From the NCBI GenBank assembly GCA_036253035.1, contig GCA_036253035.1_4123.1: 64,000 bases of DNA; one strand, written 5' to 3'. The position numbers and the translations under genes are program-made. The first letter of the stretch is position 1. Each line of letters starts with the position of its first letter. Shown here piece by piece: positions 1 through 64,000 of this stretch. This stretch comes from a phage. The notes under the pieces are model-generated. The model worked only from the letters and a program-made list of their open reading frames with translations. It had not been told where the DNA came from and did not search any database.

Positions 1-598
1 ATGAACCACCACGGATAGGATGCCCACTACCACTTAAAAAGCTTTTCGGTGTAATATCAAACTCACCAAATTCAGGATCAATAATAGTTACTTTTGTTTT
101 AGTATTAATATAATTAACTTTGCTATAATCAAAATCAATGTCAGATCTCTTTTCTTTTGCTTCTTTAATAAATTGTTCTGTTGTTTTTGTTTTTTTTACA
201 ATATCGTTATTAATAGATCTAGAAGGATGTCCACAACCACTTAAAAAGTTGGTGGGTGTAATATCGAATTCACCATATTCAGGATCAATAATAGTTACTT
301 TTGTTTTAGTATTAATATAATTAACTTTGCTATAATCAAAATCAATGTCAGATCTCTTTTCTTTTGCTTCTTTAATAAATTGTTCTGTTGTTTTTTTAGA
401 TGAACCACCACGGATAGGATGCCCACTACCACTTAAAAAGTGATTGGGTGTAATATCAAACTCACCAAATTCAGGATCAATAATAGTTACTTTTGTAAAA
501 GAATTAATATAATTAACTTTACTATAATCAAAATCAATGTCAGTTCTTTTTTCTTTTGCGTCTTTAATGAATTGTTCAGTTGTTTTTTTAGCTGGCAT
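1..598 (-). CDS. tandem-repeat protein, N-terminal part (three ~65-aa repeats; gene continues past window start)
   Basis: ATG at 598 on minus strand, frame open to position 1; repeat unit FIKxAKEKRxDIDFDYSKVNYINxxTKVTIIDPEFGEFDITP..SGxGHP; resembles nucleic-acid-binding repeat modules found with phage homing endonucleases, Cys mostly lost. Confidence 0.55.
   Translation of the reverse strand, partial: MPAKKTTEQFIKDAKEKRTDIDFDYSKVNYINSFTKVTIIDPEFGEFDITPNHFLSGSGHPIRGGSSKKTTEQFIKEAKEKRSDIDFDYSKVNYINTKTKVTIIDPEYGEFDITPTNFLSGCGHPSRSINNDIVKKTKTTEQFIKEAKEKRSDIDFDYSKVNYINTKTKVTIIDPEFGEFDITPKSFLSGSGHPIRGGS
1..598. repeat. tandem direct repeat, about 3 copies of a ~200 bp unit (coding)
   Basis: near-identical blocks starting near 1, 205 and 400 (e.g. 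ccacttaaaaag...caggatcaataatagttacttttg recurs). Confidence 0.8.
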
Positions 599-648
599 TA
601 ATTAAAAACTCCAATTTAGTACTTTAATTTCTATAAAATAATTATAGC

Positions 649-676
649 AAAAAAGGCTGACCGAAGTCAACCTTTT
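649..676 (-). terminator. rho-independent terminator (GGUUGAC-UUCG-GUCAGCC hairpin + U tract)
   Basis: plus aaaaaaGGCTGACCGAAGTCAACC; on minus strand perfect stem with one G-U pair, UUCG tetraloop, followed by U run. Confidence 0.8.
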
Positions 677-679
677 CCT

Positions 680-1156
680 TTAATAGTTATTCATTTCATC
701 TTTGATTTGTTCTTCAATTTCATTCAACATATCTTTAACGTACTGTGGACATTCAACATCAGTAAACTTATACCACGTAGGCTTCATCTGGAGCTTCTCA
801 ATCAAACGGTCACGAGACATTTTAATCTCTGACTCCGTTGGTACGTAGTCATTACAAAACTCAGCAGGGAAGCCGCTAATGTCGTTTACTTCAGTGTTTT
901 GAATCTTCATACCACGACGCAGACATTCGTTGACAATATCAATATGACGCTTCTGTAAGTACAGTAACTTGTCGTAGAAAAATGTTACATGACCTGAACC
1001 TAACAGATAAGTACTGTTAATTTTGAAATCACGTACACGCTTACGTGCTTGAACGTGTTTTTGTACAGCACCAAATACACGTGGGAGTTCACGATATTCA
1101 GCCATCAGATGTTGGTCAGCAAGTTCTTTAACGTGTACTAAGTTAATGCGTGTCAT
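680..1156 (-). CDS. denV: endonuclease V, pyrimidine-dimer DNA glycosylase
   Basis: 158 aa; [32 protein letters not shown] closely matches T4 DenV as I recall it; RBS AGAGGA. Confidence 0.85.
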
Positions 1157-1191
1157 GTATTCATCCTCTCGTTTCGATGAAATGATTATAG

Positions 1192-1217
1192 CAAAAAGGG
1201 CTGACCGAAGTCAACCC
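1192..1217 (-). terminator. rho-independent terminator, same conserved hairpin
   Basis: GGGCTGACCGAAGTCAACCC flanked by A run (plus); stop codon of 1211..1624 lies inside hairpin. Confidence 0.75.
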
Positions 1218-1624
1218 TTTTTTCTTTCAATCAAACATAGTCTACCAGAATGTACCATGCGATGGTGATTAGAACAAAGAATCATACACTTTCGAATTTC
1301 ATCTTTGATAGCATCTCGACTTTTACTGAACATAGAACTTGGTGTATGTTCTTTGGTATTAGGGTCAAGATGGTGAAAGTCTAAACATTCTGGATACTTC
1401 ATCATACAAATACTACAACCATAAAATGATTTAACTCTGGTCATGAAATCTTTATTTTTTCTTTTGATTTCTTCAAGTTTTTTGACATCAGTTTTTTTAT
1501 TTCTGGTTTTCTTACTGGTAATATTACTACAACCTTTGCATGTATTTCTATGTTTCCCAGTATCTTTTCTTATACCAAATTCACTAATGTCTTTTTCAAT
1601 ATTACACGTGATACACTTCTTCAT
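1211..1624 (-). CDS. HNH endonuclease with N-terminal Cys-rich zinc finger
   Basis: 137 aa; CxxC..CxxC then DFHHLDP..CSNHHRMVH (HNH-type His/Asn pattern). Confidence 0.65.
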   Translation of the reverse strand: MKKCITCNIEKDISEFGIRKDTGKHRNTCKGCSNITSKKTRNKKTDVKKLEEIKRKNKDFMTRVKSFYGCSICMMKYPECLDFHHLDPNTKEHTPSSMFSKSRDAIKDEIRKCMILCSNHHRMVHSGRLCLIERKKG

Positions 1625-1636
1625 TGTTTAATCCAT

Positions 1637-1924
1637 TTATTCAACAATCCCCAACTTCACAATCTCATACCCGTCCAGATAGCCGTAGGAACACTCAGGT
1701 GTTTCATAAGATGAACCATCATGGATGCCCTGGCATTGACTTTTGGAATTCTCAAGCAATCGTTGTAGTACTGATACGTCATCAAGAACGTAATACAAGT
1801 TAGCATATAGGTCAGTTACAATACAGTACTCCAACATATCAAATGTATCAATCGAAATTTCAACCTTAGCAAATCGTTTCTTTTCTTTATTATACAGTGC
1901 GTACATATTAATCTCCATAATCAA
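1637..1924 (-). CDS. hypothetical protein
   Basis: minus ORF 95 aa tiled with neighbours. Confidence 0.5.
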   Translation of the reverse strand: MIMEINMYALYNKEKKRFAKVEISIDTFDMLEYCIVTDLYANLYYVLDDVSVLQRLLENSKSQCQGIHDGSSYETPECSYGYLDGYEIVKLGIVE

Positions 1925-2324
1925 GTTTAACTAACTTACCATTCAGATAACCAAAGTTTTCTGGCTTCGCATCTGAATAAAAGAAGTCAGTACTTAACTC
2001 TGAATTCAATGCTAAAGCACACAACTCCACCCAAAATAAACCCCTATGTTGAACTGGCTTACAACGTTTCTGTACAGTTACTAGTCCAGTACATGATGAC
2101 CACAAAGTAGGACAGATACCAGTATCACTACGATTGGAGTACTGCATCCACGAACGTTCATTGAGGTTAGCTATCATCCCTGTTAAGAATAGCTTCCAAC
2201 TTTTAAAGGTTGGAATCTTGATAGCATATTCCCCAATGAGGATAACAGTTCGTGTTGCACCTTTAAAATCTATATTCATATTTTTAATTAGAAGAACACA
2301 AACCAAGTCCAGAACAAATTCCAC
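1908..2324 (-). CDS. hypothetical protein
   Basis: minus ORF 138 aa. Confidence 0.5.
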   Translation of the reverse strand: MEFVLDLVCVLLIKNMNIDFKGATRTVILIGEYAIKIPTFKSWKLFLTGMIANLNERSWMQYSNRSDTGICPTLWSSCTGLVTVQKRCKPVQHRGLFWVELCALALNSELSTDFFYSDAKPENFGYLNGKLVKLDYGD

Positions 2325-2539
2325 ATTACAAATAAAGACATAGTGGTTTTATGTACGATATCAGCAGTACTGGTCCATCCTCCACCGTGTCCTATTCCAT
2401 TTATGAATAGAACTAAGAACAAGATACCATTTACTACAATAGTACATACTAAGTACACAAATACATTCCATGCAAGTCCAGGGGATACTAAAGTAAATGG
2501 TAAAACTATTAGTAGTATTAGAACTAATAATATTTTCAT
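2288..2539 (-). CDS. small membrane protein
   Basis: 83 aa, two hydrophobic helices (ILLVLILLIVLPF.., GILFLVLFINGIG). Confidence 0.5.
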   Translation of the reverse strand: MKILLVLILLIVLPFTLVSPGLAWNVFVYLVCTIVVNGILFLVLFINGIGHGGGWTSTADIVHKTTMSLFVMWNLFWTWFVFF

Positions 2540-2578
2540 TTATCGCCTCACTTAATTAACGTGACATATCACGTAATA

Positions 2579-2755
2579 TTAGTACGAATCAGATTCCCAG
2601 TACTCGATTGCTTCTTTCAGCAATTCTTTAGCACGTTGTTTTGCAATGCGAGCGGGAAACTGATATGTGTACATTAACTGACGCTTCACTTCATTCAGTG
2701 AAAGCTGTTCATGGTACAGTGCATCCATCAGTCGATTACGAGTACGTAGTTTCAT
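2579..2755 (-). CDS. small hypothetical protein (58 aa), not in ORF track
   Basis: MKLRTRNRLMDALYHEQLSLNEVKRQ..; RBS AAGGA 6 nt upstream of ATG. Confidence 0.45.
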   Translation of the reverse strand: MKLRTRNRLMDALYHEQLSLNEVKRQLMYTYQFPARIAKQRAKELLKEAIEYWESDSY

Positions 2756-2766
2756 ATAAGTTATCC

Positions 2767-3321
2767 TTATTTCAAAGAATCATAGTAAGCAGTGTCAAAG
2801 ATTGGAGTCATAATAACATAGTCAATACGGTCAATGTAAGTTGAACTCCACATTTCTGGTTTGTCATATAACTGACGCTCGCGTTCATTCATACGAGTCA
2901 GTACTTCTTCCAATTTACTACGTGAATCCATCAATGTATTACTCGAACCATAAGTGAAGTACTCAGTCCAATGATATTCATATTCAGTACTGATAGATTG
3001 AATAGTACCATCTTTGAAATGAGCTAAGGCATAACCTTTCTCTACAAAGTTATCAGGTGGAAGAACACCATCTGGATTAGTTTTCAAGGCTTGTGCTAAC
3101 TTTTCTTTAATTTCAGTTAACGTGCATACTGAACGAATGTTCTTCAGGTTTGATACTTGAAAATCACTGTACTTTCCAAAGAAAAAGACACGCCAATCTT
3201 TAGGTTCATTATCAGATACGGTAGCATTAGGATGATGGGCGAGTAAACGAAGAAGGCCAGCTTTATGACCGTTAATGTAGATTTCATGGATGTGGTTAGC
3301 AGTTTTCTTAAAAGTAATCAT
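2767..3321 (-). CDS. hypothetical protein
   Basis: minus ORF 184 aa. Confidence 0.6.
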   Translation of the reverse strand: MITFKKTANHIHEIYINGHKAGLLRLLAHHPNATVSDNEPKDWRVFFFGKYSDFQVSNLKNIRSVCTLTEIKEKLAQALKTNPDGVLPPDNFVEKGYALAHFKDGTIQSISTEYEYHWTEYFTYGSSNTLMDSRSKLEEVLTRMNERERQLYDKPEMWSSTYIDRIDYVIMTPIFDTAYYDSLK

Positions 3322-3369
3322 GGTAGTTCCTCGATTGTAGGGATGAGAAGTTCATCCCCCTTGATAAGC

Positions 3370-3397
3370 ATTATACAGTACTGAATGTGTTTGTCAA
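3370..3397 (-). promoter_or_regulatory. sigma-70-type promoter (TTGACA-16-TATAAT)
   Basis: minus strand GTTGACAaacacattcagtactgTATAATG; spacer contains CAGTACTG. Confidence 0.65.
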
Positions 3398-3398
3398 C

Positions 3399-3794
3399 TC
3401 AAAATAAATTCATTTCATGTGCGTATTGTGGTTCAAGATAAGATAAGTTTTTGAAACTGTCTTTCAATTCCGCAGCATCTACGTACACAGTACCAGGTAC
3501 ATTCCCCATAGTGAAGCCAACCCAAACAGTCATGTTTCCAGTTCCTAAGCGGGGCATTGATAGCGTCCCATCAGGTGAAACATCAAACGCTACACTAAAG
3601 TCATCCGTTACAACTTCCGAACCATTTTCCAGAATAATACAACCACGTTCTTTAAGCTTCTGAATGTGGATAGCAGCCTCTACAGCACGTTTAAAGTTAT
3701 AGTAAGACTCTTTATCCTCAAACATAGATTGTTTAACCAGACGCTTGTTTAGCTCGGTTACTTTGTACATTTGTCGCATTATTTCAACACCCAT
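3399..3794 (-). CDS. hypothetical protein
   Basis: minus ORF 131 aa. Confidence 0.55.
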   Translation of the reverse strand: MGVEIMRQMYKVTELNKRLVKQSMFEDKESYYNFKRAVEAAIHIQKLKERGCIILENGSEVVTDDFSVAFDVSPDGTLSMPRLGTGNMTVWVGFTMGNVPGTVYVDAAELKDSFKNLSYLEPQYAHEMNLF

Positions 3795-4033
3795 AGTGGT
3801 AGGATTTCATATGAACCTGGAGGTGCTGGATTGATAATCTCAGGGTATTCAGTACTGTTAGGATTACCACCAGCATTGAACTCAGCAAGTAATAATTCGA
3901 GTTCATTCCTATCATGTACAACAAACACGCAATATCCAGTTCCTTCTTCAAGAACTGTAGTTGACCCCGCACAATCCCATACGGTATCAATACATAATAA
4001 TTCTTTAGTGTTTTTATTACGCAACGCAAACAT
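3779..4033 (-). CDS. hypothetical protein
   Basis: 84 aa; strong RBS AGGAGA before ATG; preferred over alternate-frame ORF 3784..4086. Confidence 0.55.
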   Translation of the reverse strand: MFALRNKNTKELLCIDTVWDCAGSTTVLEEGTGYCVFVVHDRNELELLLAEFNAGGNPNSTEYPEIINPAPPGSYEILPLWVLK

Positions 4034-4042
4034 ATATGTCTC

Positions 4043-4387
4043 CTATCGATTCGGCATATTCGTTCGTAGTCGCAAGAGAAATTCAACCACTGACCATGTT
4101 GTAATGAAGGCTATATAAGTTGCAAGGAATCCAGTAAGAATAAATGCAACCAGCGTACTACCATTTGGGGAATCAGTTTTAATGCCGATGACACCATCGG
4201 CTACAGTGAAACATGTAGCCATTAATGTGTAACCTACGTACAACACAAAGAAAAACTCATTCTCCATTGAAGGATAGAAACGGTTAAACACTTTATAAAA
4301 TTTAAAGTACAGTAGGATTATACCAACAAAGGCATAGAATGTAAACAGTGTTGTTATAATATATGAGATTAGGTTCAAATTATACAT
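4043..4387 (-). CDS. membrane protein, paralog 1 of 3 (4 predicted TM)
   Basis: ATG at 4387 with GGAG RBS (track ORF starts 4411 at GTG); motifs F(K/R)Y.(V/T)L..R.YP and C-terminal R..NxPE(R/K) shared with next two genes. Confidence 0.6.
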   Translation of the reverse strand: MYNLNLISYIITTLFTFYAFVGIILLYFKFYKVFNRFYPSMENEFFFVLYVGYTLMATCFTVADGVIGIKTDSPNGSTLVAFILTGFLATYIAFITTWSVVEFLLRLRTNMPNR

Positions 4388-4388
4388 A

Positions 4389-4730
4389 TCAACGCTCCGG
4401 TAGATTATCACGTAATGTTTTAATTCGATGATACATTTTCATACCAATATTACCAAAGATACCATATCCAAGTACTAAAATGTATGCAATAAGCATAGTA
4501 ATAATTACTATAGTACCAAAACTATAATGTACACTACTGATACCCATTGTAGTTTCAACGATTATTTGAGAAACTGAAAGAATCAAAAGTACAACTACAA
4601 TTGGATGATTTGGGTACATTCGGTTGAACAACGTTTTGTACTTAAAGAAGCACAGTACTCCACCGAATAAGAAGTAAACAATGTAAATGCAAGCAACAGC
4701 ATAGGCAAACATGTTAGTGTAATAAATCAT
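4389..4730 (-). CDS. membrane protein, paralog 2 of 3
   Basis: 113 aa, hydrophobic, shared motifs as above. Confidence 0.6.
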   Translation of the reverse strand: MIYYTNMFAYAVACIYIVYFLFGGVLCFFKYKTLFNRMYPNHPIVVVLLILSVSQIIVETTMGISSVHYSFGTIVIITMLIAYILVLGYGIFGNIGMKMYHRIKTLRDNLPER

Positions 4731-4739
4731 TACAAATCC

Positions 4740-5078
4740 TTACTTTTCAGGGATATTAGAACGCCATATATCAATGCGATGAACTAGTCCAAAGAACAAC
4801 CATACTGGAACGGCAGCTATCATAACAACAAATGAAAACCCAGTCAAGACCGATACCAGATTTAATTCATCAGTACTATACCCACATATCAGTACTTCTA
4901 ATATTCCCCACGTACATGCACAAAACATCAAGAATGAAATTGGGGCATCATAGTAGATACGTTCATATAAAGTAGTGTATCGGAAGAATGCAATAATGTA
5001 GCAAAACATATAATACACCCAAACCAAAGATACTACATAAAATGATACTTTGTTTATTAATTCAAAATATTGTTCCAT
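4740..5078 (-). CDS. membrane protein, paralog 3 of 3
   Basis: 112 aa, hydrophobic, shared motifs as above. Confidence 0.6.
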   Translation of the reverse strand: MEQYFELINKVSFYVVSLVWVYYMFCYIIAFFRYTTLYERIYYDAPISFLMFCACTWGILEVLICGYSTDELNLVSVLTGFSFVVMIAAVPVWLFFGLVHRIDIWRSNIPEK

Positions 5079-5080
5079 TT

Positions 5081-5362
5081 TTACCCCAATATATATTCAG
5101 AGAGTAATGTATTAGCTTCATCTTTGTTCTTAAGGTAATACATGTAATATAGATTCGGTTCACCATCTTTAGCACTCAAATCGAAGTACTTTAAACTATG
5201 TACTTTCATAGTAAAAACAAATAATGGCTTAAAACCAATCTCACCGTACTTAATAAACAGTTCATCCAAATGAATGTAACTTTTTGATTTGGATAATTCT
5301 TTAACGTCTGCATCAATTTCAGATAAAAGATGCTTACCTATTAAGTTTTCAAATGAACGCAT
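5081..5362 (-). CDS. hypothetical protein
   Basis: minus ORF 93 aa. Confidence 0.5.
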   Translation of the reverse strand: MRSFENLIGKHLLSEIDADVKELSKSKSYIHLDELFIKYGEIGFKPLFVFTMKVHSLKYFDLSAKDGEPNLYYMYYLKNKDEANTLLSEYILG

Positions 5363-5423
5363 GATTTTATCCTTTACCGCAATTTTTATGGTTTATTAAG
5401 AATACACCAGAACATCAGTTCTG

Positions 5424-6065
5424 TCAATAAAAAACTGGATCTTCTTCAGTAACTGGTATTTCTCTACGTACATCACACGAAAGAGGATCAGTAATGAATA
5501 CATTGCCATCTTTATCCATCATGACATTACTGGAATGAATGTCTGGTACAAAACGCCCGTGAAACTCTTTCATGATGTTAGCAGCGACCGTCGCAATAGC
5601 AATCTCTTCAGAATTTCCACGCATATCATTCACTGAAGTAGCGTACTGACCAGCATGTGCATACGAATACAAATCACCAATTTTAGTACTAACAAAGTCA
5701 TCATAATTATTTTTTTGTTTAATTATAGGATAGTACTTGTCCATCTCATACCATCCAAAGTTTCCTTGTTCGTTGGCACTGTAGATCACTGGAAGAAACT
5801 TGGTTCCTGCGTTTTCAATGCAGTACTTTGCATAAGCACGAAAACCATCCCAGCGTGAAGTGGTTACTTTAAATGCACGTCCAGGATAGTTTTTATGTTC
5901 AACTACTACAGAGTACATCCCCATTCCAAGCAAAGTAAGTCCAGCAGCTTTAACTTGTGGAAAGATTACGCGTTCAGCATAAGGAATATCAAACTCCATC
6001 GCACAACGAGTTTTTGATGGACGCAAAATGTCAATTAAAGTTTTGAATATTTCTTGCTTAGTCAT
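5424..6065 (-). CDS. protein-kinase-like fold protein (putative Ser/Thr kinase)
   Basis: Gly-rich loop LGMGMYSVV, AFKV lysine motif, catalytic-loop-like DIHSSNVMMD, ITD; probable start ATG 6065 with AGGA RBS (track start 6098). Confidence 0.5.
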   Translation of the reverse strand: MTKQEIFKTLIDILRPSKTRCAMEFDIPYAERVIFPQVKAAGLTLLGMGMYSVVVEHKNYPGRAFKVTTSRWDGFRAYAKYCIENAGTKFLPVIYSANEQGNFGWYEMDKYYPIIKQKNNYDDFVSTKIGDLYSYAHAGQYATSVNDMRGNSEEIAIATVAANIMKEFHGRFVPDIHSSNVMMDKDGNVFITDPLSCDVRREIPVTEEDPVFY

Positions 6066-6101
6066 TACTTTATCCTCTGTAGTTAATATCAACATCATAA
6101 C

Positions 6102-6126
6102 AAAAAAGGCTGACCGAAGTCAACCC
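6102..6126 (-). terminator. rho-independent terminator, conserved UUCG hairpin
   Basis: aaaaaaGGCTGACCGAAGTCAACC. Confidence 0.8.
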
Positions 6127-6134
6127 TTTTATTA

Positions 6135-6554
6135 TCATTTACAGTTTTCTATAACTATTGCACGTTTTAGTATTTTACTTTCATAAACATACTTAAGATG
6201 ACCTTCTTCACGAATACGATTGAACACATATCCTAGTTTATCTTTTAGTACTGAAGCGGTATCAATGTCAAGATTAACTTCAACCCCTCCTGTTAATTTA
6301 ACTTTATATGTAAAGCTAAAAGCATCACCAGATTCAACCAATGGGACTACTTGTTCATACGTATTCAACATAACTCGTTCATCATTAACTAAATTATATA
6401 TTACAATATCACAAGTTTTTACCCCAATTTCCTCTAAGGTAGGAGCATTGTCTACTATAACATCTTTTACTGTATTAGCAACCTGTTTAGCATCTGCTGC
6501 ATATACATTAAAACTAAGAAGTACTAAAATAATACTTAAAAAAATCTTTTTCAT
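6135..6554 (-). CDS. secreted protein (signal peptide)
   Basis: 139 aa; MKKIFLSIILVLLSFNVYA|AD. Confidence 0.6.
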   Translation of the reverse strand: MKKIFLSIILVLLSFNVYAADAKQVANTVKDVIVDNAPTLEEIGVKTCDIVIYNLVNDERVMLNTYEQVVPLVESGDAFSFTYKVKLTGGVEVNLDIDTASVLKDKLGYVFNRIREEGHLKYVYESKILKRAIVIENCK

Positions 6555-6563
6555 TATATATCC

Positions 6564-6887
6564 TTATTTTATTTTACACGTCATATCGGGTTGTGCTGGT
6601 TTATTATTTTTAAAAGGATTAGGTTTTTTATCTTTCTTTTTATCTTTTAATGGTTTTTTGTCTTCTTTTTTATCTTTGTCTTTTTTATTGGTATCAGATT
6701 CAGTTGGAGTATTACATTGTGCTGGTGATGGGTTTGTTGGGTTACAGCTATTGTCTGGTGGGAGTTTTACTTCTTTACAATTGTAAAATAGTAAACTTTT
6801 ATTTGTGGTTAAATTATGAAAACGATAATTTATTTCATTATTATAATAAATTTTTTTAGTACTTTCAATGTCATTACACATTGCCAC
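6564..6887 (-). CDS. hypothetical Lys/Asp-rich low-complexity protein
   Basis: 107 aa, KDKDKKEDKKP repeats. Confidence 0.4.
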   Translation of the reverse strand: MAMCNDIESTKKIYYNNEINYRFHNLTTNKSLLFYNCKEVKLPPDNSCNPTNPSPAQCNTPTESDTNKKDKDKKEDKKPLKDKKKDKKPNPFKNNKPAQPDMTCKIK

Positions 6888-6891
6888 GGAA

Positions 6892-7143
6892 TCACCGAAA
6901 CTCTTTTTCTATTCCGAGTACATCCGTCTTACGCTCAGATAGTATACCTGAAGTATATGAATCTTTGTTGTCAAACGCATTAAATCCAATAGTTCTGTCG
7001 GTGTCGTGTATTATTCCTTTTGTGTATGAGGTAGTATAGAACTCCCCATTTCTGAAATCCTGCCTTGCTACGGAGCAATGATAATCTGCACCATAAGCAG
7101 TACTGGAAAATAATACAATTCCAAATATAATATATTTTTTCAT
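6892..7143 (-). CDS. secreted protein (signal peptide)
   Basis: 83 aa; MKKYIIFGIVLFSSTAYGA. Confidence 0.55.
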   Translation of the reverse strand: MKKYIIFGIVLFSSTAYGADYHCSVARQDFRNGEFYTTSYTKGIIHDTDRTIGFNAFDNKDSYTSGILSERKTDVLGIEKEFR

Positions 7144-7177
7144 TGTAATCCTCTTCTTAATTCCTCTTTTGTATTTA

Positions 7178-7202
7178 CAAAAAAAGGCTGACCGAAGTCA
7201 AC
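7178..7202 (-). terminator. rho-independent terminator, conserved UUCG hairpin
   Basis: aaaaaaaGGCTGACCGAAGTCAACC. Confidence 0.8.
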
Positions 7203-7213
7203 CTTTAGTTTTA

Positions 7214-8767
7214 TCATTTACCGTATTTGCTCATGATGTCCTTTTCCCAATGAGTTACGTTACCGTTATCGTAATCTTTAAAGGAATTATCAAGAGTAGT
7301 TAATGCATATTCGTATGCTTCAGGTGATTCAATGTCAACATCATCAGCACCATTTACTAAATCAGTCCATGCTTTTTGTAGTTTACGAGCATTTTTACCA
7401 ACATTACTTTTAATCCAACTAATGTTTTTGTTGATACTCTTATTATCAGCACCAGCTTTTTTACCAATATCGGATATCCACATCATTAGCTTTTGGAGTT
7501 CATGAATGGAGTTGTCGTTCATTTCACGATCTTTAGCCAATTCTGCTTCCATGCCATCAGTATCAGTACCATCTTTAGAACCTACATCAATTCCATGTTT
7601 AGCTAATAGTTTACCAAGTTCAAAGAATGCTGCCTCAGCAGGGAAGTCATAACCTTTGTCTTTGTAGTTGTTCCATGCACTATCAAACTCATCTACAAAT
7701 CGGTTGGCATAATCTGGATTGTCCACGAGAGCTTTGTACACTGCCATTGCATGTTCAAATCCTTCTTTGTCAGAACCAAACTCTCCCATTTCTGGACGAT
7801 GAATGTAACCATCCATATCAACAGTATCAGGTAAATCATCATGAGATGTTTCAGCATCTTTCTGGTCAACTGCACCTTCTTCATCATCACGCATCAGATA
7901 ACCATCTCGTGTAACCTTCTCACCGTGATCAGCTTCATACTTTTTCATAGTATTGAATGCAGCATCCATTGCAGTTACAAAACGACTCTTTTCACCTTGT
8001 ACATAAGATTTAAGTGCATCGTTAACTGCATCAGATACTAATTTAATCTTATCGTCTTTACCTTCCAGACGGTTTTCTAACTTAGCTAGTACATTCTTAA
8101 CTTGTTGAGCATTAGCACGGTCTTCTTTACCAATACTATCAAATGTTTTAAGTACGCTTTCAAGACTTACTTCCTCTTGTGCAGGCACATCACCTTGTTG
8201 CGTACCTTCAAGTGCACGCATTATAGTACTGAATACTTCAGTTGGTTCAGTACTGGTATTTCCACTCATTGCATCAAGTACAGCTTGTGCTTTGACTTTT
8301 AATTCTTCTTTAGGTACAGATTGCAATTCTTTCACAATACCTTGGATAAGTTGTGGTTTATTAGCAAAAATCTTACCTAACTTATCAGACAATTCTTTGA
8401 CAGGGTTAACCGCCTTTGGTGCTTCTTGTTTTGGTTCTTCTTTCGCAGGAGAAGACTTTTCTTTTTCTTCACGTTCCATATCAGCTAGGCGTTGTTTTTG
8501 TGTAGCATTAAGAAGTCCCAATGAATTAACATAACGTAGCTTTTCTAGCTCAGTCATGTTCTCAGTACTCTTAACTTCACCTGCTTCTGCGTTTGCTTTA
8601 CCAGCTAGACCAGTTCCTTGGTTACGTGATCCACGTGAACCTTGACCTGCTTGATAACTATTTGGTCGGCGGTTGCGTTCACTCCATTTATCCGAGTGAC
8701 CAGCCATGTTACCACCATTTTTATCAGTAAAATTACTTGGCATTTGATTTCTCTCCATAGATTTCAT
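7214..8767 (-). CDS. large hydrophilic protein, unknown function
   Basis: 517 aa, acidic/coiled; shares KYLxSLGLL motif with 9014..9397; TATAAATA-like motif about 25 nt upstream. Confidence 0.7.
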   Translation of the reverse strand: MKSMERNQMPSNFTDKNGGNMAGHSDKWSERNRRPNSYQAGQGSRGSRNQGTGLAGKANAEAGEVKSTENMTELEKLRYVNSLGLLNATQKQRLADMEREEKEKSSPAKEEPKQEAPKAVNPVKELSDKLGKIFANKPQLIQGIVKELQSVPKEELKVKAQAVLDAMSGNTSTEPTEVFSTIMRALEGTQQGDVPAQEEVSLESVLKTFDSIGKEDRANAQQVKNVLAKLENRLEGKDDKIKLVSDAVNDALKSYVQGEKSRFVTAMDAAFNTMKKYEADHGEKVTRDGYLMRDDEEGAVDQKDAETSHDDLPDTVDMDGYIHRPEMGEFGSDKEGFEHAMAVYKALVDNPDYANRFVDEFDSAWNNYKDKGYDFPAEAAFFELGKLLAKHGIDVGSKDGTDTDGMEAELAKDREMNDNSIHELQKLMMWISDIGKKAGADNKSINKNISWIKSNVGKNARKLQKAWTDLVNGADDVDIESPEAYEYALTTLDNSFKDYDNGNVTHWEKDIMSKYGK

Positions 8768-8798
8768 TTTTTTCTCTATGTCTATATTTATAGTATAA

Positions 8799-8822
8799 AG
8801 AAAAGGCTGACCGAAGTCAACC
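8799..8822 (-). terminator. rho-independent terminator, conserved UUCG hairpin
   Basis: gaaaaGGCTGACCGAAGTCAACC. Confidence 0.75.
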
Positions 8823-8830
8823 TTATTTTG

Positions 8831-8944
8831 TTACTTAGATTGTTCTTGTGCAGGTGGATTTACTTTTTGATCCACTACATAGAATACACCACCAACCAGT
8901 ACTGCGGCGATGAGTGCAGCAACTACAAATTTCAAACCTTGCAT
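8831..8944 (-). CDS. small membrane peptide (37 aa), not in ORF track
   Basis: MQGLKFVVAALIAAVLVGGVFYVVDQK..; RBS GAGGT; bracketed by two terminators. Confidence 0.45.
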   Translation of the reverse strand: MQGLKFVVAALIAAVLVGGVFYVVDQKVNPPAQEQSK

Positions 8945-8980
8945 ATATGATACCTCAGTTATATTGAGAAGTTATGATAC

Positions 8981-9006
8981 AACAAAGGGCTGACCTTAGT
9001 CAACCC
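8981..9006 (-). terminator. rho-independent terminator, variant of conserved hairpin
   Basis: GGGCTGACCTTAGTCAACCCC with flanking A/T runs. Confidence 0.7.
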
Positions 9007-9013
9007 CTTTTTA

Positions 9014-9397
9014 TTACTTCTTGAACTTATGTTTTTCACTTTCGATTGCATTCACGATTTCATCATGAATTTTACGAAGATTGTGAGTTTTCTTGAGAGA
9101 ATCATGCAATGCACGGAATGCAGAGTGTACTGTTGCTTTAAAGTGCTCTTTAGGAGTTACTTTAAGTTTCTCGATAATATCACGTACATAGATTGGGTGA
9201 TCCTCAAACACACGATTAAGCTCATGACCTAGTGATTCTAGGCTAAATGCTTTTTCACGGGATGGACGATCATGTGCAAGACTTTGGTCCGGTTTTAGAA
9301 GACCTAGTGAATCTAGATACTTGTGCTTATGTGCATTGTCTAGACCAGAAATATCAACATCATGTGATGGATCTTTCTTATTCCATTTATCAACCAT
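9014..9397 (-). CDS. hypothetical protein sharing N-terminal motif with 517-aa protein
   Basis: 127 aa; KYLDSLGLLKPDQ. Confidence 0.6.
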   Translation of the reverse strand: MVDKWNKKDPSHDVDISGLDNAHKHKYLDSLGLLKPDQSLAHDRPSREKAFSLESLGHELNRVFEDHPIYVRDIIEKLKVTPKEHFKATVHSAFRALHDSLKKTHNLRKIHDEIVNAIESEKHKFKK

Positions 9398-9475
9398 TTT
9401 TATAACTCCTATAAGAGATAAATTTTACTATAATATTTATAGTTCCGTTGTCATTTATATCGAATGACATAAAAC

Positions 9476-9503
9476 ATTATATCATAATAAGAATGGTTGT
9501 CCC
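9476..9503 (-). promoter_or_regulatory. promoter, extended -10 (TGaTATAAT) with weak -35
   Basis: minus GGGACA-16-TATAAT preceded by TG; upstream of 9014..9397. Confidence 0.4.
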
Positions 9504-9512
9504 AAAGTTAAA

Positions 9513-9956
9513 TTAGTACTGATCAAGTTCAGATGTAAAAATGAATGCATCCATGTCTTCCAACGTAAGTTTTAAGTCTGGTACATACTTAAGAATAACG
9601 CACTCTGGCTTCTTAATAGCAGCTTGATAAGCAGCAATGGCAAGGGATTCCAACTGCTGTGCTGTATAATTTTTACGTTCTGCATTAAAAACTTTGTTTT
9701 TGATATCACCACCTGGGAGTTTTTCAAACTCACGCATAACTGCGGCAAGAACATCGTCGGCAGTGTTACTATATACCCATTGGGGTAATTGCATTACATT
9801 ATAAATCACACCACTATCATCCATCAAAGAGATCCATTTATATCCATCACTCGCACTGAACAAACGCCCTTTTAGTACTGTATTATTGGTTAAATTTACA
9901 AATGCAAAAATATCTTGTTCGTTAAGTTCAATACTATTAACATTTACCCAACTCAT
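9513..9956 (-). CDS. hypothetical protein
   Basis: minus ORF 147 aa. Confidence 0.55.
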   Translation of the reverse strand: MSWVNVNSIELNEQDIFAFVNLTNNTVLKGRLFSASDGYKWISLMDDSGVIYNVMQLPQWVYSNTADDVLAAVMREFEKLPGGDIKNKVFNAERKNYTAQQLESLAIAAYQAAIKKPECVILKYVPDLKLTLEDMDAFIFTSELDQY

Positions 9957-9969
9957 TACGATTCCCTAT

Positions 9970-10566
9970 TCATAAATCACGAACAATATTCATTAAACAC
10001 AATTTAGGCTTTATAGCATTCAAAACCCATATGCACTCTTTGTAAGTAGCTATTATATCATCTAAATGCTCAGTCACAATACTTTCTTGAAAATATTCTT
10101 CATCATTGAGCTTTGCTAATTTAGTAACATCACATGTAGGTACTATAGGTCTGGATTGTACACCCATGCCATTATTAATATTAGTAAAATGTACAAAATT
10201 GTATTTCACTACACCTTTATCTAGATTTACTATACATGACAAGTTTTCCAACTCAGTTAGTTCTTTACTACAAGTAACATTAATGAAACCAGTATTATAG
10301 GCTCTATAATCATCTACTGATATCTCAAAATCATTACGCTGAAATATAAGTGAAATGAGTTTGTCCAGTGGTTTTACATTCATATATTTTAATGAATTTA
10401 CGTATGATACTTCAATCTTAGATGAAATTATTTTTTTACTAAGTGCAGTTAATTCTTTGTTAGATTTAACTGTTAAAACAATAGGTTTAAACCTAGAACT
10501 TTTGTTCTTTTTTGATACTTTAAAACGACCTTTACGATTCATAATTTCCTCAATTAATAATTTCAC
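9970..10566 (-). CDS. hypothetical protein
   Basis: minus ORF 198 aa. Confidence 0.6.
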   Translation of the reverse strand: MKLLIEEIMNRKGRFKVSKKNKSSRFKPIVLTVKSNKELTALSKKIISSKIEVSYVNSLKYMNVKPLDKLISLIFQRNDFEISVDDYRAYNTGFINVTCSKELTELENLSCIVNLDKGVVKYNFVHFTNINNGMGVQSRPIVPTCDVTKLAKLNDEEYFQESIVTEHLDDIIATYKECIWVLNAIKPKLCLMNIVRDL

Positions 10567-10771
10567 ATTTAACGTGTGGTTTATATAACATAATTAACCC
10601 ATTTTTAAGTACAATGATTGTTCCTCGGTCAGTAATAGAAACGTTTTTAATTATACTTTTTTTATATGTTTCAACATATTTCTCTTCGTAATTTATACAT
10701 TTAACATATTCTTTTTGTTTAGCACTTACAACAGTACTGAATAATATCAGTACAAGTACTATATATTTCAT
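10550..10771 (-). CDS. small secreted protein
   Basis: 73 aa; signal peptide MKYIVLVLILFSTVVSA. Confidence 0.5.
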   Translation of the reverse strand: MKYIVLVLILFSTVVSAKQKEYVKCINYEEKYVETYKKSIIKNVSITDRGTIIVLKNGLIMLYKPHVKCEIIN

Positions 10772-10823
10772 TACTATACCTTATAAACAAAAAGGAATTC
10801 ATTTAAGAATTCCTATTTTACAA

Positions 10824-11117
10824 TCATTTATCTAACATACCATTGTGTAAACGTTCATATACTTCAGTTCGACGCAAATTCACAATATCTTCTGCGTATT
10901 TTAATGTAAATGCCCATGCTTTTGGATGTACGTTAAGCTTCATACGAATTCGATTTTTCATCAACTCTCCACTTAAACGAATAAATTCGTGTACACCACG
11001 ACTACCGTATTCAGTAATTAAATCATTAATGTACATATCACGAAGAGTTTCATCTGCACATTCTTTAACCATTTCTACGTCAGCGACGATGCTTTCATTA
11101 ACTGAAGTACTGATCAT
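10824..11117 (-). CDS. hypothetical protein
   Basis: minus ORF 97 aa. Confidence 0.5.
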   Translation of the reverse strand: MISTSVNESIVADVEMVKECADETLRDMYINDLITEYGSRGVHEFIRLSGELMKNRIRMKLNVHPKAWAFTLKYAEDIVNLRRTEVYERLHNGMLDK

Positions 11118-11129
11118 TTTTAATTTACC

Positions 11130-11396
11130 TTATTTAAATTCGACTGTAATTTTATCACCTTCAACTACGAACTTACAGTTGTAGCGACGTGCCATATCCA
11201 TGTACATATGCTCAGAGTACCAAGGAACATCAATAATCGGATGCTCTGCGTATTGTAGAACTTCACGGTCGCCCACTGTAGTAATGATGAAAGGAATGTT
11301 CATCTCTCGTAAAAACAGTTCAGCACCAGGAGAACGATTAATAAATTCAGTATCATTACGTAAAGTAAATCCATTATATTGTAATTTAAGCTTCAT
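11130..11396 (-). CDS. hypothetical protein
   Basis: minus ORF 88 aa. Confidence 0.5.
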   Translation of the reverse strand: MKLKLQYNGFTLRNDTEFINRSPGAELFLREMNIPFIITTVGDREVLQYAEHPIIDVPWYSEHMYMDMARRYNCKFVVEGDKITVEFK

Positions 11397-11410
11397 ATGT
11401 TATCCTCTAT

Positions 11411-11755
11411 TCAATACCATTCTTTAAAACCATTAAGTTCGGCTATGTGAGTAATTATAACACATATAACATTCAGGTCAAGTATAATTTGATCATAATT
11501 TAATTTTATACGATCATCATTATATGCCCTAAAGACTACATCGTAATCAAAGAAATTTGCGTTTTCATCATTCATTGAAACGATTCGGTATCTACGTCTT
11601 CCATCTGTATTGAATATTGTTAAACACTGTTGAAACTTTCTCATTAACTGTTTAGATAGGATATTATAATATTCAATATCTTTTTGTGAATTACGTGGGT
11701 CATCAGGAAGATAGAATGAAACAAATTTCTTTAATTCTATTTGAGTTTTATCCAT
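11411..11755 (-). CDS. hypothetical protein
   Basis: minus ORF 114 aa. Confidence 0.5.
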   Translation of the reverse strand: MDKTQIELKKFVSFYLPDDPRNSQKDIEYYNILSKQLMRKFQQCLTIFNTDGRRRYRIVSMNDENANFFDYDVVFRAYNDDRIKLNYDQIILDLNVICVIITHIAELNGFKEWY

Positions 11756-12188
11756 ATATTACCTCATGTGTTTCTCTTTTACTTTGTCGGAACTCATCCT
11801 TTGCTTCCTTAACTGACATGATACGAACTAATTTAGCACTACCGCAATAGTACTGAACCTGATTACGACCAATGTCTACATGGTGGTCTGGAACTTCATA
11901 TACAGATATAGCAAACCCAGCACGATGCAATTTACCTAAGTCCATAGTGAAGAATCTGAACAAATCTTTCAAACTTTGACAGCCAAATACCCATCCACTT
12001 TTGATTGAATAGATCCCATCCTCAGTTGGTTCAGGTTGGAATTGAGAAGGTGTAGTCATGAGCAAACGGTCAAATCCATTTTTAGTACTGTATCTGGTTG
12101 AATACCGTGCAAACGGACCTACAGTTCGTGCAGGATCTAAGTTAGGTTCAATGTAACTAAATTTAAGTTCAAAACGATATACATACAT
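11748..12188 (-). CDS. hypothetical protein
   Basis: minus ORF 146 aa. Confidence 0.55.
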   Translation of the reverse strand: MYVYRFELKFSYIEPNLDPARTVGPFARYSTRYSTKNGFDRLLMTTPSQFQPEPTEDGIYSIKSGWVFGCQSLKDLFRFFTMDLGKLHRAGFAISVYEVPDHHVDIGRNQVQYYCGSAKLVRIMSVKEAKDEFRQSKRETHEVIYG

Positions 12189-12224
12189 AATTAAAATCCT
12201 CTAATTTATTAAGAGAATTATAAC

Positions 12225-12248
12225 AAAAAAGGCTGACCGAAGTCAACC
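12225..12248 (-). terminator. rho-independent terminator, conserved UUCG hairpin
   Basis: aaaaaaGGCTGACCGAAGTCAACC; stop codon of 12243..12434 embedded in hairpin. Confidence 0.75.
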
Positions 12249-12434
12249 TTTGTTTTGAAGTTCTTGAACTAATTGTCGTACTTCGTTAATATTATTACAC
12301 TGCTTTACAGTGAAGTAATCATACTTACGACCATAGGTTCTTGGGTCATCACCTTCCATATACTGCTGCACATCAAAGATTTGTAAGTAGGGATGCTGCA
12401 TAACACGAATATTTTCACTTTGATAAATCAACAT
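12243..12434 (-). CDS. hypothetical protein
   Basis: track ORF 12243..12488; internal ATG 12434 avoids overlap with upstream gene. Confidence 0.45.
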   Translation of the reverse strand: MLIYQSENIRVMQHPYLQIFDVQQYMEGDDPRTYGRKYDYFTVKQCNNINEVRQLVQELQNKG

Positions 12435-12438
12435 AATA

Positions 12439-12789
12439 TCAATCCTTATATTTACACAAGCCACCAAAACTAGTTTCTTTAGCACCACGACGCATCATAA
12501 CTAATTTAGCATATTGTGTACCATTACTATCTTCATATACATCTACTTCAATAAACGCTAAGAAGTTAGGGTCTGTGTCGTTAGAAAACTCAGTGAAGCT
12601 AATGTCGCCTACTGTATGCTCTTTAACAAACGTATATGATTGTCCATCAATATATACAATATCTCGATCGTCACTATCACCTTGATAGATATGTTTAATA
12701 TTACCATCTGTACAAACTAAACCTTCCAATGGTTCAGCATATGACAATCCACACATTAACATACATACAAAAAATAAAATAATTTTCAT
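12439..12789 (-). CDS. secreted protein (signal peptide)
   Basis: 116 aa; MKIILFFVCMLMCGLSYA|EP. Confidence 0.55.
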   Translation of the reverse strand: MKIILFFVCMLMCGLSYAEPLEGLVCTDGNIKHIYQGDSDDRDIVYIDGQSYTFVKEHTVGDISFTEFSNDTDPNFLAFIEVDVYEDSNGTQYAKLVMMRRGAKETSFGGLCKYKD

Positions 12790-12791
12790 GA

Positions 12792-13169
12792 TTATTTTCC
12801 TCCAACGTTAAGTGATTTCTTGTACTGATATTCTTTATAAGTACTATACCATATATCACCAACGTAAATCAAGTACCACGTAGCAGGATAAAGAGCCAAT
12901 CCAGTACTGATGTATACGAACTTTTGGTCAAGGACATCAAATACATGCAGAAGGAAAGTTACTCCCATAATGCAAGAACAAATTAACCATAAGTTATAAG
13001 CCATTGAATCGCAAGCAAAAATAGAATCAAGCTTAGAAATTAGGACATATTTGTTTGTTAAAATAAAATGAATTACTGCAACTAAACAATATCCTGCCAT
13101 AAAAATAGAAATTAAAAAAGACAGAATAATTGGAATATTCAACAACAAAAGTAAAATAGTGTTTACCAT
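12792..13169 (-). CDS. membrane protein
   Basis: 125 aa, multiple hydrophobic helices. Confidence 0.55.
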   Translation of the reverse strand: MVNTILLLLLNIPIILSFLISIFMAGYCLVAVIHFILTNKYVLISKLDSIFACDSMAYNLWLICSCIMGVTFLLHVFDVLDQKFVYISTGLALYPATWYLIYVGDIWYSTYKEYQYKKSLNVGGK

Positions 13170-13180
13170 TTTTTTAAGTC

Positions 13181-13540
13181 CTATATTTCACAGTGTAAGT
13201 TCAATTTATCTATATCTAGGTCACGGCGTACCGATGAGTCCAAGTAAATTACTATATAGATATCACCATTACCAGTTCTTGGGTCTACAATTAATATTAC
13301 GTTTGCTAATGTACCAGAATCATCTCTATAAGTCGAGATTTTTTTATTACCAATAATACTTTCTACTTTAAAACGATAAATCACGCCATCAACAACTATA
13401 TTTTTACCATTTCTAGGGTCGTTAGTCAATACATGCCACGTTCCCTTAGTACTACGACAATATGTTTCTGCTGCTGCACCATAACTAAAACATGAAAATA
13501 ATGCACACACAAGTGCTATTAATTTTATATAACTTTTCAT
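13181..13540 (-). CDS. secreted protein (signal peptide)
   Basis: 119 aa; MKSYIKLIALVCALFSCFSYGAAA. Confidence 0.55.
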   Translation of the reverse strand: MKSYIKLIALVCALFSCFSYGAAAETYCRSTKGTWHVLTNDPRNGKNIVVDGVIYRFKVESIIGNKKISTYRDDSGTLANVILIVDPRTGNGDIYIVIYLDSSVRRDLDIDKLNLHCEI

Positions 13541-13618
13541 AACAAACCTCTAACGAGAAATACTTCTGTACTATATATATGTACAGAAGTATTTAATACT
13601 ATAGAGGTATTTTGACTG

Positions 13619-13945
13619 TTACATCTTATTCGTGAACTTGAATTTGATAATATCAATCCAAATTTTAACATTTCCTGCAAATAGTGCTTTGATTAGCCAC
13701 ATAATTGCAACAAAGTTCTCAACTAAATCCAAAGTTTTAACTACTGCACCGAGTGGGAAGATAAAACTCAAAACCCATACAATTACTGAAACCACAACGA
13801 CTGTATAGAAAATACGCACAATCGGTGAATCAAGCATAAACAACTCAGAGAACTCTTTTTTATCATTATCATCAGTAATAAAGCATTCGTAAACCAGAAG
13901 CCAAATCAGAATTAAAGACGGAATTGAAATTAGTACTGATAGCAT
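13619..13945 (-). CDS. membrane protein
   Basis: 108 aa hydrophobic. Confidence 0.55.
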   Translation of the reverse strand: MLSVLISIPSLILIWLLVYECFITDDNDKKEFSELFMLDSPIVRIFYTVVVVSVIVWVLSFIFPLGAVVKTLDLVENFVAIMWLIKALFAGNVKIWIDIIKFKFTNKM

Positions 13946-13991
13946 ATTTTTTACCTCAAGTTTAAGTGTTAAGTTTCAGACTACAGGAACC

Positions 13992-14019
13992 ATTATACAG
14001 TACTACTAATGGTTGTCAA
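13992..14019 (-). promoter_or_regulatory. sigma-70-type promoter (TTGACA-16-TATAAT)
   Basis: minus GTTGACAaccattagtagtactgTATAATG. Confidence 0.6.
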
Positions 14020-14245
14020 CTGGTTTTTCTTCAATAAGCATAAGATAACTGATTACGAAGAGTAATACCGACACAATATCAATAACAGTAAAGCTCACGG
14101 GAATGATAATAGAAACCAGTACTAATGCCACGTTTAGCAAGAATACAGTAGTGATATCTACAATCGGTCGTTTAGTGGCTAATGCTACTAGTGTAGGATA
14201 AAACATAAACAATAGTGCAACAACAAAACTTAGTACTAGATACAT
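14006..14245 (-). CDS. small membrane protein
   Basis: 79 aa hydrophobic. Confidence 0.5.
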   Translation of the reverse strand: MYLVLSFVVALLFMFYPTLVALATKRPIVDITTVFLLNVALVLVSIIIPVSFTVIDIVSVLLFVISYLMLIEEKPVDNH

Positions 14246-14916
14246 TTCTTTTTCACCTTAATAAAATTATAACACAAAACCACATCAACATCTGGTTCAT
14301 CATACAAGTACTCAAAACGTTCTTTACTTCGTTTAGTACCAATATAATCACCATTCTTATGCCAACGCCATCCACCATCCTTTGGTTGTTCAGACTTCAG
14401 TACTGGGTGATAGCACAGGACAATTTCTTCTGGACCTTCAATTAGGTTCTTGTACTTATTCATAATCTGTTCAAGCGTATCTGCTACACCATAAGATGGA
14501 TGCATAAGATAAGACTCAGGACGTGGACGTCCACTTGGTAGAATATCATCAGTACTATTAAAGATAGCACGGAAGTCTTCAGATGTGTATAGACTTCCAT
14601 CTTCATGGATCATTGGGTATTCATCCACTACATCGTAATCAGTGAAGTGTTCAATTGCATGTCCAGGTCGATAACCTGCAAGGATACCTGCATGTTTAGT
14701 CTGGACAATAGTCATAACAGATGTATTGTTGTTTACAGTTGGATCATGAATTTCAGCCCAGAACGGATGATTTGGGTCAAAAGTTGCATTTACCAATGTA
14801 CACTCACCAATGTAATCAAACATAGTTTCCTTGAAGTTTAAAGAAACCCCACGTAATGCCCAGTCAGGTGAAGTGATGAAATTAAGATTAACTAACATAA
14901 GTATCCTCAGATGCAA
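14236..14916 (-). CDS. hypothetical protein
   Basis: minus ORF 226 aa. Confidence 0.6.
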   Translation of the reverse strand: MHLRILMLVNLNFITSPDWALRGVSLNFKETMFDYIGECTLVNATFDPNHPFWAEIHDPTVNNNTSVMTIVQTKHAGILAGYRPGHAIEHFTDYDVVDEYPMIHEDGSLYTSEDFRAIFNSTDDILPSGRPRPESYLMHPSYGVADTLEQIMNKYKNLIEGPEEIVLCYHPVLKSEQPKDGGWRWHKNGDYIGTKRSKERFEYLYDEPDVDVVLCYNFIKVKKKCI

Positions 14917-14929
14917 TTTTTTGATGTGG

Positions 14930-15145
14930 TTATTGTATCAAAGATGTATCGATTTGTACAACATTTATTGTAACTATTTCGTACATAAAATCAATTGCAT
15001 TGAACTCTGCATACCACTCTACAATCTCACAAGCAGCATCAACTTGGTTTTTCGCATTAACACGTCTGGCATAGGTGCTGCTCATTTTGAATCTACCATA
15101 TTCATAGACATTGTAGACACCATGACACCACCACATCTTAGTCAT
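14930..15145 (-). CDS. hypothetical protein
   Basis: track ORF 14930..15253; ATG 15145 overlaps upstream stop (ATGACTAA). Confidence 0.4.
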   Translation of the reverse strand: MTKMWWCHGVYNVYEYGRFKMSSTYARRVNAKNQVDAACEIVEWYAEFNAIDFMYEIVTINVVQIDTSLIQ

Positions 15146-15356
15146 TAATGCTAGGCCATACAGTGAATTGTAAGTCTTGGTATTCAAATTTACCAATATC
15201 ATTCTTCTTACGGAATGATTCTTCAACCTGAATTTCTGCGTCGTACTGACCATCGGCCTTTACTACGTACTTAAAATATTCTACATGTGAAAAACGATAC
15301 CCTTCTCCGTCTTGCTTGGATACTTGTACTGACCCTTCAACTAGATATAAATTCAT
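15138..15356 (-). CDS. hypothetical protein
   Basis: minus ORF 72 aa. Confidence 0.5.
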   Translation of the reverse strand: MNLYLVEGSVQVSKQDGEGYRFSHVEYFKYVVKADGQYDAEIQVEESFRKKNDIGKFEYQDLQFTVWPSIND

Positions 15357-15359
15357 TTG

Positions 15360-15581
15360 TCATTCTCCATCATATTCAGTGAGTATTACACTATGTACTG
15401 TTTCAATATAGCGTTGTGTTTTTGGTGTGTTGTACTTAGTTACTTCATCAAACAATTTAAATAGTGCATGTGTTGGACTTAATGCACGAACAAATACATC
15501 AATCTTCTGTACTTCTTTCTTATAACCACGTACATTATTAAACTCAGATACATGCTCATACACAATGTAGTAACGATTCAT
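15360..15581 (-). CDS. hypothetical protein
   Basis: minus ORF 73 aa. Confidence 0.5.
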   Translation of the reverse strand: MNRYYIVYEHVSEFNNVRGYKKEVQKIDVFVRALSPTHALFKLFDEVTKYNTPKTQRYIETVHSVILTEYDGE

Positions 15582-16093
15582 ATATTAAGTAGTTCCATAA
15601 ATTCATCGATCAAGGAAGTTCTAATGCACATAACAAATTCAAAATCAACATCGATAGTATCGAGTAGTTTGAACAACTTTGGTACATTTGGATCATTCAA
15701 CTGGAAGTTATGAATCAAGCTCTGTTGAAACACACTTTCTTCAGTACTGTAATCAATAACAAAATATTCAGCTACACCTGGAGGTGAATAAACATCATAT
15801 AATATCTGACGTTTATTGTGTGTTTCTGAACCAGGACAATATATAAGTTCTATTTCATACGAACCTGCCGAGGATCTATCATAAAACACAATTTCAGTAC
15901 TGATTATTTCACTACCATCACTTCGTTCATGAAAACATACATCGGCATATCGTTTGCCATTTGGCTTCAAAATCTCATGAGTTGTTTTACCATAACATTT
16001 ATCAGTTTCAATGTGAATTTTGTCTTGATATTCAGAACGTCTTACATCATTTCCACGATTAAACAATAAGATCAACAACTCATTAATATCCAT
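15578..16093 (-). CDS. EExxFQxS-motif family protein (outlying member)
   Basis: 171 aa; YSTEESVFQQSLIHNF. Confidence 0.6.
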   Translation of the reverse strand: MDINELLILLFNRGNDVRRSEYQDKIHIETDKCYGKTTHEILKPNGKRYADVCFHERSDGSEIISTEIVFYDRSSAGSYEIELIYCPGSETHNKRQILYDVYSPPGVAEYFVIDYSTEESVFQQSLIHNFQLNDPNVPKLFKLLDTIDVDFEFVMCIRTSLIDEFMELLNI

Positions 16094-16293
16094 TATTTCG
16101 CCTCGATAACCTTAAGGTTAACAAAATCACCTTTTACTTTCATGCATTTGAATTCAGTGCGAGTTTCATCCCCACTATCGCGAGGCCAATGAGTAGCAGA
16201 GTAGCACTGGTCTGGTGTTTTATATACACCTTCACCAATAGTACGAGTGATTTCACCATTGGTGAGAACTACTGCGAGATATAAAGTAAACAT
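16093..16293 (-). CDS. hypothetical protein
   Basis: track ORF 16093..16350; ATG 16293 with AAGG RBS. Confidence 0.45.
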   Translation of the reverse strand: MFTLYLAVVLTNGEITRTIGEGVYKTPDQCYSATHWPRDSGDETRTEFKCMKVKGDFVNLKVIEAK

Positions 16294-16303
16294 GATATTC
16301 GCC

Positions 16304-16450
16304 TTAGAATAATTTATTAATAATAATAGCACCCAACGCAAGAACTGCAATAATTACAGATACCCACATTACTGCATTCACTGTACCAGTTAGTTCTTTA
16401 TCAAACTCCCTGCACTTCTTACGGTACTCTTCCCACTCTTTGTTATTCAC
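16304..16450 (-). CDS. small C-terminal-TM peptide (48 aa, GTG start), not in ORF track
   Basis: AGGAG 7 nt before GTG; ..VNAVMWVSVIIAVLALGAIIINKLF. Confidence 0.35.
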   Translation of the reverse strand: MNNKEWEEYRKKCREFDKELTGTVNAVMWVSVIIAVLALGAIIINKLF

Positions 16451-16662
16451 ACTGCCGCTCCTAATAGGTCGGTAGCTTTCTTCAGTACTACGTCAATTGT
16501 TTCCAGTACTGCACCTTTGTGTTCAATTGATACAATATTATTATAAGTATCAAGGTCCAAGTACTCCATATATTCAGTTTTGAATACACGAACATCAGTA
16601 CTGGTGATTTTAAGATCGCAACCTTTATCCCAGATGACCTGCATCATTTCATTGGTAGTCAT
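16447..16662 (-). CDS. hypothetical protein
   Basis: minus ORF 71 aa. Confidence 0.5.
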   Translation of the reverse strand: MTTNEMMQVIWDKGCDLKITSTDVRVFKTEYMEYLDLDTYNNIVSIEHKGAVLETIDVVLKKATDLLGAAV

Positions 16663-16937
16663 TATTCAACCTTATCATAAACAAGTTTGTGAGTGCTCAG
16701 TACTTTGTTGAGATGACCAGGGCATTCATATACATACAATCGCTCCTGACGTTTTTCCCAACCACCACAGATACGACCTGATTGTGTGCATATTTCATAC
16801 TCGTTAATAAAAGACTTACCTGTGAATGTACAATCCTGACGAACTAAGTCTTTTGCACTAAACCTGCCGTCATCATTACATGCTGTAAGAAACATTGTAC
16901 AGAATACAAAGACAACTGTCAATAGTTTTTTAATCAT
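16662..16937 (-). CDS. lipoprotein
   Basis: 91 aa; lipobox LTAC after signal peptide. Confidence 0.55.
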   Translation of the reverse strand: MIKKLLTVVFVFCTMFLTACNDDGRFSAKDLVRQDCTFTGKSFINEYEICTQSGRICGGWEKRQERLYVYECPGHLNKVLSTHKLVYDKVE

Positions 16938-17302
16938 TGAACATCACCCCAACGGAAACCTTTCATATAATTCAAATTCACCTCAACGAGTTCATGTGTT
17001 TTTGTACACCAAATGGAGAGAGTTTTTGTAACATCACCAGGTTCAGATTCATAATTCACACAATAACCTTCAATGCGTAGAGTTTTGTTAGTCCAATGTT
17101 CCCACTCAATCCAAATTTCATTTGGATAATAAACCATATCTTCTTTGAACGTATGGAATTGATCCATTGGTAAATGACCTTTAACTTCAATTACTTCAGC
17201 ACTTCGAGCCAGTTTTTCAAGCTTGTACTTTATTTCAGCAAGATATTCTTCATCATTCAGACGAGTGAATAAATCTGTTGCACGGGTTGTATCAAGGCTC
17301 AT
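16934..17302 (-). CDS. hypothetical protein
   Basis: minus ORF 122 aa. Confidence 0.55.
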   Translation of the reverse strand: MSLDTTRATDLFTRLNDEEYLAEIKYKLEKLARSAEVIEVKGHLPMDQFHTFKEDMVYYPNEIWIEWEHWTNKTLRIEGYCVNYESEPGDVTKTLSIWCTKTHELVEVNLNYMKGFRWGDVQ

Positions 17303-17550
17303 TGTTGTACTCCATTAATCACTGAAGTGTTGATTCGTGTTTTTCCGCTAGTGTATCCAGTACTGGTGTTTGCATTAGGACAATAAACTGTATACAACGT
17401 TGCACCAGCACCTTCCTGTTGCATACGATAAATCTTACATCCTGCTTCTTTTAATTCAGTAGGGAGTTCAAAATCACTTGTGCGTTCTTTGGTTGAAGCA
17501 TCACATGCAGTGAGTAAAAATGCGACGAGTACTGCTACAATGTATTTCAT
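17299..17550 (-). CDS. lipoprotein
   Basis: 83 aa; MKYIVAVLVAFLLTAC (lipobox). Confidence 0.55.
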   Translation of the reverse strand: MKYIVAVLVAFLLTACDASTKERTSDFELPTELKEAGCKIYRMQQEGAGATLYTVYCPNANTSTGYTSGKTRINTSVINGVQQ

Positions 17551-17858
17551 TAACGAACCTCCACTTCTTGAGAAAGAGCATGAGTCAGTGCATTTGAGTT
17601 CGAACCATTCATTTCACGCTGACATACAAACATAATGGCATCTTGTACTGAACCTGCGATTTCATACTCACGACCTTCTGGATCAGTTACCAGATGTTCA
17701 ACGATACAACCACCCCTCAGTACAGAAGCACCAGTACTTACACTAATTCTGTAACCTAAGAAATCAAACTGCATACATGCGTCAGTAGGTTTCATCCAAT
17801 AACCGCTGTTTTGATTCAAATCGATGATTACAAAACCTTGAGTGTTAGTTTGAAACAT
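17550..17858 (-). CDS. hypothetical protein
   Basis: minus ORF 102 aa. Confidence 0.55.
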   Translation of the reverse strand: MFQTNTQGFVIIDLNQNSGYWMKPTDACMQFDFLGYRISVSTGASVLRGGCIVEHLVTDPEGREYEIAGSVQDAIMFVCQREMNGSNSNALTHALSQEVEVR

Positions 17859-17951
17859 AGTTAATTCCTTAATTAATTTAAAAGGGTGGAAACGCAGTGA
17901 CGAGTACGATTATGCTGTCTTTCCTTTCACTGCATTCCCTTTGATATAAAC

Positions 17952-17980
17952 ATTATACTGCTATTATTCAGTACTGTCAA
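17952..17980 (-). promoter_or_regulatory. sigma-70-type promoter (TTGACA-17-TATAAT)
   Basis: minus TTGACAgtactgaataatagcagTATAATG. Confidence 0.65.
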
Positions 17981-18270
17981 TCGATATAAGTACCTTTTTT
18001 AACATCACAGACTTCTTCCATCCAATGTGGATTTTCGTTTTTATCAGTGACGATTTGTTCTGCTTCTTCTTTTGTTTCAGCTAGGACAATACGATCCCCT
18101 TCATCCAAATCACGGATACGATACACTTTTAGATCTTGTTTCTTCTCAAAGATATTACACAGTTCACGTGCTTTTTCTTCATCGCACTTCCCTTCATTAG
18201 CATAAAACCAGATTGCTTTTTTAATAAGGTCACGTTCTTCTTTAGAAAAAGACATAATATTTCCTATCAT
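17977..18270 (-). CDS. hypothetical protein
   Basis: minus ORF 97 aa. Confidence 0.55.
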   Translation of the reverse strand: MIGNIMSFSKEERDLIKKAIWFYANEGKCDEEKARELCNIFEKKQDLKVYRIRDLDEGDRIVLAETKEEAEQIVTDKNENPHWMEEVCDVKKGTYID

Positions 18271-18300
18271 TTGTTAAAGTGGATTTCGTTTGATATAAAC

Positions 18301-18328
18301 ATTATACAGTACTGATATCTTATGTCAA
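18301..18328 (-). promoter_or_regulatory. sigma-70-type promoter, perfect consensus (TTGACA-16-TATAAT)
   Basis: minus TTGACAtaagatatcagtactgTATAATgtttatatcaaa. Confidence 0.75.
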
Positions 18329-18424
18329 GTATTAATCACCAAAAATCATCAGATACCCAAACCAACCCACACAGACGACTAAGCTAACAATACCAAAGAC
18401 AATCTCTAAAGTCATGTTGTATCC

Positions 18425-18643
18425 TTAATCAATGATTTTATATTCACGATGACCATAGAATCCAGCCTCAAGGATGCGATTACCATCAGCATCTTCCAAA
18501 TCCCACCCACGGGATGTTTCGGCAATAATAGTCATGATGTGACCTCTTGGGAAAATGCCACTCAGAGTGGATACATCCTCAAGTAATTGAACTTTCTTTC
18601 CAACATTGGAATTCGGTTTAAACATTTTATGGCCCTTATTCAT
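18425..18643 (-). CDS. hypothetical protein
   Basis: minus ORF 72 aa. Confidence 0.5.
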   Translation of the reverse strand: MNKGHKMFKPNSNVGKKVQLLEDVSTLSGIFPRGHIMTIIAETSRGWDLEDADGNRILEAGFYGHREYKIID

Positions 18644-18818
18644 TGATCACATCAAGTACTTTATCCAGCTTTTTACCAATGCTTTCCTTTGGTTTCTCAC
18701 CATTCTGGAATACATTAGAACTGCAATAGTCAGGACGTGTATTAGGAAACTTCTCCTGCATCCAACTATGACCATACACACCCAGCATAATACCAACAAT
18801 AAGAATGATAATTTGCAT
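18636..18818 (-). CDS. small membrane protein
   Basis: 60 aa; N-terminal TM helix. Confidence 0.45.
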   Translation of the reverse strand: MQIIILIVGIMLGVYGHSWMQEKFPNTRPDYCSSNVFQNGEKPKESIGKKLDKVLDVINE

Positions 18819-18895
18819 GATAAACCTCTTAATTAATGTTTTATTTTAGAACTCAATATAGAAAGTATACTCTAGTACTTCTTATATGTCAACTA

Positions 18896-19105
18896 TTATT
18901 CTTTCTCACCAACAAACAGTTTAACTTTTGTATTACTGTTATAACACCACATCTGTTCTTTGTTAATAGACATCCAGATATTTTTATTGACCTGTTCGTA
19001 GGTACTATCACGAACAGAAATACATTGATTCATGGAATTCATTGGAGTGATTTGTACACCGCTTTGCATGGAAAGAGCTACTACTAAAAAGATTACTGAA
19101 TTCAT
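18896..19105 (-). CDS. small secreted protein
   Basis: 69 aa; signal-peptide-like N-terminus. Confidence 0.5.
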   Translation of the reverse strand: MNSVIFLVVALSMQSGVQITPMNSMNQCISVRDSTYEQVNKNIWMSINKEQMWCYNSNTKVKLFVGEKE

Positions 19106-19693
19106 TGGATATTCCTTAATGGTTAATCATCCATCTCTTCGAGATGTCTGTTCGCTTCTAATACTACGTATTCTACGCGAATGATCAATAACTGTCAAGG
19201 ACTTTTAATATTGACGGGATTTGAGGAAGGGATTTTTCTTCCCCCCACAAGGAGGGAAATTTGACGCTGATGGTATCAGAGCTATTGCATTGAAGATTAC
19301 TCATAACGAGTGCGAAAGCGGGTCATCCTGTTTCTCTCTACTTCAGTTTCATATGACGGTCTACACTTTTAAACATAGTGTATCTTCATTAAGTATCTAT
19401 GCAATCAAATACTTAATGTGAGTACTCAAATTTTGGACGCAACTTTCCTGTACAAAATTCGATAACTCTCCCTTAGATAATTCGTAAGGTGTTATCCTTA
19501 TATGTCTATCAAGGAACCACCAGCTATCCTAACGTGGTTCTTTATACAGCCGCATTGCCGTGAGGGGTTCAAACTATGCCCACATCTAACGGGTTTCTTT
19601 TGCTGTTCGCACTGTCGGACTGCTCAACTGCCCTCTACGTTTTCGAGTGGATCAGGTACATGAATATCATGCCAACAGAATTGTACAAGATAA
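19106..19693 (-). ncRNA. candidate structured non-coding RNA (unclassified)
   Basis: about 590 bp with no credible ORF in a tightly packed genome, locally GC-richer, multiple stem-loops, extended -10 promoter upstream and terminator of sigma gene further upstream. Confidence 0.3.
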
Positions 19694-19704
19694 TTATATC
19701 ACAA
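19694..19704 (-). promoter_or_regulatory. extended -10 promoter element (TGTGATATAAT)
   Basis: same 11-mer recurs at 39745 and 63615 upstream of genes. Confidence 0.4.
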
Positions 19705-19723
19705 ACTTTTACTTCATCCCATA

Positions 19724-19755
19724 AAAAAAGGTTGGCATAAGCCAACCTTTTTTCT
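19724..19755. terminator. bidirectional rho-independent terminator
   Basis: aaaaaaaGGTTGGCataaGCCAACCtttttt. Confidence 0.8.
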
Positions 19756-20721
19756 TTAGAAATCTTCGTATTCGTACCCTTTTGCAAGTACTAGCTTCTT
19801 AAGCTTTTGCATAGCTTCACTGTACTTTCGATGTATTGATGAACGGGATTTAACATATTTTCCATTATCATCAACAAAACCATTATCAGCAATCTCACGA
19901 AGCGTTTCAGGTTCATATTCACCTAGACCATGAACACGATGGATAATCTCACGTTCTTTAGTACTCAATTCGTTAGTCAGTTCATTGATAGCATAACGTA
20001 AAGGTGCACGAATACTATCAACATTGAGGTTAAAATCAGAAGCAGGTGAATGAATAATGTCACCTAGTGTACCATCGGTAACACCGTCTAATGGTGCATC
20101 CAGAGAAGTGTATTCGCTTTGAAATAACAAACAGTTATTAACATGCTGAATCTCAATCCCAGTACCCTCTGAGATTATTTCAGGAGTTGGGCGAACACCA
20201 TGTTTACGCATATATTCCTGGCAGAATCTTTTTACTTTGATCTTATGAACACTCATATAACGTGGGAAGTGTACCATATAGTTAGCGTCAGAACTTTCGT
20301 TATAAACTGTCATGTAAATACTAGAAGAAGCATAGGTAATGAACTTAACATTCTTATTAAGATCAAAGGTTTTTAGTGCTCTCATGAACCCCTCAACACC
20401 ATATGAAATCTTATCTTCAAATGGGATATAACAAGTACATTTACTTGCTACATCAATAATAAGTCCATAATTGTAACGAACTAACAGTTCAGTGTTTTTC
20501 TTTACATTGATACCAGCTTGAATATCACGAATTAGATCTTCATTGGAAACATTTGGTGGTCGCTTAAGTGTAATATTATATTTGAAACTGCTTTGTACTT
20601 TACCTTCATTTTCATCTTTATCTTCAACGAAATCTAAGGCTTCTAGTGTGTTGACTTCTTCATTAGCAAAACATTCATCCAGAACTTCTTCGGCAATTGT
20701 ATTTAAATCAAGCTTTTTCAC
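19756..20721 (-). CDS. RNA polymerase sigma factor, sigma-70 family
   Basis: 321 aa, GTG start with AGGAGA RBS; region 2 EGFMRALKTFDLNKNVKFITYA and region 4-like TLREIAD..SRSSIHRKYSEAMQKLKK. Confidence 0.7.
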   Translation of the reverse strand: MKKLDLNTIAEEVLDECFANEEVNTLEALDFVEDKDENEGKVQSSFKYNITLKRPPNVSNEDLIRDIQAGINVKKNTELLVRYNYGLIIDVASKCTCYIPFEDKISYGVEGFMRALKTFDLNKNVKFITYASSSIYMTVYNESSDANYMVHFPRYMSVHKIKVKRFCQEYMRKHGVRPTPEIISEGTGIEIQHVNNCLLFQSEYTSLDAPLDGVTDGTLGDIIHSPASDFNLNVDSIRAPLRYAINELTNELSTKEREIIHRVHGLGEYEPETLREIADNGFVDDNGKYVKSRSSIHRKYSEAMQKLKKLVLAKGYEYEDF

Positions 20722-20742
20722 TTACATCTCCTAATGACGAAA

Positions 20743-21240
20743 TCAAAATCGATATACATTAATATTATCATCTGTGAAGCAATCATGGTTATGCACATCC
20801 ATGAAAGTACTAAACACTTTATCATATAAAGTTGTATGTTCTTCATGAATAGCAGCATCTAGCATGTATTCTCCACCACTACCCATAAAGAAAGTGTAGT
20901 CTTCATGTAGATATTCAAGTTTTTTAATAAACTTTCCTTTAGTTAAAATCATATGAATAACATAATCTTTAGAAAGAAGCACACAATGGCAACTTAACTT
21001 TCTGTCAGGTATAACTGGTACTTTATTAATTAACCAATCCAGTACTTTATCAATTTCACTTACTGACCCACTAGCACTGAATAAACGGTCATGTACATAT
21101 AAAGTTTTTTGATTAACAACTCCATATTGATATTTTGGTCTTAGTGGGAAAAAACCAAATAAGTTTCGTGGTATAGTTGACGTAACTCTAGAATCGGTAA
21201 TCAATAAATTTAATCGTTTATCAATATAAACAGTTGTCAT
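20743..21240 (-). CDS. hypothetical protein
   Basis: minus ORF 165 aa. Confidence 0.6.
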   Translation of the reverse strand: MTTVYIDKRLNLLITDSRVTSTIPRNLFGFFPLRPKYQYGVVNQKTLYVHDRLFSASGSVSEIDKVLDWLINKVPVIPDRKLSCHCVLLSKDYVIHMILTKGKFIKKLEYLHEDYTFFMGSGGEYMLDAAIHEEHTTLYDKVFSTFMDVHNHDCFTDDNINVYRF

Positions 21241-21241
21241 A

Positions 21242-21661
21242 TTAAACCTTATCTAAGAATTTATCGTATATATAAAATTCTTTATCGGTGAATACATTAA
21301 TTCTAGTATCGAATCTTTGCATCGTGTTCATATACAATGAACTTTTTAAATAAAAATACAAAGCAACAAATTCTGATATATGCATATTCTTTTTATTGTT
21401 ACATAAATTCTTTAGCATTTTGATGCTATCAAATTCTTCTTTATCAAATCTGTACTGGTAAAAATTGTATCTATTGGAACGGCACTCATAGATACGAAGT
21501 GCCATTATATCAATACATTCTTTAGATTTACAGTACTTATTCAATACGTCATAATCACCCGTACATAATGCTACAAAGATTTTATGTGCAAGCGTAGCTT
21601 TGCCCTCAATCGTATAATAGCCAAAGAATTTAATGATTAAGTACTGAATGAATGTAATCAT
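21242..21661 (-). CDS. hypothetical protein
   Basis: minus ORF 139 aa. Confidence 0.55.
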   Translation of the reverse strand: MITFIQYLIIKFFGYYTIEGKATLAHKIFVALCTGDYDVLNKYCKSKECIDIMALRIYECRSNRYNFYQYRFDKEEFDSIKMLKNLCNNKKNMHISEFVALYFYLKSSLYMNTMQRFDTRINVFTDKEFYIYDKFLDKV

Positions 21662-21666
21662 TTGAT

Positions 21667-21927
21667 TTAGAATTTCTCCGAAATTACTAGAGTGTCATCA
21701 TAATCTTCTGCAATCTCATGAAGAACTTTTAAGTTACTTTCACCAGAAACGCTTTGTACTTCGTTCAAAAGATAGTTTAGATCAACTTTAGTTACTTTTT
21801 CTGAATCAAATACACAGAAAGTCAATTCAGCGTTTGGACAGATCTTCTTCAGATTATCAGCAACAACTTGTTTGAAGTTGAAAGATGGGGAAGCAACCAG
21901 GTTAACTGCAACGAGAATAGATTTCAT
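21667..21927 (-). CDS. hypothetical protein
   Basis: minus ORF 86 aa. Confidence 0.5.
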   Translation of the reverse strand: MKSILVAVNLVASPSFNFKQVVADNLKKICPNAELTFCVFDSEKVTKVDLNYLLNEVQSVSGESNLKVLHEIAEDYDDTLVISEKF

Positions 21928-22001
21928 AATGTTTTCCTTTTTAGCTGATAATTAAATTAGGAGCACATTGTACTCCATATTATTTGTTATGTAAAATACT
22001 T

Positions 22002-22253
22002 TTAGATACCAAGTGCAGTAGATAACTCTTTACGTTTGTTATATGAATCAGATTCAATCTTACTTTTCTTGTTGAAAAGGGATTCAATATCCTTATAGAT
22101 TGCTTCGATAGATTTAGTTACTACCCATTCTGATTCTTGAAGCATACCTTGGAGTCGTGCGTACTCAACTTTAATAGTACTGCGAAGTTCTTCACAAACT
22201 TCTTCATTCTTAATTAGTGCAGCACTAAGTTCTTTGACCTTATCGATGTTCAT
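22002..22253 (-). CDS. hypothetical coiled-coil protein
   Basis: minus ORF 83 aa. Confidence 0.5.
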   Translation of the reverse strand: MNIDKVKELSAALIKNEEVCEELRSTIKVEYARLQGMLQESEWVVTKSIEAIYKDIESLFNKKSKIESDSYNKRKELSTALGI

Positions 22254-22287
22254 AAGTTCCTTACTCTAATTTGTTTTTAACAAAATA

Positions 22288-22316
22288 ATTATATATAACA
22301 TACTAAATTATGTCAA
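22288..22316 (-). promoter_or_regulatory. sigma-70-type promoter (TTGACA-17-TATAAT)
   Basis: plus attata(22288-22293)..tgtcaa(22311-22316). Confidence 0.6.
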
Positions 22317-22738
22317 GTATTTTTAGTACCTTCTTCTGCCATTTTTGTGATATACCAATTAAGTACTGATTTGTGTACCATAAAAAATGTGAATGCAAAT
22401 ATAGCAATAGCTGCTGATGTAACACTATTAGATAATGACCCAAGTTGGATGTTAGTACCTAAAATAACAATAAATGGATACAACACAATTAATCTACTGT
22501 AAGGTTCGTCTCCAGTATCACGGAGAAATACAAGCCTTTCATGATCAGTATCCATTGTGACAATTGAACAGAACATAAGTGCAGACATAAGAGCAATACC
22601 AATTTGTGCTACATTAGAAATTGTAAACCACAAAGGATTTAAACCATATGAAATATTATTTTCTGTACAGTAGTAACCAAACGAATTGAATGCACAAACT
22701 AAAAATACAAAAATACAAATCTTATTATAACCTCTCAT
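22313..22738 (-). CDS. membrane protein
   Basis: 141 aa, several TM helices. Confidence 0.55.
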   Translation of the reverse strand: MRGYNKICIFVFLVCAFNSFGYYCTENNISYGLNPLWFTISNVAQIGIALMSALMFCSIVTMDTDHERLVFLRDTGDEPYSRLIVLYPFIVILGTNIQLGSLSNSVTSAAIAIFAFTFFMVHKSVLNWYITKMAEEGTKNT

Positions 22739-23157
22739 TTGTTTAGCTCCGTTAATTTTCGTTTAACTTCTAGATCATGAAACTCATCTGCATATGAGTT
22801 TTGAACAGTTCTGATGTATTCCAACATAACAAACATAGTTCCACATACCCATAGATATGTATAGTAATCAAATACAAATGCATATAACATACACGGTACT
22901 AAAATGAAAGTGTAAACAAAACTATATCGGGTAGTTCCAAATACTTTCAGATATAACAAACGTCGATGATCACGGGCAAATGTATTGATGCACACTGAAA
23001 ATGTAATTAATGTATACCATGAAATACCCTGAATTAAACCTGAAACATTTAAAAGTTTATGTTCATCGGAAAACCCCAGTGCATTTAGCACTGGAGCCAT
23101 AACCCAACCAATAATACTAATAAGAAAAAGATATTTTGCATTACTTAGTGTGAACAT
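22735..23157 (-). CDS. membrane protein
   Basis: 140 aa, several TM helices. Confidence 0.55.
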   Translation of the reverse strand: MFTLSNAKYLFLISIIGWVMAPVLNALGFSDEHKLLNVSGLIQGISWYTLITFSVCINTFARDHRRLLYLKVFGTTRYSFVYTFILVPCMLYAFVFDYYTYLWVCGTMFVMLEYIRTVQNSYADEFHDLEVKRKLTELNK

Positions 23158-23158
23158 A

Positions 23159-23617
23159 TTACTTTAGTCCCCATGCTTTTTTGATTGCATCAACAGAGTT
23201 TTGGTCCACTACTTCCTTTTTTTCTGATGTAGTTTGAAGTTTATTAATTACATATTCCTTTGCATCTTTTTCTATCATAAATTTACCATCAACCAACACA
23301 CCAAAAACTTTAGAATTTCGGGCTGGATATGGATTAATTTCATCAAGAGTACGGACTTTCTTATCAACTATAATGGCTTTGATGTAACCAGTTTCAAGTA
23401 CTGTTGTAATCACAGTCATTTCAATTGCAACTGGTGAATCTTCCCAATACGCAATCCATTTAGTAAAGCTACGATCAGGTGAATCTTTTGTGCATTTTAA
23501 TTTAATTGCACTATTAAAAATGTATTGTTTAAAATTGTCATCGACAACTTCACTAATACTAAAATAACCTTCACGCTCTTCAACATTACGTTTGAAATTT
23601 GTAGCTAATACATCCAT
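23159..23617 (-). CDS. hypothetical protein
   Basis: minus ORF 152 aa. Confidence 0.6.
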   Translation of the reverse strand: MDVLATNFKRNVEEREGYFSISEVVDDNFKQYIFNSAIKLKCTKDSPDRSFTKWIAYWEDSPVAIEMTVITTVLETGYIKAIIVDKKVRTLDEINPYPARNSKVFGVLVDGKFMIEKDAKEYVINKLQTTSEKKEVVDQNSVDAIKKAWGLK

Positions 23618-23649
23618 TTTCCATCCCCCTTGGGTTACTTGGTGTGTTA

Positions 23650-23678
23650 ATTATAATACTAAGAATCTTTGTTGTCAA
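23650..23678 (-). promoter_or_regulatory. sigma-70-type promoter (TTGACA-17-TATAAT)
   Basis: plus attata(23650-23655)..tgtcaa(23673-23678). Confidence 0.6.
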
Positions 23679-24135
23679 ACTTTTCCCTCAAATATTTTTC
23701 TATTAATCTAATTTGTGTTGGTGGTAAGATAAAATAATCGTACATAGATTTACTACCATGTATCGAACAACCTACACTAATACTATAATCATATGGATAT
23801 AAGTATATTGGGTCTTGTATATCAGGTATGAAAACTATTCTTGATATATTACCATTTCCTATTCTTACTTGGACGTTATCATTATTATTAATATAATTTC
23901 TTATACAGTACTCAATTATACCATTTACTTTAGAATCATAACCATAATTTTTATATTCAGGAAAAATGAAATAGCGTTCATGGTATAGATATGAGCATAG
24001 TAATGCTGGGAAAAAATTCCAAAAACCTTCATGCTTTGCAATTGTTTGTGCATATTTAAAATGATTAGCATTACTAAAAATATTATACAGCACAAAATAC
24101 ACAAATGGACTAACCAACAACACTATTGTTAACAT
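23659..24135 (-). CDS. hypothetical protein with N-terminal TM helix
   Basis: minus ORF 158 aa. Confidence 0.55.
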   Translation of the reverse strand: MLTIVLLVSPFVYFVLYNIFSNANHFKYAQTIAKHEGFWNFFPALLCSYLYHERYFIFPEYKNYGYDSKVNGIIEYCIRNYINNNDNVQVRIGNGNISRIVFIPDIQDPIYLYPYDYSISVGCSIHGSKSMYDYFILPPTQIRLIEKYLREKFDNKDS

Positions 24136-24596
24136 CAGAAGCCTCTGTATTTTTCATACACTTCAACGCATTCCATGATTTTGTCATCGTCCATCATATC
24201 ATAGCCTTGTAGAAATTCTTCTTTATCAACCTTCCCTGCCATCATATCTGTGTCAGAAATTCTGGAGTCATAGAAGGAATACATATCTTTATAGTACTGG
24301 TTTTTGTGCTGCTCAATCTTTACTTTAGCATATCCAGCACAAAATGAAGGAGATTTAACAACTTCCCATTTATGCTTCTTGATGGGTTTATCATTAGCAT
24401 ATTTTTCCCTGTATGTCTGACGATAACGTTCACGCATTTCAGGCATGTATTCGTCAGCAGTACGTTTGGGGGGAGTTTTACCAGTCCCAATAGTTTTAAT
24501 AGTTTGACGTTGTTCTTCTGCGTGTACTGGGGAAATAAAACATGATGTGCCAAACAGTACTGCTACGATAACCATAAAATTCTTAAACATAATCAA
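24135..24596 (-). CDS. secreted protein (signal peptide)
   Basis: 153 aa; MIMFKNFMVIVAVLFGTSCFISPVHA|EE. Confidence 0.6.
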   Translation of the reverse strand: MIMFKNFMVIVAVLFGTSCFISPVHAEEQRQTIKTIGTGKTPPKRTADEYMPEMRERYRQTYREKYANDKPIKKHKWEVVKSPSFCAGYAKVKIEQHKNQYYKDMYSFYDSRISDTDMMAGKVDKEEFLQGYDMMDDDKIMECVEVYEKYRGF

Positions 24597-24820
24597 ACCT
24601 CTTTTACAATAATATCGATTGATACTGGAATTGCAATTTCACTATTACATGAATACACATCAGCACAGTACTCAATATCTAGAACTTTATAATATTTCTC
24701 AAACCCACAAATGGTAAGATTCAACGTTGACCCAACTACTGGGAGTACAGGAAATGATAAGAACGCAATTTTAGAATGAAATTCTTCATTGATATCTTGA
24801 TATACAGTTGCAGTAATCAC
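24593..24820 (-). CDS. hypothetical protein
   Basis: minus ORF 75 aa. Confidence 0.5.
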   Translation of the reverse strand: MITATVYQDINEEFHSKIAFLSFPVLPVVGSTLNLTICGFEKYYKVLDIEYCADVYSCNSEIAIPVSIDIIVKEV

Positions 24821-25401
24821 AATGGTAACTCCTGTAGTGGTTTCATAATACCGAGTACTGGGTGATTTTCAATCATTGGTCGCCCTGGTACACCAGTGAG
24901 GATAACTGGGATAGAACTAATATCTTTTACATAGTTGAATCCCTCAAACGTGAACTCTTGTTTTTTCTCATTATATAATACCCATAGTATTACGTCAGCT
25001 TTTTTCTGGATATTTTTTAACTGTCTAGTACTAACACATGGCCCAAAGTCAGTCCATGATTTATACTTGATACCTTTTACTTCAATACGAAGGTTGTTTA
25101 CCTTAATATCACATTCACCGTCGCGTGCTTCATTTTGGAATGCTGGATCGATATTAAGTTTAATACCAGTATTGTTTTCAATTTCATTAAAAAGTACTAA
25201 AGATGCGTGCTCACATACCATACCAACAAAATGACTATGTGCATGATTAAAACCATATGGCGATTTACTTGCTGGAGCCAAAAGTTTATATCTTTCTGAT
25301 TTTTCAATCGCTTTTGCCATAAAAGAATCAGCTTCATCTTTATATAACTTAACAGTCATTTTTCCATTTTTCAGTACTAATCTATTATCAATAACATTCA
25401 T
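24817..25401 (-). CDS. hypothetical protein (possible PD-(D/E)xK nuclease-like motif)
   Basis: 194 aa; DGECDIKVNNLRIEVKG; assignment weak. Confidence 0.55.
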   Translation of the reverse strand: MNVIDNRLVLKNGKMTVKLYKDEADSFMAKAIEKSERYKLLAPASKSPYGFNHAHSHFVGMVCEHASLVLFNEIENNTGIKLNIDPAFQNEARDGECDIKVNNLRIEVKGIKYKSWTDFGPCVSTRQLKNIQKKADVILWVLYNEKKQEFTFEGFNYVKDISSIPVILTGVPGRPMIENHPVLGIMKPLQELPL

Positions 25402-25517
25402 AAAAACACCTCATTATTCATTCACTACATGATAACACCAAATCATACACCAGTCAAACTCATTTTTTGGATATGCATAATAAATACGTTATAATAATTA
25501 TACCAATGGAGGGATAA

Positions 25518-26672
25518 ATGTCAAGGTCAATTGCTGCGGCTGGACACTATAAGTTTGGTGAATGTGGTTATGTTGTTGATGGTGCAATCCTCAACGATGG
25601 AACTAGACTAAAAAATATTAGAATCTATCGCCAAAGAAGCCATAGATTATATGATTTAGTTGATCCAAGAACTAATATAATATATCGTAAAGTACAAATA
25701 ACAACTAAAGATAATAAAGGTTATCTATTAAATTACAATAAAACTAATGACCAACTATTAAGTGAAATTAATAAAAATTGTTTCTTTGTTCGTGGATATT
25801 CTGAAGAGCCACAAGAAACTGATACTGGATTTGTATATAAATTTATGCTACATAAAACAATTTTAGGTAGTTCACAAACCTTGTATCATATGTATACACC
25901 TGAATGTGGTATTATAGATCGTGATATAGATAATATTCTCATTTCACCAGTATTTGTTGGTAATGACTCAATTAGTGGTAAATTATTCAACACTGGTTCA
26001 GAAATTGATACTAACGGTATGGTAATAACAATCGTATTACCAGACGGGACAGAATACTTTACTACCCAATTTGTTAATGATGCATTTACAATTCCAGTTG
26101 ATGTTATCACACAATCAGGGAAAGGTACTGCTACGCTCACTTCTCCATATTATAACACTAAAGTGGTGGAATTTGATGTTCTTGAAAGTGGTGAGGATAT
26201 TGATTTTGTTACATCAGTTCTTCTATCCCAATTTGAACCTGTTTCGGAAGGTGTATTTTCTGCGGTTGTTCCATTTGATGTTCATGATCGTGGACAGTAC
26301 TTAGCACTTCAAGCATACAGTGGTGACTTATATCAAGTTGGTGTAGATCTTTCTGTAGACGCAGAAGGTAATATTACTGTGTATCAAACTGATAATTTAC
26401 CTGTTTCTTTGAGTATAATCGGAAAAACACTGCATACTACTCCTTTCCATAAAGAATATACTTTAAGTGAGTGGGTTCTCGGTGAAGACTCTATGTACTC
26501 TATCTCAGTTCCAGTAACTGAACATGGTAAAGCACTACCACAAGTTCAATTATATTCTTCAGACAATCATGTAGTTCATAGTGAAATACAAGTGGATGAA
26601 GATGATAATGTAATTCTTAAAGTAGTAGAACCGCTTGACTGCTCAGTCGTAATAGTTGGTTACAACGCATAA
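25518..26672 (+). CDS. hypothetical protein; only plus-strand gene in window
   Basis: 384 aa; strong RBS GGAGGG; upstream TAATAAATA late-promoter-like motif; followed by bidirectional terminator. Confidence 0.7.
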   Translation: MSRSIAAAGHYKFGECGYVVDGAILNDGTRLKNIRIYRQRSHRLYDLVDPRTNIIYRKVQITTKDNKGYLLNYNKTNDQLLSEINKNCFFVRGYSEEPQETDTGFVYKFMLHKTILGSSQTLYHMYTPECGIIDRDIDNILISPVFVGNDSISGKLFNTGSEIDTNGMVITIVLPDGTEYFTTQFVNDAFTIPVDVITQSGKGTATLTSPYYNTKVVEFDVLESGEDIDFVTSVLLSQFEPVSEGVFSAVVPFDVHDRGQYLALQAYSGDLYQVGVDLSVDAEGNITVYQTDNLPVSLSIIGKTLHTTPFHKEYTLSEWVLGEDSMYSISVPVTEHGKALPQVQLYSSDNHVVHSEIQVDEDDNVILKVVEPLDCSVVIVGYNA

Positions 26673-26673
26673 T

Positions 26674-26709
26674 AAAAAAAGCCACTACATTGTAGTGGCT
26701 TTAATTTTA
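26674..26709. terminator. bidirectional rho-independent terminator
   Basis: aaaaaaaGCCACTACattGTAGTGGCtttaatttt between convergent genes. Confidence 0.8.
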
Positions 26710-26714
26710 TCTAA

Positions 26715-27527
26715 TTATTTGAAATTGTCACGTAGAACTTCTTCAAGTGTTTTATCTGGATTGCTAATGGCTACATTATAAATCAATTCTTTAAATGCAG
26801 TTAGTGCCTGCTCAGTTGCTTCTGGACCAAAGTTCTCACTAATGCTTTTAAACATACTTTGTGCACGTTCTGATTTGATACAACTAGTTACAAACTTGTC
26901 AATTTCATTACGAAGCTGCTTAGTTGTCATGTCACCAATGAGCATCTCACTAATTTCTTTTGGTTCATCTGCACTTGTTCGGACATTCGTAAAACCAAAC
27001 ACATCATCACCTGAGCCAAAGCTACGTTTTTCTTTTTTAGTTTCTTTTACTGGTTCTTCTTCAACTTCTTGTTCGTATTCTTTAGTAAAGAGATGAGATA
27101 GTACATCATCAAGATTTTTAACCATACCATCAATACGAGATTCAGCATTCTTGGATACATGTTTGAATGCTTGCTCTAGTGCTTTTTCTTGAATCTGGTC
27201 ACGAACATTATTAACTACATTACGAAGTTTTTCATTACAGTTGTCTAAAATTTCTAATACTTCACCAGTTTTGATTTTTTCCAAAAGTACATCTAAATCA
27301 GATTTTACATTTTGTTTTTGACTTACTTCACCATTAAGAATTGAATTCAATTCTTTAGCACCTTCAACTGCTTCTTCATGTGTTTTAAATTCAACTGGTA
27401 CATCAACACCATCCAGTACAATATTAAGCACTTTACCATCAACGTAGGCGTAGGAGTAAGATGCTTTTTTGAAAGAAATAGTTTTGAAGAAAATGTTGCT
27501 CATATTGATATACTCCTTAGTGCCCAC
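26715..27527 (-). CDS. hypothetical acidic protein
   Basis: minus ORF 270 aa. Confidence 0.65.
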   Translation of the reverse strand: MGTKEYINMSNIFFKTISFKKASYSYAYVDGKVLNIVLDGVDVPVEFKTHEEAVEGAKELNSILNGEVSQKQNVKSDLDVLLEKIKTGEVLEILDNCNEKLRNVVNNVRDQIQEKALEQAFKHVSKNAESRIDGMVKNLDDVLSHLFTKEYEQEVEEEPVKETKKEKRSFGSGDDVFGFTNVRTSADEPKEISEMLIGDMTTKQLRNEIDKFVTSCIKSERAQSMFKSISENFGPEATEQALTAFKELIYNVAISNPDKTLEEVLRDNFK

Positions 27528-27858
27528 TAGCTGGGAAGGTTTTAAACATATAGTGACATTGTACTAAATCATTGAACTTCAATCCGAAATCTTTAGTACC
27601 CATCAGTGTGTGATAAAAATAATGCGAAATTGTATTAGTTTCAGCGTCTTTAATATAGATACCAAATTCGGTACAGCAAAACTGAACAACTTCATTATAA
27701 CTTTCTAACTTGGAAATTACAAGTACTTGATCATAAGAATTTTTATCAAATCCAATGATGTACATTTCCTCTGTTTCTGGGTGTACAATCATCCCACCGC
27801 GAGAAATAATTTTCTCGAAGTTACTGCTCAAGTACTGAATTGTTGAACTTAAGTTCAT
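27517..27858 (-). CDS. hypothetical protein
   Basis: minus ORF 113 aa. Confidence 0.55.
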   Translation of the reverse strand: MNLSSTIQYLSSNFEKIISRGGMIVHPETEEMYIIGFDKNSYDQVLVISKLESYNEVVQFCCTEFGIYIKDAETNTISHYFYHTLMGTKDFGLKFNDLVQCHYMFKTFPASGH

Positions 27859-28062
27859 TTACAACTCCTTACGTATTACTCGTCCGGTAAGATGTTCATC
27901 TGTACAGAACTTCATTATAAATGCTTTTAGATGGAAGTCTTCTAAAATTCTATATGCTTGCGTTTTCATAACGACTTCCTTCTTCTCCACATCAACAATT
28001 ATATCATGTTTCTCGTGAAGTTCCTGGATCATTTGATATGAATTCAAACTTAGTACGCTCAT
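27859..28062 (-). CDS. hypothetical protein
   Basis: track ORF 27859..28071 (TTG); ATG 28062; overlaps next gene by ~59 nt. Confidence 0.4.
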   Translation of the reverse strand: MSVLSLNSYQMIQELHEKHDIIVDVEKKEVVMKTQAYRILEDFHLKAFIMKFCTDEHLTGRVIRKEL

Positions 28063-28378
28063 AACCACCAATGTCCTCCATCTCCCACAAAATTTGAACT
28101 GCCACTTCTAATTCGTGGTGAATTTGAAAATAACCATTACTTGCAGTGTAGATGTAGCCATTTTTAGTAATTGCATAACCCCACTTTTTACTTTGAGAAT
28201 GCATCTCACGTTTCAACCCATAAGGGGAAGGTGGCTTCTTGACTGGTTCTGGTTCTCGGTTTTCGTTGTAAATCTCTTGTTCGATTCGCAACGCTTTATG
28301 ATATGAGTATACATGAATCAGGCGACAAAGTACAATAGTAATGCAACAAATAATTGTAAATGTGATCAAGCTCATCAA
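28004..28378 (-). CDS. hypothetical protein with N-terminal TM helix
   Basis: minus ORF 124 aa. Confidence 0.55.
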   Translation of the reverse strand: MMSLITFTIICCITIVLCRLIHVYSYHKALRIEQEIYNENREPEPVKKPPSPYGLKREMHSQSKKWGYAITKNGYIYTASNGYFQIHHELEVAVQILWEMEDIGGYERTKFEFISNDPGTSRET

Positions 28379-28794
28379 TTTGCCCTCTGCCTAGATACAT
28401 ATTCATTAATTGCATCTTCCAAATCATACCCTGACATTTTTACATTATCAATAGAAACATGATATTTTTTCAGCACTTTTTGTCCAGCAGTGTTCTCCCA
28501 TATCGACCCATCAGGTTCAATATGAACTTTATGGTTCAGGATGAAATCAAACATTTCTTCTTTTGATAAGTTTGCTTTACGGGTTTCAATGTGATTAGTA
28601 TTAAGTAATTCACGAGTATGTTTAATTCCATATTCAGTGTGCTCACCAACACTACGATGCAAAACTTTTAACTGCTCGGCAGCAGTTTCTTCATCATAAA
28701 CATGAATAGTTTCAGTACTATATAAAATATCCTGAATATTACCAGTACTTACTTCTGTCCAAGTGTCTTTGAAATGAATTTTGATTGTTTTCAT
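28375..28794 (-). CDS. hypothetical protein
   Basis: minus ORF 139 aa. Confidence 0.55.
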   Translation of the reverse strand: MKTIKIHFKDTWTEVSTGNIQDILYSTETIHVYDEETAAEQLKVLHRSVGEHTEYGIKHTRELLNTNHIETRKANLSKEEMFDFILNHKVHIEPDGSIWENTAGQKVLKKYHVSIDNVKMSGYDLEDAINEYVSRQRAN

Positions 28795-28805
28795 AGAAGC
28801 TCGTA

Positions 28806-29252
28806 TTAGTTATATGCTGTGAATAGGTCAATGTTTTTATCATCTACACTGATTAATTTGCCAGTTGAACTAACAAACACAATATTTCCACCGGGCGTTA
28901 GTTGAACACGCTGGTTAACTGAATATTGCCCATTAAGGTTGTAATCAGCCCATTCGACTACATAACGTTGAATAACACCGTTAGTATCATAAAGATAAAC
29001 GTGTGTCACGTCACGCATTTTCAAACGTTCCAACAATGTAGAGTTATCCATGAAATCAGATGGTGTATTGCTGCGTAAAGCAATACCAAACTCACCGATA
29101 ACAGTACTAATTGTCAGTCCGTTTGAAAAACGGCTACAAAGAGTCTTCTCATCAGCAATATGCATCCATAAAACATTCTTTACATCAATATCAACAAATT
29201 CACAGTTTTCAAAAACCAAACCTACTTTGGAAACTTTACCATTAAATTGCAT
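28806..29252 (-). CDS. hypothetical protein
   Basis: minus ORF 148 aa. Confidence 0.55.
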   Translation of the reverse strand: MQFNGKVSKVGLVFENCEFVDIDVKNVLWMHIADEKTLCSRFSNGLTISTVIGEFGIALRSNTPSDFMDNSTLLERLKMRDVTHVYLYDTNGVIQRYVVEWADYNLNGQYSVNQRVQLTPGGNIVFVSSTGKLISVDDKNIDLFTAYN

Positions 29253-29652
29253 TAGTAACTCCTATTTTTTTATATTTTAAAATTAAATCACTCACGGCTT
29301 TCATTAGATTATATGGAATAGCTAACTCTTTAACAGTACTATCCATAAAATGTTCTTCTTCGGTATCATAAAATGTTGAACTATAGTGTTCACAATCATT
29401 TATACTATCATAAAAAGAAGACGTAAGTTTATCGACAATGACAGTGATTTGTTTACCAGTTTTGGTATATCCTACCTGAACGGTTAATCCAATATCATCA
29501 GCCTCTACACGAATTATAAACGAATTATTAGTATAGTTCAGCCAACAATCTTCACCAAAGTATACAACACTGTGTTTCTTCTGAAATGAAGTTGCGGTGT
29601 TAAGAACGCCAATAGCAACATCAACTGTTTTTTCATTTAAAATATTAGACAT
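29242..29652 (-). CDS. EExxFQxS-motif family protein
   Basis: C-terminal TEEEHFMDSTVKE; internal ATG 29652 avoids overlap. Confidence 0.55.
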   Translation of the reverse strand: MSNILNEKTVDVAIGVLNTATSFQKKHSVVYFGEDCWLNYTNNSFIIRVEADDIGLTVQVGYTKTGKQITVIVDKLTSSFYDSINDCEHYSSTFYDTEEEHFMDSTVKELAIPYNLMKAVSDLILKYKKIGVTNAI

Positions 29653-30061
29653 TTGTGTTCCTGCTTCGTATGTTTCGTGAAATCTCAAAAATACCATTCA
29701 ACTGTTCAACAGTTAAACCCTGTAAATCATAAACAGTTGATAGTTGAAAGAAAAGTTCTGAATCTATACTATCATGTTCAATTGGAAGATTCAAGAGGTC
29801 TTTGTTAATAAAATAATCATATGTTCGAATTGTCAAAGAATCACCAAAGATATCAATGTAAAATTTCGGAACATTATGTAACGAAACATCTATTAATATG
29901 TTTTCAGCATATCTACAAGAAATTTTAGAATTATTTTTATAAGATTGGTATGAAAAATTATAAGGTTCATCGACCAATGTGTATGATGAGGTATCACCTT
30001 CGGAAAATATTACACCACATTCAATAAGATGTGTTAACGACTTAGGTGGAATTTTTAACAT
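29645..30061 (-). CDS. EExxFQxS-motif family protein
   Basis: 138 aa; DSELFFQLSTVYDLQGLT. Confidence 0.6.
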   Translation of the reverse strand: MLKIPPKSLTHLIECGVIFSEGDTSSYTLVDEPYNFSYQSYKNNSKISCRYAENILIDVSLHNVPKFYIDIFGDSLTIRTYDYFINKDLLNLPIEHDSIDSELFFQLSTVYDLQGLTVEQLNGIFEISRNIRSRNTNV

Positions 30062-30062
30062 T

Positions 30063-30491
30063 TCACTTCCTATCCTTACTCATATTACTACGGATCACCC
30101 CACTAAGAAAACATATTTTCCTTAATGTATCATAACTGATATTTGTAAGATCATGTACAAAATTCAACTGCAAGTACATTTCTTCAGTTAATTGATTAAA
30201 TGTATCATCAACACAAATGTTAGTATGTTCCGTTATATCTATTTCTATATTATTTTCCCAAATATCAATGCTAACAGCATAGTCTGATGTATGTCTGGAT
30301 TGAACTGAAATAAAAATATTATTACTGTTGTATAATGTCTCGGTGTATCCATTCAAAAATGATCCAACGACAACATCAAAAATGCCATCTCTAATTGGAT
30401 TTTTTGTTTCAAACGTATCACTACAAACTTGACGGTATACAATGTCAACATACTTATCAATTAAAGTAAACAAATAACTCATTGCATTCAC
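30063..30491 (-). CDS. EExxFQxS-motif family protein
   Basis: 142 aa; TEEMYLQLNFVHDLT. Confidence 0.6.
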   Translation of the reverse strand: MNAMSYLFTLIDKYVDIVYRQVCSDTFETKNPIRDGIFDVVVGSFLNGYTETLYNSNNIFISVQSRHTSDYAVSIDIWENNIEIDITEHTNICVDDTFNQLTEEMYLQLNFVHDLTNISYDTLRKICFLSGVIRSNMSKDRK

Positions 30492-30496
30492 CTATA

Positions 30497-30527
30497 TAAG
30501 AAAAAAGGCCGATTCATCGAATCAGCC
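30497..30527 (-). terminator. rho-independent terminator
   Basis: minus GGCTGATTCgatGAATCGGCC + tttttt. Confidence 0.7.
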
Positions 30528-30716
30528 TTAAGTATAACACAGTAGAAGTTAAAAAGTCAACTTCTAAATTACAGCATCCAAGAGGAATAAAAAGATACTG
30601 TTAGAGGGTAACGAATATAATGAATTTGAGGGTAATATCATTATACGTAAAAAAGTGATAGCTTCTATACATAAGGAGGAATCAGTACTGACTAGAAGCT
30701 ATCGGGTTAAACGATT

Positions 30717-31001
30717 TCAGTACTGAGTGTTTAGTTTAGGATGAGTATTTCCATCTTCGATTTGTTTTAGAATCGAGTCACGAATTTCTACTGCCCCTTG
30801 ATAACTATATTTATCTTTTGGGATCACCCATGTATATTCGCCATCAGTGGTTTTAAAATCAATACATGGATTATCCCTGTATTCAGATGCAATGATTGCA
30901 ATAACATGTAATGAATTCAATGAATGATTTGTATAAGGATAATTGTTATTATCTCTGAACGTGAATGTTTTAAGTTCATCAGGTGCAACAATGAATTCCA
31001 T
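30717..31001 (-). CDS. hypothetical protein
   Basis: minus ORF 94 aa. Confidence 0.5.
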   Translation of the reverse strand: MEFIVAPDELKTFTFRDNNNYPYTNHSLNSLHVIAIIASEYRDNPCIDFKTTDGEYTWVIPKDKYSYQGAVEIRDSILKQIEDGNTHPKLNTQY

Positions 31002-31192
31002 TATTCATCCTCGTACTTCTTGAATGGTGGAACATCTACCTTGAAGTCTTTGCACATCTTAGTTGTACGAACTTCAGTACCGTTGTGATAATTTTTCTTA
31101 AATTCATAAGAAACATAATTACGAATACCAGGTGTATGAATAATAGCAAGAACCAATGTACGACCAAACAAGCATAATAAATTCCAGAACAT
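31001..31192 (-). CDS. hypothetical protein
   Basis: minus ORF 63 aa. Confidence 0.45.
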   Translation of the reverse strand: MFWNLLCLFGRTLVLAIIHTPGIRNYVSYEFKKNYHNGTEVRTTKMCKDFKVDVPPFKKYEDE

Positions 31193-31201
31193 ATGAATCT
31201 C

Positions 31202-31567
31202 CTAATTGTGGGTTTTAACCAAACGTGAGACAGCTAGTATAGCATTAACCTCATCCAATGTCAACCCACCAATGTCATTAATCATTGAGTACTGAAATAG
31301 TGATTCTTCAGTGTAATGGTAATCATGAGAAGCAATAAAGATTGCTGGTTTAGATGCATCCAAAATTATCTTTGTCATTGTACTATATATATCAAATTGA
31401 TATAATAGATTTTCACCTGTATATGCTACGTAGATATTATTTGAATAGGCTGGATGTACCATTGTAAAACCATCATAACATAATATTTTTATGTTCGGAT
31501 CGTCAAAATTGCCTGTATAAAGGTTATTACAAACATCTTGCATTATACGTACTATTAGACTAGTCAT
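31202..31567 (-). CDS. EExxFQxS-motif family protein
   Basis: 121 aa; TEESLFQYSMINDIGGLT. Confidence 0.6.
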   Translation of the reverse strand: MTSLIVRIMQDVCNNLYTGNFDDPNIKILCYDGFTMVHPAYSNNIYVAYTGENLLYQFDIYSTMTKIILDASKPAIFIASHDYHYTEESLFQYSMINDIGGLTLDEVNAILAVSRLVKTHN

Positions 31568-31985
31568 TTAATGGATTTAGTACCTCTTCTGGAATCAACT
31601 TTTGAACTTTAAGTATAGCTTTAATGTCCTCAAATGTTAATCCTAATATGTCGTTAAGGAGGCAGTACTGGAAGAATTTTTCTTCAGTATCAATATCGTT
31701 AACATTCAATTCAATTGATTCATCATCATAATCATAATCTTCATTATCACATTCATAACTTCTGAATATAACTTTTTCAAAATACACATCAAATGAATAA
31801 AAATGATTATTGAATTCATAACCAAGAAAAATATTAAAACATTTACTCAAATCTGTGGTTTGATTCAAATCTGGATCATAGCAAAATACTCTAACTTCAC
31901 CAATATCTTCTAATTGTACATCATGCAATGACCATGCGTTGTTTTTTAATACATAGTTCACCATTCTAACAATGTTGTATTTCAT
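31560..31985 (-). CDS. EExxFQxS-motif family protein
   Basis: 141 aa; TEEKFFQYCLLNDILGLT. Confidence 0.6.
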   Translation of the reverse strand: MKYNIVRMVNYVLKNNAWSLHDVQLEDIGEVRVFCYDPDLNQTTDLSKCFNIFLGYEFNNHFYSFDVYFEKVIFRSYECDNEDYDYDDESIELNVNDIDTEEKFFQYCLLNDILGLTFEDIKAILKVQKLIPEEVLNPLND

Positions 31986-31991
31986 AGTGTA

Positions 31992-32081
<90 letters not shown>

Positions 32082-32093
32082 AGAAGTAAGATA

Positions 32094-32194
<101 letters not shown>

Positions 32195-32249
32195 GCCAAG
32201 TGTCGGCATAGGTGCAGCACTACAAAGTACTTCAAGCTGTTTGGCAGTC

Positions 32250-32336
<87 letters not shown>

Positions 32337-32338
32337 TA

Positions 32339-32464
<126 letters not shown>

Positions 32465-32483
32465 GCATACTCGAAGTACCTCT

Positions 32484-32589
<106 letters not shown>

Positions 32590-32633
32590 AATTGCTTTAT
32601 AAGCTACTGAATCGGGAATCACAACCTCCCCAT

Positions 32634-33151
<518 letters not shown>

Positions 33152-33172
33152 TTATACCTCTCATTGTTTATG

Positions 33173-33244
<72 letters not shown>

Positions 33245-33248
33245 TAAT

Positions 33249-33856
<608 letters not shown>

Positions 33857-33907
33857 ATAAACCTCACTATACGTAACTTACACCATATACGTCTGATTGT
33901 GGAATTC

Positions 33908-33932
33908 ATTATATCAGTACTGAACTATTTAG

Positions 33933-33936
<4 letters not shown>
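33908..33936 (-). promoter_or_regulatory. sigma-70-type promoter (TTGACT-17-TATAAT)
   Basis: plus attata(33908-33913)..agtcaa(33931-33936). Confidence 0.6.
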
Positions 33937-34345
<409 letters not shown>

Positions 34346-34355
34346 GCTTTTTTTT

Positions 34356-34517
<162 letters not shown>

Positions 34518-34521
<4 letters not shown>

Positions 34522-34678
34522 AATCGTACCAGTAGTTCAATTAAGTACATTTCATATGCTGGATCGTTGATAAGTTTATCATACAGATGTGGCTCTGAAA
34601 TGAATTCCCAATGATACTTTAGCCATCTACCGATACCCGAATATCTAAAATTAATGTCATTCATCCATTCTTCATGTG

Positions 34679-34682
<4 letters not shown>
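34518..34682 (-). CDS. MTHEEW-family mini-protein (54 aa), copy 2
   Basis: MTHEEWMNDINFRYSGIGRW..; ATGA overlap with copy 1. Confidence 0.5.
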
Positions 34683-34843
<161 letters not shown>

Positions 34844-34866
34844 GGTTTTTAACCTTTAATTAAAAT

Positions 34867-34943
34867 TGGCCGAGGTAGAGGGACTTGAACCCCCAACCTA
34901 GAGATTAGAATTCTCTTGCACTATCCAATTGTGCTATACCCCG
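34867..34943 (-). tRNA. tRNA-Arg (anticodon UCU), CCA encoded
   Basis: acceptor CGGGGTA/TACCTCG, T-arm GGGGG-TTCAAGT-CCCTC, anticodon loop AUUCUAA. Confidence 0.8.
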
Positions 34944-34947
34944 TATT

Positions 34948-35063
<116 letters not shown>

Positions 35064-35096
35064 ATGTTATGTCCCATTATATAATGAATTAATGAT

Positions 35097-35315
35097 TTAT
35101 GCAAGTGCTTTAGATACACCGACACCAATAATTCCAGTGATATCGATATGGATATTGGCAAGTTGATTACTATCATATGGGTTTGTTTCTGTAATAACCA
35201 ATGTTGTATCATTGACTAAAACCACAGTACCTTTTACACGATAACCATGTAGTAGTACTTGAACCTCATCTTCAGGTTTTAATGATTGAATAACTTCAAA
35301 TAAAGTTGTTTCCAT
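35097..35315 (-). CDS. hypothetical protein
   Basis: track ORF 35097..35423; ATG 35315 with AAGGA RBS avoids overlap. Confidence 0.45.
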   Translation of the reverse strand: METTLFEVIQSLKPEDEVQVLLHGYRVKGTVVLVNDTTLVITETNPYDSNQLANIHIDITGIIGVGVSKALA

Positions 35316-35331
35316 TTTTTGTATTCCTTGT

Positions 35332-35514
35332 TTAGTTTTGATTATTTGACTTTCTAAATGCCAGTTCGCATATAAACCAGGGTTTTCTGGTATCCAAAAC
35401 ATATGACCTGAAAAGATTTTCATCTCTTAATATATCATAATGTACCTGACGAATGCCATTCCCAAAGCAGTCATGTTCTTTATGCTGTTTGGACATCCAT
35501 TCTTCGTGTGTCAT
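35332..35514 (-). CDS. MTHEEW-family mini-protein
   Basis: MTHEEWMSKQHKEHDCFGNGIRQVHYDIL.. Confidence 0.5.
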   Translation of the reverse strand: MTHEEWMSKQHKEHDCFGNGIRQVHYDILRDENLFRSYVLDTRKPWFICELAFRKSNNQN

Positions 35515-35515
35515 T

Positions 35516-35851
<336 letters not shown>

Positions 35852-35856
35852 TCTTA

Positions 35857-36033
35857 CTATTTTTTATCTCTAATAGCAAGCTCGTAGATGAACCAGTGGT
35901 TGGAATCTTCGTCCAAAACCAATGATTCGAACGTTTTTTTATCGTTCAAAACATCATAATGGCCTTGGCGTATACCAAATCCAAAATGATCATGTTTATA
36001 TTTTAGTGACTCTATCCATTCTTCATGTGTCAT
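35857..36033 (-). CDS. MTHEEW-family mini-protein
   Basis: MTHEEWIESLKYKHDHFGFGIRQGHYDVL.. Confidence 0.5.
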   Translation of the reverse strand: MTHEEWIESLKYKHDHFGFGIRQGHYDVLNDKKTFESLVLDEDSNHWFIYELAIRDKK

Positions 36034-36111
36034 TTTATGTATCCAGTTCAATTAAGTGTTTCATTTATTCTTCTGTAAAGAAAGCATTGCAATGGACAAT
36101 GGAAAAGGTTA

Positions 36112-36291
36112 TTATATTTTTTTGTCTCTAACCGCAAGCTCATAGATGAACCAACGATTTCCATTCTCATCTAGTACATATGATTCGAACTTATATTTGT
36201 CTCGTAAAATATCGAAATGACCATCAATAAATCCATTTCCAAACTGGTCATAACGTTTTTTCATCATTGCCATCCATTCTTCATGTGTCAT
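36112..36291 (-). CDS. MTHEEW-family mini-protein (59 aa), not in ORF track
   Basis: MTHEEWMAMMKKRYDQFGNGFIDGHFDIL.. Confidence 0.45.
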   Translation of the reverse strand: MTHEEWMAMMKKRYDQFGNGFIDGHFDILRDKYKFESYVLDENGNRWFIYELAVRDKKI

Positions 36292-36473
36292 CTCTTAATA
36301 TCCATAACGGCTATACTAAAATATGTACCAAAATCATCACAATTGATAATGTTGTTATAGTACTCAATTGGGTTACGCAATGATATATACAATTCAAGCT
36401 TAAAATAGTATATATCTGCTGCATTTATATTATAGTGTAGATTAAACCACTCATCAAATGTCTTAGGCTGCAT
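36288..36473 (-). CDS. hypothetical protein
   Basis: minus ORF 61 aa. Confidence 0.4.
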   Translation of the reverse strand: MQPKTFDEWFNLHYNINAADIYYFKLELYISLRNPIEYYNNIINCDDFGTYFSIAVMDIKR

Positions 36474-36867
36474 TATATTTATCTTTATAAAAATCCATGA
36501 TTTTAGTCAACAGTACTGCAATCGTATAATCTAAATCAGGATAAAGTAAATTGTACTGAAATTCTTCCTCAACACTATAGTTAGTGGTACAGTACTGGTA
36601 ATCTTTATAACCTATTGAAAAATAATTCGGATACAATGTACAACGAAAGCGATAAGCTTCATCTGTCATATAATCATTGTATTCAACACAGAAGTATAGT
36701 GATTTTGAATTTAATTCGATAAGCTCAACGAATCCATCAGGTAATGAATGGTTATAAATTACTGAATCTTCATTAAACCATTCATAGTATTTTTCCAAAA
36801 AATCACTAATGGATACATCCAGACTTTGTATAGGTGGAGTTATGATAATTTGAACTTCTTTATTCAT
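36463..36867 (-). CDS. EExxFQxS-motif family protein
   Basis: 134 aa; YSVEEEFQYNLLYPDLD. Confidence 0.6.
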   Translation of the reverse strand: MNKEVQIIITPPIQSLDVSISDFLEKYYEWFNEDSVIYNHSLPDGFVELIELNSKSLYFCVEYNDYMTDEAYRFRCTLYPNYFSIGYKDYQYCTTNYSVEEEFQYNLLYPDLDYTIAVLLTKIMDFYKDKYNAA

Positions 36868-37367
36868 TTCGACCCCTTACTATATTTCACGTATGGGTTA
36901 TCATACAGATCATAACTTTTTTGTGCACGTTCTTTTCGGCGTTCATACATGATTCTATCATACTCTTTAGCTTTCTGATTTGCTTCATTATACAATTTTA
37001 AAATTAGCAAAAATGCATCAAGATCGGGATAGTTTGCCGGATTGATAGTACTCAGCATAAATCGTTCTTCTTCAGTTCTAGCTAAGTCAAATTCATACTT
37101 AATAGTTTTATACCCACTCCATTTATATATATGCGTTACTTTATTAGTAAGTACATTATATTCAACGAAGTCAGTACTACCATCAAGTACACGAGTAATC
37201 TTAATAGATGTACCAATGACAATCTGCACAGAACTCATTTCTGAAGTTTTAAAGTAATAAATGTTATTACGGCGAAGATTAACTTCTCGATCTCCAATGC
37301 GAACATGCTTAATAACTTCCATTAATGGTTCTGGGACACCACGAATCGGCATGTTAGTATTCCTCAA
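36864..37367 (-). CDS. EExxFQxS-motif family protein (with extended C-terminus)
   Basis: 167 aa; TEEERFMLSTINPA. Confidence 0.6.
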   Translation of the reverse strand: MRNTNMPIRGVPEPLMEVIKHVRIGDREVNLRRNNIYYFKTSEMSSVQIVIGTSIKITRVLDGSTDFVEYNVLTNKVTHIYKWSGYKTIKYEFDLARTEEERFMLSTINPANYPDLDAFLLILKLYNEANQKAKEYDRIMYERRKERAQKSYDLYDNPYVKYSKGSK

Positions 37368-37923
37368 TAACGGTTAGGAATCTATCCCAACCAGTATAAG
37401 TGAAATGATCAAAGTATTGTTTTTCGCCACCTACCATATATACTTCAATTAAACCGTGGTCGAAATAATTTTTTGGTTTTTTAACTTCAGTTACGATTGC
37501 TTTATGTCTGAAACCATTATAATCAGTATATGTTACAATATCGTGAATTTTGATATTATCAGGTGTATAAGTGTTGGCGTTATTATTGAGAACATGAAGA
37601 TGATGGTCTACGATTTCTTTACTGGAAATTACTCCAAATATGTTACCAGAAAATACTTTATTACCATTACAGGTCAATGCCCAGCCATCACCAACTTCAA
37701 TAGATTCAAATACATAATGTGTGCAAATTTTAGATACATCTGACGTATCCCAGTAATCACCATCAAGATTGGTGAATTTATAAACAGTTTTGAGTTTTTC
37801 GCCATCAAATGAAAGCAATGATACTCCGATAACAACCGTTCCGTCTTCAAGAATAATATTAAATTTATTATTTGTATTAAAATATGCTTCTGACTCATAT
37901 GTGTTGAATTTAATAAAGTTCAT
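37354..37923 (-). CDS. hypothetical protein
   Basis: minus ORF 189 aa. Confidence 0.6.
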   Translation of the reverse strand: MNFIKFNTYESEAYFNTNNKFNIILEDGTVVIGVSLLSFDGEKLKTVYKFTNLDGDYWDTSDVSKICTHYVFESIEVGDGWALTCNGNKVFSGNIFGVISSKEIVDHHLHVLNNNANTYTPDNIKIHDIVTYTDYNGFRHKAIVTEVKKPKNYFDHGLIEVYMVGGEKQYFDHFTYTGWDRFLTVIEEY

Positions 37924-37970
37924 ATGTTCTCCTTAGTAAGTCATAGTATTATATCAGAGTTTCATTGCAC

Positions 37971-38363
37971 TTACCAGCATGTTTTCATAACTTCTGTGAT
38001 GTAAATCATTTTATCTTTTAGTGTGTAAGGGATGCAAATTTCACCTGGGCTTAACGTTGTGTTCTTTTGAAACTCATCTTCTTCGGAATCAGCCAGGTAA
38101 AATGGGTGTGTCACAAAGGTATCATCAACTGGACGATTATGTGGTTTCATTAATGCATCATGATTGACAAAATAATAAGCATCAATATCAGGACGGAAAT
38201 ACAAACAATCAACCTTAATGCACGGGTGTAACCATAAGGACAAAGAATATGTTATTTGGTTACCAATTTGTCTTGGGCCTGATGCAATTGTATTGATGTT
38301 ATTTTTATCTTGTACCATTTCATAAATGAAATCTATCATTTCGTGTAGTTCTGATTCAGTCAT
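37971..38363 (-). CDS. EExxFQxS-motif family protein (divergent)
   Basis: 130 aa; SEEDEFQKNTTLSP. Confidence 0.55.
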   Translation of the reverse strand: MTESELHEMIDFIYEMVQDKNNINTIASGPRQIGNQITYSLSLWLHPCIKVDCLYFRPDIDAYYFVNHDALMKPHNRPVDDTFVTHPFYLADSEEDEFQKNTTLSPGEICIPYTLKDKMIYITEVMKTCW

Positions 38364-38373
38364 TTTATTTCCT

Positions 38374-38410
38374 TAAAAAAATACCCAGTACTTGACTGGG
38401 TATTTACAAA
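38374..38410 (-). terminator. rho-independent terminator
   Basis: ATACCCAGTacttgACTGGGTAT flanked by A run (plus) giving U run on minus transcript. Confidence 0.7.
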
Positions 38411-38417
38411 GTAACGT

Positions 38418-38567
38418 TTAATCAGATTTCTTTTCGTAATCTGTAAAAACAGTCAGGATTGTTGCACATAGTGAATCAACTACTGATGCACGTGTGTTAT
38501 CAAGGTCTTTAGCTAGTGCTTGAATCTCTTGAAGTTTTACTACTAAGTCGATTTTTTGATTACTCAT
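38418..38567 (-). CDS. small hypothetical protein (49 aa), not in ORF track
   Basis: MSNQKIDLVVKLQEIQALAKDL..; RBS AGGAGAAGTAATG. Confidence 0.45.
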   Translation of the reverse strand: MSNQKIDLVVKLQEIQALAKDLDNTRASVVDSLCATILTVFTDYEKKSD

Positions 38568-38589
38568 TACTTCTCCTATTGGATGTTTT

Positions 38590-38880
38590 TTAGATATTAA
38601 TTTTTATACCACTAAGGTCTAGAACTTTTTTATTAGATACTGTTTCTGATTCTAATTTAGTTTCTTTTACCTCAGTGTTAATATTTACGTCATCTTTGAG
38701 AATATCAGGGATAATACCATGTTGAATATCATCGTACATAGAAACAACGGTTTCGGCACAAGATAACATTTCACGAACTTTGTACTGATAACCCTGTGGT
38801 AACTCATTGATGATTTCCATAATATCTAGTAATTTAGTTTGGACATCAATAAGAATTTTTCTTGATTTTTCTGGTTCCAT
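38590..38880 (-). CDS. hypothetical protein
   Basis: minus ORF 96 aa. Confidence 0.55.
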   Translation of the reverse strand: MEPEKSRKILIDVQTKLLDIMEIINELPQGYQYKVREMLSCAETVVSMYDDIQHGIIPDILKDDVNINTEVKETKLESETVSNKKVLDLSGIKINI

Positions 38881-39386
38881 TACTCCAACTCCACAACATT
38901 ACTTTTTTTGGATTTAATCACTGATGGTGGCTCATTAACGCTTGTTTGACCACGAAGTGATTTTTCCAACGCAATGATGCGTTTTAAAGTTTTTATTGAT
39001 GGTCGCTTCTTCGTCAACTCAGCTTTTGCTTCTGAATAATATTTTCTTACATATCCATAGGCATAATATTTTGAACCAATGAAAATTTCAGCAACTACTG
39101 GATTTGAGTATTGTGTATCAATTCCATCTAGATCCGTGTCTACCGAGTAGAATGAAATATTTGTATCACATGCTGAAATTTTAGCCACCAAAAGATTTGC
39201 ATCGAACTTATCTAAAATTAGAGAAATTGTTTTTTCGGCATCAGCACTATATGGCATAGCAGACATTAAAAGTTGGAATGTCTTAAAGTACTTACTTCCA
39301 CTAATCATGGTATTGAAAATCAATCCAATGGTGATTAATGCAAGTGTACCAATACACACAAACAAAAACCAATATTCAACACTCAT
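38880..39386 (-). CDS. hypothetical protein with N-terminal TM helix
   Basis: minus ORF 168 aa. Confidence 0.6.
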   Translation of the reverse strand: MSVEYWFLFVCIGTLALITIGLIFNTMISGSKYFKTFQLLMSAMPYSADAEKTISLILDKFDANLLVAKISACDTNISFYSVDTDLDGIDTQYSNPVVAEIFIGSKYYAYGYVRKYYSEAKAELTKKRPSIKTLKRIIALEKSLRGQTSVNEPPSVIKSKKSNVVELE

Positions 39387-39451
39387 TTATAAATCCTCTT
39401 ACTTTATATGATTAAAATGCCCCATCAAAAATGATGAGGCGGTAAGATAAA

Positions 39452-39661
39452 TTACTTACGATTTGCTTTACGCAGTTCAGATAGTTCTTCTTGAAGACTT
39501 TTCTTCCATGCAATCAAGTGAGCAAAACGGATTGGCCTTGCACCAGTACCGTGGAATACTGCTAGAGCTTCTTCTGCTTGATGAATCTGGAATTGAATGT
39601 AGTTCACAGTGCGGTCGAAGTCGGTGATATCTAGTACTTGTGCGTTAGTTTCTTTAGCCAT
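39452..39661 (-). CDS. hypothetical protein
   Basis: minus ORF 69 aa. Confidence 0.5.
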   Translation of the reverse strand: MAKETNAQVLDITDFDRTVNYIQFQIHQAEEALAVFHGTGARPIRFAHLIAWKKSLQEELSELRKANRK

Positions 39662-39744
39662 TTTAATACCCTTTTATTTCTTTTTTATGAAAAACCCTCA
39701 TCATTGAGGAATGGTTTGCATTTTAATATCTGCCGATAACAAAC

Positions 39745-39772
39745 ATTATATCACAATATCTGTTCTTGTCCA
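39745..39772 (-). promoter_or_regulatory. promoter, extended -10 TGTGATATAAT with TGGACA -35
   Basis: plus attata(39745-39750), tcaca, tgtcca(39767-39772). Confidence 0.55.
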
Positions 39773-39776
39773 ATTT

Positions 39777-40073
39777 TTAATTATTAGAAAGAACAATTTT
39801 TGAAACTGGTAAATCTGTATCATTTACACGTTGTTCATTATATCCATTCTGTACAAGAATGTCAATAACTTTAGACTTATCAATTGTAAATGATTCTAAC
39901 ATATCATATCGGTAATAACCAATAGTCTGACTGAACTCATATTTTCCTGGCTGTTGACGACAACACGTATTTGTTTCAGCCATAATCTTATTGATTAGGT
40001 AATATGTTTCAGTACTATCAATATTTGGAATATAGATCTTATCATCAAAATGAATTACTTCATGTTTATTCAT
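39777..40073 (-). CDS. hypothetical protein
   Basis: track ORF 39777..40136; ATG 40073. Confidence 0.45.
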   Translation of the reverse strand: MNKHEVIHFDDKIYIPNIDSTETYYLINKIMAETNTCCRQQPGKYEFSQTIGYYRYDMLESFTIDKSKVIDILVQNGYNEQRVNDTDLPVSKIVLSNN

Positions 40074-40335
40074 AGAGTGATTCAATCTCCGCTTTAAGAA
40101 TGGAAATGATCTCTTTCTGAAGACCAGTAATTTCACTGTTCAAAGATGATAGTCGCTTTGATAATGCCATGAATTGCTTTGCATCTTCTTTAGAACGGTC
40201 ATTTCGTACTTTATCAGAACTCCAGTTAGCATATGATTGCTCATCTTTCCTGTTAAGGATATCCCAGTCTAAACGTACTAGTTTACGTTCTTTCTTCAGT
40301 TCGCTTAAGCGAGATTTCATTTCGTCTTTAGTCAT
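40066..40335 (-). CDS. hypothetical coiled-coil protein
   Basis: minus ORF 89 aa. Confidence 0.5.
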   Translation of the reverse strand: MTKDEMKSRLSELKKERKLVRLDWDILNRKDEQSYANWSSDKVRNDRSKEDAKQFMALSKRLSSLNSEITGLQKEIISILKAEIESLYE

Positions 40336-40625
40336 TAGATTGTTCCTTTCATGAAGTCTGGAATAACGATTACGATAGGAGGATTATACTCTACATAACC
40401 ATTTTTTGTCAATAGACTTTTAATATCTGAAATCACATTATCATGCTGTTCAATATCTTTGTCACAAAAGATTTCCAATTCTTTCTGAAACGGTTTTTTA
40501 ACCGAGATGTTTTGAGTCAGTGTTTGGATTCTCTGTAACATATCAATTGGATCTGGACTAAACTCATTACCAACATAAAGAGTACCAGATGCATCTTTTT
40601 CTAGCAAGACTTCTAAAATTTTCAT
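40335..40625 (-). CDS. hypothetical protein
   Basis: minus ORF 96 aa. Confidence 0.5.
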   Translation of the reverse strand: MKILEVLLEKDASGTLYVGNEFSPDPIDMLQRIQTLTQNISVKKPFQKELEIFCDKDIEQHDNVISDIKSLLTKNGYVEYNPPIVIVIPDFMKGTI

Positions 40626-41458
40626 TTCGTATCCTTCAATTTACTAAAGTTTTCTCGTGTAAATCCAGGAACTGGAAAATATACATCACAGTCAACATCA
40701 GGATTCATAATTACCATGTCATTACATATTATATCACGAATTTTACTGCCGTCCACGATTTTTTGCATTAAATCATTCCATTTTTTACGAGAAATAACGA
40801 ATGTACTAATTATACATAAATCATGTCCACGTTTTGAAATATATCCTAGTACTTCATTATCGTAAACAACACGTATGGTAACTTTTCCAATTGTAACCCC
40901 TCTTACTGGATTAATACTAGTATCTTCAAAAATTAATTCTAATTTAAGTTTACCATTCGAAATAAGTGATGAAGTATATTTAGAAACCATTTTATCAATT
41001 TCTTGAGTTAAATCATCTCTACCTAGATATTCAAATACAGAATAAGTTAATTCGTCTGCATCTAACTGTTGGATAGTTGGAAGCTGTGCAACCATATCTA
41101 AAGATACAGGTTCGATATATATTCTTTCAATATCAGAAGATTGTACAAATAGACAACCATCAGGTGTCGTATCTCTAACAATTTCGGCATAATATGTATA
41201 AAGATAAAAAACATTAGACTCTGATGAGTCAGTTTCTACCCAAATCTCAGATTGTTTCATTTCATCTTTATGAAGAATTCGTTGAGTAAATCCTATGTAA
41301 AAACCAAGATATAAATCATCATCAGTTTCAAACGGATTAAACATCAAATACGGATATTTGTCAAGGTACTCATTGAACTTACGCTGTACATCTCTATCAC
41401 AATCCATGATATACTTTCGGAATTCAGAAATGATTATTTTTTCTAATGACATAATCAA
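40622..41458 (-). CDS. hypothetical protein
   Basis: minus ORF 278 aa. Confidence 0.65.
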   Translation of the reverse strand: MIMSLEKIIISEFRKYIMDCDRDVQRKFNEYLDKYPYLMFNPFETDDDLYLGFYIGFTQRILHKDEMKQSEIWVETDSSESNVFYLYTYYAEIVRDTTPDGCLFVQSSDIERIYIEPVSLDMVAQLPTIQQLDADELTYSVFEYLGRDDLTQEIDKMVSKYTSSLISNGKLKLELIFEDTSINPVRGVTIGKVTIRVVYDNEVLGYISKRGHDLCIISTFVISRKKWNDLMQKIVDGSKIRDIICNDMVIMNPDVDCDVYFPVPGFTRENFSKLKDTK

Positions 41459-41652
41459 TCCTCAAGATGCATGTAGTACATAAACATCGCCAACCATATA
41501 AAAAACCCGAAACAACGAAGTAAAATATCAATTGTTGGATCTGTCCCACCATTAACTTGGTAAACGATTACTGGGATTAAAGCAATAGTAATAGACACAG
41601 CACATAAGATGAATGCAACAAACACCTCAAACATAAACTTAATCGTTTCCAT
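41455..41652 (-). CDS. small membrane protein
   Basis: 65 aa, two TM helices. Confidence 0.5.
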   Translation of the reverse strand: METIKFMFEVFVAFILCAVSITIALIPVIVYQVNGGTDPTIDILLRCFGFFIWLAMFMYYMHLED

Positions 41653-42211
41653 TATTATCCTTCAATGTGTAGTGTAGTACATCTAAAAAGTTATACATTG
41701 ATTCATTACGCACAACCTTGATTGTTAAATTACGACAACCCAACATACGTTTGAGGCGACGCTTCACCGCAGTTAAATCATGTGTACTATTCGTATACAG
41801 ACCATTAACCTGACCTGGAACAGTTGGCACATGAAGAATGTAATCATAATTCATTAGTAAGCGTTGATTATATTTCTTTAATGCTTGCTTGTATTCTGAA
41901 ATATTTTCAAAGAATGTACAATAACGGTCGTAACGATTCATTTTATTCAAAATTGAAATACGAAAAGCGTCACCACTATTCCAATCATCTTCAGTTGGGT
42001 TTGGGTTGATATGTGCCATGTTAGCTGTACTGTACCCACCACTTGTGAAAACTTCAGAATATCCATTCTCAAAAACATACAATGTTGCTTTGTGGCCTCG
42101 GAATTCTTTACGGTACTTTGACAGTACTTGAATGTGATTACGCTTGGACTTGTACATCTCGTAACCTTCATAATCTGAACTGAATTCACAAATTTTATCA
42201 ACACCAGCCAT
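41639..42211 (-). CDS. hypothetical protein
   Basis: minus ORF 190 aa. Confidence 0.6.
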   Translation of the reverse strand: MAGVDKICEFSSDYEGYEMYKSKRNHIQVLSKYRKEFRGHKATLYVFENGYSEVFTSGGYSTANMAHINPNPTEDDWNSGDAFRISILNKMNRYDRYCTFFENISEYKQALKKYNQRLLMNYDYILHVPTVPGQVNGLYTNSTHDLTAVKRRLKRMLGCRNLTIKVVRNESMYNFLDVLHYTLKDNNGND

Positions 42212-42243
42212 TTCGTATATCCTCGTTTAATTAATATAGGAGT

Positions 42244-42272
42244 ATTATATATACTCCATTTTCATGTGTCAA
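42244..42272 (-). promoter_or_regulatory. sigma-70-type promoter (TTGACA-17-TATAAT)
   Basis: plus attata(42244-42249)..tgtcaa(42267-42272). Confidence 0.6.
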
Positions 42273-42411
42273 GCTTTATAATACGGAAGACTTTTTACTA
42301 AAGATTCAGACGTATTATTTTTTACCCATGTACTACCGTTATCATTAGATACGTATCCAGTACCATTAATAAATTTACGCATAATACCAGTAAAAATATT
42401 AGTATACACCA

Positions 42412-42609
42412 TTACTCAGTATCCTTTGGTTTAGAATGTAAACCATACTTTTCATCATAACGATCATAGGTAGTACCATTAGTACTAGCTTTGATGCTTT
42501 CAGTACGATTGATTGGTTCAATCTTAACACCACGATAACCAATCTCTTCTTTAAATTGTTCCCATGATTCACGTAAACTCATTTTAGCCCCTTTTGTTAT
42601 TTCATACAC
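42412..42609 (-). CDS. hypothetical protein
   Basis: minus ORF 65 aa. Confidence 0.45.
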   Translation of the reverse strand: MYEITKGAKMSLRESWEQFKEEIGYRGVKIEPINRTESIKASTNGTTYDRYDEKYGLHSKPKDTE

Positions 42610-42740
42610 TCACGTAGGTCAATCTTTTCTACTGACCCACCGAGCACTAGATAGTGAAAATTAGAATCTTTGTTTGCCATATTCAAAAGATCTGCTTTCT
42701 GTTGAAGCGTAAAGCGTGAAGTACTGTTACGTACTGGCAT
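42597..42740 (-). CDS. small hypothetical protein (47 aa), not in ORF track
   Basis: MPVRNSTSRFTLQQKADLLNMANKD..; strong RBS AAGGAG. Confidence 0.45.
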   Translation of the reverse strand: MPVRNSTSRFTLQQKADLLNMANKDSNFHYLVLGGSVEKIDLRECMK

Positions 42741-42742
42741 AG

Positions 42743-43186
42743 TTACTCCTTAAAGTAGATATCACGAATTTGTTTAATCATCTCTAACTCTTGAAGTCCT
42801 ATCATACCAAAGTCTTCTTGTATTGTCAACTGCTGAAAGTACATTTCTTCTAAATTATTGTACGGGATCTCAACAAGATTCAAAGGCTCACTTTCCACAC
42901 GATAAATTGTATCTTGTACATCATGTTTTTCGATATGAATACTAAATGTATCTTTTTGAATTCTAAATTTATAAAATGTTTGATTTGTTGTAAACAAACC
43001 AACTTTAGGATGGAATCCCATTTGAATACACAAACAATCTTCATCCTTATATTTCAAGTATATAGCTTTTGACGTTGCTAGTACTTTAGATTTTGGGAAA
43101 TAAAAATCACCCATCAGCTTCTGACGTTTCCAGTCCTCATATACAACTGGATGCTTAACCTTCTTCAATTGGTGCAGTACTGTCAT
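42743..43186 (-). CDS. EExxFQxS-motif family protein
   Basis: 147 aa; NLEEMYFQQLTIQEDFG. Confidence 0.6.
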   Translation of the reverse strand: MTVLHQLKKVKHPVVYEDWKRQKLMGDFYFPKSKVLATSKAIYLKYKDEDCLCIQMGFHPKVGLFTTNQTFYKFRIQKDTFSIHIEKHDVQDTIYRVESEPLNLVEIPYNNLEEMYFQQLTIQEDFGMIGLQELEMIKQIRDIYFKE

Positions 43187-43566
43187 AGTTTTTTCCAGTC
43201 CAATGAATCGAAATCGATTTGTTCAGGATTATCAACAGCGACAACTCGTGCATTATGAAGAGTTTCAAAGTAGCCGTTCCACGGTGTACGTACTGGGATT
43301 TTTTCATCTCCAATTTTTACAAAGAAAGAGAATTCACATGACATTGGATCAAACCATTCTTTATGTTTGGCTTCATCGATTATTGTAGCACGTTCGTTAC
43401 TATATGCATCATCGAGTTTCTTAAAGAATACCCAATGCTCTTTCAAAGACTGTAATGCTACAACTGCCTCATCCTTTGATTCCCATTGAACATCCAATGT
43501 ATTGGTAACTGAATCTTCAGTTTCAGTGTCCCCTGTAGTGTAATGTACTTCAATGCAGTATTTCAT
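43183..43566 (-). CDS. hypothetical protein
   Basis: minus ORF 127 aa. Confidence 0.55.
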   Translation of the reverse strand: MKYCIEVHYTTGDTETEDSVTNTLDVQWESKDEAVVALQSLKEHWVFFKKLDDAYSNERATIIDEAKHKEWFDPMSCEFSFFVKIGDEKIPVRTPWNGYFETLHNARVVAVDNPEQIDFDSLDWKKL

Positions 43567-44018
43567 TATTCATCACCTTTTAGTAATTTACAAATTTCAA
43601 TCATATGATAATAACATGTATTCCAAAATTGTCCATTAGTACTTCCAACATCATGCACAGTACTTAGCTGGAACACATATTCATCGTTAAACATATTTTT
43701 CATATCTTCAACGTAACATTCTTTTTTAGAATCATAGTTATATTCTATACTCATTTCTCCATCTGGGTCAAGTGATATTGATGATATGTCTTGAACGAAG
43801 GCGGGGTTTGTTGGAGAAAAGTATAACGTAAGTTGATAGCAGTCTGGGTCAGTTTCATAACAATACACAATATTATAATTCCCACCCGTGGTTGGGCTGT
43901 ATTTAAATTCTGTTTTATTAGTATTTGACATGCTATACCCAAGGTTCTTTATCTCTTGGAGATGTAATAATATTTTATGTAAAGTTCCTAAAACATGAAT
44001 CAAATTATCAATTTTCAT
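43566..44018 (-). CDS. EExxFQxS-motif family protein
   Basis: 150 aa; DEYVFQLSTVHDVG. Confidence 0.6.
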   Translation of the reverse strand: MKIDNLIHVLGTLHKILLHLQEIKNLGYSMSNTNKTEFKYSPTTGGNYNIVYCYETDPDCYQLTLYFSPTNPAFVQDISSISLDPDGEMSIEYNYDSKKECYVEDMKNMFNDEYVFQLSTVHDVGSTNGQFWNTCYYHMIEICKLLKGDE

Positions 44019-44557
44019 TTACGTTCCTTTAAAAAGTTCAGTTTAAAAGTTTTACCAAATTCCATTGTAGCTTTACCCAGATTGTTAATATTTTCTTTCA
44101 ACATTTCTTGCATCTTCCTAATACTTTCATTCCAGGCTTCTTCTTCTTTGCGGAGGACTGGTCGCAATCGTTCCTGAATATCGTTAAAACGTGTATTGAG
44201 TTCAACCAATGATTCATATGTGAAATCTTTCATATCGATGATAGTACTACGTTGAAAGAATTCTTCTTCAGACAAATTACTTAAAATGATTTTATCACGA
44301 CCAATAGATAATGTCAATTCATCATCTTTATTTTTTTTAATTACAATACTAACAGGTGTTTTTAATGTAATGCAAATATCATGATTATTAAATGTTTCAG
44401 TTTGGTTTGACATTCTGAATTGAAGTTTCCCAGATAAAGCATGTACTGGTGATGGTTTCTTTTTACCAGTAATAACATCTTCCCATGAATCGAGAATATT
44501 ATTAATAATTTTAACATAAGGAATTGGCATATATGCACCTATGAAAAATCCACGCAA
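44015..44557 (-). CDS. EExxFQxS-motif family protein (with extended C-terminus)
   Basis: 180 aa; SEEEFFQRSTIIDM. Confidence 0.6.
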   Translation of the reverse strand: MRGFFIGAYMPIPYVKIINNILDSWEDVITGKKKPSPVHALSGKLQFRMSNQTETFNNHDICITLKTPVSIVIKKNKDDELTLSIGRDKIILSNLSEEEFFQRSTIIDMKDFTYESLVELNTRFNDIQERLRPVLRKEEEAWNESIRKMQEMLKENINNLGKATMEFGKTFKLNFLKERK

Positions 44558-44572
44558 TGCGTGGATTTGTAA

Positions 44573-45103
44573 TTATTCAAGTATAGTAATTTCAATTAAA
44601 CGAATTTCGATAAACTCGTTTTCAGTTTCCCATGACGTGCCAAATTTCTTTTCAAGTTCAGATTTCACATCACTTTTAAATTTTCCCATAGTATTAGGAA
44701 TAATTTGTTTGGTTAATTTGTCGTAACCACAATAAAACATAGGTTTCTCCCTTCGAGATATTAGCTGAACAAAATCTTTTGGATATGCAGGTATGTTATG
44801 CATCACTTCATGAATACACTCAGTACTTGAATCTTGTACTTTGTACATTACATTAAGTTTACCTCTGAAATTTGCGGTCATATCAACAATAGTTCCTTTA
44901 CCCGATTTAAGTAAAGTTCCATTCTTTGAATGAGAGCAATAAAATACCTCATCACCAATATTAGGATAATACAAATTAAATTCTAATTCAGATTTTACAG
45001 CCAGCCGTTTGAAACTTTCTGTACGTTTTATATAAGTTTGGTATTTGTTTATGTTCAAAAGAATATCTCTCTTAGTAAATGTGATATAACTGGCATAGTC
45101 CAT
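44573..45103 (-). CDS. hypothetical protein
   Basis: minus ORF 176 aa; 5' end overlaps methyltransferase gene. Confidence 0.5.
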   Translation of the reverse strand: MDYASYITFTKRDILLNINKYQTYIKRTESFKRLAVKSELEFNLYYPNIGDEVFYCSHSKNGTLLKSGKGTIVDMTANFRGKLNVMYKVQDSSTECIHEVMHNIPAYPKDFVQLISRREKPMFYCGYDKLTKQIIPNTMGKFKSDVKSELEKKFGTSWETENEFIEIRLIEITILE

Positions 45104-45915
45104 CCATTCCCAAGCATTTTGTATGCTTGTGTCTTACTAGACACTTTAAAGAAATCTTCAGGAACACCCTGTAATTTACAACATTCTACTACACTTAAGT
45201 GTCTATAGTCAATATTTCTTTTGCCATTCTCTAATAGATATTGACGACTGATCACTGGGTCACGAAACACCAATTGTCGTCTGGATTTATTAAAGTACTG
45301 GTTACAATCACCACCTTTAAAATAGTTAGCATCTATACAGTACGAAGCGGTTCTGTCAGTGTACCAACCATCTTCAATAATATCTTGAAGTTTAGGTGCA
45401 TTGGATAATGCAGGTGGTATAAAAAGCTTATCAGTACTGTACCAGTAATATCTCTGCCTGAAGTGAGGCGTATAATGCTGGGAGTTTATCAGTACTGGCG
45501 TGATTCCTAAAATACTATTAATGTATTCTTTGAAATCTTCCTTCATTTTAACATTTTCAAACAGAAATTTCAAGTTAGGATTGAGACTTTTGATATGATC
45601 AAAAATTTCAACCATTACTAAAAATAACTGCCCACGTATATCATTTAAACCACCCTGTTTACCTGCAACTGACCAGGCTTGGCATGGGAAACCACCCATT
45701 AATAAATCTATTTTGTCCCACTCAATATCCCATTCTCTCCACTTAGTTACATCACCCAATTGGATAATATCAGGAAAGTTAGATTGAGATTCAGCTATTG
45801 CGTACTTATCAATTTCGGATGAATAATATTTTTCAACTGGGATACCCGCATCTTGCAATGCCATATATCCCACACTCATTCCATTAAAAAGAGAAAGTAC
45901 TCGGATAGGTTTCAT
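45055..45915 (-). CDS. DNA (cytosine-5)-methyltransferase
   Basis: 286 aa; motif IV GGFPCQAWS, ENV, C-terminal QAYKMLGNGWTMPV. Confidence 0.75.
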   Translation of the reverse strand: MKPIRVLSLFNGMSVGYMALQDAGIPVEKYYSSEIDKYAIAESQSNFPDIIQLGDVTKWREWDIEWDKIDLLMGGFPCQAWSVAGKQGGLNDIRGQLFLVMVEIFDHIKSLNPNLKFLFENVKMKEDFKEYINSILGITPVLINSQHYTPHFRQRYYWYSTDKLFIPPALSNAPKLQDIIEDGWYTDRTASYCIDANYFKGGDCNQYFNKSRRQLVFRDPVISRQYLLENGKRNIDYRHLSVVECCKLQGVPEDFFKVSSKTQAYKMLGNGWTMPVISHLLREIFF

Positions 45916-45967
45916 ATAAAATCCTTTTTATATTGTTAAGGTACTATAATATATTATAGCATCTTAT

Positions 45968-46258
45968 TTAGAAATCTTCCAAACTTTTTTCATCACACCA
46001 TCGTGATGTACAGATGATTGCAGATGCCAGAATTGAAGCACTTGCACGTCCTCCACCGAGTAAATACTGGCTAATTACGCCAATCATATTGAACACTTTA
46101 TCATACTCGGTTAGTTGTTCAAAACCTTTCTTCCAATGCTGATATTCTTCTTCTGTGACATTAAACTCACCATCAAGTTCCTTTAAAATCTTTTTAAGCA
46201 CAGCACTATGTTCACTCATCATCATCTCCATATCGTTCGTCATAAAAATCATCATCAC
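45968..46258 (-). CDS. hypothetical protein
   Basis: minus ORF 96 aa. Confidence 0.5.
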   Translation of the reverse strand: MMMIFMTNDMEMMMSEHSAVLKKILKELDGEFNVTEEEYQHWKKGFEQLTEYDKVFNMIGVISQYLLGGGRASASILASAIICTSRWCDEKSLEDF

Positions 46259-46297
46259 GATCTAATGGTTCTTTTGGCTTTTCAGACATATATTTCC

Positions 46298-46558
46298 TCA
46301 CATGGTAAAGGTATTATCACCATCCATATCTTCATCAGTTGCTTCAGCTAATGTCTTGATTGTAAGTAATCCACGCTTCACGTACATCATGAAGACCTTT
46401 TCATAATTACCAAACATAATCTCAGGTGACATGTAATTCTCTGTTACAATGACGATTGGACGGCCCTGTGAAAGCATACGAAACATAGTACGATATTTGT
46501 CAAATGTGCGAAATTCATCCATGTTCATCATGTGGCGTTTACGAACTACTTTAGTCAT
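46298..46558 (-). CDS. hypothetical protein
   Basis: minus ORF 86 aa. Confidence 0.5.
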   Translation of the reverse strand: MTKVVRKRHMMNMDEFRTFDKYRTMFRMLSQGRPIVIVTENYMSPEIMFGNYEKVFMMYVKRGLLTIKTLAEATDEDMDGDNTFTM

Positions 46559-46572
46559 CTTATTACCTTTAG

Positions 46573-47013
46573 TTAATTGAACTCTACTTCTGGATAATGA
46601 TTATAGAACATCTCACGAACTGCGTCAAGATGTTCTTGAAATTGTTTTATATCTTCTAATGATGGTGCATCAATAACAGTACTAAGTTGAAACAACGATT
46701 CTTCTGTGTTATATAGTGACATATCAAATGAATTATTGTTGTCATCAGTTATGATATTATCACAAATTTCGTAAGTGTCAATACAAACATCATCAAGTGT
46801 TGTATTATCATATACAGTGTATACGAATACAAAAATAAAAGAAGAATGTTCTTTACCATAACGGGGTGGGTCATATGTCACATAGCATTTGTGGTCAAAT
46901 GTATCGAGTTCCATAGACACCACCCCAGCTTCACGATATTCATTAGTTTCACTGGTAAGATCCGGTATTGATGTTATCGAAAGTAAGTGGAGAAATTTAC
47001 TTGGATTTAGCAT
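46573..47013 (-). CDS. EExxFQxS-motif family protein
   Basis: 146 aa; TEESLFQLSTVIDAPSL. Confidence 0.6.
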   Translation of the reverse strand: MLNPSKFLHLLSITSIPDLTSETNEYREAGVVSMELDTFDHKCYVTYDPPRYGKEHSSFIFVFVYTVYDNTTLDDVCIDTYEICDNIITDDNNNSFDMSLYNTEESLFQLSTVIDAPSLEDIKQFQEHLDAVREMFYNHYPEVEFN

Positions 47014-47468
47014 TTCACCACCATTGGATTTTGCGACTGTATATTAAAAAGGGATAATACAAAAGTACTCAATTTTTCGAAACAATCTACTAATACATTT
47101 AACTCATCATAACTAACACCAATTTCACGAATAAGCGATTGTTGAAAGAATCCTTCTTCGGTTAACGTTAAACTACTAACCTCAGTTATGTTATAATAAC
47201 TTTGGGATGTTGTGGTTGATATTAGTTGTATTGCAATCGTATCTGATGTTGTGTTGTACAGATATAAATATTTTGTTTTTCTTTCCAATGGATCTATACA
47301 TGAAAGATCGATCATGTCATAGGTTTTTCCAATAAAAATATTACAATCATCTGACAATTCACAACAAATGCGTATATGTTCTTTCGGGTCATGAACACGT
47401 TGTGTGTCAAATTCACATGACATTGCAATTTCAAAATGATTTTTTATTTCGTCAACATTCATCTGCAC
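47007..47468 (-). CDS. EExxFQxS-motif family protein
   Basis: 153 aa; TEEGFFQQSLIREIG. Confidence 0.6.
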   Translation of the reverse strand: MQMNVDEIKNHFEIAMSCEFDTQRVHDPKEHIRICCELSDDCNIFIGKTYDMIDLSCIDPLERKTKYLYLYNTTSDTIAIQLISTTTSQSYYNITEVSSLTLTEEGFFQQSLIREIGVSYDELNVLVDCFEKLSTFVLSLFNIQSQNPMVVKC

Positions 47469-47836
47469 CCACCATTAATTCTTATATTTGTATAGTTTAA
47501 TGCTTTTTTAATAATACCAATTTCTGTAATTCCTATTACATTTTTCTCAATCAATGACAATTGGAATAGTTCCTCTTCGGAAATATCAATACTGTGGATT
47601 CTTGTACAATAATCGTTGAAGTCATATACATATCGTATTGTATAGTCGTTTATAGAAACTGATACAATTGCAATTCCATCATGGATGTAAGTTAGTTCAT
47701 TTGAGTATCTATTAAAAATTAACCTATCTGGTGAACCTATTGGTAGTTGAAATGTATTTCTAGTATCTTGAACAATAACAAAATCATCATCTATATTTCT
47801 ACTCAGAACACCCAAAATATCATATATAGTAGTCAT
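47459..47836 (-). CDS. EExxFQxS-motif family protein
   Basis: 125 aa; SEEELFQLSLIEKN. Confidence 0.6.
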   Translation of the reverse strand: MTTIYDILGVLSRNIDDDFVIVQDTRNTFQLPIGSPDRLIFNRYSNELTYIHDGIAIVSVSINDYTIRYVYDFNDYCTRIHSIDISEEELFQLSLIEKNVIGITEIGIIKKALNYTNIRINGGCR

Positions 47837-47837
47837 G

Positions 47838-48242
47838 TTATTCTTTACCTTCAGCAGTTCTGATAATTTTCATAACTTCTCTGGATAGTGCGTATATTTT
47901 TTTATAGTACTCAAATGTAACTGAACCAAAATCATTAATAGTACTAGCCATGAAGAACGATTCTTCTGTATATAGTTCATTTGACAAAGCAACCAGTTCT
48001 TGGTGAAATTTTGCGTCCTTCCAATAACGAAATTCAAAAACAAATTGTCCGTCATGACCGACTCTACAACATTCAGAACGATCACTGTCTACACAGCTAA
48101 ACACAATATCCCTTTCAGAGTCGTACCAGATATTTCCAATATTTGTTTCAATAACAGCATAATCAATTTTTTTAGAATTTGGAATTAAACCTTTTTTCAC
48201 CAGCACTAAACTGGTATTATCAATATCTAGTAAACTTACCAT
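47838..48242 (-). CDS. EExxFQxS-motif family protein
   Basis: 134 aa; TEESFFMASTINDFG. Confidence 0.6.
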   Translation of the reverse strand: MVSLLDIDNTSLVLVKKGLIPNSKKIDYAVIETNIGNIWYDSERDIVFSCVDSDRSECCRVGHDGQFVFEFRYWKDAKFHQELVALSNELYTEESFFMASTINDFGSVTFEYYKKIYALSREVMKIIRTAEGKE

Positions 48243-48243
48243 A

Positions 48244-48654
48244 TCAATTCCCCATTACTAAAGTGTTTTTAATCTCCAACAATTCACTATACATATTCTT
48301 CAATTGTAATATATCTTCAAAAGTAATACCACCAAGATCATCAACTAATGAACGTTGGAATAAAGATTCACTTGTTTGTAATGTATCTAAATCGGTGATT
48401 TTTAATAAAGAACTTGGATTAAGTGTTTCGACTAGTAGTATGTTTTTGTATGGTACATATGTGATCTTGATGTTCTTTTTATAATTAATCTTATAAAATC
48501 GCATAATTGACGATTCATCACTTAGTTGGATAATTGGGTCGTCTTGTTCATTAGACCACCATACAGTACTAGTCATATGATTGACGTGGTGGTTCAATTC
48601 TGATATATCCAAATCTAAAAAATATTTTAGTTCATTGTGTAAATCTAAACTCAT
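48244..48654 (-). CDS. EExxFQxS-motif family protein
   Basis: 136 aa; TSESLFQRSLVDDLGGIT. Confidence 0.6.
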   Translation of the reverse strand: MSLDLHNELKYFLDLDISELNHHVNHMTSTVWWSNEQDDPIIQLSDESSIMRFYKINYKKNIKITYVPYKNILLVETLNPSSLLKITDLDTLQTSESLFQRSLVDDLGGITFEDILQLKNMYSELLEIKNTLVMGN

Positions 48655-48709
48655 AAATTTATCCTCAATGCAGCATCATCATGTATTGTAGGATAAACCC
48701 ACAATAATG

Positions 48710-49105
48710 TCAAGATGTGAAATAATTATACCAGTAATATAGTTCTTTTAATTCTTCAGTACTGAACAATACTTCTTCTATTGTAGATTGTTGAAAGTGA
48801 TATTCATCATTTAGATACATAGAAATATTACTATATACTTTCCTATTGTATTGACATAAAAAAGAAGTTTTTTGATTAATGTATTCAGTAAATGTTAATT
48901 TATCTAACTCAATATCGAATGATAATTTAATAATATGACTATTATCATTTACATACATTAGTTTCTTTGAAAAATGATCAATTGTAATATATTCTTTATG
49001 AGAGAACTGAAATATATTATTAAATTTATTACCATTTGTGCTTCTAAATTTTTCAAGGTAATAAGAAAGTGGTTTAATTATTGAAGTTCCAATATTGTTC
49101 TTCAT
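48710..49105 (-). CDS. EExxFQxS-motif family protein
   Basis: 131 aa; NDEYHFQQSTIEEV. Confidence 0.55.
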   Translation of the reverse strand: MKNNIGTSIIKPLSYYLEKFRSTNGNKFNNIFQFSHKEYITIDHFSKKLMYVNDNSHIIKLSFDIELDKLTFTEYINQKTSFLCQYNRKVYSNISMYLNDEYHFQQSTIEEVLFSTEELKELYYWYNYFTS

Positions 49106-49118
49106 ATATCCTCAATTT

Positions 49119-49146
49119 TAGATAAGAAAAATGCCCCGAAGATCGG
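49119..49146 (-). terminator. rho-independent terminator
   Basis: GCCCCGAagaTCGGGGC with flanking A/T runs. Confidence 0.65.
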
Positions 49147-49265
49147 GGCAGTACTAAAATGATTTTGTACCAAAAGGGGAATAAGAACAAAATGAAAATA
49201 TAATAACGCATCATTATTATGTAAGGGAGGAAAGTAACATGATATGTTAACCATTTCTGGTATAT

Positions 49266-49817
49266 TTATTTATCATTTAATTCTTTAAGTTGGGTTTGTA
49301 TATCTTTAGTTATATTTCGAATTTTCTTAAAGCAATAAACACTATCGTCCAATTCGATTTTAAGTTCATGTGTAAATGCATACAGAAGTTCAGCAAATAC
49401 TAAATCTTGACGCATCCAGTTTCCATCTTTATATAAAGTCATTACACAATATGGGCATTCACTATTAGAAGTTTGCTTTCCAATAAAAACACTTTGAATT
49501 GATTCATGCTTAAAGCCAATAAAACTTTCATTTATTTTTTTAATTTCAGTACTGATATCGAATTTAGCACTGGTGTTGATTGCAAAAATTTTATTCCCAC
49601 TTTCATCAGTATTGATATTGAGTTCAATATCACTACCTAGTTTACGTACTGCTAGAGTATAAAGAAGTAATTCATACATGTCGTAACTTGTTACATTACC
49701 ATTTGGTGCAATTACATCAACACTAACACCGTGCATTTTTACTTCTGTATTAAATCCATCTTTATCAGAAAGAAAATCAGTGATTTGCTTTGTAAGGATT
49801 TTAATTTGGTCTATCAT
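49266..49817 (-). CDS. hypothetical protein
   Basis: minus ORF 183 aa. Confidence 0.6.
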   Translation of the reverse strand: MIDQIKILTKQITDFLSDKDGFNTEVKMHGVSVDVIAPNGNVTSYDMYELLLYTLAVRKLGSDIELNINTDESGNKIFAINTSAKFDISTEIKKINESFIGFKHESIQSVFIGKQTSNSECPYCVMTLYKDGNWMRQDLVFAELLYAFTHELKIELDDSVYCFKKIRNITKDIQTQLKELNDK

Positions 49818-49837
49818 ATTTCATTTCCTTATGTGAT

Positions 49838-49863
49838 AAAAGCCTCCATTATGGAGGCTTTTG
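49838..49863. terminator. bidirectional rho-independent terminator
   Basis: aaAGCCTCCattatGGAGGCTtttt. Confidence 0.7.
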
Positions 49864-49870
49864 TATTTAC

Positions 49871-50299
49871 TTAGAGAGATTCTTCGTATTCAGCAACAAT
49901 CCCAACCATTTCATTAATGAACTTGATGTGAGAATGTGTCACTGTACGGAAGTCGTAAACAAGTGACTGTTGGAAAAATACATCTTCATCAAGAGAACCA
50001 TCAAAGTTCAAATCAATGTTTTCATCGTCATTGCTTGGTGCAACTTTAATATTCAGAAGATTTTCATCAACTGCAAGTTTTACAACACAACCCAGTGCAA
50101 TGGCAAGAACATATGCTGGTTTCTTAGCTTTTTCATTACGGAATGGTGCACGTAGAGCACAAAAAGTACTGCTAATCTCATCATTTGGTTCTTTGTATTT
50201 AACATTGACCATTAGTTCTTCGATTTTGACGCTCTCAATAACACGACCAGTTTCTGGAGCGAAGAAAGAATGTTCACGGATAGTTTGTTCGATATTCAT
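49871..50299 (-). CDS. EExxFQxS-motif family protein
   Basis: 142 aa; DEDVFFQQSLVYDF. Confidence 0.6.
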   Translation of the reverse strand: MNIEQTIREHSFFAPETGRVIESVKIEELMVNVKYKEPNDEISSTFCALRAPFRNEKAKKPAYVLAIALGCVVKLAVDENLLNIKVAPSNDDENIDLNFDGSLDEDVFFQQSLVYDFRTVTHSHIKFINEMVGIVAEYEESL

Positions 50300-50302
50300 A
50301 TA

Positions 50303-50497
50303 TTATTCCTTATTTAGATTGCTAAAAATACGAAGATTGCGGTTTGCTTTAAACTGTTTCAAATCACCAAATCTATCATCAACGATGAAAGTTGCTGATT
50401 TCTTTGACTGACATATTGTACAAATCAACATACCTTGTATTGTATACTCAGTTGAGCAATTTGTACAGTACTTTTTTTCATAAAGTTCAGTACTCAT
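50303..50497 (-). CDS. small zinc-ribbon protein
   Basis: 64 aa; CTNC..(14)..CTIC. Confidence 0.5.
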   Translation of the reverse strand: MSTELYEKKYCTNCSTEYTIQGMLICTICQSKKSATFIVDDRFGDLKQFKANRNLRIFSNLNKE

Positions 50498-50829
50498 AAA
50501 ACCTTCACATCAGTACGTTTTTCTCTTTGTTCTTTTTTAACCTCATCAGTTCTAGTATCTTCTAATTGTAACACAACTTCTTTTAGAATGTCAACATCAA
50601 TTGTTGCTTCTACATATTGATAGTCGTTTACACCAAAAACATACTTTACTGCAACCCATACACGGTTATACCATTTTAAAAAAGGATTTAAACGCATACT
50701 TATCAGACATTGACCAAGTTTATCATCTCCATATTCCTCTGTCAAGTCAAATTGTGCAATGTGAACGCAATGCTCCATTTTATCGCCACAAGAACAACGT
50801 AAAATATACTCTTTACTATCTTCACTCAT
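50494..50829 (-). CDS. hypothetical protein
   Basis: minus ORF 111 aa. Confidence 0.55.
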   Translation of the reverse strand: MSEDSKEYILRCSCGDKMEHCVHIAQFDLTEEYGDDKLGQCLISMRLNPFLKWYNRVWVAVKYVFGVNDYQYVEATIDVDILKEVVLQLEDTRTDEVKKEQREKRTDVKVL

Positions 50830-51248
50830 ACTGGATAAGCCTTTAAAAATTGTTTAAGAACTCCAAACTTAGATGAATCGTAATCGTATTGATAGTTAAG
50901 CTCTCGCTTATCATTCATACGATACACCATATGAAAATTTGGATAACCAATTCTAACAGGTTTTTTAGGATTAGCAAGTAAAATTGCCCATTCTTTTACA
51001 GGAAATACGTTTTCAGACAGCATTTTGATATTTGTTTCAAAATACTTCATGGCTTGCTTTCCGTGCTTGTAATCTTCTTCACTAATCTCTTGACAATCAA
51101 TTCTATGTGTTTCGGTATCTAACACCCATTGTTGATCTTCGGTATATAAATCAATTACATCATCAATAGTATAACTATCAGGTAAATCATAAAATACCCA
51201 ATGAGATAAACCAGAACTTACACCAATTCGAATTTTAAAGAACTTCAT
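50826..51248 (-). CDS. hypothetical protein
   Basis: minus ORF 140 aa. Confidence 0.55.
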   Translation of the reverse strand: MKFFKIRIGVSSGLSHWVFYDLPDSYTIDDVIDLYTEDQQWVLDTETHRIDCQEISEEDYKHGKQAMKYFETNIKMLSENVFPVKEWAILLANPKKPVRIGYPNFHMVYRMNDKRELNYQYDYDSSKFGVLKQFLKAYPV

Positions 51249-51406
51249 TCTTTATCACCTTTTACATAATTATAACACACGACACAGTGAATTACAAGAA
51301 GAATTATTTCCACAATATTAAGAGACAATACATGACTCTGCGGTGTGAAAAGTGCCAATAACAACATTATAGCAGGTATTGTGAATATTTTCCAAGTTTT
51401 TTTCAT
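51245..51406 (-). CDS. small membrane protein
   Basis: track ORF 51245..51550; ATG 51406 gives MKKTWKIFTIPAIMLLLALF.. Confidence 0.4.
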   Translation of the reverse strand: MKKTWKIFTIPAIMLLLALFTPQSHVLSLNIVEIILLVIHCVVCYNYVKGDKE

Positions 51407-51407
51407 T

Positions 51408-51638
51408 TTATTCCTTTGTATATGCATATGGTAAAAATAAAACCTCTGCATTAGGAATGCATTGTGCCAATCCTTCAACAATAGATTTGTTTTTATTACA
51501 TTGCCAAACTTTAGTAATTTTATGTCTAAATACTTTTTTATCAACGACAATCCAGTACATGTCCATTTTAACAGTACTGTTATCAGATGGTGTTAGTAAA
51601 GTATCGATGTCATATGTATCAAAGATTTTGTCGTTCAT
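51408..51638 (-). CDS. hypothetical protein
   Basis: minus ORF 76 aa. Confidence 0.5.
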   Translation of the reverse strand: MNDKIFDTYDIDTLLTPSDNSTVKMDMYWIVVDKKVFRHKITKVWQCNKNKSIVEGLAQCIPNAEVLFLPYAYTKE

Positions 51639-51900
51639 ATAATCTCCTAATAAAATATTCTCGATTCTCTCTTATATACCCAGATACACAGTTAGTTGTG
51701 GCTTGGTTAGTGAATGAAATCTCACTATTGGACACGCCATTTGCATCACACAAAGGACATATTCCCATGTACTTGGGGGTCGGGTAGGTGTCCAATTTGT
51801 ATTTTCCATTACATACCATGTACTGCTGTGGCAATACATCTAATATTATTTCATATTCTTCATCAAACACCTTGAAGCATACCCAACATTTACCCATCAT
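51619..51900 (-). CDS. Cys-rich putative zinc-binding protein
   Basis: 93 aa; CWVC..CPLC. Confidence 0.5.
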   Translation of the reverse strand: MMGKCWVCFKVFDEEYEIILDVLPQQYMVCNGKYKLDTYPTPKYMGICPLCDANGVSNSEISFTNQATTNCVSGYIRENREYFIRRLYERQNL

Positions 51901-52381
51901 AGTTTTCCTTTAACACAGTTCTTATATATTCGAATGTTTTAACAAACCAATCATGTTCGTCGGATACATCTACAACTTTACCACCATATACATAGTAATG
52001 GTAAAAAGGCAACTTGCTTTTTCTTAATCTTTCGGCTAACTCTGGATTTTGAATTATTTTAGCACAAATAGCATCTTGAATAATAGAAATACAATCATCC
52101 GTCATTTCAATTCGATCATGCATATATTTGTTAGCGGCTGCTTTTGCTGCTGCACCAGATACTTTTCTAAGGTCATCATGTTTTTGCCCAGTTAAAAACC
52201 AAAAGTAAAATGTTTCAACTGAAGGGAACCAACCATATGGTTCAAGTGTGAAGCTATGCGAAGAAAAGTTAGATAGATCTCTACCTAACTTCGTTCTGGC
52301 TTTACTATAAATGTTAATATGTCGGTATCCATCATCAGTAGGGTCAATGAAGTTAAATGACTCTTCTGGGAATTCAAACAT
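51890..52381 (-). CDS. NADAR/YbiA-like (DUF1768-like) protein
   Basis: 163 aa; LSNFSSHSF, IIQDAICAKIIQNPELAERLRKS resemble YbiA-family motifs as I recall them. Confidence 0.45.
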   Translation of the reverse strand: MFEFPEESFNFIDPTDDGYRHINIYSKARTKLGRDLSNFSSHSFTLEPYGWFPSVETFYFWFLTGQKHDDLRKVSGAAAKAAANKYMHDRIEMTDDCISIIQDAICAKIIQNPELAERLRKSKLPFYHYYVYGGKVVDVSDEHDWFVKTFEYIRTVLKENYDG

Positions 52382-52383
52382 AA

Positions 52384-52737
52384 TTATTCTTCTTCTCCTG
52401 AAGGTGTTCCACGTAGTTTATCAAAATCAACCCAAATACCATGCTGGTTTTTAAATCGACATTTCTCATAGTACCAACTATAGTCTGTTTCAACACCTTG
52501 TGAAATAGAACGCACACTACAATCATACATATTATATAAATGTTCCCTGACAATATATGTATTAATCAGTACAACGAATAATACAATAATACCACAGATT
52601 TTAGGATGGTCCATAATCAAGTCAAGTACTGAACTAGTTTCAGAACTATCAATCTTACTTCTACAAATAGCAACAATTTTAAGAACAGCGAATGATACCA
52701 GTAATGAAATTACAATAACACTTAAATAAATTAGCAT
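52384..52737 (-). CDS. membrane protein
   Basis: 117 aa, N-terminal TM helices. Confidence 0.55.
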   Translation of the reverse strand: MLIYLSVIVISLLVSFAVLKIVAICRSKIDSSETSSVLDLIMDHPKICGIIVLFVVLINTYIVREHLYNMYDCSVRSISQGVETDYSWYYEKCRFKNQHGIWVDFDKLRGTPSGEEE

Positions 52738-52740
52738 AAA

Positions 52741-53322
52741 TTACACTCCTACACCAAAACGTAAAATAATATTATTAACAAACACTAAATCAAAAGGTGA
52801 CTTTGGTTCAGATACTGAGTACTGAAATGATTCTGCTGCGAAATTTTCTCTATTATACCATGTTTCAGAATTTATTAGCATTTTTTTATCACCAATCGTC
52901 ACTGAATGTAATGGAACATTTGAAGAAGAATTTATTGAATATGCATTAAGATTACCGTTTTCATCTAATGTGATACTAAGATAATATTTTTTCTCAATAT
53001 CAGGAATAAGTTCTTTTGTATACGAATAGATTGAATCAACCCATTCATCATGTACATTTTCTGCACCAATCAGGTGTCCGAATGATAAATTACGTTTAAC
53101 TGGCTTTGATCCTGGTCGAGTTAGAATGAATTGTTTTGTTAAGTAAAAATTATTATGTTTTACTTCAATATTAACATTTTTAAAATTCACCACTTTATCA
53201 TATACATTTCGAAAAACTGTTATATCCCAAGTACTAATTTCATCCATAATACTTATCACCAGTTCTTCTAGTTCTTGTATAAATGGCAAATCATCTTGAT
53301 GAAATCTAGTCATGGTTTTCAT
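52741..53322 (-). CDS. hypothetical protein
   Basis: minus ORF 193 aa. Confidence 0.6.
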   Translation of the reverse strand: MKTMTRFHQDDLPFIQELEELVISIMDEISTWDITVFRNVYDKVVNFKNVNIEVKHNNFYLTKQFILTRPGSKPVKRNLSFGHLIGAENVHDEWVDSIYSYTKELIPDIEKKYYLSITLDENGNLNAYSINSSSNVPLHSVTIGDKKMLINSETWYNRENFAAESFQYSVSEPKSPFDLVFVNNIILRFGVGV

Positions 53323-53923
53323 ATACCTTTTTCAAATTCATAATTTCAAGAATGCTGTATTCTTTATCACCAATCAAATCTTCAGTGAATGCAGTGGGGT
53401 CAGCATCGCTATACAACTTACCATTGATGATAACACAACCATTACTAAGATACAATGCACTCATGATCTGTTGTCCTTCTTTCACATTTTGTGCTAGACC
53501 TGTATTTGTTACTACAAATCCATTTGTTGCTAATGATGATGTTAGTTCTGACCATTCAACTGATATTAAGTCGCGATAGTCCTTAGATACTTTTATATTC
53601 ACAATACAAGCAACTCGTTTAATAGGTGGAGTGCTAATCGTGTACATTTGTGGTTGTTGGTAATTAGAGTTGTATGTTTGTGGTGTTTTAACAGCAGTTC
53701 CTGAATTTTGAGTTGATTTGGTAATTACTGGTTCTACACTGGGGACTGTTGTTCTTAGTGATATAATACGTCCAGTTTCATCCAATTTAAGGACTAAACG
53801 ATGAGTTTCATCCTCAGAGTAATAGGGAAACAAGCCACCGGAATTCATATTTTGAAGCATTTTAATTAATTCATAAGTATTTTTTAAAAACATAGTACAC
53901 CCCATAGAAAAGGGGGAGTACAA
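53306..53923 (-). CDS. hypothetical protein
   Basis: minus ORF 205 aa. Confidence 0.6.
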   Translation of the reverse strand: MYSPFSMGCTMFLKNTYELIKMLQNMNSGGLFPYYSEDETHRLVLKLDETGRIISLRTTVPSVEPVITKSTQNSGTAVKTPQTYNSNYQQPQMYTISTPPIKRVACIVNIKVSKDYRDLISVEWSELTSSLATNGFVVTNTGLAQNVKEGQQIMSALYLSNGCVIINGKLYSDADPTAFTEDLIGDKEYSILEIMNLKKVYENHD

Positions 53924-53941
53924 AGTACTCCCAACATTTAA

Positions 53942-54496
53942 TTATAGTTTAATTGATTCTTGAATACCAGTATCCATTGCTTTCTTGGTACGTGTATCAG
54001 ATACTACTGTACAAAGGTGTTCAATATTTTCACTTGGAAACGTATTCGAATCAAGAATTTTGGAATTCCAGAAGCCTTTGCGGAACTTAGCATAATCAGT
54101 ACACTGGTCAATTTTCATTTTCTGAAGATTGTTGAACTTTGTACGTCCTGTTTCAATTGTCACCATCAATTCCTGATAAATTTTAGGATCAAGATTTGGA
54201 ACCTGTTGTTGAATCTGTGACATTACAAACTTCTGGTCAACACCTTCACGCCCTTTAAAGTATGATTCAATCGTTTCTTTCAACGCATCTTTATACTTAT
54301 CGGCTACTTGAACCTTATCTTGAATAGTAAGAGTATAATTGCTAAGTTGACTTTCTGATGCATCATAATACTTTTTAATGTTTCCTTCAAACTCAACTGC
54401 ACGATCATGTGCACCAACATACATACTAATAGAACCAAACACCATTAGTACGATAACTACCAAAATACCAATTAACGCAAGGAGTTTACCATTCAT
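53942..54496 (-). CDS. LemA-like membrane-anchored protein (tentative)
   Basis: 184 aa; single N-terminal TM then helical domain; size and layout match LemA family; ATGA overlap with upstream gene. Confidence 0.45.
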   Translation of the reverse strand: MNGKLLALIGILVVIVLMVFGSISMYVGAHDRAVEFEGNIKKYYDASESQLSNYTLTIQDKVQVADKYKDALKETIESYFKGREGVDQKFVMSQIQQQVPNLDPKIYQELMVTIETGRTKFNNLQKMKIDQCTDYAKFRKGFWNSKILDSNTFPSENIEHLCTVVSDTRTKKAMDTGIQESIKL

Positions 54497-55587
54497 AAAT
54501 CGTTATCCCTCATATAAAGGCCAATGAAAATAGACAGAATCAACAACACAATGGAAGCACCGATAAGAACATCTTTTCTAGGTTCCATTTTTACTGACAA
54601 GTACTCAAACTCTTTATTAGAGAGTCTCTCAAAATGTTTGTCAATATTATGTACTTCTTTAACTAGTAAGTCAAGAGTTAATTTTTCATTTAATGCATCA
54701 ATACGCATCTTTGCATGTAACTCTTCATTCTTCATTCCTTGTGCAAATGATGTACTGTAAAATTTTACAACGTTACCATCATTGTCAATACCAAAGAACA
54801 TAATAACATCATTCTTCTTACCACCACGCCACGATGCAAGGGTAGCATCAACAAAATCAACATCTTTGTAATCATAAACTAGTACTTGGATGTTTACCTG
54901 CTTTCGTGCACCCATCGTTTTTAGCTCATTACGAAGGTATTCATCGTAACCATCAACGTTGTAATTTGTAGTGTTAATTACGTGATGTGTTTTGTAATAA
55001 TCAACTACACTTGGGTATTCTGGAATAGTACTAAGATACTTTTCATCATACATGTTGTGTAGTTCTTCAGGACTAAACAATGAGTTCTTATCAGCAAATA
55101 GATAGTTGATATATGAACTCTCTGCTGCGGCATAGTCACCAATAATAACTTGCTGCCAACGTGGTGGTGTCATTGTACCTTGACGGTTCACACGTTCAAT
55201 CTCAAACTCACCTACTGTACTTTTCACATACCAATCAACTTCATATGAGTAATCAAAAACCTTATATGATTCACACTCACGATGTGATTTACCTTTACTA
55301 TCATATCGCGTATGGCACTTCTCATGCCATGTATAGTGCTTACATGAACTAGATTGTGTGCAATATTCTTTGTGGCTGTATTTTGAAGTTACTTGACCAT
55401 TCAGAATCTCAACATCATAAAGCTGGCTATAGTTGATTGCGTATGAAATACCAAGAACAAGAGCCGCACCAACCAGACAACAAGCAATATGAATCAATAG
55501 TTCTTTAGTACTGATATGCTTATCGTACATGTATTTCATAACGAATACAACGATAAGAGCAGGTATTAACAGAATAATGAAATTCAT
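54493..55587 (-). CDS. membrane protein with N- and C-terminal TM helices and Cys-rich loop
   Basis: 364 aa; translationally coupled to LemA-like gene. Confidence 0.6.
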   Translation of the reverse strand: MNFIILLIPALIVVFVMKYMYDKHISTKELLIHIACCLVGAALVLGISYAINYSQLYDVEILNGQVTSKYSHKEYCTQSSSCKHYTWHEKCHTRYDSKGKSHRECESYKVFDYSYEVDWYVKSTVGEFEIERVNRQGTMTPPRWQQVIIGDYAAAESSYINYLFADKNSLFSPEELHNMYDEKYLSTIPEYPSVVDYYKTHHVINTTNYNVDGYDEYLRNELKTMGARKQVNIQVLVYDYKDVDFVDATLASWRGGKKNDVIMFFGIDNDGNVVKFYSTSFAQGMKNEELHAKMRIDALNEKLTLDLLVKEVHNIDKHFERLSNKEFEYLSVKMEPRKDVLIGASIVLLILSIFIGLYMRDNDL

Positions 55588-55590
55588 GTA

Positions 55591-56280
55591 TTAATCCATT
55601 TTAAGCTTGTTTAGACAGAATGAAATCTGGATTGCTTCACGTGCTGCATCAAACAGTGGGTGATGTAACTCCAACCCATTAATCCCACACGTATTTGCAT
55701 ATGTGATAAATTTATCCAACTGTACCGAAACGATTTCATCCATTTCAATACGAGCTTCTTCATTCAATAAACGTTTCAATGTGCGTGCATTTTCAGGTGC
55801 ATCATACTTCCACAACTCACCAGCGTTCATTAGTTTTAAATGGTTTGCTTGTAAAATACTACAATCGAAGTTACATCCGTTGCCCCAGACTGAATGAGGA
55901 ACTTCTTCACCATAATCATTGTAACGTAATTCTTTCCAGAAATCAACAATACTACTGTATGCAAAAAATCGTCGTGATTGACCATTCGGTCCATACAGTT
56001 CAGGTGCTTTGAGTTTCATAGTACTGGCAACTTCAGAATATGCATTAGAGTATTCTTTCTGACATGTATTCATCCAAAAATCCATTGCACCTGCGTCTGA
56101 TTTTAAACCAGCAGCAACTTGATCCTGGTATGGTAATTTAATATATAAGAACTGACGAATGTCATTTTCAGGTTTACTTGGAACTACTACTGCTGCGTAA
56201 TTTGGGATAATAATATCATAACCGGAAAGTTCAGGTGTTCCAAGAGCTTCAATATCAACACTAATATGACGACGTTTCAT
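55591..56280 (-). CDS. DEDD-family 3'-5' exonuclease (DexA-like)
   Basis: 229 aa; N-terminal ISVDIEALG exo I motif, C-terminal HHPLFDA. Confidence 0.6.
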   Translation of the reverse strand: MKRRHISVDIEALGTPELSGYDIIIPNYAAVVVPSKPENDIRQFLYIKLPYQDQVAAGLKSDAGAMDFWMNTCQKEYSNAYSEVASTMKLKAPELYGPNGQSRRFFAYSSIVDFWKELRYNDYGEEVPHSVWGNGCNFDCSILQANHLKLMNAGELWKYDAPENARTLKRLLNEEARIEMDEIVSVQLDKFITYANTCGINGLELHHPLFDAAREAIQISFCLNKLKMD

Positions 56281-56300
56281 AAGTTAGTTCCTTATCTGTA

Positions 56301-56345
56301 CATTAAAAAGAGTGCGTTTTCAATAAGATTATATTAAAAACGCAC
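56301..56345 (-). terminator. long hairpin terminator overlapping next promoter
   Basis: GAGTGCGTTTT..AAAACGCACTC (11-bp stem). Confidence 0.5.
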
Positions 56346-56356
56346 TCATATGTCAA
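56328..56356 (-). promoter_or_regulatory. sigma-70-type promoter (TTGACA-17-TATAAT)
   Basis: plus attata(56328-56333)..tgtcaa(56351-56356). Confidence 0.55.
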
Positions 56357-56359
56357 CTA

Positions 56360-57496
56360 TTACTTGTTAGCTTTTTCGGCAATTTCACGAAGAGTGTCTT
56401 CCAGTTCATAGGAAAGTTGTGCAATTTCCTGTTTAGCACGTTCACGTTCCAATTTGCCTTTTTTCTCTTCTTCAATAACTGCTTCAATACTGTCAATCAT
56501 CGTTTTATGTACATTACGCAAGGTTTTAATATCCACAATACCACGGTTGTTTGCCTTTGCTGCGTCCAACATATTTGCTGCAACCATTTTAGAGTTAGTT
56601 TCCAAAAGACGGTTTGTCTCATTATCAATTAGATTGCCTAGTTCATTATCCTTACGTTGACGCTCGGAAATTAACTGTTCAGCCAATTGAGACTTCCATG
56701 CTGGAATAACAACAGATTTTAAATCTTCAAACTTAGAAACAGTGTTCAAGTTTACTTTTTTCATACTCATCAAACGTGGACCACTTAGCTCGCACATCAT
56801 GATAAGACGACGAATCTTATCTTCTTGTTTAGAAAGTGCTTCACAAATCATCTTTTGCTCTTGAATAGCAAAAGAGTCTACATTTTTGTCTGCTTGCATT
56901 TCTAATAATAATGCATCTTGTGTTTTAGTTACTTCTTCTAAACCAACTAATGTATCACGTAATTCAAACAAATATTCTTTGTTTTCATTATATGCTTTAT
57001 CAAGCCATTCACATTCTCCGTGCTGGCGATTAATACCAGTTTGAAGAGTTTTCATAATTTCGTCAATTTGCTCTTTACTGTTTTTGTACTGATCACCTAC
57101 TTTCTGTTGAGCATTAACAAAGAATTTCTTAATACGACCAACAATTGATTTATCTTCTTGAAGACTGTCAATATCAACTGCACGAGTCAACGTAAGAATT
57201 GTGGTGATTGATTTACCAAACTCGGTATTGTCATCCGTTACATTAACTTTAGACATAATTTCATCAGCCAAACGCCCAACAGCAGCACCAGCAGTTGTAC
57301 CAACAGTATTGATGTTTTGAACTGTTAGAGACATAGTATTTCCCTTAACATCTTTCAGTACTGGTAGTGATTTTGTAGTTTGGTTAAAAATATCACTTGC
57401 ATCAATTGTATGACCTTTAGACGCAGTTTTAGTAGTGCGTTTTGCTGATTTAGCTGCGGTGGATGCTTTTTTAGGATTGATTTCTTTCTCGGACAT
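56360..57496 (-). CDS. TelA/KlaA-like (toxic-anion-resistance family) protein, tentative
   Basis: 378 aa, long helical acidic protein; family call from size and composition only. Confidence 0.4.
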   Translation of the reverse strand: MSEKEINPKKASTAAKSAKRTTKTASKGHTIDASDIFNQTTKSLPVLKDVKGNTMSLTVQNINTVGTTAGAAVGRLADEIMSKVNVTDDNTEFGKSITTILTLTRAVDIDSLQEDKSIVGRIKKFFVNAQQKVGDQYKNSKEQIDEIMKTLQTGINRQHGECEWLDKAYNENKEYLFELRDTLVGLEEVTKTQDALLLEMQADKNVDSFAIQEQKMICEALSKQEDKIRRLIMMCELSGPRLMSMKKVNLNTVSKFEDLKSVVIPAWKSQLAEQLISERQRKDNELGNLIDNETNRLLETNSKMVAANMLDAAKANNRGIVDIKTLRNVHKTMIDSIEAVIEEEKKGKLERERAKQEIAQLSYELEDTLREIAEKANK

Positions 57497-57544
57497 TTAG
57501 TATTCCTCGTTTAATTTAATATGATGTGCTGCTCTGTGATAAAC

Positions 57545-57573
57545 ATTATACGGGCAGCACGTATGATAGTCAA
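57545..57573 (-). promoter_or_regulatory. sigma-70-type promoter (TTGACT-17-TATAAT)
   Basis: plus attata(57545-57550)..agtcaa(57568-57573). Confidence 0.6.
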
Positions 57574-57581
57574 GTATTTTT

Positions 57582-58709
57582 TTACTCTTTGTTACCATAT
57601 GCCAGATTACGAATAATTTCTACAGTACTCTCATCCACAGCTTTACCTGTCTGTGATTGTAAACGATTGATAATCAAAGGAATAGTAATAGTTTGAATAT
57701 CTACCATACGATTCATATCAACTTGATATTGCTTACTTGTTGCAATAATGCTCGTTTCAGTCATGGAGGTGGTGATTCCCATTTTCATAATACGTTCTAA
57801 TGTTAATTCATATTCAAACGCATCATCCACACAACGTAGTGCGTATTCACAACCCAACTTACCATATTCAAGTTCATTTTTGATTTCATTAACTTCGTTT
57901 CTAAGTTCTGAAAACATCGTACTAAGACCACTAAACTTATTAGTGTCATACTTAACTGCTTCATTTAGTGCTTTCATCACTTTTGGCAAATCTGATGGTT
58001 GCACTTTGATATCAGTTTTACCAAACAATTTCTGTGTAAAGGTCGGCTTCAATGGGAACAACGTTTCCAACGCAACAGTAAGGTTATTCATAAGCATTCT
58101 AATATAATCACTATGCTGTTGTAATGCTGAGTTAAGATCCAATTGACGTTCTGAAATTTGTTGAATCTTAGTTCCAATTTCTTGTGCACAAACTGGTAAG
58201 TTTACAAACCAGTCTAGTACTTTTACTGAATTCTTTTCAATAGTACTAGGGAATTCAACCCATCTTTCAATGTCATCAATTCTGCTATCGTCTGGGTTGA
58301 TAGGTTTTTTCTTAAGAACAATAGGTGCAGGTACATCTGGTGATGTTTGTACCAAGTCTAAACGTGGTTTGGCACGACCTTCTTTCCATTCACGATATTC
58401 ACGCTCTAATGGCGGTACTGGCATGTTAGGATCAATTCTAATATTACTAAAATGAATTTTATCCTTCATTAAATCAAGAACTTTCAGACGTTTATTATCA
58501 AAATAGATTTCATCTAATGACAGAGTTTTTACATCAAATAACGGATTACCCAATGAGTCATAGGTGCGGCGAACAATTACATTATAAATGTATTTTTTGT
58601 TTGATGAACGGTCATATTGTTTCAATAAAGAGTTCAGTACATAATTATAGTTAAATTCTTGAATCTCAACTTCTTTGCCATTTTCAATGAAAAAATATTT
58701 ACCTTTCAT
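57582..58709 (-). CDS. hypothetical protein
   Basis: minus ORF 375 aa. Confidence 0.65.
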   Translation of the reverse strand: MKGKYFFIENGKEVEIQEFNYNYVLNSLLKQYDRSSNKKYIYNVIVRRTYDSLGNPLFDVKTLSLDEIYFDNKRLKVLDLMKDKIHFSNIRIDPNMPVPPLEREYREWKEGRAKPRLDLVQTSPDVPAPIVLKKKPINPDDSRIDDIERWVEFPSTIEKNSVKVLDWFVNLPVCAQEIGTKIQQISERQLDLNSALQQHSDYIRMLMNNLTVALETLFPLKPTFTQKLFGKTDIKVQPSDLPKVMKALNEAVKYDTNKFSGLSTMFSELRNEVNEIKNELEYGKLGCEYALRCVDDAFEYELTLERIMKMGITTSMTETSIIATSKQYQVDMNRMVDIQTITIPLIINRLQSQTGKAVDESTVEIIRNLAYGNKE

Positions 58710-58805
58710 TATAAAACCTCATAATCAATTAAAATTTACGCTATGGTGATATTGTACATACTTCGACTACACATGTCAACACCTGAAAAGAAAAAAGGAC
58801 GCACC

Positions 58806-59624
58806 TTAGTGCATCCTTTTGTTACTTTTATCCTTGTACCATACAAATGTCTTGACAGGTGGATATTTTTCATTCTTTGGTGGTTCAGGCATGTCGTATA
58901 CAGTTGCATTTCTAAACTTAAGAATGTATGTGTCCATTAAACGGATTATACAATAGTTTAAACATTTTTGTGCTCTTTCTTTCCAAAAATGTTTATATGG
59001 TTCTGGACAACCAAGATAATCAAGTTTATACATACTCATAGCAACTTGCATAAATCTTTGGGCCGAGAATTTTCGCTTATCAATCTTACTTGCTCTGTGT
59101 TGGTCACATGTCCAACTTGATACACCAGGCAAGTGACAAAACAAATCAAAACTAACCATACTATCAAAGTATTTGTTATGACCATGTAACTCACCATAAA
59201 ATACAGCTTCTGACACAGTATCATATAATGAGAAATTTGAATGTATATGTTCATTATCAAAAATACTTTTTAAATCTTTATAAGTTTCTGGAACAGGTGG
59301 CTCAGGTAATACTTCACCGAATACTTCAACACACCATATCTTCCATAAACCTTTTGTAAATTTATTTTCTAATTCTCTATCACTATCAATATAAAAAGTT
59401 TTTTCATTTATGAAAACTTTTCTAGCCATGTATGCTTTAAAAATTGCATCTGGATCAATGTCTTCACGATTTACATCATCCCAGCCTTTACCAATTCTTG
59501 AAATTTCAAATCTACGCATATACATACGACATGCTAAATCTTTAGTAAGGCTGCGACGATACTTTTCATCCTGATGTAATTTGGTTGTTTCGTGAAGAGA
59601 TTTAAGCATATTTAAAATTCTCAT
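58806..59624 (-). CDS. hypothetical protein
   Basis: minus ORF 272 aa. Confidence 0.65.
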   Translation of the reverse strand: MRILNMLKSLHETTKLHQDEKYRRSLTKDLACRMYMRRFEISRIGKGWDDVNREDIDPDAIFKAYMARKVFINEKTFYIDSDRELENKFTKGLWKIWCVEVFGEVLPEPPVPETYKDLKSIFDNEHIHSNFSLYDTVSEAVFYGELHGHNKYFDSMVSFDLFCHLPGVSSWTCDQHRASKIDKRKFSAQRFMQVAMSMYKLDYLGCPEPYKHFWKERAQKCLNYCIIRLMDTYILKFRNATVYDMPEPPKNEKYPPVKTFVWYKDKSNKRMH

Positions 59625-60301
59625 CGCAACACCAAATATTTCCCGTTTCTTCCAATTACATATTGATCACCACTTCGTAGTACTGTATAGCTTTCCCCTA
59701 GTATGGAACTAAGACGCGAAGTGTCTAATTGTGTATCATTCTTTAATAACTTTTTCACATATGTTTCTGAAACAAAACCGCTTCCAGTACTGTAATGTAA
59801 TTTACCATATGCTGTTTTTAATGTCAACATGTTTCCTTCTTTGATTACTGAAACACCAGCATAATCAAGGAACTCACTAATTGAACTAGGAATACCCAAA
59901 TCAATTCTCTGCTGTATTTCTTCAAAATCAACATCGATTGGGTCATTAACACCATATAGTTGTATTTTCCAACCTGGGTCTGGACAAATATTTTCAATAG
60001 TTTTAATTAAACGTAAAAGTTTTTCAGGGAATTCAGCATTTCGTTCCATTTCAACATAAACTTGATATCGACCATCTAAATTTGGTGTTTCTGCTGCTTC
60101 TGTATCAGCTACATCAATAGGTGATTTTTCAATAAAAGAAGATAAATCATATGCTGCATCAAAATTGTTAAGTACCTGAAACATAATAACAATATTACTA
60201 TCTTCAATTTTAGGAGTATATTCATCAACACTAATGATAGGATGAATCAAATCTTTGAGAACTTGCGGACGTAAGCCTTGTTCATTTAATTTCTTTTTCA
60301 T
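59621..60301 (-). CDS. hypothetical protein
   Basis: minus ORF 226 aa. Confidence 0.65.
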   Translation of the reverse strand: MKKKLNEQGLRPQVLKDLIHPIISVDEYTPKIEDSNIVIMFQVLNNFDAAYDLSSFIEKSPIDVADTEAAETPNLDGRYQVYVEMERNAEFPEKLLRLIKTIENICPDPGWKIQLYGVNDPIDVDFEEIQQRIDLGIPSSISEFLDYAGVSVIKEGNMLTLKTAYGKLHYSTGSGFVSETYVKKLLKNDTQLDTSRLSSILGESYTVLRSGDQYVIGRNGKYLVLR

Positions 60302-60864
60302 TACATTCCACCTTCTTGTGTCTCATCCGTTACTTCTACATCTAAATCCACATCATCACCAGTTACAGGTTCTTCAATATTCTCAGGAGAATTCATTGGA
60401 TTACTATTGAATTCTGCTGCCATTAGTTTATATTCATCAAAACTTTCTGGATTAATCAAGTTTCGTGGAATCTGCACTCTAACCAATAGTACTGGTATTC
60501 TTTCATTTTTTGGTATACGTACCGATCCTGATTGTGTCGCAACACTTTTCATATCAGCTTGTCGATTAGGTTCTTTGATAGGAGTTATTTCATAATCAGC
60601 TTTAACATATACTTTAGTACCATGCTTCTCCAAAATAGAGAATGCTGTCGGATCAGGGAAGTTTTCACGATAGTATTTAAAAGTTACAGTACACCAATAC
60701 TTACTTACAATTGGCCCCTCTACCAACTCACCCTCAATAATTCCTTTATACGCATATAAATCATTATCATCGAAATATTTCTCTACAGCAAGAAGTATAT
60801 CTAACATACCACTGTTATCATACAACTGCTGAATAGCATTATCTGTATAATCTAAATCGTCCAT
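60301..60864 (-). CDS. hypothetical acidic protein
   Basis: minus ORF 187 aa. Confidence 0.65.
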   Translation of the reverse strand: MDDLDYTDNAIQQLYDNSGMLDILLAVEKYFDDNDLYAYKGIIEGELVEGPIVSKYWCTVTFKYYRENFPDPTAFSILEKHGTKVYVKADYEITPIKEPNRQADMKSVATQSGSVRIPKNERIPVLLVRVQIPRNLINPESFDEYKLMAAEFNSNPMNSPENIEEPVTGDDVDLDVEVTDETQEGGM

Positions 60865-60960
60865 ATTTTATATTATCCTTAAAAACTAGCACATATAATA
60901 CTATTTACTACTTTTAAAATACAACAAAAGGGGTTTGAATCAAACCCCAATTTAAAAGTT

Positions 60961-61605
60961 TTATTTGTAATATTTACCTAGTACTGAATAAATTTTCAGT
61001 CTAAGTTCTGTCCAGTTTTCGATATATTCAAAACCACTATGATTCTTATACATAGTATTATGAGAACATCCCATCATAACTGATGGAATACCAAGACCCA
61101 TAGCAGTTTCAATATTATTGATATAATCATCAATCATTAGTTTTACATCATATCGTGTTTGTAAATCCTCTAATGCTTCTTTCTTTGATTCATTCATTTC
61201 TATGATAATAATCTCATCAAAGCAGTTTTCACCAAATTCACGCATTAGATTTACATTTCGTAAAACTTCACCATAGCCTTTTTTACCACATTTTGTGAGT
61301 ACTACGAATTTTTCTTTATGAAAACGATCACGTAGCTCTTGTACAATATCAACTGTATTTGGTTCGACTGGCTTTAACAACCCAAACAAATATGATTGTT
61401 GGTTGAACTGTTCAAGAATCTTTTTAACTTCAGGTTGAGGAACACCCAACCAGTCTGATAAATCATATTCTAATGGGTATGGTGTTGATGGTGTGATATT
61501 ATAAGTTTGTTTTACAAACTCAGAAAGCATACCCATATGGTCCAATAGAACTTCATCACAATCAAAAACTATACAACGTGGTTTCATTACATGTTCCCCG
61601 AACAA
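60961..61605 (-). CDS. HAD-superfamily hydrolase (5'-nucleotidase-like)
   Basis: 214 aa; motif I FDCDEVL (DxDxV). Confidence 0.55.
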   Translation of the reverse strand: MFGEHVMKPRCIVFDCDEVLLDHMGMLSEFVKQTYNITPSTPYPLEYDLSDWLGVPQPEVKKILEQFNQQSYLFGLLKPVEPNTVDIVQELRDRFHKEKFVVLTKCGKKGYGEVLRNVNLMREFGENCFDEIIIIEMNESKKEALEDLQTRYDVKLMIDDYINNIETAMGLGIPSVMMGCSHNTMYKNHSGFEYIENWTELRLKIYSVLGKYYK

Positions 61606-62576
61606 ATTAGGTCAATCTCACACAGTAAAGCACTAAGATTCATTTCACGGTCTGATACTGTTGCTTGCTTAACAACTGCATCACGAATTTTAACTTTAAT
61701 CTTCATCAGTGTGATTTCATCAGTACTGAACATTTCAGCATTACGATACAGATAAGAAAAGAATGCATCCATCTCATCATCAGGGATATTTTGTACAATT
61801 TGTTCACGCATTTGGCGAATGTTTCCTGCCTTTAATGCTTCAACAATTGCAGTACGATACCCTGCTGAATTTTCAATACTATCTTCAAGTTTTACTAGCT
61901 TACCATCAACAACTGAACTTTGCAATACGTTTAGTGTTTTACGGAAATCAGGATAGGAAGCATTGATATACTTTTGAACTTGTTCAACACTATCATCACT
62001 ACTCAAATCAACACCTTCTGCTAGAAGAATATTATAAATTCGAGTCATGAATTGTTCCATATCATGCTTTTCGATTGTAATAACTTGAACACGAGAAATG
62101 ATAGGTTTTTGAATTTTATGTGGTTCGTTACTTGTTAAAATAAAGCGAGCATTTTCATGATAGTCTTCCATTACACGTTTCAAACTACCTTGTGCTTTGT
62201 GGTTCATCTGCTCCATTTCTTCAAGAACAAAAATACGATATCTACCAAAACATGATAGCTTTGCTGCGGCATCGATTTTGTCACGAACAGCATCAATGCC
62301 TTCATCGGACATGTTAAGCGTGGTCACATCACTTGGATCAAGGTGTCCATTTTGAACTAGTCCATTAATTAGTACTTTGATCGCAGATGTTTTACCAGTT
62401 CCTGCTGGGCCAAAAAACCCAATATGTGGAATGTCACCAGTCTTAATCCATTCTTCCATTTTCTGGCGTAGTGCATCGTTTTTTGATACATAATCTTCCA
62501 TTGATTGTGGGCGATATTTTTCAGTCCATAGTGTGGTCATTTGTATTTCCTTATGTGTACGTGTTATAGAATCCAA
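61587..62576 (-). CDS. clamp-loader AAA+ ATPase subunit (T4 gp44 / RFC small-subunit-like)
   Basis: 329 aa; EKYRPQ, Walker A GPAGTGKT, FVLEEMEQ, SRVQVITI (SRC-like). Confidence 0.8.
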   Translation of the reverse strand: MDSITRTHKEIQMTTLWTEKYRPQSMEDYVSKNDALRQKMEEWIKTGDIPHIGFFGPAGTGKTSAIKVLINGLVQNGHLDPSDVTTLNMSDEGIDAVRDKIDAAAKLSCFGRYRIFVLEEMEQMNHKAQGSLKRVMEDYHENARFILTSNEPHKIQKPIISRVQVITIEKHDMEQFMTRIYNILLAEGVDLSSDDSVEQVQKYINASYPDFRKTLNVLQSSVVDGKLVKLEDSIENSAGYRTAIVEALKAGNIRQMREQIVQNIPDDEMDAFFSYLYRNAEMFSTDEITLMKIKVKIRDAVVKQATVSDREMNLSALLCEIDLICSGNM

Positions 62577-62836
62577 TCGGCTGAATTATATAATAAAGCC
62601 GTGAAAAGTTCTTCTGTCATTTCCAATTGATTTAATAAAAAATTAAAAGAATTTGCCTTATTTTTAATCCCAGTACTTTCAGCTTGGGCTGATGCAACTA
62701 ATAAAACTTTAAACATATCATGTGAAACTTCATATACATATTTGGTATTTTTTCTATCTTCAAACATGAATCTTCCGTTTTTAGATACTAATGTTACATC
62801 CTTGAAACTAAATTTTCCATCATCAGTTATCATCAA
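62564..62836 (-). CDS. hypothetical protein
   Basis: minus ORF 90 aa. Confidence 0.5.
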   Translation of the reverse strand: MMITDDGKFSFKDVTLVSKNGRFMFEDRKNTKYVYEVSHDMFKVLLVASAQAESTGIKNKANSFNFLLNQLEMTEELFTALLYNSADWIL

Positions 62837-62889
62837 AATCTGTCCAAATAAAAAGCCCAGATATTCATCCGAGCTTTAATTATATTTTA

Positions 62890-63216
62890 TTAACGACCAA
62901 AGGTTAGCATTTTAGTTCGTGGATCTTCATCTGAAACTAAACTAACTGCGGCTGGGTAATCAACCAAGTTTAATTCAATACCATCAACTTCAATAGTTCT
63001 TGACCATCGACCATGATCAATTAAAATCCATTGACCTTCTTTAATATCAGTAATGTCTTCGCCTACAGAATAAACTTTTGCCCAGCGAGAACGAATACCT
63101 CTAATTTTACCGTCATCGTTTGTTAAAACGATACCACCTGCTGTTTTGCGTTCACCATGTTCCAGTTCAGTTACCAGTACTTTACCTTTACATGCAGTCA
63201 TTACTTTATTAGTCAT
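62890..63216 (-). CDS. GroES-like co-chaperonin (Cpn10 family)
   Basis: 108 aa; KTAGGIVLT mobile-loop-adjacent motif, size and beta-rich profile. Confidence 0.55.
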   Translation of the reverse strand: MTNKVMTACKGKVLVTELEHGERKTAGGIVLTNDDGKIRGIRSRWAKVYSVGEDITDIKEGQWILIDHGRWSRTIEVDGIELNLVDYPAAVSLVSDEDPRTKMLTFGR

Positions 63217-63224
63217 TTAATATA

Positions 63225-63569
63225 TTACTCCTGATCTTTGGTTCTAGCTCGACGTGGTGCTTTCTTCTCTTCAGAAACCTCAGCTTCTTGTTCTTCGGGC
63301 TTAACTTCAAAACTCTCATCATCCCATACTTCATCCGTACCATGTTCAGTACTATGAAGTTGATGTTCAGGGATATAATCAGGAATTTGCATTTCTCGTT
63401 CTTTTTCTTGAATCAACTCTTCACGAGTTTTAATAATTGTTCCACCTGAACCGATTTTATCACCACGTGCGTTTAAATTAGCATTACCTAATGCTACCTG
63501 ATGTTGATTTTGGTACTTGAGCATATCCATGTCAATTGTTGTACCACGATAAGTTGTATGTTTAGACAT
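63225..63569 (-). CDS. hypothetical acidic protein
   Basis: minus ORF 114 aa. Confidence 0.55.
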   Translation of the reverse strand: MSKHTTYRGTTIDMDMLKYQNQHQVALGNANLNARGDKIGSGGTIIKTREELIQEKEREMQIPDYIPEHQLHSTEHGTDEVWDDESFEVKPEEQEAEVSEEKKAPRRARTKDQE

Positions 63570-63614
63570 ATCAAAATCCTTTTATTGTATGTGTGATATA
63601 AGCCTACAATAAAC

Positions 63615-63625
63615 ATTATATCACA
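63615..63625 (-). promoter_or_regulatory. extended -10 promoter element (TGTGATATAAT)
   Basis: minus catgTGtgaTATAATgttt; inverted copy of the same motif 16 bp away. Confidence 0.4.
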
Positions 63626-63632
63626 TGTTTTT

Positions 63633-64000
63633 CTACCATTTCAAAAATTCGTTAACATCAAGTTCGTACTTCAATGAATCTACCATATGTAGTCCAATCA
63701 AAAACAAACAGTATGATGCAACAGAGCTTCCACGACCTAGACCCCAAAAGATCTCATTTTCTTCCATATAATCAACAAGCCATATCATACATCTTAATAG
63801 CTTTGTCATATTATAATATTCATATAAATCTAGTTCATACTCAACACGCTTTCGTGCTTCATCTGATGTACATTTTTGTAAGAAAAAGTCACGTAGATTT
63901 ATATTATCGTATACTGGATCATAACGCCAAAGTTCATGATTTTTATCATGCTCGATAGTATAATCCAGCATACGTTGTTCTAAGCCAAATTTTTTACAGT
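63633..64000 (-). CDS. DnaE (family-C polymerase) N-terminal-region homolog, C-terminal part of an ORF that starts beyond window end
   Basis: frame open to 64000; ..RVEYELDLYEYYNM..IWLVDYMEE..GLGRGSSVASYCL..ELDVNEFL parallels E. coli DnaE ..RLETELQVINQMGF..YFLIVMEF..GPGRGSGAGSLVAYAL..DLLFERFL as I recall it; ORF stops where PDFDVDF would follow. Confidence 0.5.
   Translation of the reverse strand, partial: CKKFGLEQRMLDYTIEHDKNHELWRYDPVYDNINLRDFFLQKCTSDEARKRVEYELDLYEYYNMTKLLRCMIWLVDYMEENEIFWGLGRGSSVASYCLFLIGLHMVDSLKYELDVNEFLKW

What the first reader, a model, noticed from the sequence alone, without database searches (positions are those of the whole stretch)
51890..52381. NADAR/YbiA-like protein as an anti-defence candidate
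Motifs resembling the YbiA/NADAR family (LSNFSSHSF; NPELAERL). NADAR-type enzymes have been reported to reverse ADP-ribosylation of guanine in DNA, so a phage copy could counter DarT-like toxins. Both the family call and the function are unverified.
Basis: inference. Interest (0 to 1): 0.5.

Follow-up and report, generated by a model that had tools for sequence, protein, structure and literature searches.

The report
Divergent phage NADAR ADP-ribose hydrolase gene
This small jumbo-phage gene, labelled "hypothetical" in every database record seen, encodes a very divergent member of the NADAR family of enzymes that cut ADP-ribose off DNA bases. It is related to the T4 protein already shown to defeat the bacterial DarTG1 defence, so it is a credible but untested anti-defence gene of a known kind.

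Summary
The ORF is real: window 51890-52381, minus strand, 163 aa, with both quoted motifs. It is gp139c of Asteriusvirus jumbo coliphages (phAPEC6, SP27, 121Q).

Pfam NADAR, Pfam Phage_30_3 and NCBIfam give no hit even at E<=10.

Deeper tests place it firmly in the NADAR superfamily:
- A 27-sequence family profile hits only two PDB sequences, both NADARs (8BAU E 1e-4, YbiA 5e-4).
- It falls in the same PHROG (652) as T4 gp30.3 (AdfN). Profile-profile comparison with the gp30.3 family gives 97% probability.

It keeps the ribose-binding Glu (E56) and the His (H128) typical of phage NADARs. The whole clade (about 2,000 clusters at 50% identity) lacks the conserved phosphate-binding Lys. Relatives are fused to DUF4326, SLOG, Macro, DUF488 and canonical NADAR domains.

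Best reading: an ADP-ribosyl N-glycohydrolase used against host NAD+-dependent immunity, most plausibly DarT1-type guanine ADP-ribosylation. The substrate is unproven. It is a new member of a known kind, of moderate interest.

The parts
51890..52381 (-). Gene for a 163-aa NADAR-fold protein (phAPEC6 gp139c, QDF13768.1, annotated 'hypothetical protein')
52265..52276 (-). L36-S37-N38-F39, the LSNF signature shared with YbiA, PnNADAR and T4 gp30.3
   Evidence: Invariant in A1. Aligned to (F/L)SNF of 8bau and 2b3w and of the gp30.3 family. L 168, S 158, N 172 and F 166 of 175 representatives.
52214..52216 (-). E56, equivalent of the distal-ribose-binding Glu (E43 PnNADAR, E88 E. coli C7 NADAR, E36 AdfN-T4)
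   Evidence: 175/175 conserved. Aligned to the SxE Glu of 8bau and 2b3w and to E36 of T4 gp30.3. Residue roles from PMC11543638 and PMC11825919.
52193..52195 (-). L63, the position where NADARs carry the conserved phosphate-binding Lys (K50 Pn, K95 C7, K43 T4); no Lys here
   Evidence: hhalign register E56<->E36 puts L63 opposite K43. Commonest residues at this column are S 43, L 40 and G 40 of 175, so no conserved Lys. No conserved basic residue among the commonest residues at positions 57-66.
52142..52144 (-). K80 of the 'AK..G(R/K)' helix, aligned with K75 of PnNADAR (K115 of C7 NADAR); the query clade has A83/N84 where the family has G and R/K
   Evidence: K80 in 173/175. Position 83 is G in 163/175 and A in 10. 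Position 84 is R 84, K 43. Alignment to AKKLGR of 8bau.
51998..52000 (-). H128 at the start of the last beta-hairpin, the His that replaces the YbiA Glu / DarG1 Asp in phage NADARs
   Evidence: 173/175 conserved. Aligned to invariant H123 of the gp30.3 family. Strand 129-132 in the model. His as the phage-NADAR hallmark: PMC11543638, PMC11125620.
52025..52048 (-). NPELAERL (residues 112-119), helix 113-121; the '(Q)N..l...L' helix common to NADARs
   Evidence: Aligned to 'qnkelaell' / EQHAELRALL of YbiA and to QN..FR.AL of gp30.3. Helix in the model.

Best explanation
The gene encodes a stand-alone NADAR-fold enzyme of the phage (gp30.3/AdfN-like, His-type) branch. It is made inside the infected cell rather than carried in the virion. 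Like other NADARs, it most likely binds the ADP-ribose moiety with E56 and H128 flanking the distal ribose, and hydrolyses the N-glycosidic bond between ADP-ribose and a nucleobase. The most likely target is guanine-N2-ADP-ribose put on phage DNA by DarT1-type host toxins. Removing it would restore replication and so act as a counter-defence. Shown here: the ORF, its conservation, NADAR fold and homology, kinship with T4 gp30.3, retention of Glu and His, loss of the Lys, and its NAD/ADPr-type fusion partners. Inferred: that it is catalytically active, what its substrate is, and that it serves as anti-defence.
For: Fold and homology:
- The A1 profile hits only 8bau (E 1.1e-4) and 2b3w (E 4.8e-4) in the PDB.
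- AF2 model has pLDDT 90.8 and pTM 0.84.
- In BFVD, the top hits are unnamed or uncharacterised phage proteins at 25-90% identity, followed by many viral proteins named NADAR.

Kinship with AdfN-T4:
- The ORF hits phrog_652 at E 5.4e-45, and T4 gp30.3 hits the same PHROG at E 9.2e-51.
- hhalign of the family against the gp30.3 family gives 97% probability, E 8.7e-11, over 139 columns.

Active-site residues: E56 is in 175/175 representatives, H128 in 173/175, W145 in 172/175, K80 in 173/175.

Domain context: among 84 long relatives, 25 are fused to DUF4326, 18 to YAcAr-SLOG, 10 to DprA-type SLOG, 6 to Macro, 6 to DUF488-N3a and 1 to a canonical NADAR. Neighbours in bacterial or MAG contigs include Macro, DUF488-N3a, canonical NADAR and AAA_28.

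Precedent:
- T4 gp30.3 removes G-ADPr in vitro and counters DarTG1, and Bas32 and Bas60 NADARs do too (PMC11825919).

Expression: gp139c is absent from the phAPEC6 virion mass-spectrometry list. It sits in a tight minus-strand array of small genes.
Against: - No activity data exist for any member of this clade.
- The Lys seven residues after the Glu is absent across the clade. That Lys is essential in E. coli C7 NADAR, and mutating it in AdfN-T4 left only partial rescue.
- The query's own sub-clade has also lost the G and R/K of the 'AK..GR' pyrophosphate loop.
- P0097 carries a canonical NADAR and this domain in one polypeptide, which argues for non-redundant specificities.
- No DarT or ART gene was found in the window. 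No DarT family appears among the 25 families displayed (of 59 matched) next to the 11 bacterial homologues.
- AdfN-T4 itself fails to neutralise DarT1 outside T-even infection (PMC11125620, PMC11825919), so activity does not guarantee protection.
- Iyer et al. (PMC9503650) argue that phage NADARs mainly target soluble ADPr derivatives.
Confidence: 0.5

Rival explanations
1. It is an active NADAR-fold hydrolase, but its physiological substrate is not DarT1-modified guanine. It would instead process a different ADP-ribose conjugate: a soluble NAD+-derived immune signal or toxin (cADPR-type Thoeris/TIR signals, ADPr-1''-phosphate and similar), or another base adduct such as cytosine- or adenine-ADPr on DNA or RNA. 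It would work alongside Macro, SLOG, DUF4326 and DUF488 enzymes.
For: Fusions to DUF4326, SLOG, Macro, DUF488-N3a and a canonical NADAR. Neighbourhoods with Macro, DUF488-N3a, NADAR and AAA_28, and with 2H phosphoesterase, Metallophos and PRTase. Clade-wide replacement of the phosphate-binding Lys, and a clade-specific aromatic E-G-Y-W-Y-W motif, indicate a remodelled ligand pocket. This division of labour among viral ADPr-processing domains is proposed in PMC9503650 and PMC7824862. Some NADARs also remove cytidine-ADPr (PMC12945103).
Against: No NADAR has yet been shown to act on soluble immune signals. Every NADAR tested so far, including the closest characterised relative T4 gp30.3, hydrolyses guanine-ADPr. 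The stand-alone protein in this window has none of the partner domains nearby.
Confidence: 0.28
2. It regulates or reverses ADP-ribosylation carried out by the phage's own ADP-ribosyltransferases (an Alt/Mod-like writer-eraser pair), rather than countering a host defence.
For: One homologue (P0023, L004) lies next to a 392-aa ADPrib_exo_Tox/ART protein. In T4, gene 30.3 lies about 3 kb from alt. PMC9503650 notes co-expression of NADARs with ARTs in T4-like phages.
Against: No ART domain was detected among 114 ORFs of this window. The ART adjacency was seen in only one of the six homologues whose contigs were examined. T4 gp30.3 has a demonstrated anti-DarTG1 role.
Confidence: 0.08
3. It is a catalytically dead NADAR-fold protein that only binds ADP-ribose or nucleic acid (a sponge or reader), or has an unrelated role.
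For: Loss of the conserved Lys, and in this sub-clade of the G-R loop residues. No Pfam match.
Against: E56, H128, W145, K80, N23, G33 and G76 are near-invariant across 175 diverged representatives. That pattern is typical of a maintained active site. The fusions are to enzymes of ADPr metabolism.
Confidence: 0.1

Closest known systems
T4 gp30.3 = AdfN-T4 (Pfam PF08010 Phage_30_3; 'phage NADAR')
   Same: Same PHROG 652. hhalign 97% over 139 columns. Shares LSNF, the catalytic-site Glu, the 'AK..G' helix, the His in the last strand and the C-terminal-helix Arg. Both are stand-alone proteins of about 150-160 aa in large myoviruses of E. coli.
   Different: No pairwise BLASTP alignment at all and no PF08010 hit. 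K43 of T4 is absent here, where the residue is L63. This clade has an N-terminal 'DG.HINIYSK' element and an aromatic EGYWYW helix instead of EGFLQ.LK. Activity is demonstrated for T4 but untested here.
E. coli YbiA (PDB 2B3W) and Phytophthora NADAR (PDB 8BAU), canonical NADAR PF08719
   Different: 17% identity. His replaces Glu in the last strand. The Lys at Glu+7 is missing. The C-terminal 'D.YWG.G..G.G.N.LG' segment (recalled from the YbiA sequence, not tested here) is replaced by a beta-hairpin 'HYYVYGGKVV' followed by W145. Below Pfam detection.
DarG1 (DarT1-associated NADAR antitoxin, BC4488 family; PDB 8BAT)
   Different: Not next to a DarT toxin. Has His rather than Asp at the catalytic last-strand position. 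Lacks K95.
AdfN-Bas32 and AdfN-Bas60 (non-T4 phage NADARs that neutralise DarT1)
   Same: Orphan NADARs in lytic coliphages, proposed or shown to be counter-defence factors (PMC11825919).
   Different: The paper places them with archaeal or bacterial canonical NADARs rather than the gp30.3 branch. They were not compared with this protein here because their sequences were not retrieved.

Membership tests
NADAR superfamily (YbiA fold) | [quoted passage not shown] | tested here: met
NADAR superfamily (YbiA fold) | Match to Pfam NADAR (PF08719) at or above the gathering score | tested here: not met
   No Pfam hit at E<=10. The best among four relatives tested is E 0.16, 12.7 bits against a 35.1 cut-off.
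NADAR superfamily (YbiA fold) | Sequence-profile homology to experimentally solved NADARs | tested here: met
   The A1 profile hits only 8bau (E 1.1e-4) and 2b3w (E 4.8e-4) among 177,635 PDB sequences.
NADAR superfamily (YbiA fold) | Conserved Glu contacting the distal ribose (E43 Pn, E88 C7) | tested here: met
   E56 in 175/175 representatives, aligned to that Glu.
NADAR superfamily (YbiA fold) | Conserved phosphate-binding Lys seven residues after the Glu (K50 Pn, K95 C7, K43 T4) | tested here: not met
   The query has L63. The commonest residues at this column are S 43, L 40 and G 40 of 175.
NADAR superfamily (YbiA fold) | Catalytic polar residue in the last strand (Glu in YbiA, Asp in BC4488, His in phage NADARs) | tested here: met
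   H128 in 173/175, aligned to H123 of gp30.3.
NADAR superfamily (YbiA fold) | ADP-ribosyl N-glycohydrolase activity | not testable with these tools
   Needs an enzyme assay.
Phage NADAR / gp30.3 / AdfN (PF08010) | Match to Pfam Phage_30_3 at the gathering score | tested here: not met
   No hit for the query. Relatives score E 0.082 (P0013) and E 4.4e-6, 27 bits against a cut-off of 36 (P0097).
Phage NADAR / gp30.3 / AdfN (PF08010) | Remote-homology clustering with T4 gp30.3 | tested here: met
   Both fall in phrog_652 (E 5.4e-45 and 9.2e-51). hhalign gives 97%, E 8.7e-11.
Phage NADAR / gp30.3 / AdfN (PF08010) | Counter-defence against DarTG1 during infection | not testable with these tools
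   Needs phage genetics and plaque assays.
DarG1 (DarT1-NADAR toxin-antitoxin) | Encoded next to a DarT1 ADP-ribosyltransferase | tested here: not met
   No ART or DarT domain among 114 window ORFs. None among the 25 families displayed, of 59 matched, around the 11 bacterial or MAG homologues.
DarG1 (DarT1-NADAR toxin-antitoxin) | Asp at the last-strand catalytic position | tested here: not met
   His (H128) instead.

The most novel reading that the evidence does not exclude
The Lys-less, His-type 'EGYWYW' clade is a functionally distinct NADAR branch. It has about 2,000 clusters at 50% identity, is found in 506 phage records and is rare in bacterial genomes. Its remodelled pocket would recognise an ADP-ribose derivative other than guanine-ADPr, for example a soluble TIR/Thoeris-type signal or a still-undescribed nucleic-acid adduct. 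That would make it a new class of phage anti-defence enzyme, working alongside Macro, SLOG, DUF4326 and DUF488 domains.
Probability: 0.25. Interest if true: 0.7.

Novelty: new member of a known kind. Interest (0 to 1): 0.35.

Why it matters
- **Annotation.** It gives a function-level label to a gene called 'hypothetical' (one record says 'virion structural protein') in the phage records listed. Current Pfam, NCBIfam and PADLOC models miss it, so phage NADARs are probably under-counted by standard pipelines.
- **Host range.** If the protein removes DarT1-type DNA ADP-ribosylation, it would help explain how Asteriusvirus, Kuttervirus-like and other large phages plate on DarTG1-carrying Enterobacteria. 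That is relevant to choosing therapeutic phages.
- **Mechanism.** The missing Lys offers a natural experiment on what the NADAR active site really needs, and may point to a new substrate.

Tried and rejected
- **PADLOC:** no hit for the ORF, and none for T4 gp30.3 either.
- **phmmer of the single sequence against the PDB:** nothing. Only the family profile worked.
- **BLASTP of the ORF against T4 gp30.3:** no alignment.
- **Supplementary tables of PMC9503650 and PMC11825919:** wanted to see whether this exact protein was already listed as a NADAR, but they are not held.
- **Gene neighbourhood of six homologues:** mostly arrays of unknown small phage genes with no conserved partner. Single cases showed an adjacent ART (L004) and a 2H/Metallophos/PRTase cluster (L008).
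- **Genome scan:** only 11 bacterial or MAG loci, phage-like in content, with no DarT pairing seen.
- **Promoter scan:** the number of sigma-70-like sites does not exceed shuffles (45 against 39.9 +/- 6.6), so no transcription-unit claim is made beyond one perfect consensus site.
- **Riboflavin-intermediate N-glycosidase role (known for some YbiA proteins):** considered and set aside. There is no riboflavin context, and the protein is on the phage-type His branch.
- **3D check of which basic residue might replace the missing Lys:** not possible, because model coordinates are not exposed.

Full report
**1. The observation**

The window is part of an Asteriusvirus-type jumbo coliphage. Window 51000-53500 is 100% identical to phAPEC6 (MK817115, 72016-74516) and SP27, and 98% identical to 121Q.

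An ATG-initiated ORF of 163 aa lies exactly at 51890..52381 on the minus strand. It corresponds to phAPEC6 gp139c (QDF13768.1), annotated 'hypothetical protein'.

The gene sits in a long minus-strand array of small genes. Read directly from the sequence, its start overlaps the stop of an upstream reading frame by 8 nt (ATGTTTGA). Its stop overlaps the start of the downstream 93-aa CxxC protein by 8-11 nt.

The ORF is conserved:
- tblastn finds relatives in 506 phage records. These include jumbo phages of Escherichia, Klebsiella, Erwinia, Serratia and Xanthomonas, roughly 157-kb Salmonella, Klebsiella and Escherichia phages, and Vibrio phages.
- Among the rows listed, nearly all hits are annotated 'hypothetical protein'. 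One is called 'virion structural protein' and a few records carry no annotation.

**2. The proposed check fails, but deeper tests succeed**

Standard family libraries do not recognise the protein:
- Pfam-A gives no family at E<=10, so neither NADAR (PF08719) nor Phage_30_3 (PF08010).
- NCBIfam gives none and PADLOC none.
- phmmer of the single sequence against PDB sequences gives nothing.
- PHROGs gives phrog_652 (E 5.4e-45) and phrog_11222 (E 3e-31), both 'unknown function'.

I collected 28 homologues and aligned 26 of them with the query (A1). Used as a profile against 177,635 distinct PDB sequences, A1 gives exactly two hits at E<=10, and both are NADARs:
- 8BAU, the Phytophthora NADAR with ADP-ribose, at E 1.1e-4.
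- 2B3W, E. coli YbiA, at E 4.8e-4.

The aligned stretch covers INxYS, LSNF, SxE, the 'AK..GR' helix and the 'QN..L' helix.

Foldseek against viral models first finds unnamed or uncharacterised phage proteins at 25-90% identity. One of them is an Erwinia phage 'DprA-like' protein of 293 aa. After these come many proteins named NADAR from giant viruses and phages. Membership of the NADAR superfamily at fold and profile level is therefore well supported.

**3. Which NADAR**

The literature distinguishes NADAR branches by the residue in the last strand: Glu in YbiA, Asp in the DarT1-associated BC4488/DarG1 family, and His in 'phage NADARs', also called gp30.3 proteins (PMC11543638, PMC11125620).

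I fetched T4 gene 30.3 (translated). Three comparisons with the window protein gave:
- T4 gp30.3 falls into the same phrog_652 (E 9.2e-51).
- Pairwise BLASTP finds nothing.
- hhalign of A1 against a 43-sequence gp30.3-family alignment (A4) gives 97% probability, E 8.7e-11, over 139 columns.

That alignment gives the following residue equivalences (query <-> T4 gp30.3):

| Query residue | T4 gp30.3 residue |
|---|---|
| LSNF | LSNF |
| E56 | E36 |
| K80 | the Lys of 'AK..G' |
| H128 | H123 |
| R154 | R149 |

The protein is thus a distant sister of the T4 AdfN family and shares its diagnostic His.

**4. What is different**

NADARs carry a Lys seven residues after the Glu:
- K50 in PnNADAR binds the pyrophosphate and adenine.
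- K95 in E. coli C7 NADAR is essential for guanine-ADPr hydrolysis (PMC11543638).
- K43A in AdfN-T4 gives only partial rescue (PMC11825919).

In this protein that position is L63.

A library-wide profile search found 2,089 representatives of 50%-identity clusters at E<=1e-3 (646 at E<=1e-30). Across 175 domain representatives:
- The Lys column holds S 43, L 40 and G 40 as its commonest residues, so Lys is not conserved there.
- E56 is in 175/175, H128 in 173/175, K80 in 173/175, K108 in 169/175 and W145 in 172/175.
- N23, G33 and G76 are invariant.
- The helix after the Glu is an aromatic E-G-Y-W-Y-W-L motif specific to the clade.

The query's own sub-clade (Asteriusvirus and Rak2-like phages) also has A83/N84. 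The family has G there in 163/175, and R or K in 127/175. These positions align with G78/R79 of PnNADAR, whose Arg binds the pyrophosphate (PMC11543638). I could not determine which basic residue might compensate because model coordinates are not exposed.

**5. Context**

A Pfam scan of 114 window ORFs found no canonical NADAR, Macro or ART domain. The families it did find include a C5 DNA methylase, TelA, a DenV-like glycosylase, an Rv2179c-like exonuclease, NT5C, a sigma-factor-like protein, Cpn10, a clamp loader and a DnaE fragment.

Immediate neighbours fall in PHROGs of unknown function. gp139c is not among the virion-associated proteins in the part of the phAPEC6 mass-spectrometry table shown, which runs straight from gp078c to gp149c (PMC7247149). 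This suggests intracellular expression.

Domain fusions are informative. Of 84 relatives of 200 aa or more:
- 25 carry DUF4326;
- 18 carry a YAcAr SLOG domain;
- 10 carry a DprA-type SLOG domain;
- 6 carry a Macro domain;
- 6 carry DUF488-N3a;
- single examples carry Metallophos, an Rv2179c-like exonuclease, or a canonical PF08719 NADAR.

The last case is P0097, which has the canonical NADAR at residues 10-143, this domain at 548-698, and DUF4326 at 1185-1274.

Gene neighbourhoods of six homologues are mostly anonymous phage gene arrays. One homologue lies next to an ADPrib_exo_Tox/ART protein (L004). Another lies near a 2H phosphoesterase, a Metallophos protein and a phosphoribosyltransferase (L008).

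A scan of 185,579 species' genomes found only 11 loci. Their neighbours include Macro (2), DUF488-N3a (2), AAA_28 (2), a canonical NADAR and typical phage nucleotide-metabolism genes. No DarT family appears among the 25 families displayed, out of 59 matched.

This is the NAD+/ADP-ribose-processing network already described for large phages by Iyer et al. (PMC9503650, PMC7824862). [quoted passage not shown] Their sensitive profiles very probably already cover this clade, but I could not verify that because their tables are not held.

**6. Mechanism**

The best-supported reading is an ADP-ribosyl N-glycohydrolase. E56 and H128 would sit on either side of the distal ribose, as in PnNADAR with ADPr, and W145 and K80 would line the ADPr site.

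By analogy with its closest characterised relative, the likeliest physiological job is to strip guanine-N2-ADP-ribose left on phage DNA by DarT1-type toxins:
- AdfN-T4 removes G-ADPr in vitro and restores growth on DarTG1 hosts (PMC11825919).

This step is inference. The evidence against it:
- the missing Lys and the altered pyrophosphate loop;
- the co-occurrence with a canonical NADAR in one polypeptide;
- the absence of any DarT linkage.

All of these leave real room for a different ADPr substrate, such as soluble immune signals or toxins, or other base adducts. In vitro activity also need not translate into protection: T4 gp30.3 does not neutralise DarT1 outside T-even infection (PMC11125620, PMC11825919).

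My confidence by claim:

| Claim | Confidence |
|---|---|
| NADAR-superfamily assignment | >0.9 |
| 'Phage-type, AdfN-related' branch | about 0.85 |
| Active ADPr glycohydrolase used in counter-defence | about 0.7 |
| Specific anti-DarT1 role | about 0.4-0.5 |

**7. Novelty and verdict**

This is a new, unannotated and highly divergent member of a known kind: phage NADAR/AdfN-like ADP-ribosylglycohydrolases, whose anti-DarTG1 role was published in 2025. The only unusual feature is the clade-wide loss of the conserved Lys, which might signal a new substrate specificity. Interest is moderate (0.35). The value lies mainly in annotation and in a clear, cheap set of experiments.

Noticed in passing
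window 52384-52737 (-) versus 52374-52526 (-): The 117-aa ORF just upstream of the NADAR gene has a predicted membrane-like N-terminus and matches phrog_8041 over its full length (E 5e-46). The phAPEC6 record instead annotates a 51-aa ORF in another frame (gp140c) and leaves 52527-52737 unannotated. That is probably a mis-call in the deposited annotation.
   Followed up: partly
window 51619-51900 (-): The downstream neighbour is a 93-aa protein with two CxxC pairs (zinc-ribbon-like), in phrog_35738 of unknown function. Its start overlaps the stop of the NADAR gene, suggesting translational coupling. It has only weak PADLOC hits (Cas7_IIIf E 0.005, PtuB E 0.03), which are likely noise.
   Followed up: partly
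window 56356-56310 (-): A perfect sigma-70 consensus (TTGACA-17-TATAAT, 12/12) overlaps a 16-bp terminator-like hairpin, between the TelA-like gene and the gene at 55591-56280. It may be a host-RNAP early promoter and terminator junction for the downstream array that includes the NADAR gene.
   Followed up: no
window 45055-45915 (-): The window encodes a C-5 cytosine DNA methyltransferase (Pfam DNA_methylase E 7.5e-38). By size and the phAPEC6 annotation (gp123c, 'putative DNA-methyltransferase') it is this ORF. It may matter because DNA modification state influenced AdfN-T4 specificity in the literature.
   Followed up: no
window, ORFs not individually pinned (TelA = 56360-57496): The Pfam sweep of 114 ORFs also found TelA, a DenV-like pyrimidine-dimer glycosylase, an Rv2179c-like 3'-5' exonuclease, an NT5C nucleotidase, a sigma-70-like protein (regions 2-4), a Cpn10 co-chaperonin, a HAD hydrolase, a clamp loader and a DnaE fragment. 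The great majority of ORFs have no Pfam match.
   Followed up: no
L004 8500-9678 (-), next to homologue P0023 at 8001-8435: In a 117-kb metagenomic phage contig, the NADAR-like gene lies beside a 392-aa ADPrib_exo_Tox/ART-family ADP-ribosyltransferase on the opposite strand. This may be a phage writer-eraser pair, reminiscent of alt near gene 30.3 in T4.
   Followed up: partly
P0097 (1415 aa, metagenomic representative): A single polypeptide combines a canonical Pfam NADAR (residues 10-143), the Lys-less NADAR-like domain (548-698) and DUF4326 (1185-1274). This suggests the two NADAR types are not redundant.
   Followed up: partly
window 53942-54496 (-) and 50494-50829 (-): Two nearby ORFs match PHROGs labelled 'virion structural protein' (phrog_1383, phrog_12660). 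Neither the corresponding phAPEC6 products nor any others between gp078c and gp149c appear in the portion of the virion mass-spectrometry table shown. The PHROG labels may be unreliable here.
   Followed up: no

What the first reader, a model, noticed from the sequence alone, without database searches (positions are those of the whole stretch)
59621..63216. Clamp loader without a recognisable sliding clamp or small subunit beside it
The gp44/RFC-like ATPase is flanked by a HAD hydrolase, a GroES-like co-chaperonin and unassigned 187-aa and 226-aa proteins, whose sizes match T4 gp62 and gp45 but whose sequences I could not match. Either the partners are highly diverged or the locus is rearranged relative to T4.
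Basis: inference. Interest (0 to 1): 0.35.

Follow-up and report, generated by a model that had tools for sequence, protein, structure and literature searches.

The report
Clamp loader; its clamp lies elsewhere
This jumbo coliphage has a genuine DNA clamp-loader gene, but the two same-sized genes beside it are virion-associated proteins of unknown function, and the real sliding clamp sits about 49 kb away next to the DNA polymerase gene, so the locus is ordinary and largely already described.

Summary
The window comes from an Asteriusvirus (PBECO4/121Q/RaK2-like jumbo myovirus; 99.2% identity to PBECO4). A gp44/RFC-type AAA+ clamp-loader gene (61587-62540, minus strand) is flanked by a GroES-like gene, a HAD/NT5C nucleotidase, and 187-aa and 226-aa ORFs with no Pfam hits.

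The size match to T4 gp62 and gp45 is a coincidence:
- The 226-aa model is confident and the 187-aa model moderate; neither shows a clamp or clamp-loader fold.
- Profile-profile tests against the gp45 and gp62 families are negative.
- A terminator-like hairpin separates the pair from gp44-HAD.
- Their phAPEC6 orthologues were found in virions by mass spectrometry.

The actual clamp is a highly diverged gp45 homologue (PBECO4 gp509, 243 aa). It lies two small ORFs downstream of the DNA polymerase, about 49 kb away and outside the window. My profile comparison supports this weakly but well above controls. A 2026 supplementary table reports an HHpred hit to RB69 gp45 (E 1e-31).

No gp62-like small subunit and no second RFC-like paralogue turned up in about 90% of the genome. 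The 187/226 pair is always downstream of gp44 in 55-60 diverse environmental phage contigs. It remains functionally unexplained.

The parts
61587..62540 (-). gp44/RFC-small-subunit-type AAA+ clamp-loader ATPase (317 aa)
   Evidence: phrog_168 1e-78. Best PDB hits are archaeal RFC small subunit 4e-31 and T4 gp44 4e-19. hhalign against T4 gp44 gives prob 99.8% over 293 columns. Walker A K50, sensor-1 N138 and the Arg finger R150 are invariant in 81 homologues. Walker B is EEME here, against DEAD in distant relatives.
62564..62836 (-). 90-aa ORF upstream of gp44 in the same terminator-bounded unit. It overlaps the long TTG-start reading of gp44 and lies 24 nt from the preferred ATG at 62540. Function unknown; confined to RaK2-like phages.
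   Evidence: phrog_16539, no Pfam hit. Present in only 9 close loci.
60961..61587 (-). HAD-superfamily 5'-nucleotidase (NT5C-like). Its start overlaps the gp44 stop by 1 nt.
   Evidence: PF06941 1e-8, above its cutoff. Downstream of gp44 in 44 of 86 loci, at variable distance.
60930..60948 (-). Terminator-like GC hairpin plus T-run, between the HAD gene and the 187-aa gene
   Evidence: sequence read.
60301..60864 (-). p187: virion-associated protein of unknown function. It has an alpha+beta core and a disordered acidic C-terminal tail. Not a gp62 homologue.
   Evidence: AF2 pLDDT 74.5, with residues 158-187 disordered. No PDB fold match. hhalign against the gp62 family gives prob <=0.1%. The phAPEC6 orthologue gp150c was seen in virions with 5 peptides and 34.8% coverage. 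phrog_12928 'virion structural protein'.
59621..60301 (-). p226: virion-associated two-domain protein of unknown function. Its start overlaps the p187 stop by 1 nt. Not a sliding clamp.
   Evidence: AF2 pLDDT 89.2, pTM 0.85. No clamp among PDB or BFVD matches; only uncharacterised orthologues, including one in Atu_ph07. hhalign against the gp45 family gives prob 0.25%. The phAPEC6 orthologue gp149c was seen in virions with 4 peptides and 29.2% coverage.
58806..59624 (-). 272-aa ORF (RefSeq start gives 267 aa), the third gene of the p187-p226 unit. Unknown function; RaK2-like phages only. A terminator-like hairpin follows at 58793-58820.
62890..63216 (-). GroES/gp31-like co-chaperonin, followed by a terminator-like hairpin at 62852-62877
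   Evidence: Pfam Cpn10 above its cutoff; phrog_931 1.5e-20. Upstream of gp44 in 79 of 86 loci. Terminator.
63225..63569 (-). p114: conserved unknown protein, upstream of the GroES-like gene in 78 of 86 loci

Best explanation
The region holds two separate transcription units.

Unit 1 (90-aa ORF, gp44-like gene, HAD nucleotidase) encodes the ATPase subunit of an RFC/T4-gp44-type clamp loader. The protein keeps the Walker A lysine, a Walker B with a conservative D-to-E change, sensor 1, the trans-acting arginine finger and the C-terminal collar region. It therefore presumably assembles into a multimeric ring that opens and loads a trimeric PCNA/gp45-type clamp.

Unit 2 (p187, p226 and a 272-aa ORF) is bounded by terminator-like hairpins. 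It encodes a translationally coupled pair of proteins with no structural relatives, and their orthologues are found in purified virions. They are neither the clamp nor the gp62 small subunit.

The cognate clamp is a highly diverged gp45 homologue of 243 aa (PBECO4 gp509). It lies two small ORFs downstream of the family-B DNA polymerase, about 49 kb from gp44 and outside this window. So the T4 45-44-62 cluster is dispersed in this lineage. The fifth (gp62-position) subunit of the loader is unidentified.

Shown: the identities, folds, synteny and virion detection. Inferred: the operon boundaries, loader assembly, and the pairing of gp44 with gp509.
For: - gp44 identity and motifs.
- Terminator-like hairpins on the minus strand at 62852-62877, 60930-60948 and 58793-58820.
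- p226 and p187 models, with no clamp, RFC or gp62 fold match.
- Negative profile-profile tests with a positive control.
- Virion mass spectrometry in phAPEC6 (gp149c, gp150c) and a structural protein CBB_334 two genes from CBB's gp44 homologue. CBB_334's equivalence to p187 or p226 was not established.
- Clamp candidate gp509:
  - 71-78% identical among RaK2-like phages.
  - Homologues downstream of the polymerase in 48 of 80 distant loci.
  - hhalign against the gp45 family: E 6e-5 to 2.6e-3 over 176-227 collinear columns. The reversed control gives E 0.65 and 12 control families give E >=0.037.
  - Annotated 'sliding clamp' in GenBank PP777464 and PV764938.
  - HHpred hit to RB69 gp45 (1B77_B), listed as 1e-31 (100), in Supplementary Table S2 of PMC13070987.
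Against: - My own profile-profile support for gp509 as a clamp is only 11-38% probability.
- Terminators are consensus matches only.
- The virion preparations also contained topoisomerase and RecA-like proteins, so virion detection does not by itself exclude a DNA-metabolism role for p187 and p226.
- The p187-p226 pair is always downstream of gp44, on the same strand, in 55-60 of 86 diverse loci, and p187 directly follows gp44 in four of them. That could reflect a functional link.
Confidence: 0.8

Rival explanations
1. p226 is a highly diverged gp45-type sliding clamp and p187 a diverged gp62 small subunit.
For: Sizes of 187 and 226 aa against T4's 187 and 228 aa. They lie downstream of gp44 on the same strand throughout the clade, and p187 is directly adjacent to gp44 in L041, L045, L053 and L060. 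There is a short helix-motif resemblance between p226 48-75 and gp45 44-74 (28 columns, prob 19%).
Against: The confident p226 model lacks the clamp topology, and Foldseek finds no clamp in PDB or BFVD. hhalign full-length probabilities are <=4% and <=0.5%. Many distant p226 homologues lack the whole C-terminal domain, which is impossible for a two-domain clamp protomer. A much better gp45 homologue exists elsewhere. Both proteins are virion-associated.
Confidence: 0.03
2. p187 and p226 are non-homologous accessory subunits of the clamp loader or replisome, for example a replacement for gp62. Their presence in virions would then be carry-over or co-packaging with DNA.
For: Strict synteny with gp44 in 55-60 of 86 loci whose gp44 is only 34-40% identical. 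No gp62 homologue and no second RFC-like paralogue in about 314 of 348 kb. p187 has an acidic disordered tail like many replisome proteins. Virion preparations also contained topoisomerase and RecA-like proteins.
Against: A terminator-like hairpin separates them from gp44-HAD. The distance from gp44 varies between 0.9 and 10 kb, with unrelated inserts. Detection in virions is reported for related phages. There is no fold similarity to any clamp-loader component.
Confidence: 0.08
3. The phage encodes no clamp of its own, and the gp44-like loader loads the host beta clamp.
For: Older papers report no gp45 homologue in RaK2-like phages. The conserved block places gp44 beside a fragment of a minimal Pol III alpha.
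Against: The loader is closer to RFC and gp44 than to DnaX (4e-31 and 4e-19 against 2e-11). A gp45-like protein is conserved next to the polymerase.
Confidence: 0.03

Closest known systems
Bacteriophage T4 clamp loader/clamp system (gp44-gp62 loader, gp45 clamp; genes 45-44-62 adjacent)
   Same: The gp44-type AAA+ subunit has the same length (317 against 319 aa) and aligns end to end. A gp45-family clamp of similar length exists (243 against 228 aa). The same phage also has T4-like gp43, gp41, gp61, gp32, gp46/47 and gp55 homologues.
   Different: The genes are dispersed: the clamp lies about 49 kb away beside the polymerase. No gp62 homologue is detectable. The gp44 is more similar to archaeal/eukaryotic RFC small subunits than to T4 gp44. 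In the RaK2-like subgroup Walker B is EEME and SRC is SRV.
Archaeal/eukaryotic RFC small subunit
   Same: Best sequence match (4e-31), with RFC boxes including LWxEKYRP, GPxGTGKT, the Walker B position, sensor 1 and SRC-like motifs.
   Different: No large-subunit paralogue is found. This is a phage context, and the cognate clamp is gp45-like rather than PCNA by sequence.
RaK2-like 'virion structural proteins' phrog_13138 and phrog_12928 (phAPEC6 gp149c and gp150c)
   Same: p226 and p187 are full-length members (7.7e-121 and 2.9e-89) and 99% identical to proteins of sequenced Asteriusvirus genomes.
   Different: Nothing differs. These families simply have no known function, location in the virion, or structural relatives.

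Membership tests
RFC/gp44 clamp-loader AAA+ ATPase (tested on the 61587-62540 protein) | Walker A P-loop GxxGxGK[ST] | tested here: met
   GPAGTGKTS is present. G47, G49 and K50 are invariant in 81 homologues.
RFC/gp44 clamp-loader AAA+ ATPase (tested on the 61587-62540 protein) | Walker B hhhhDE | tested here: inconclusive
   The sequence is FVLEEME, so the Asp is replaced by Glu in the RaK2-like subgroup (9 of 81). Distant relatives have LDEAD. The change is conservative, and its effect on activity was not tested.
RFC/gp44 clamp-loader AAA+ ATPase (tested on the 61587-62540 protein) | Sensor 1 and the SRC-motif arginine finger, which acts in trans in an oligomer | tested here: met
   T136, N138 and R150 are invariant in 81 sequences. 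The motif is SRV here and SRC in relatives.
RFC/gp44 clamp-loader AAA+ ATPase (tested on the 61587-62540 protein) | Full-length homology including the lid and C-terminal collar | tested here: met
   hhalign against T4 gp44 gives prob 99.8% over 293 of 317 columns. phrog_168 covers residues 12-326 of the 329-aa TTG-start translation.
RFC/gp44 clamp-loader AAA+ ATPase (tested on the 61587-62540 protein) | Pentameric assembly that opens and loads a clamp | not testable with these tools
   This needs biochemistry or complex prediction.
gp45/PCNA sliding clamp (tested on p226, 59621-60301) | Two topologically identical beta-alpha-beta-beta-beta x2 domains per protomer | tested here: not met
   The AF2 model (pLDDT 89) has a beta-beta-alpha-beta-beta-alpha-beta N-domain and a different C-domain. 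There is no clamp among the top 50 Foldseek matches shown for PDB or for BFVD. Many homologues lack the C-domain.
gp45/PCNA sliding clamp (tested on p226, 59621-60301) | Profile similarity to the gp45 family | tested here: not met
   hhalign prob 0.25%, E 0.24, over 22 columns. No Pfam DNA_PPF, gp45-slide_C or PCNA hit in 49 members.
gp45/PCNA sliding clamp (tested on PBECO4 gp509, outside the window) | Profile similarity to the gp45 family over the full length | tested here: inconclusive
   hhalign prob 11.5-38%, E 6e-5 to 2.6e-3, over 176-227 collinear columns, against controls at <=0.7%. An HHpred hit to 1B77_B, listed as 1e-31 (100), is reported in the supplement of PMC13070987. The structure was not predicted here.
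T4 gp62 clamp-loader small subunit (tested on p187, 60301-60864) | Sequence or profile similarity to gp62 | tested here: not met
   hhalign against T4 gp62 and against a 5-member gp62 family gives prob <=0.5%.
T4 gp62 clamp-loader small subunit (tested on p187, 60301-60864) | Fold matching gp62 in the T4 clamp-loader structures (e.g. PDB 3U5Z) | tested here: not met
   No clamp-loader chain appears among the Foldseek PDB matches shown. The best E is 0.09 and TM is below 0.25. The model is of moderate confidence (pLDDT 74.5).
T4 gp62 clamp-loader small subunit (tested on p187, 60301-60864) | Gene immediately downstream of gene 44 and co-transcribed with it | tested here: not met
   In the window the HAD gene and a terminator-like hairpin intervene. 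p187 is directly adjacent to gp44 in only 4 of 60 loci.
HAD superfamily, NT5C 5'-nucleotidase (tested on 60961-61587) | Pfam PF06941 above its gathering score | tested here: met
   35.7 bits against a cutoff of 24.8.
Cpn10/GroES (tested on 62890-63216) | Pfam PF00166 above its gathering score | tested here: met
   24.8 bits against a cutoff of 21.1. The match is partial, covering residues 8-66. phrog_931 'head morphogenesis' 1.5e-20.

The most novel reading that the evidence does not exclude
This large clade of T4-related jumbo phages (RaK2-like phages plus many environmental contigs) may run its RFC-like clamp loader without any gp62-type subunit. Either the gp44 ring would be homo-oligomeric, or the fifth position would be filled by a non-homologous protein from the conserved gp44 block (p187/p226, p114 or the 90-aa ORF). 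The p187-p226 pair could then have a double life as a replisome accessory and a packaged virion protein.
Probability: 0.15. Interest if true: 0.55.

Novelty: already known. Interest (0 to 1): 0.2.

Why it matters
The finding itself is ordinary. The clamp loader has been annotated in every Asteriusvirus genome. The lack of neighbouring gp45 and gp62 was noted in 2013 and 2017. The clamp has since been spotted by HHpred, and the two neighbours are listed as virion proteins.

Three points are useful here:
1. The tempting size-based assignment of the 187-aa and 226-aa ORFs as gp62 and gp45 is refuted with explicit tests.
2. The clamp gene sits immediately after the polymerase gene across the whole clade, and most database annotations (RefSeq included) still call it hypothetical.
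3. Two small open questions remain: what replaces gp62, and what the deeply conserved, structurally orphan p187-p226 virion pair does.

Tried and rejected
- Pfam, PHROGs and PDB sequence searches of p187 and p226, singly and as 49-50-member profiles: nothing beyond their own PHROGs.
- Foldseek of both AF2 models against PDB, and of p226 against BFVD: no clamp or loader. There was only a weak resemblance of the p226 N-domain to Rpb11/RpoL/S6/eIF1-like alpha+beta domains (prob about 0.9, target-normalised TM about 0.5, E >0.04), which I do not trust as homology.
- gp45-family HMM (116 sequences) against all ORFs of 86 gp44 loci and about 314 kb of the PBECO4 genome: only noise. The one E 0.016 hit was a P-loop kinase-like protein.
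- T4 gp62 phmmer and a 5-member gp62 profile against 49 neighbourhood families: the best hit was the HAD family (local prob 9.9%, E 3e-3, 46 columns), not significant after multiple tests and contradicted by its clear NT5C identity.
- Search for a second RFC-like paralogue: none.
- Profile HMM of the gp509 family against PDB and Pfam: no hit. Only profile-profile comparison sees gp45.
- Test for internal duplication in the gp509 and gp45 halves: no power, because even the gp45 halves do not match each other.
- T4 late-promoter TATAAATA upstream of p187: absent. The gap holds only GTAAATA, one mismatch from the ATAAATA consensus reported for CBB.
- Idea that p226 carries a T4-style capsid-targeting leader cleaved after L-x-E: 34 of 49 homologues have [LIVM]xE just before the conserved G/A/S-L, but 15 start exactly at that point with no leader. 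This stays speculative.
- Not fetched: PBECO4 150-176 kb and 340-348 kb.


Full report
**Source and anatomy.** Window 59000-64000 is 99.2% identical to Escherichia phage PBECO4 (NC_027364, 235282-240282) and to about 20 other Asteriusvirus genomes. These are about 350-kb RaK2-like jumbo myoviruses. All genes in the region are on the minus strand. In transcription order they are:
- the end of a minimal Pol III alpha fragment (63633 to the window end)
- p114 (63225-63569)
- a GroES-like gene (62890-63216)
- a 90-aa ORF (62564-62836)
- the gp44-like gene (61587-62540)
- a HAD/NT5C gene (60961-61587, 1-nt overlap with gp44)
- a 96-nt gap
- p187 (60301-60864)
- p226 (59621-60301, 1-nt overlap with p187)
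- a 272-aa ORF (58806-59624)

Terminator-like hairpins lie after the GroES-like gene (62852-62877), after the HAD gene (60930-60948) and after the 272-aa ORF (58793-58820). This suggests two units: [90 aa-gp44-HAD] and [p187-p226-p272]. The boundaries are inferred from consensus matches only.

**The clamp loader is real.** The 317-aa protein matches phrog_168 'clamp loader' at 1e-78. In the PDB it matches archaeal RFC small subunit at 4e-31, yeast and human RFC2-5 at 1e-30 to 1e-19, T4 gp44 at 4e-19 and DnaX at 2e-11. Its family aligns to T4 gp44 over 293 columns with 99.8% probability. Across 81 homologues the Walker A lysine, sensor-1 Thr/Asn and the SRC arginine are invariant. The RaK2-like subgroup has EEME and SRV where distant relatives have the canonical DEAD and SRC. 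An arginine finger implies function in an oligomer. This last step is an inference from established AAA+ and RFC knowledge.

**The two neighbours are not the clamp or the small subunit.**
- *Sequence searches.* Neither has any Pfam or PDB sequence hit.
- *p226 model.* With a 47-sequence alignment AlphaFold gives a confident model (pLDDT 89.2, pTM 0.85). It has a beta-beta-alpha-beta-beta-alpha-beta N-domain and a distinct C-domain.
- *p187 model.* The model is moderate (pLDDT 74.5). It has two N-terminal helices, a beta-rich core and a disordered acidic tail.
- *Fold searches.* Foldseek against 350,542 PDB chains found no match with E <=0.001 for either, and no clamp, RFC or gp62 chain among the matches shown. 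BFVD returned only uncharacterised orthologues of p226, including one from Agrobacterium phage Atu_ph07.
- *Profile-profile tests.* p226 family against a gp45 family gives probability 0.25-4%. p187 family against T4 gp62 or a five-member gp62 family gives <=0.5%.
- *Domain architecture.* Many distant p226 homologues lack the C-terminal domain altogether. That is incompatible with a two-domain clamp protomer.
- *Virion detection.* The phAPEC6 orthologues were identified by ESI-MS/MS in purified virions: gp149c with 4 peptides and 29.2% coverage, gp150c with 5 peptides and 34.8% (PMC7247149). A structural protein, CBB_334, lies two genes from CBB's gp44 homologue CBB_332; I did not establish which of the two proteins it corresponds to. 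Sources name homologues 'virion structural protein' in CBB, GAP32 and XaC1.
- *Caveat.* The phAPEC6 virion list also contains a topoisomerase subunit and a RecA-like protein, so virion association is not proof of a purely structural role.

**Conserved context.** Using the RFC-box peptides of gp44 I retrieved 80 IMG/VR loci whose gp44 is only 34-40% identical. The order Pol III alpha fragment, p114, GroES-like, gp44, variable insert, p187, p226, all on one strand, is kept in 55-60 of 86 loci. The HAD gene is present in 44. p187 starts 0.9-10 kb after gp44 and abuts it in four loci. The pair therefore belongs to an ancient conserved block with gp44. This is why I keep an 8% rival in which it is a non-homologous replisome accessory. 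None of these loci contains a gp45 or gp62 homologue.

**Where the clamp is.** The RaK2 and CBB papers state that gp45 and gp62 homologues are undetectable (PMC3622015, PMC5259590). RefSeq annotates no clamp in any part of PBECO4 that I read. Among hypothetical proteins of the replication module, gp509 (243 aa, pI 5.5) lies two small ORFs downstream of the family-B polymerase gp512 and looked clamp-like by eye.

The evidence for gp509 is as follows:
- It is 71-78% identical among RaK2-like phages, as conserved as gp44.
- A homologue follows the polymerase in 48 of 80 distant polymerase loci.
- With 49-53 diverse members, hhalign aligns it collinearly to the gp45 family over 176-227 columns. 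Probabilities are 11.5-38% and E-values 6e-5 to 2.6e-3. A column-reversed control gives 0.1%, and twelve unrelated families of similar size give <=0.7%.
- HMM-to-sequence methods see nothing, which explains the older negative reports.
- Independently, GenBank PP777464 (fEgEco12, 94.7% identical) calls it 'sliding clamp protein'. PV764938 (Sinorhizobium phage Phosso, 31% identical, also just after the polymerase) calls it a sliding clamp.
- Supplementary Table S2 of the fEgEco12 paper lists an HHpred hit to RB69 gp45 (1B77_B), entered as 1e-31 (100). The same table leaves the p187 and p226 orthologues (Gp427, Gp428) as hypothetical (PMC13070987).

gp509 is 100% identical in at least 13 Asteriusvirus genomes, so the phage of this window almost certainly encodes it. 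The gene is at PBECO4 287496-288227, about 49 kb from gp44 and about 47 kb beyond the window end.

**What remains open.** No gp62-like protein was found.
- T4 gp62 phmmer found nothing.
- A gp62 family profile was compared with 49 conserved neighbourhood families. The best hit was the HAD family at a level expected by chance after 49 tests.
- No second RFC-like paralogue exists in about 314 of 348 kb.
- gp62 is very poorly conserved even among T4-like phages: 29% identity in phiAS5, and only 130 aa in cyanophage P-TIM40. A diverged gp62 is therefore hard to exclude.

The function of p187 and p226 is unknown.
- The p226 family has an invariant D26, K31, D52, D66, V81, E84 and R87 in its N-domain.
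- In 34 of 49 members an [LIVM]-x-E sits immediately before the conserved N-terminus. This is reminiscent of T4 gp21 prohead-protease sites, and the phage has a gp21-like protease. However, 15 members start exactly at that point, so this is only a lead.

**Verdict.** The size-based interpretation is wrong, and the 'rearranged locus' alternative is right for the clamp. The facts are essentially all in the literature or in database annotations already. Interest is low. There is a modest residual question about the missing fifth loader subunit and about the orphan virion pair.

Noticed in passing
window 63633-64000 (ORF runs off the window end), minus strand: This is a fragment of the split 'minimal Pol III alpha' described for these phages (phrog_11127 7e-60). 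The family of about 172 aa lies upstream of p114, the GroES-like gene and gp44 in 78 of 86 loci, so the clamp loader is persistently linked to it.
   Followed up: partly
window 61587-62540 (gp44), residues 107-110 and 149-151: The RaK2-like subgroup alone has Walker B EEME instead of DEAD, and SRV instead of SRC. Seventy-two distant relatives keep the canonical motifs. The functional consequence is unknown.
   Followed up: partly
PBECO4 286924-287259 (L122:925-1260), outside the window: A second GroES-like gene (gp507) lies two genes after the clamp gene, while another GroES-like gene (window 62890-63216) lies just before the clamp-loader operon. The two are distant paralogues (33% identity over 63 aa, E 0.002).
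   Followed up: partly
loci L025-L082, p226 homologues (alignment A4): About half of the distant p226 homologues replace the C-terminal domain with a short segment ending in a conserved ...LNEMRxAAGI(L) C-terminus. This may be a linear binding motif.
   Followed up: no
window 60301-60864 (p187), residues 158-187: The C-terminal tail is disordered and strongly acidic. It varies in sequence but is present in nearly all 50 homologues, as in many ssDNA-binding and replisome proteins.
   Followed up: no
whole window: The T4 late-promoter octamer TATAAATA occurs only 3 times, against 12.2 +/- 3.3 expected from shuffles. All 100 shuffles had at least 3.
   Followed up: no
window 56360-57496 and 55591-56280, minus strand: There is a TelA-like toxic-anion-resistance protein (PF05816 2e-37) and, after it, a 229-aa protein that RefSeq annotates as a 3'-5' exoribonuclease. 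Both lie just downstream of the p187-p226-p272 unit.
   Followed up: no
window 60961-61587 (HAD) against the gp62 family: The HAD family, which occupies the gp62 position directly after gp44, gave the best (still insignificant) hhalign hit to a gp62 profile: local prob 9.9%, 46 columns. I judge it to be chance, given the clear NT5C match.
   Followed up: partly
L129 and 25 other polymerase loci (cluster 7, about 320 aa): In 26 distant loci an ORF of about 320 aa lies between the DNA polymerase and the clamp homologue. It was not examined; it could be a mobile endonuclease or another replication factor.
   Followed up: no

Follow-up and report, generated by a model that had tools for sequence, protein, structure and literature searches.

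We conclude, with a probability of roughly 0.8, that the open reading frame (ORF) running off the end of the window, the whole 64,000-nucleotide stretch of phage DNA analysed here, belongs to an intact gene, of which the window contains the 3′ part, and that this gene encodes the N-terminal subunit of a two-gene minimal C-family polymerase core, whose halves would rejoin non-covalently as an auxiliary polymerase. Membership of the ORF in the split mini Pol III family is very likely, and templated DNA synthesis by the reconstituted pair seems probable. The predicted core is conserved in jumbo phages of the RaK2/PBECO4/PA5oct/Atu_ph07 type ('group 2.2'). This arrangement has already been published and is computationally defined, and the present case is a rediscovery.

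The reading frame at the window end is part of an intact gene

The ORF lies on the minus strand, with 121 of its codons inside the window and the first 51 beyond the window end.

63633..64000, (-): codons 52-172 and the TAG stop (63633-63635), the 3′ two-thirds of a putative gene encoding the N-terminal half of a split minimal Pol III alpha

A first-pass annotation of the same DNA had described a DnaE-like frame that stops immediately before the expected catalytic motif, and this minus-strand ORF does contain every string on which it relied: GLGRGSSVASYCL, ELDVNEFL and, at its end, EFLKW. Over its last 3 kb, the window shares 99.3% identity with Escherichia phage PBECO4 (NC_027364.1, 237282-240282) and with some 20 other Asteriusvirus jumbo coliphages that have genomes of 350 kb. 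We therefore read the sequence past position 64000 from the annotated PBECO4 genome. There the complete ORF is gp449 (YP_009150763.1), a protein of 172 aa whose residues 52-172 are the window fragment, identical at 121 of 121 amino acids. PHROG 11127 matches this protein, hereafter the N-half, from end to end (E = 3e-87).

Reading the whole gene also disposes of one of the proposals made in the first pass, that the frame might encode a stand-alone PHP-domain protein. The complete ORF has only 172 codons for amino acids and no PHP match, and the PHP domain sought beyond position 64000 by way of PBECO4 is present neither in the ORF nor upstream of it. The genes upstream of gp449 are unrelated, encoding a 103-aa hypothetical protein (gp450) and then a virion protein of about 800 aa.

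At the opposite end of the window (2-601, minus strand), a separate ORF runs off the window start. It contains three tandem modules of about 64-69 aa with the pattern KTTEQFIKEAKEKR(S/T)DIDFDYSKVNYIN..TKVTIIDPE(F/Y)GEFDITP..FLSG.GHP, which we take to resemble the repeated DNA-binding modules of phage homing-endonuclease-like proteins.

The N-half matches Pol III alpha up to the catalytic aspartates

Pfam family PF07733 (DNA_pol3_alpha) matches the window ORF with E = 8.3e-10 and 39.1 bits (cut-off 23.9), over positions 16-95 of the 260 in the profile; in the complete protein the match spans residues 92-171 (E about 1e-9). When a 47-sequence family alignment (A1) was compared with E. coli DnaE by hhalign, residues 98-172 aligned with DnaE 320-396 at E = 6.8e-6. 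The Pfam and hhalign results show that the similarity to Pol III alpha just ahead of its catalytic aspartates, which the first-pass annotation had claimed, is real and not due to chance. A phmmer search of the PDB with the single 172-aa sequence gave no match, and the family profile was required at this distance; searched against PDB sequences, the A1 profile retrieved nine DnaE chains (E = 0.015-0.11) and one weak unrelated match. The first 91 residues of the N-half have no Pfam match. AF2 predicts the fold of the N-half with confidence.

63639..63878, (-): residues 92-171, homologous to the beginning of the palm ('NTPase') of Pol III alpha and corresponding to E. coli DnaE about 320-392
63723..63743, (-): GxGRGS loop, G137-L-G-R-G-S-S143, corresponding to E. 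coli DnaE 359-364
63636..63650, (-): conserved C-terminus and split point, E168-F-L-K-W172, corresponding to E. coli DnaE E389-N393 (EFL = R390-F-L392)

In C-family polymerases, the GxGRGS loop holds the triphosphate of the incoming nucleotide. G137, G139, R140, G141, S142 and S143 in this loop are invariant in the 47 homologues. The loop (GLGRGSS, 137-143) and the terminal EFL (168-170) are spaced in the N-half exactly as in E. coli DnaE (33 residues), where GPGRGS occupies 359-364, FERFL 388-392 and PDFDVDF 400-406. The N-half ends within the eight-residue loop ahead of the catalytic DxD, 4-5 residues short of the D401/D403 pair, or eight residues short of D401 where its C-terminus is set against E389-N393. 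Its homologues in the alignment (31-85% identity) end in the same way, with EFL(K/R) followed by 0-3 residues, apart from a few with longer tails of 6-14 residues. The position of DnaE R390 is occupied in the phage family by a nearly invariant glutamate (E168). Given this glutamate, the chemistry near the nucleotide may differ from that of DnaE.

A second gene supplies the metal-binding motifs

Searching the rest of the genome for an ORF that begins near the PDFDVDF motif had been suggested in the first pass, and PBECO4 contains one. Its gp488 (270767-271405), annotated as 'DNA polymerase', lies on the same strand 30.3 kb beyond gp449 and encodes 212 aa; the protein begins MQDSTDSKHYRKARTDIDIDF, its start reading ...RKARTDIDIDF. 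Among the options offered for the window ORF, that of a split polymerase is therefore borne out, in the sense of two separate genes (gp449 and gp488). Within the 64-kb window itself, a search of all six frames for a partner ORF bearing DxDxD gave chance matches only; we infer the partner in the window's own genome, outside the window, from the 99.3%-identical relatives. Another PBECO4 protein considered as the partner, gp066, is annotated 'nucleotidyltransferase' but belongs to the RlaP family and is unrelated.

Ten residues (D16, D18, D20, K80, D82, R149, P150, K152, H190 and Y194) are invariant in 45 homologues of gp488, the C-half (alignment A2), and several of these homologues start directly at MDIDIDF. 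The C-half residues match, in order, DnaE D401/D403, K553/D555, FRPGP 638 and KSHxxAY 758. The motif matches to M. tuberculosis DnaE1 are likewise collinear (413-424, 568-673 and 764-787). Scores from sequence comparison are weak, with E = 0.045 for the Pfam finger domain and E = 0.13 for the PDB profile; with hhalign, the C-half family aligned to the right region of the E. coli DnaE sequence, at a non-significant probability of 1.8%. The decisive comparison was instead a fold search. The AlphaFold model of gp488 is very confident (pLDDT 93.7), and the best structural matches are replicative polymerases only. Motifs and predicted fold together argue for assigning the C-half as a part of Pol III alpha.

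A polymerase palm divided between two proteins

Combined, the two halves amount to 384 aa, one third of the 1160 aa of DnaE. The cut runs through the palm: its helical front, with the GRGS loop, is on the N-half, and its DxD strand is on the C-half. In addition to the DxD pair (D16, D18), the C-half contains the third aspartate (D82) and the lysine that goes with it (K80), a thumb of reduced length and a finger stub (RPG, KxHAxAY). The thumb has lost about 90 residues, with 66 residues from DxD to K.D compared to 154 in E. coli. The fingers are very reduced: RPG and K.H are 39 residues apart rather than 119, and the C-half stops 24 residues past K188, in the motif equivalent to KSH. Neither subunit contains a PHP domain, a clamp-binding motif, an OB fold or a tau-binding region, and the HhH of DnaE is absent as well. 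Fingers as small as these put templated, processive synthesis by the predicted enzyme in doubt.

We propose that the two proteins would associate non-covalently, rebuilding a single Pol-beta-like nucleotidyltransferase active site, and that the pair would act as an auxiliary DNA polymerase beside the T4-type family B replicase. In PBECO4, the family B polymerase is gp512 (PF03104 exonuclease, PF00136 polymerase), and the phage also encodes a separate RNase_T exonuclease, a clamp loader, a primase, UvsX/Y and a gp32-like SSB. Repair, gap filling or synthesis of one strand are possible roles for the pair, as put forward by Iyer et al. 2021. It is also conceivable, if rather unlikely, that the pair is the second replicase of a two-polymerase replisome, with the family B enzyme copying one strand and the C-family enzyme the other, in analogy to PolC and DnaE in Firmicutes, or that it is a template-independent or otherwise specialised nucleotidyltransferase, switched on when its separately regulated halves meet. 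If true, in either form, no smaller C-family catalytic core would be known, and no other that is built from two polypeptides across the active site.

Both halves occur together, in separate gene blocks

Of 50,697 phage records searched with tblastn, 94 contain the N-half and 96 the C-half. Counted by genus (N-half/C-half), the records number 34/34 for Escherichia, 11/11 for Pseudomonas, 10/11 for Klebsiella, 8/8 for Salmonella, 8/8 for Erwinia, 4/4 for Xanthomonas and 4/4 for Yersinia. The genes are far apart in all seven genomes for which both coordinates were listed, by 15 kb in CM1, 30 kb in PBECO4, 34 kb in RaK2, 44 kb in PA5oct, 116 kb in SCTP-2, 182 kb in Atu_ph07 and 224 kb in Phosso (range 15-224 kb). 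Across these seven phages, the two halves diverge in parallel.

Two records stand out by their size. The C-half is present in Alishewanella phage Slickus01 (OQ508957.1), whose genome of 141.6 kb is below jumbo size (>200 kb), and the N-half is present on a 9.9-kb contig from human faeces (MT836517.1). The split enzyme may extend beyond the jumbo phages.

Each half sits in a gene block of its own, conserved from PBECO4 as far as the distant PA5oct, whose pair is YP_010679018.1 and QCG76101.1. After the C-half come a small gene on the opposite strand and genes for a structural protein, the primase and a helicase-like ATPase. Downstream of the N-half lie genes for a small protein, a GroES-like protein and the clamp loader. 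The genes downstream of the window ORF are unrelated to polymerases, in line with the first-pass annotation, and the phage carries a T4-type clamp loader, as stated there.

63225-63569, (-): 114-aa protein, function not assigned (PHROG 14844), directly downstream of the N-half gene
62890-63216, (-): GroES/gp31-like co-chaperonin; the order N-half, small protein, chaperonin is also found in PA5oct
61587-62576: RFC/gp44-like clamp loader
63593..63644, (-): predicted sigma-70-like promoter and hairpin, from consensus and folding predictions

The 114-aa protein has a conserved N-terminal motif, G..(I/V)DMD.L..QN...VA(L/V)GN.N(L/V)NA(R/K)GDK(I/L)G.GG.II.T, followed by an acidic tail. In Pseudomonas phage PA5oct, the corresponding position is taken by a protein 46% identical to it (E = 2e-16), which makes the 114-aa protein a conserved neighbour of the N-half and conceivably an accessory factor. 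A second GroES/gp31-like gene in PBECO4, gp507 (L006 39924-40259), lies near the family B polymerase. The predicted promoter consists of TTGAAA, an 18-nt spacer and TG-TATAAT (an extended -10), agrees with the consensus at 11 of 12 positions and lies across the N-half stop codon; a 14-bp hairpin (-14 kcal/mol, folding z-score -2.1) falls within the 63 nt that separate the N-half gene from the next. The promoter and hairpin are context, no part of the enzyme, and these predictions indicate that the downstream gene has its own signals.

On the upstream side, gp450 (103 aa, L001 11112-11423, minus strand; RaK2 ORF161; PHROG 15348) extends 41 nt into the beginning of the N-half gene in PBECO4 and RaK2 alike, an arrangement that suggests translational coupling. 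We considered gp450 as a part of the enzyme or as its frameshifted N-terminus and rejected both ideas, as it has no Pfam match and no homologue at the corresponding upstream position in PA5oct.

Purifying selection and alternative explanations

A search of 5.8 billion proteins returned 176 homologues of the N-half, nearly all of them 171-187 aa long, down to about 40% identity and on contigs as large as jumbo-phage genomes. Searching 1.84 billion cluster representatives with a profile gave 477 clusters (50% identity) at E <= 1e-30 and 961 at E <= 1e-10; the family numbers roughly 3000 members in this search. Among the best 150 clusters, every protein is 152-196 aa long and the profile ends no more than about 10 residues from its C-terminus. 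For the N-half genes of PBECO4, TH47 and RaK2, the Nei-Gojobori method gave pN of 0.035-0.13 and pS of about 0.72, corresponding to dN/dS of 0.013-0.058 with dS saturated. The N-half is evidently a strongly constrained, ancient small protein.

This record bears directly on the suggestion, also made in the first pass, that the gene is a decaying remnant, a host-acquired DnaE truncated before its catalytic motif and now non-functional. The Pfam domain match of only about 80 residues and a stop codon directly before the essential aspartates are what such a remnant would offer. A fixed length of 172 aa and a fixed EFLK end, kept down to 31% identity and across 477 or more clusters, contradict it, as do the invariant GxGRGSS motif and the dN/dS values; there are no variable truncation points and no relaxed selection, the AF2 fold is confident, and the matching C-half co-occurs. 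We regard decay as scarcely credible. It is highly improbable, too, that a single polypeptide is restored by intron splicing, trans-splicing, a split intein or programmed recoding. The halves do abut at one loop of DnaE, the N-half ending at about 396 and the C-half starting at about 400, and split-intein DnaE is a known precedent. However, the N-half ends 2 residues past FL with no intein N-fragment, and the C-half has before its DxD only 0-15 poorly conserved residues of low pLDDT, without an IntC or nucleophile motif. The genes also lie in separate conserved blocks, and cis-splicing is very unlikely because they are 15-224 kb apart, each with its own start and stop codon.

The main live alternative to a templated DNA polymerase follows from the reduced fingers and the change of R390 to glutamate: the pair may be catalytic with a different chemistry, as another nucleotidyltransferase of the Pol-beta fold (a terminal transferase, a modifier of primers or ends, or an enzyme of nucleotide signalling or anti-defence). 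The drastic cuts in thumb and fingers (66 versus 154 and 39 versus 119 residues), the C-half's early stop past K188, the lack of clamp, OB or tau modules, the glutamate in place of R390 and the phage's possession of a complete family B replicase with its exonuclease would all suit such an enzyme. Against this, the remaining finger motifs (RPG, KxHAxAY) are of the DnaE type, the genes lie in replication modules near the clamp loader, topoisomerase, primase and helicase, and the best structural matches are solely replicative polymerases. On balance, we consider a different chemistry improbable, though to be taken seriously. That the N-half might act alone as a non-catalytic factor, for example as a decoy or regulator binding host Pol III or nucleotides, would fit a small protein that is separately expressed and has an N-terminal part of about 90 residues without a sequence match to any family. 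Its near-perfect co-occurrence with the C-half (94 versus 96 records) and its most conserved element, the GRGS loop of the catalytic site, which is meaningful only beside the aspartates, make this a very slight prospect. The reading that we favour is still a two-piece C-family core acting as an auxiliary polymerase.

Comparison with known systems

Iyer, Anantharaman, Krishnan, Burroughs and Aravind (2021, Viruses 13:63, PMC7824862, sections 3.4.1 and 3.5) described a "minimal split Pol III alpha" in group 2.2 jumbo phages, with an N-terminal 'NTP-binding' protein and a C-terminal 'Mg2+- and template-binding' protein encoded by distantly located genes. In their account, the split enzyme lacks the other Pol III domains and occurs alongside a family B polymerase in RaK2-like phages; its reconstitution was inferred, and it may work together with the family B polymerase or serve in repair. 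They speculated that it possibly preserves the ancestral, pre-fusion state of the bacterial replicase (PMC7824862). Nothing essential differs between their system and the one described here. Both PHROGs, 11127 for the N-half and 11778 for the C-half, are labelled DNA polymerase, and several GenBank records call the gp449 orthologues 'DNA polymerase III alpha'. A full-text literature search for a later paper on the split enzyme found the 2021 paper alone. The PA5oct omics paper makes no statement on the gene for either half, and the mentions of 'polymerase III' in the PaBG paper, which we also followed up, concern the gamma and beta subunits only.

Our analysis adds the exact split point (DnaE FL392/D401), the invariant residues of both halves, confirmation based on structure, dN/dS, separate synteny for each half and the extent of the metagenomic family, which comprises 477 or more clusters at 50% identity. 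What it describes is the catalytic centre of a bacterial-type replicative polymerase severed precisely where the nucleotide-binding loop gives way to the metal-binding aspartates; a large group of giant phages, already equipped with a T4-type polymerase, has kept this split state for a very long time. The arrangement bears on the minimum size of a C-family polymerase, on the origin of such enzymes and on how jumbo genomes of 350 kb are copied or repaired.

DnaE (1160 aa in E. coli; PDB 2HNH, 5FKU and 2HPI) and PolC (3F2B) have the same Pol-beta-like palm and share with the phage pair, in the same order, GxGRGS, DxD, the third aspartate in K.D, RPG and KSHxxxY. Unlike in these enzymes, the phage palm is made of two polypeptides totalling about 384 aa, with the aspartates on a separate protein. 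The pair also differs from them in having no PHP domain, beta-clamp motif, HhH, OB fold or tau-binding domain, and in the replacement of R390 by glutamate.

Cyanobacterial DnaE, with its split intein, likewise comes from two distant genes (dnaE-n and dnaE-c). The cyanobacterial split site is far downstream, after about residue 774, whereas the phage split falls inside the palm, and the phage junctions carry no intein sequence. The cyanobacterial halves are ligated into one full-length protein, while those of the phage presumably stay separate. A phage polymerase core made from two genes is also known in family B, in the gp43A/gp43B enzymes of Aeh1-type T4-like phages (Petrov et al. 2006, as cited in PMC3622015). 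As presented in that citation, gp43A and gp43B resemble the phage pair in that assembly is assumed to be non-covalent. They differ from it in family and in layout: gp43A and gp43B are encoded by adjacent genes, whereas the split Pol III is a family C enzyme whose genes lie tens to hundreds of kb apart.
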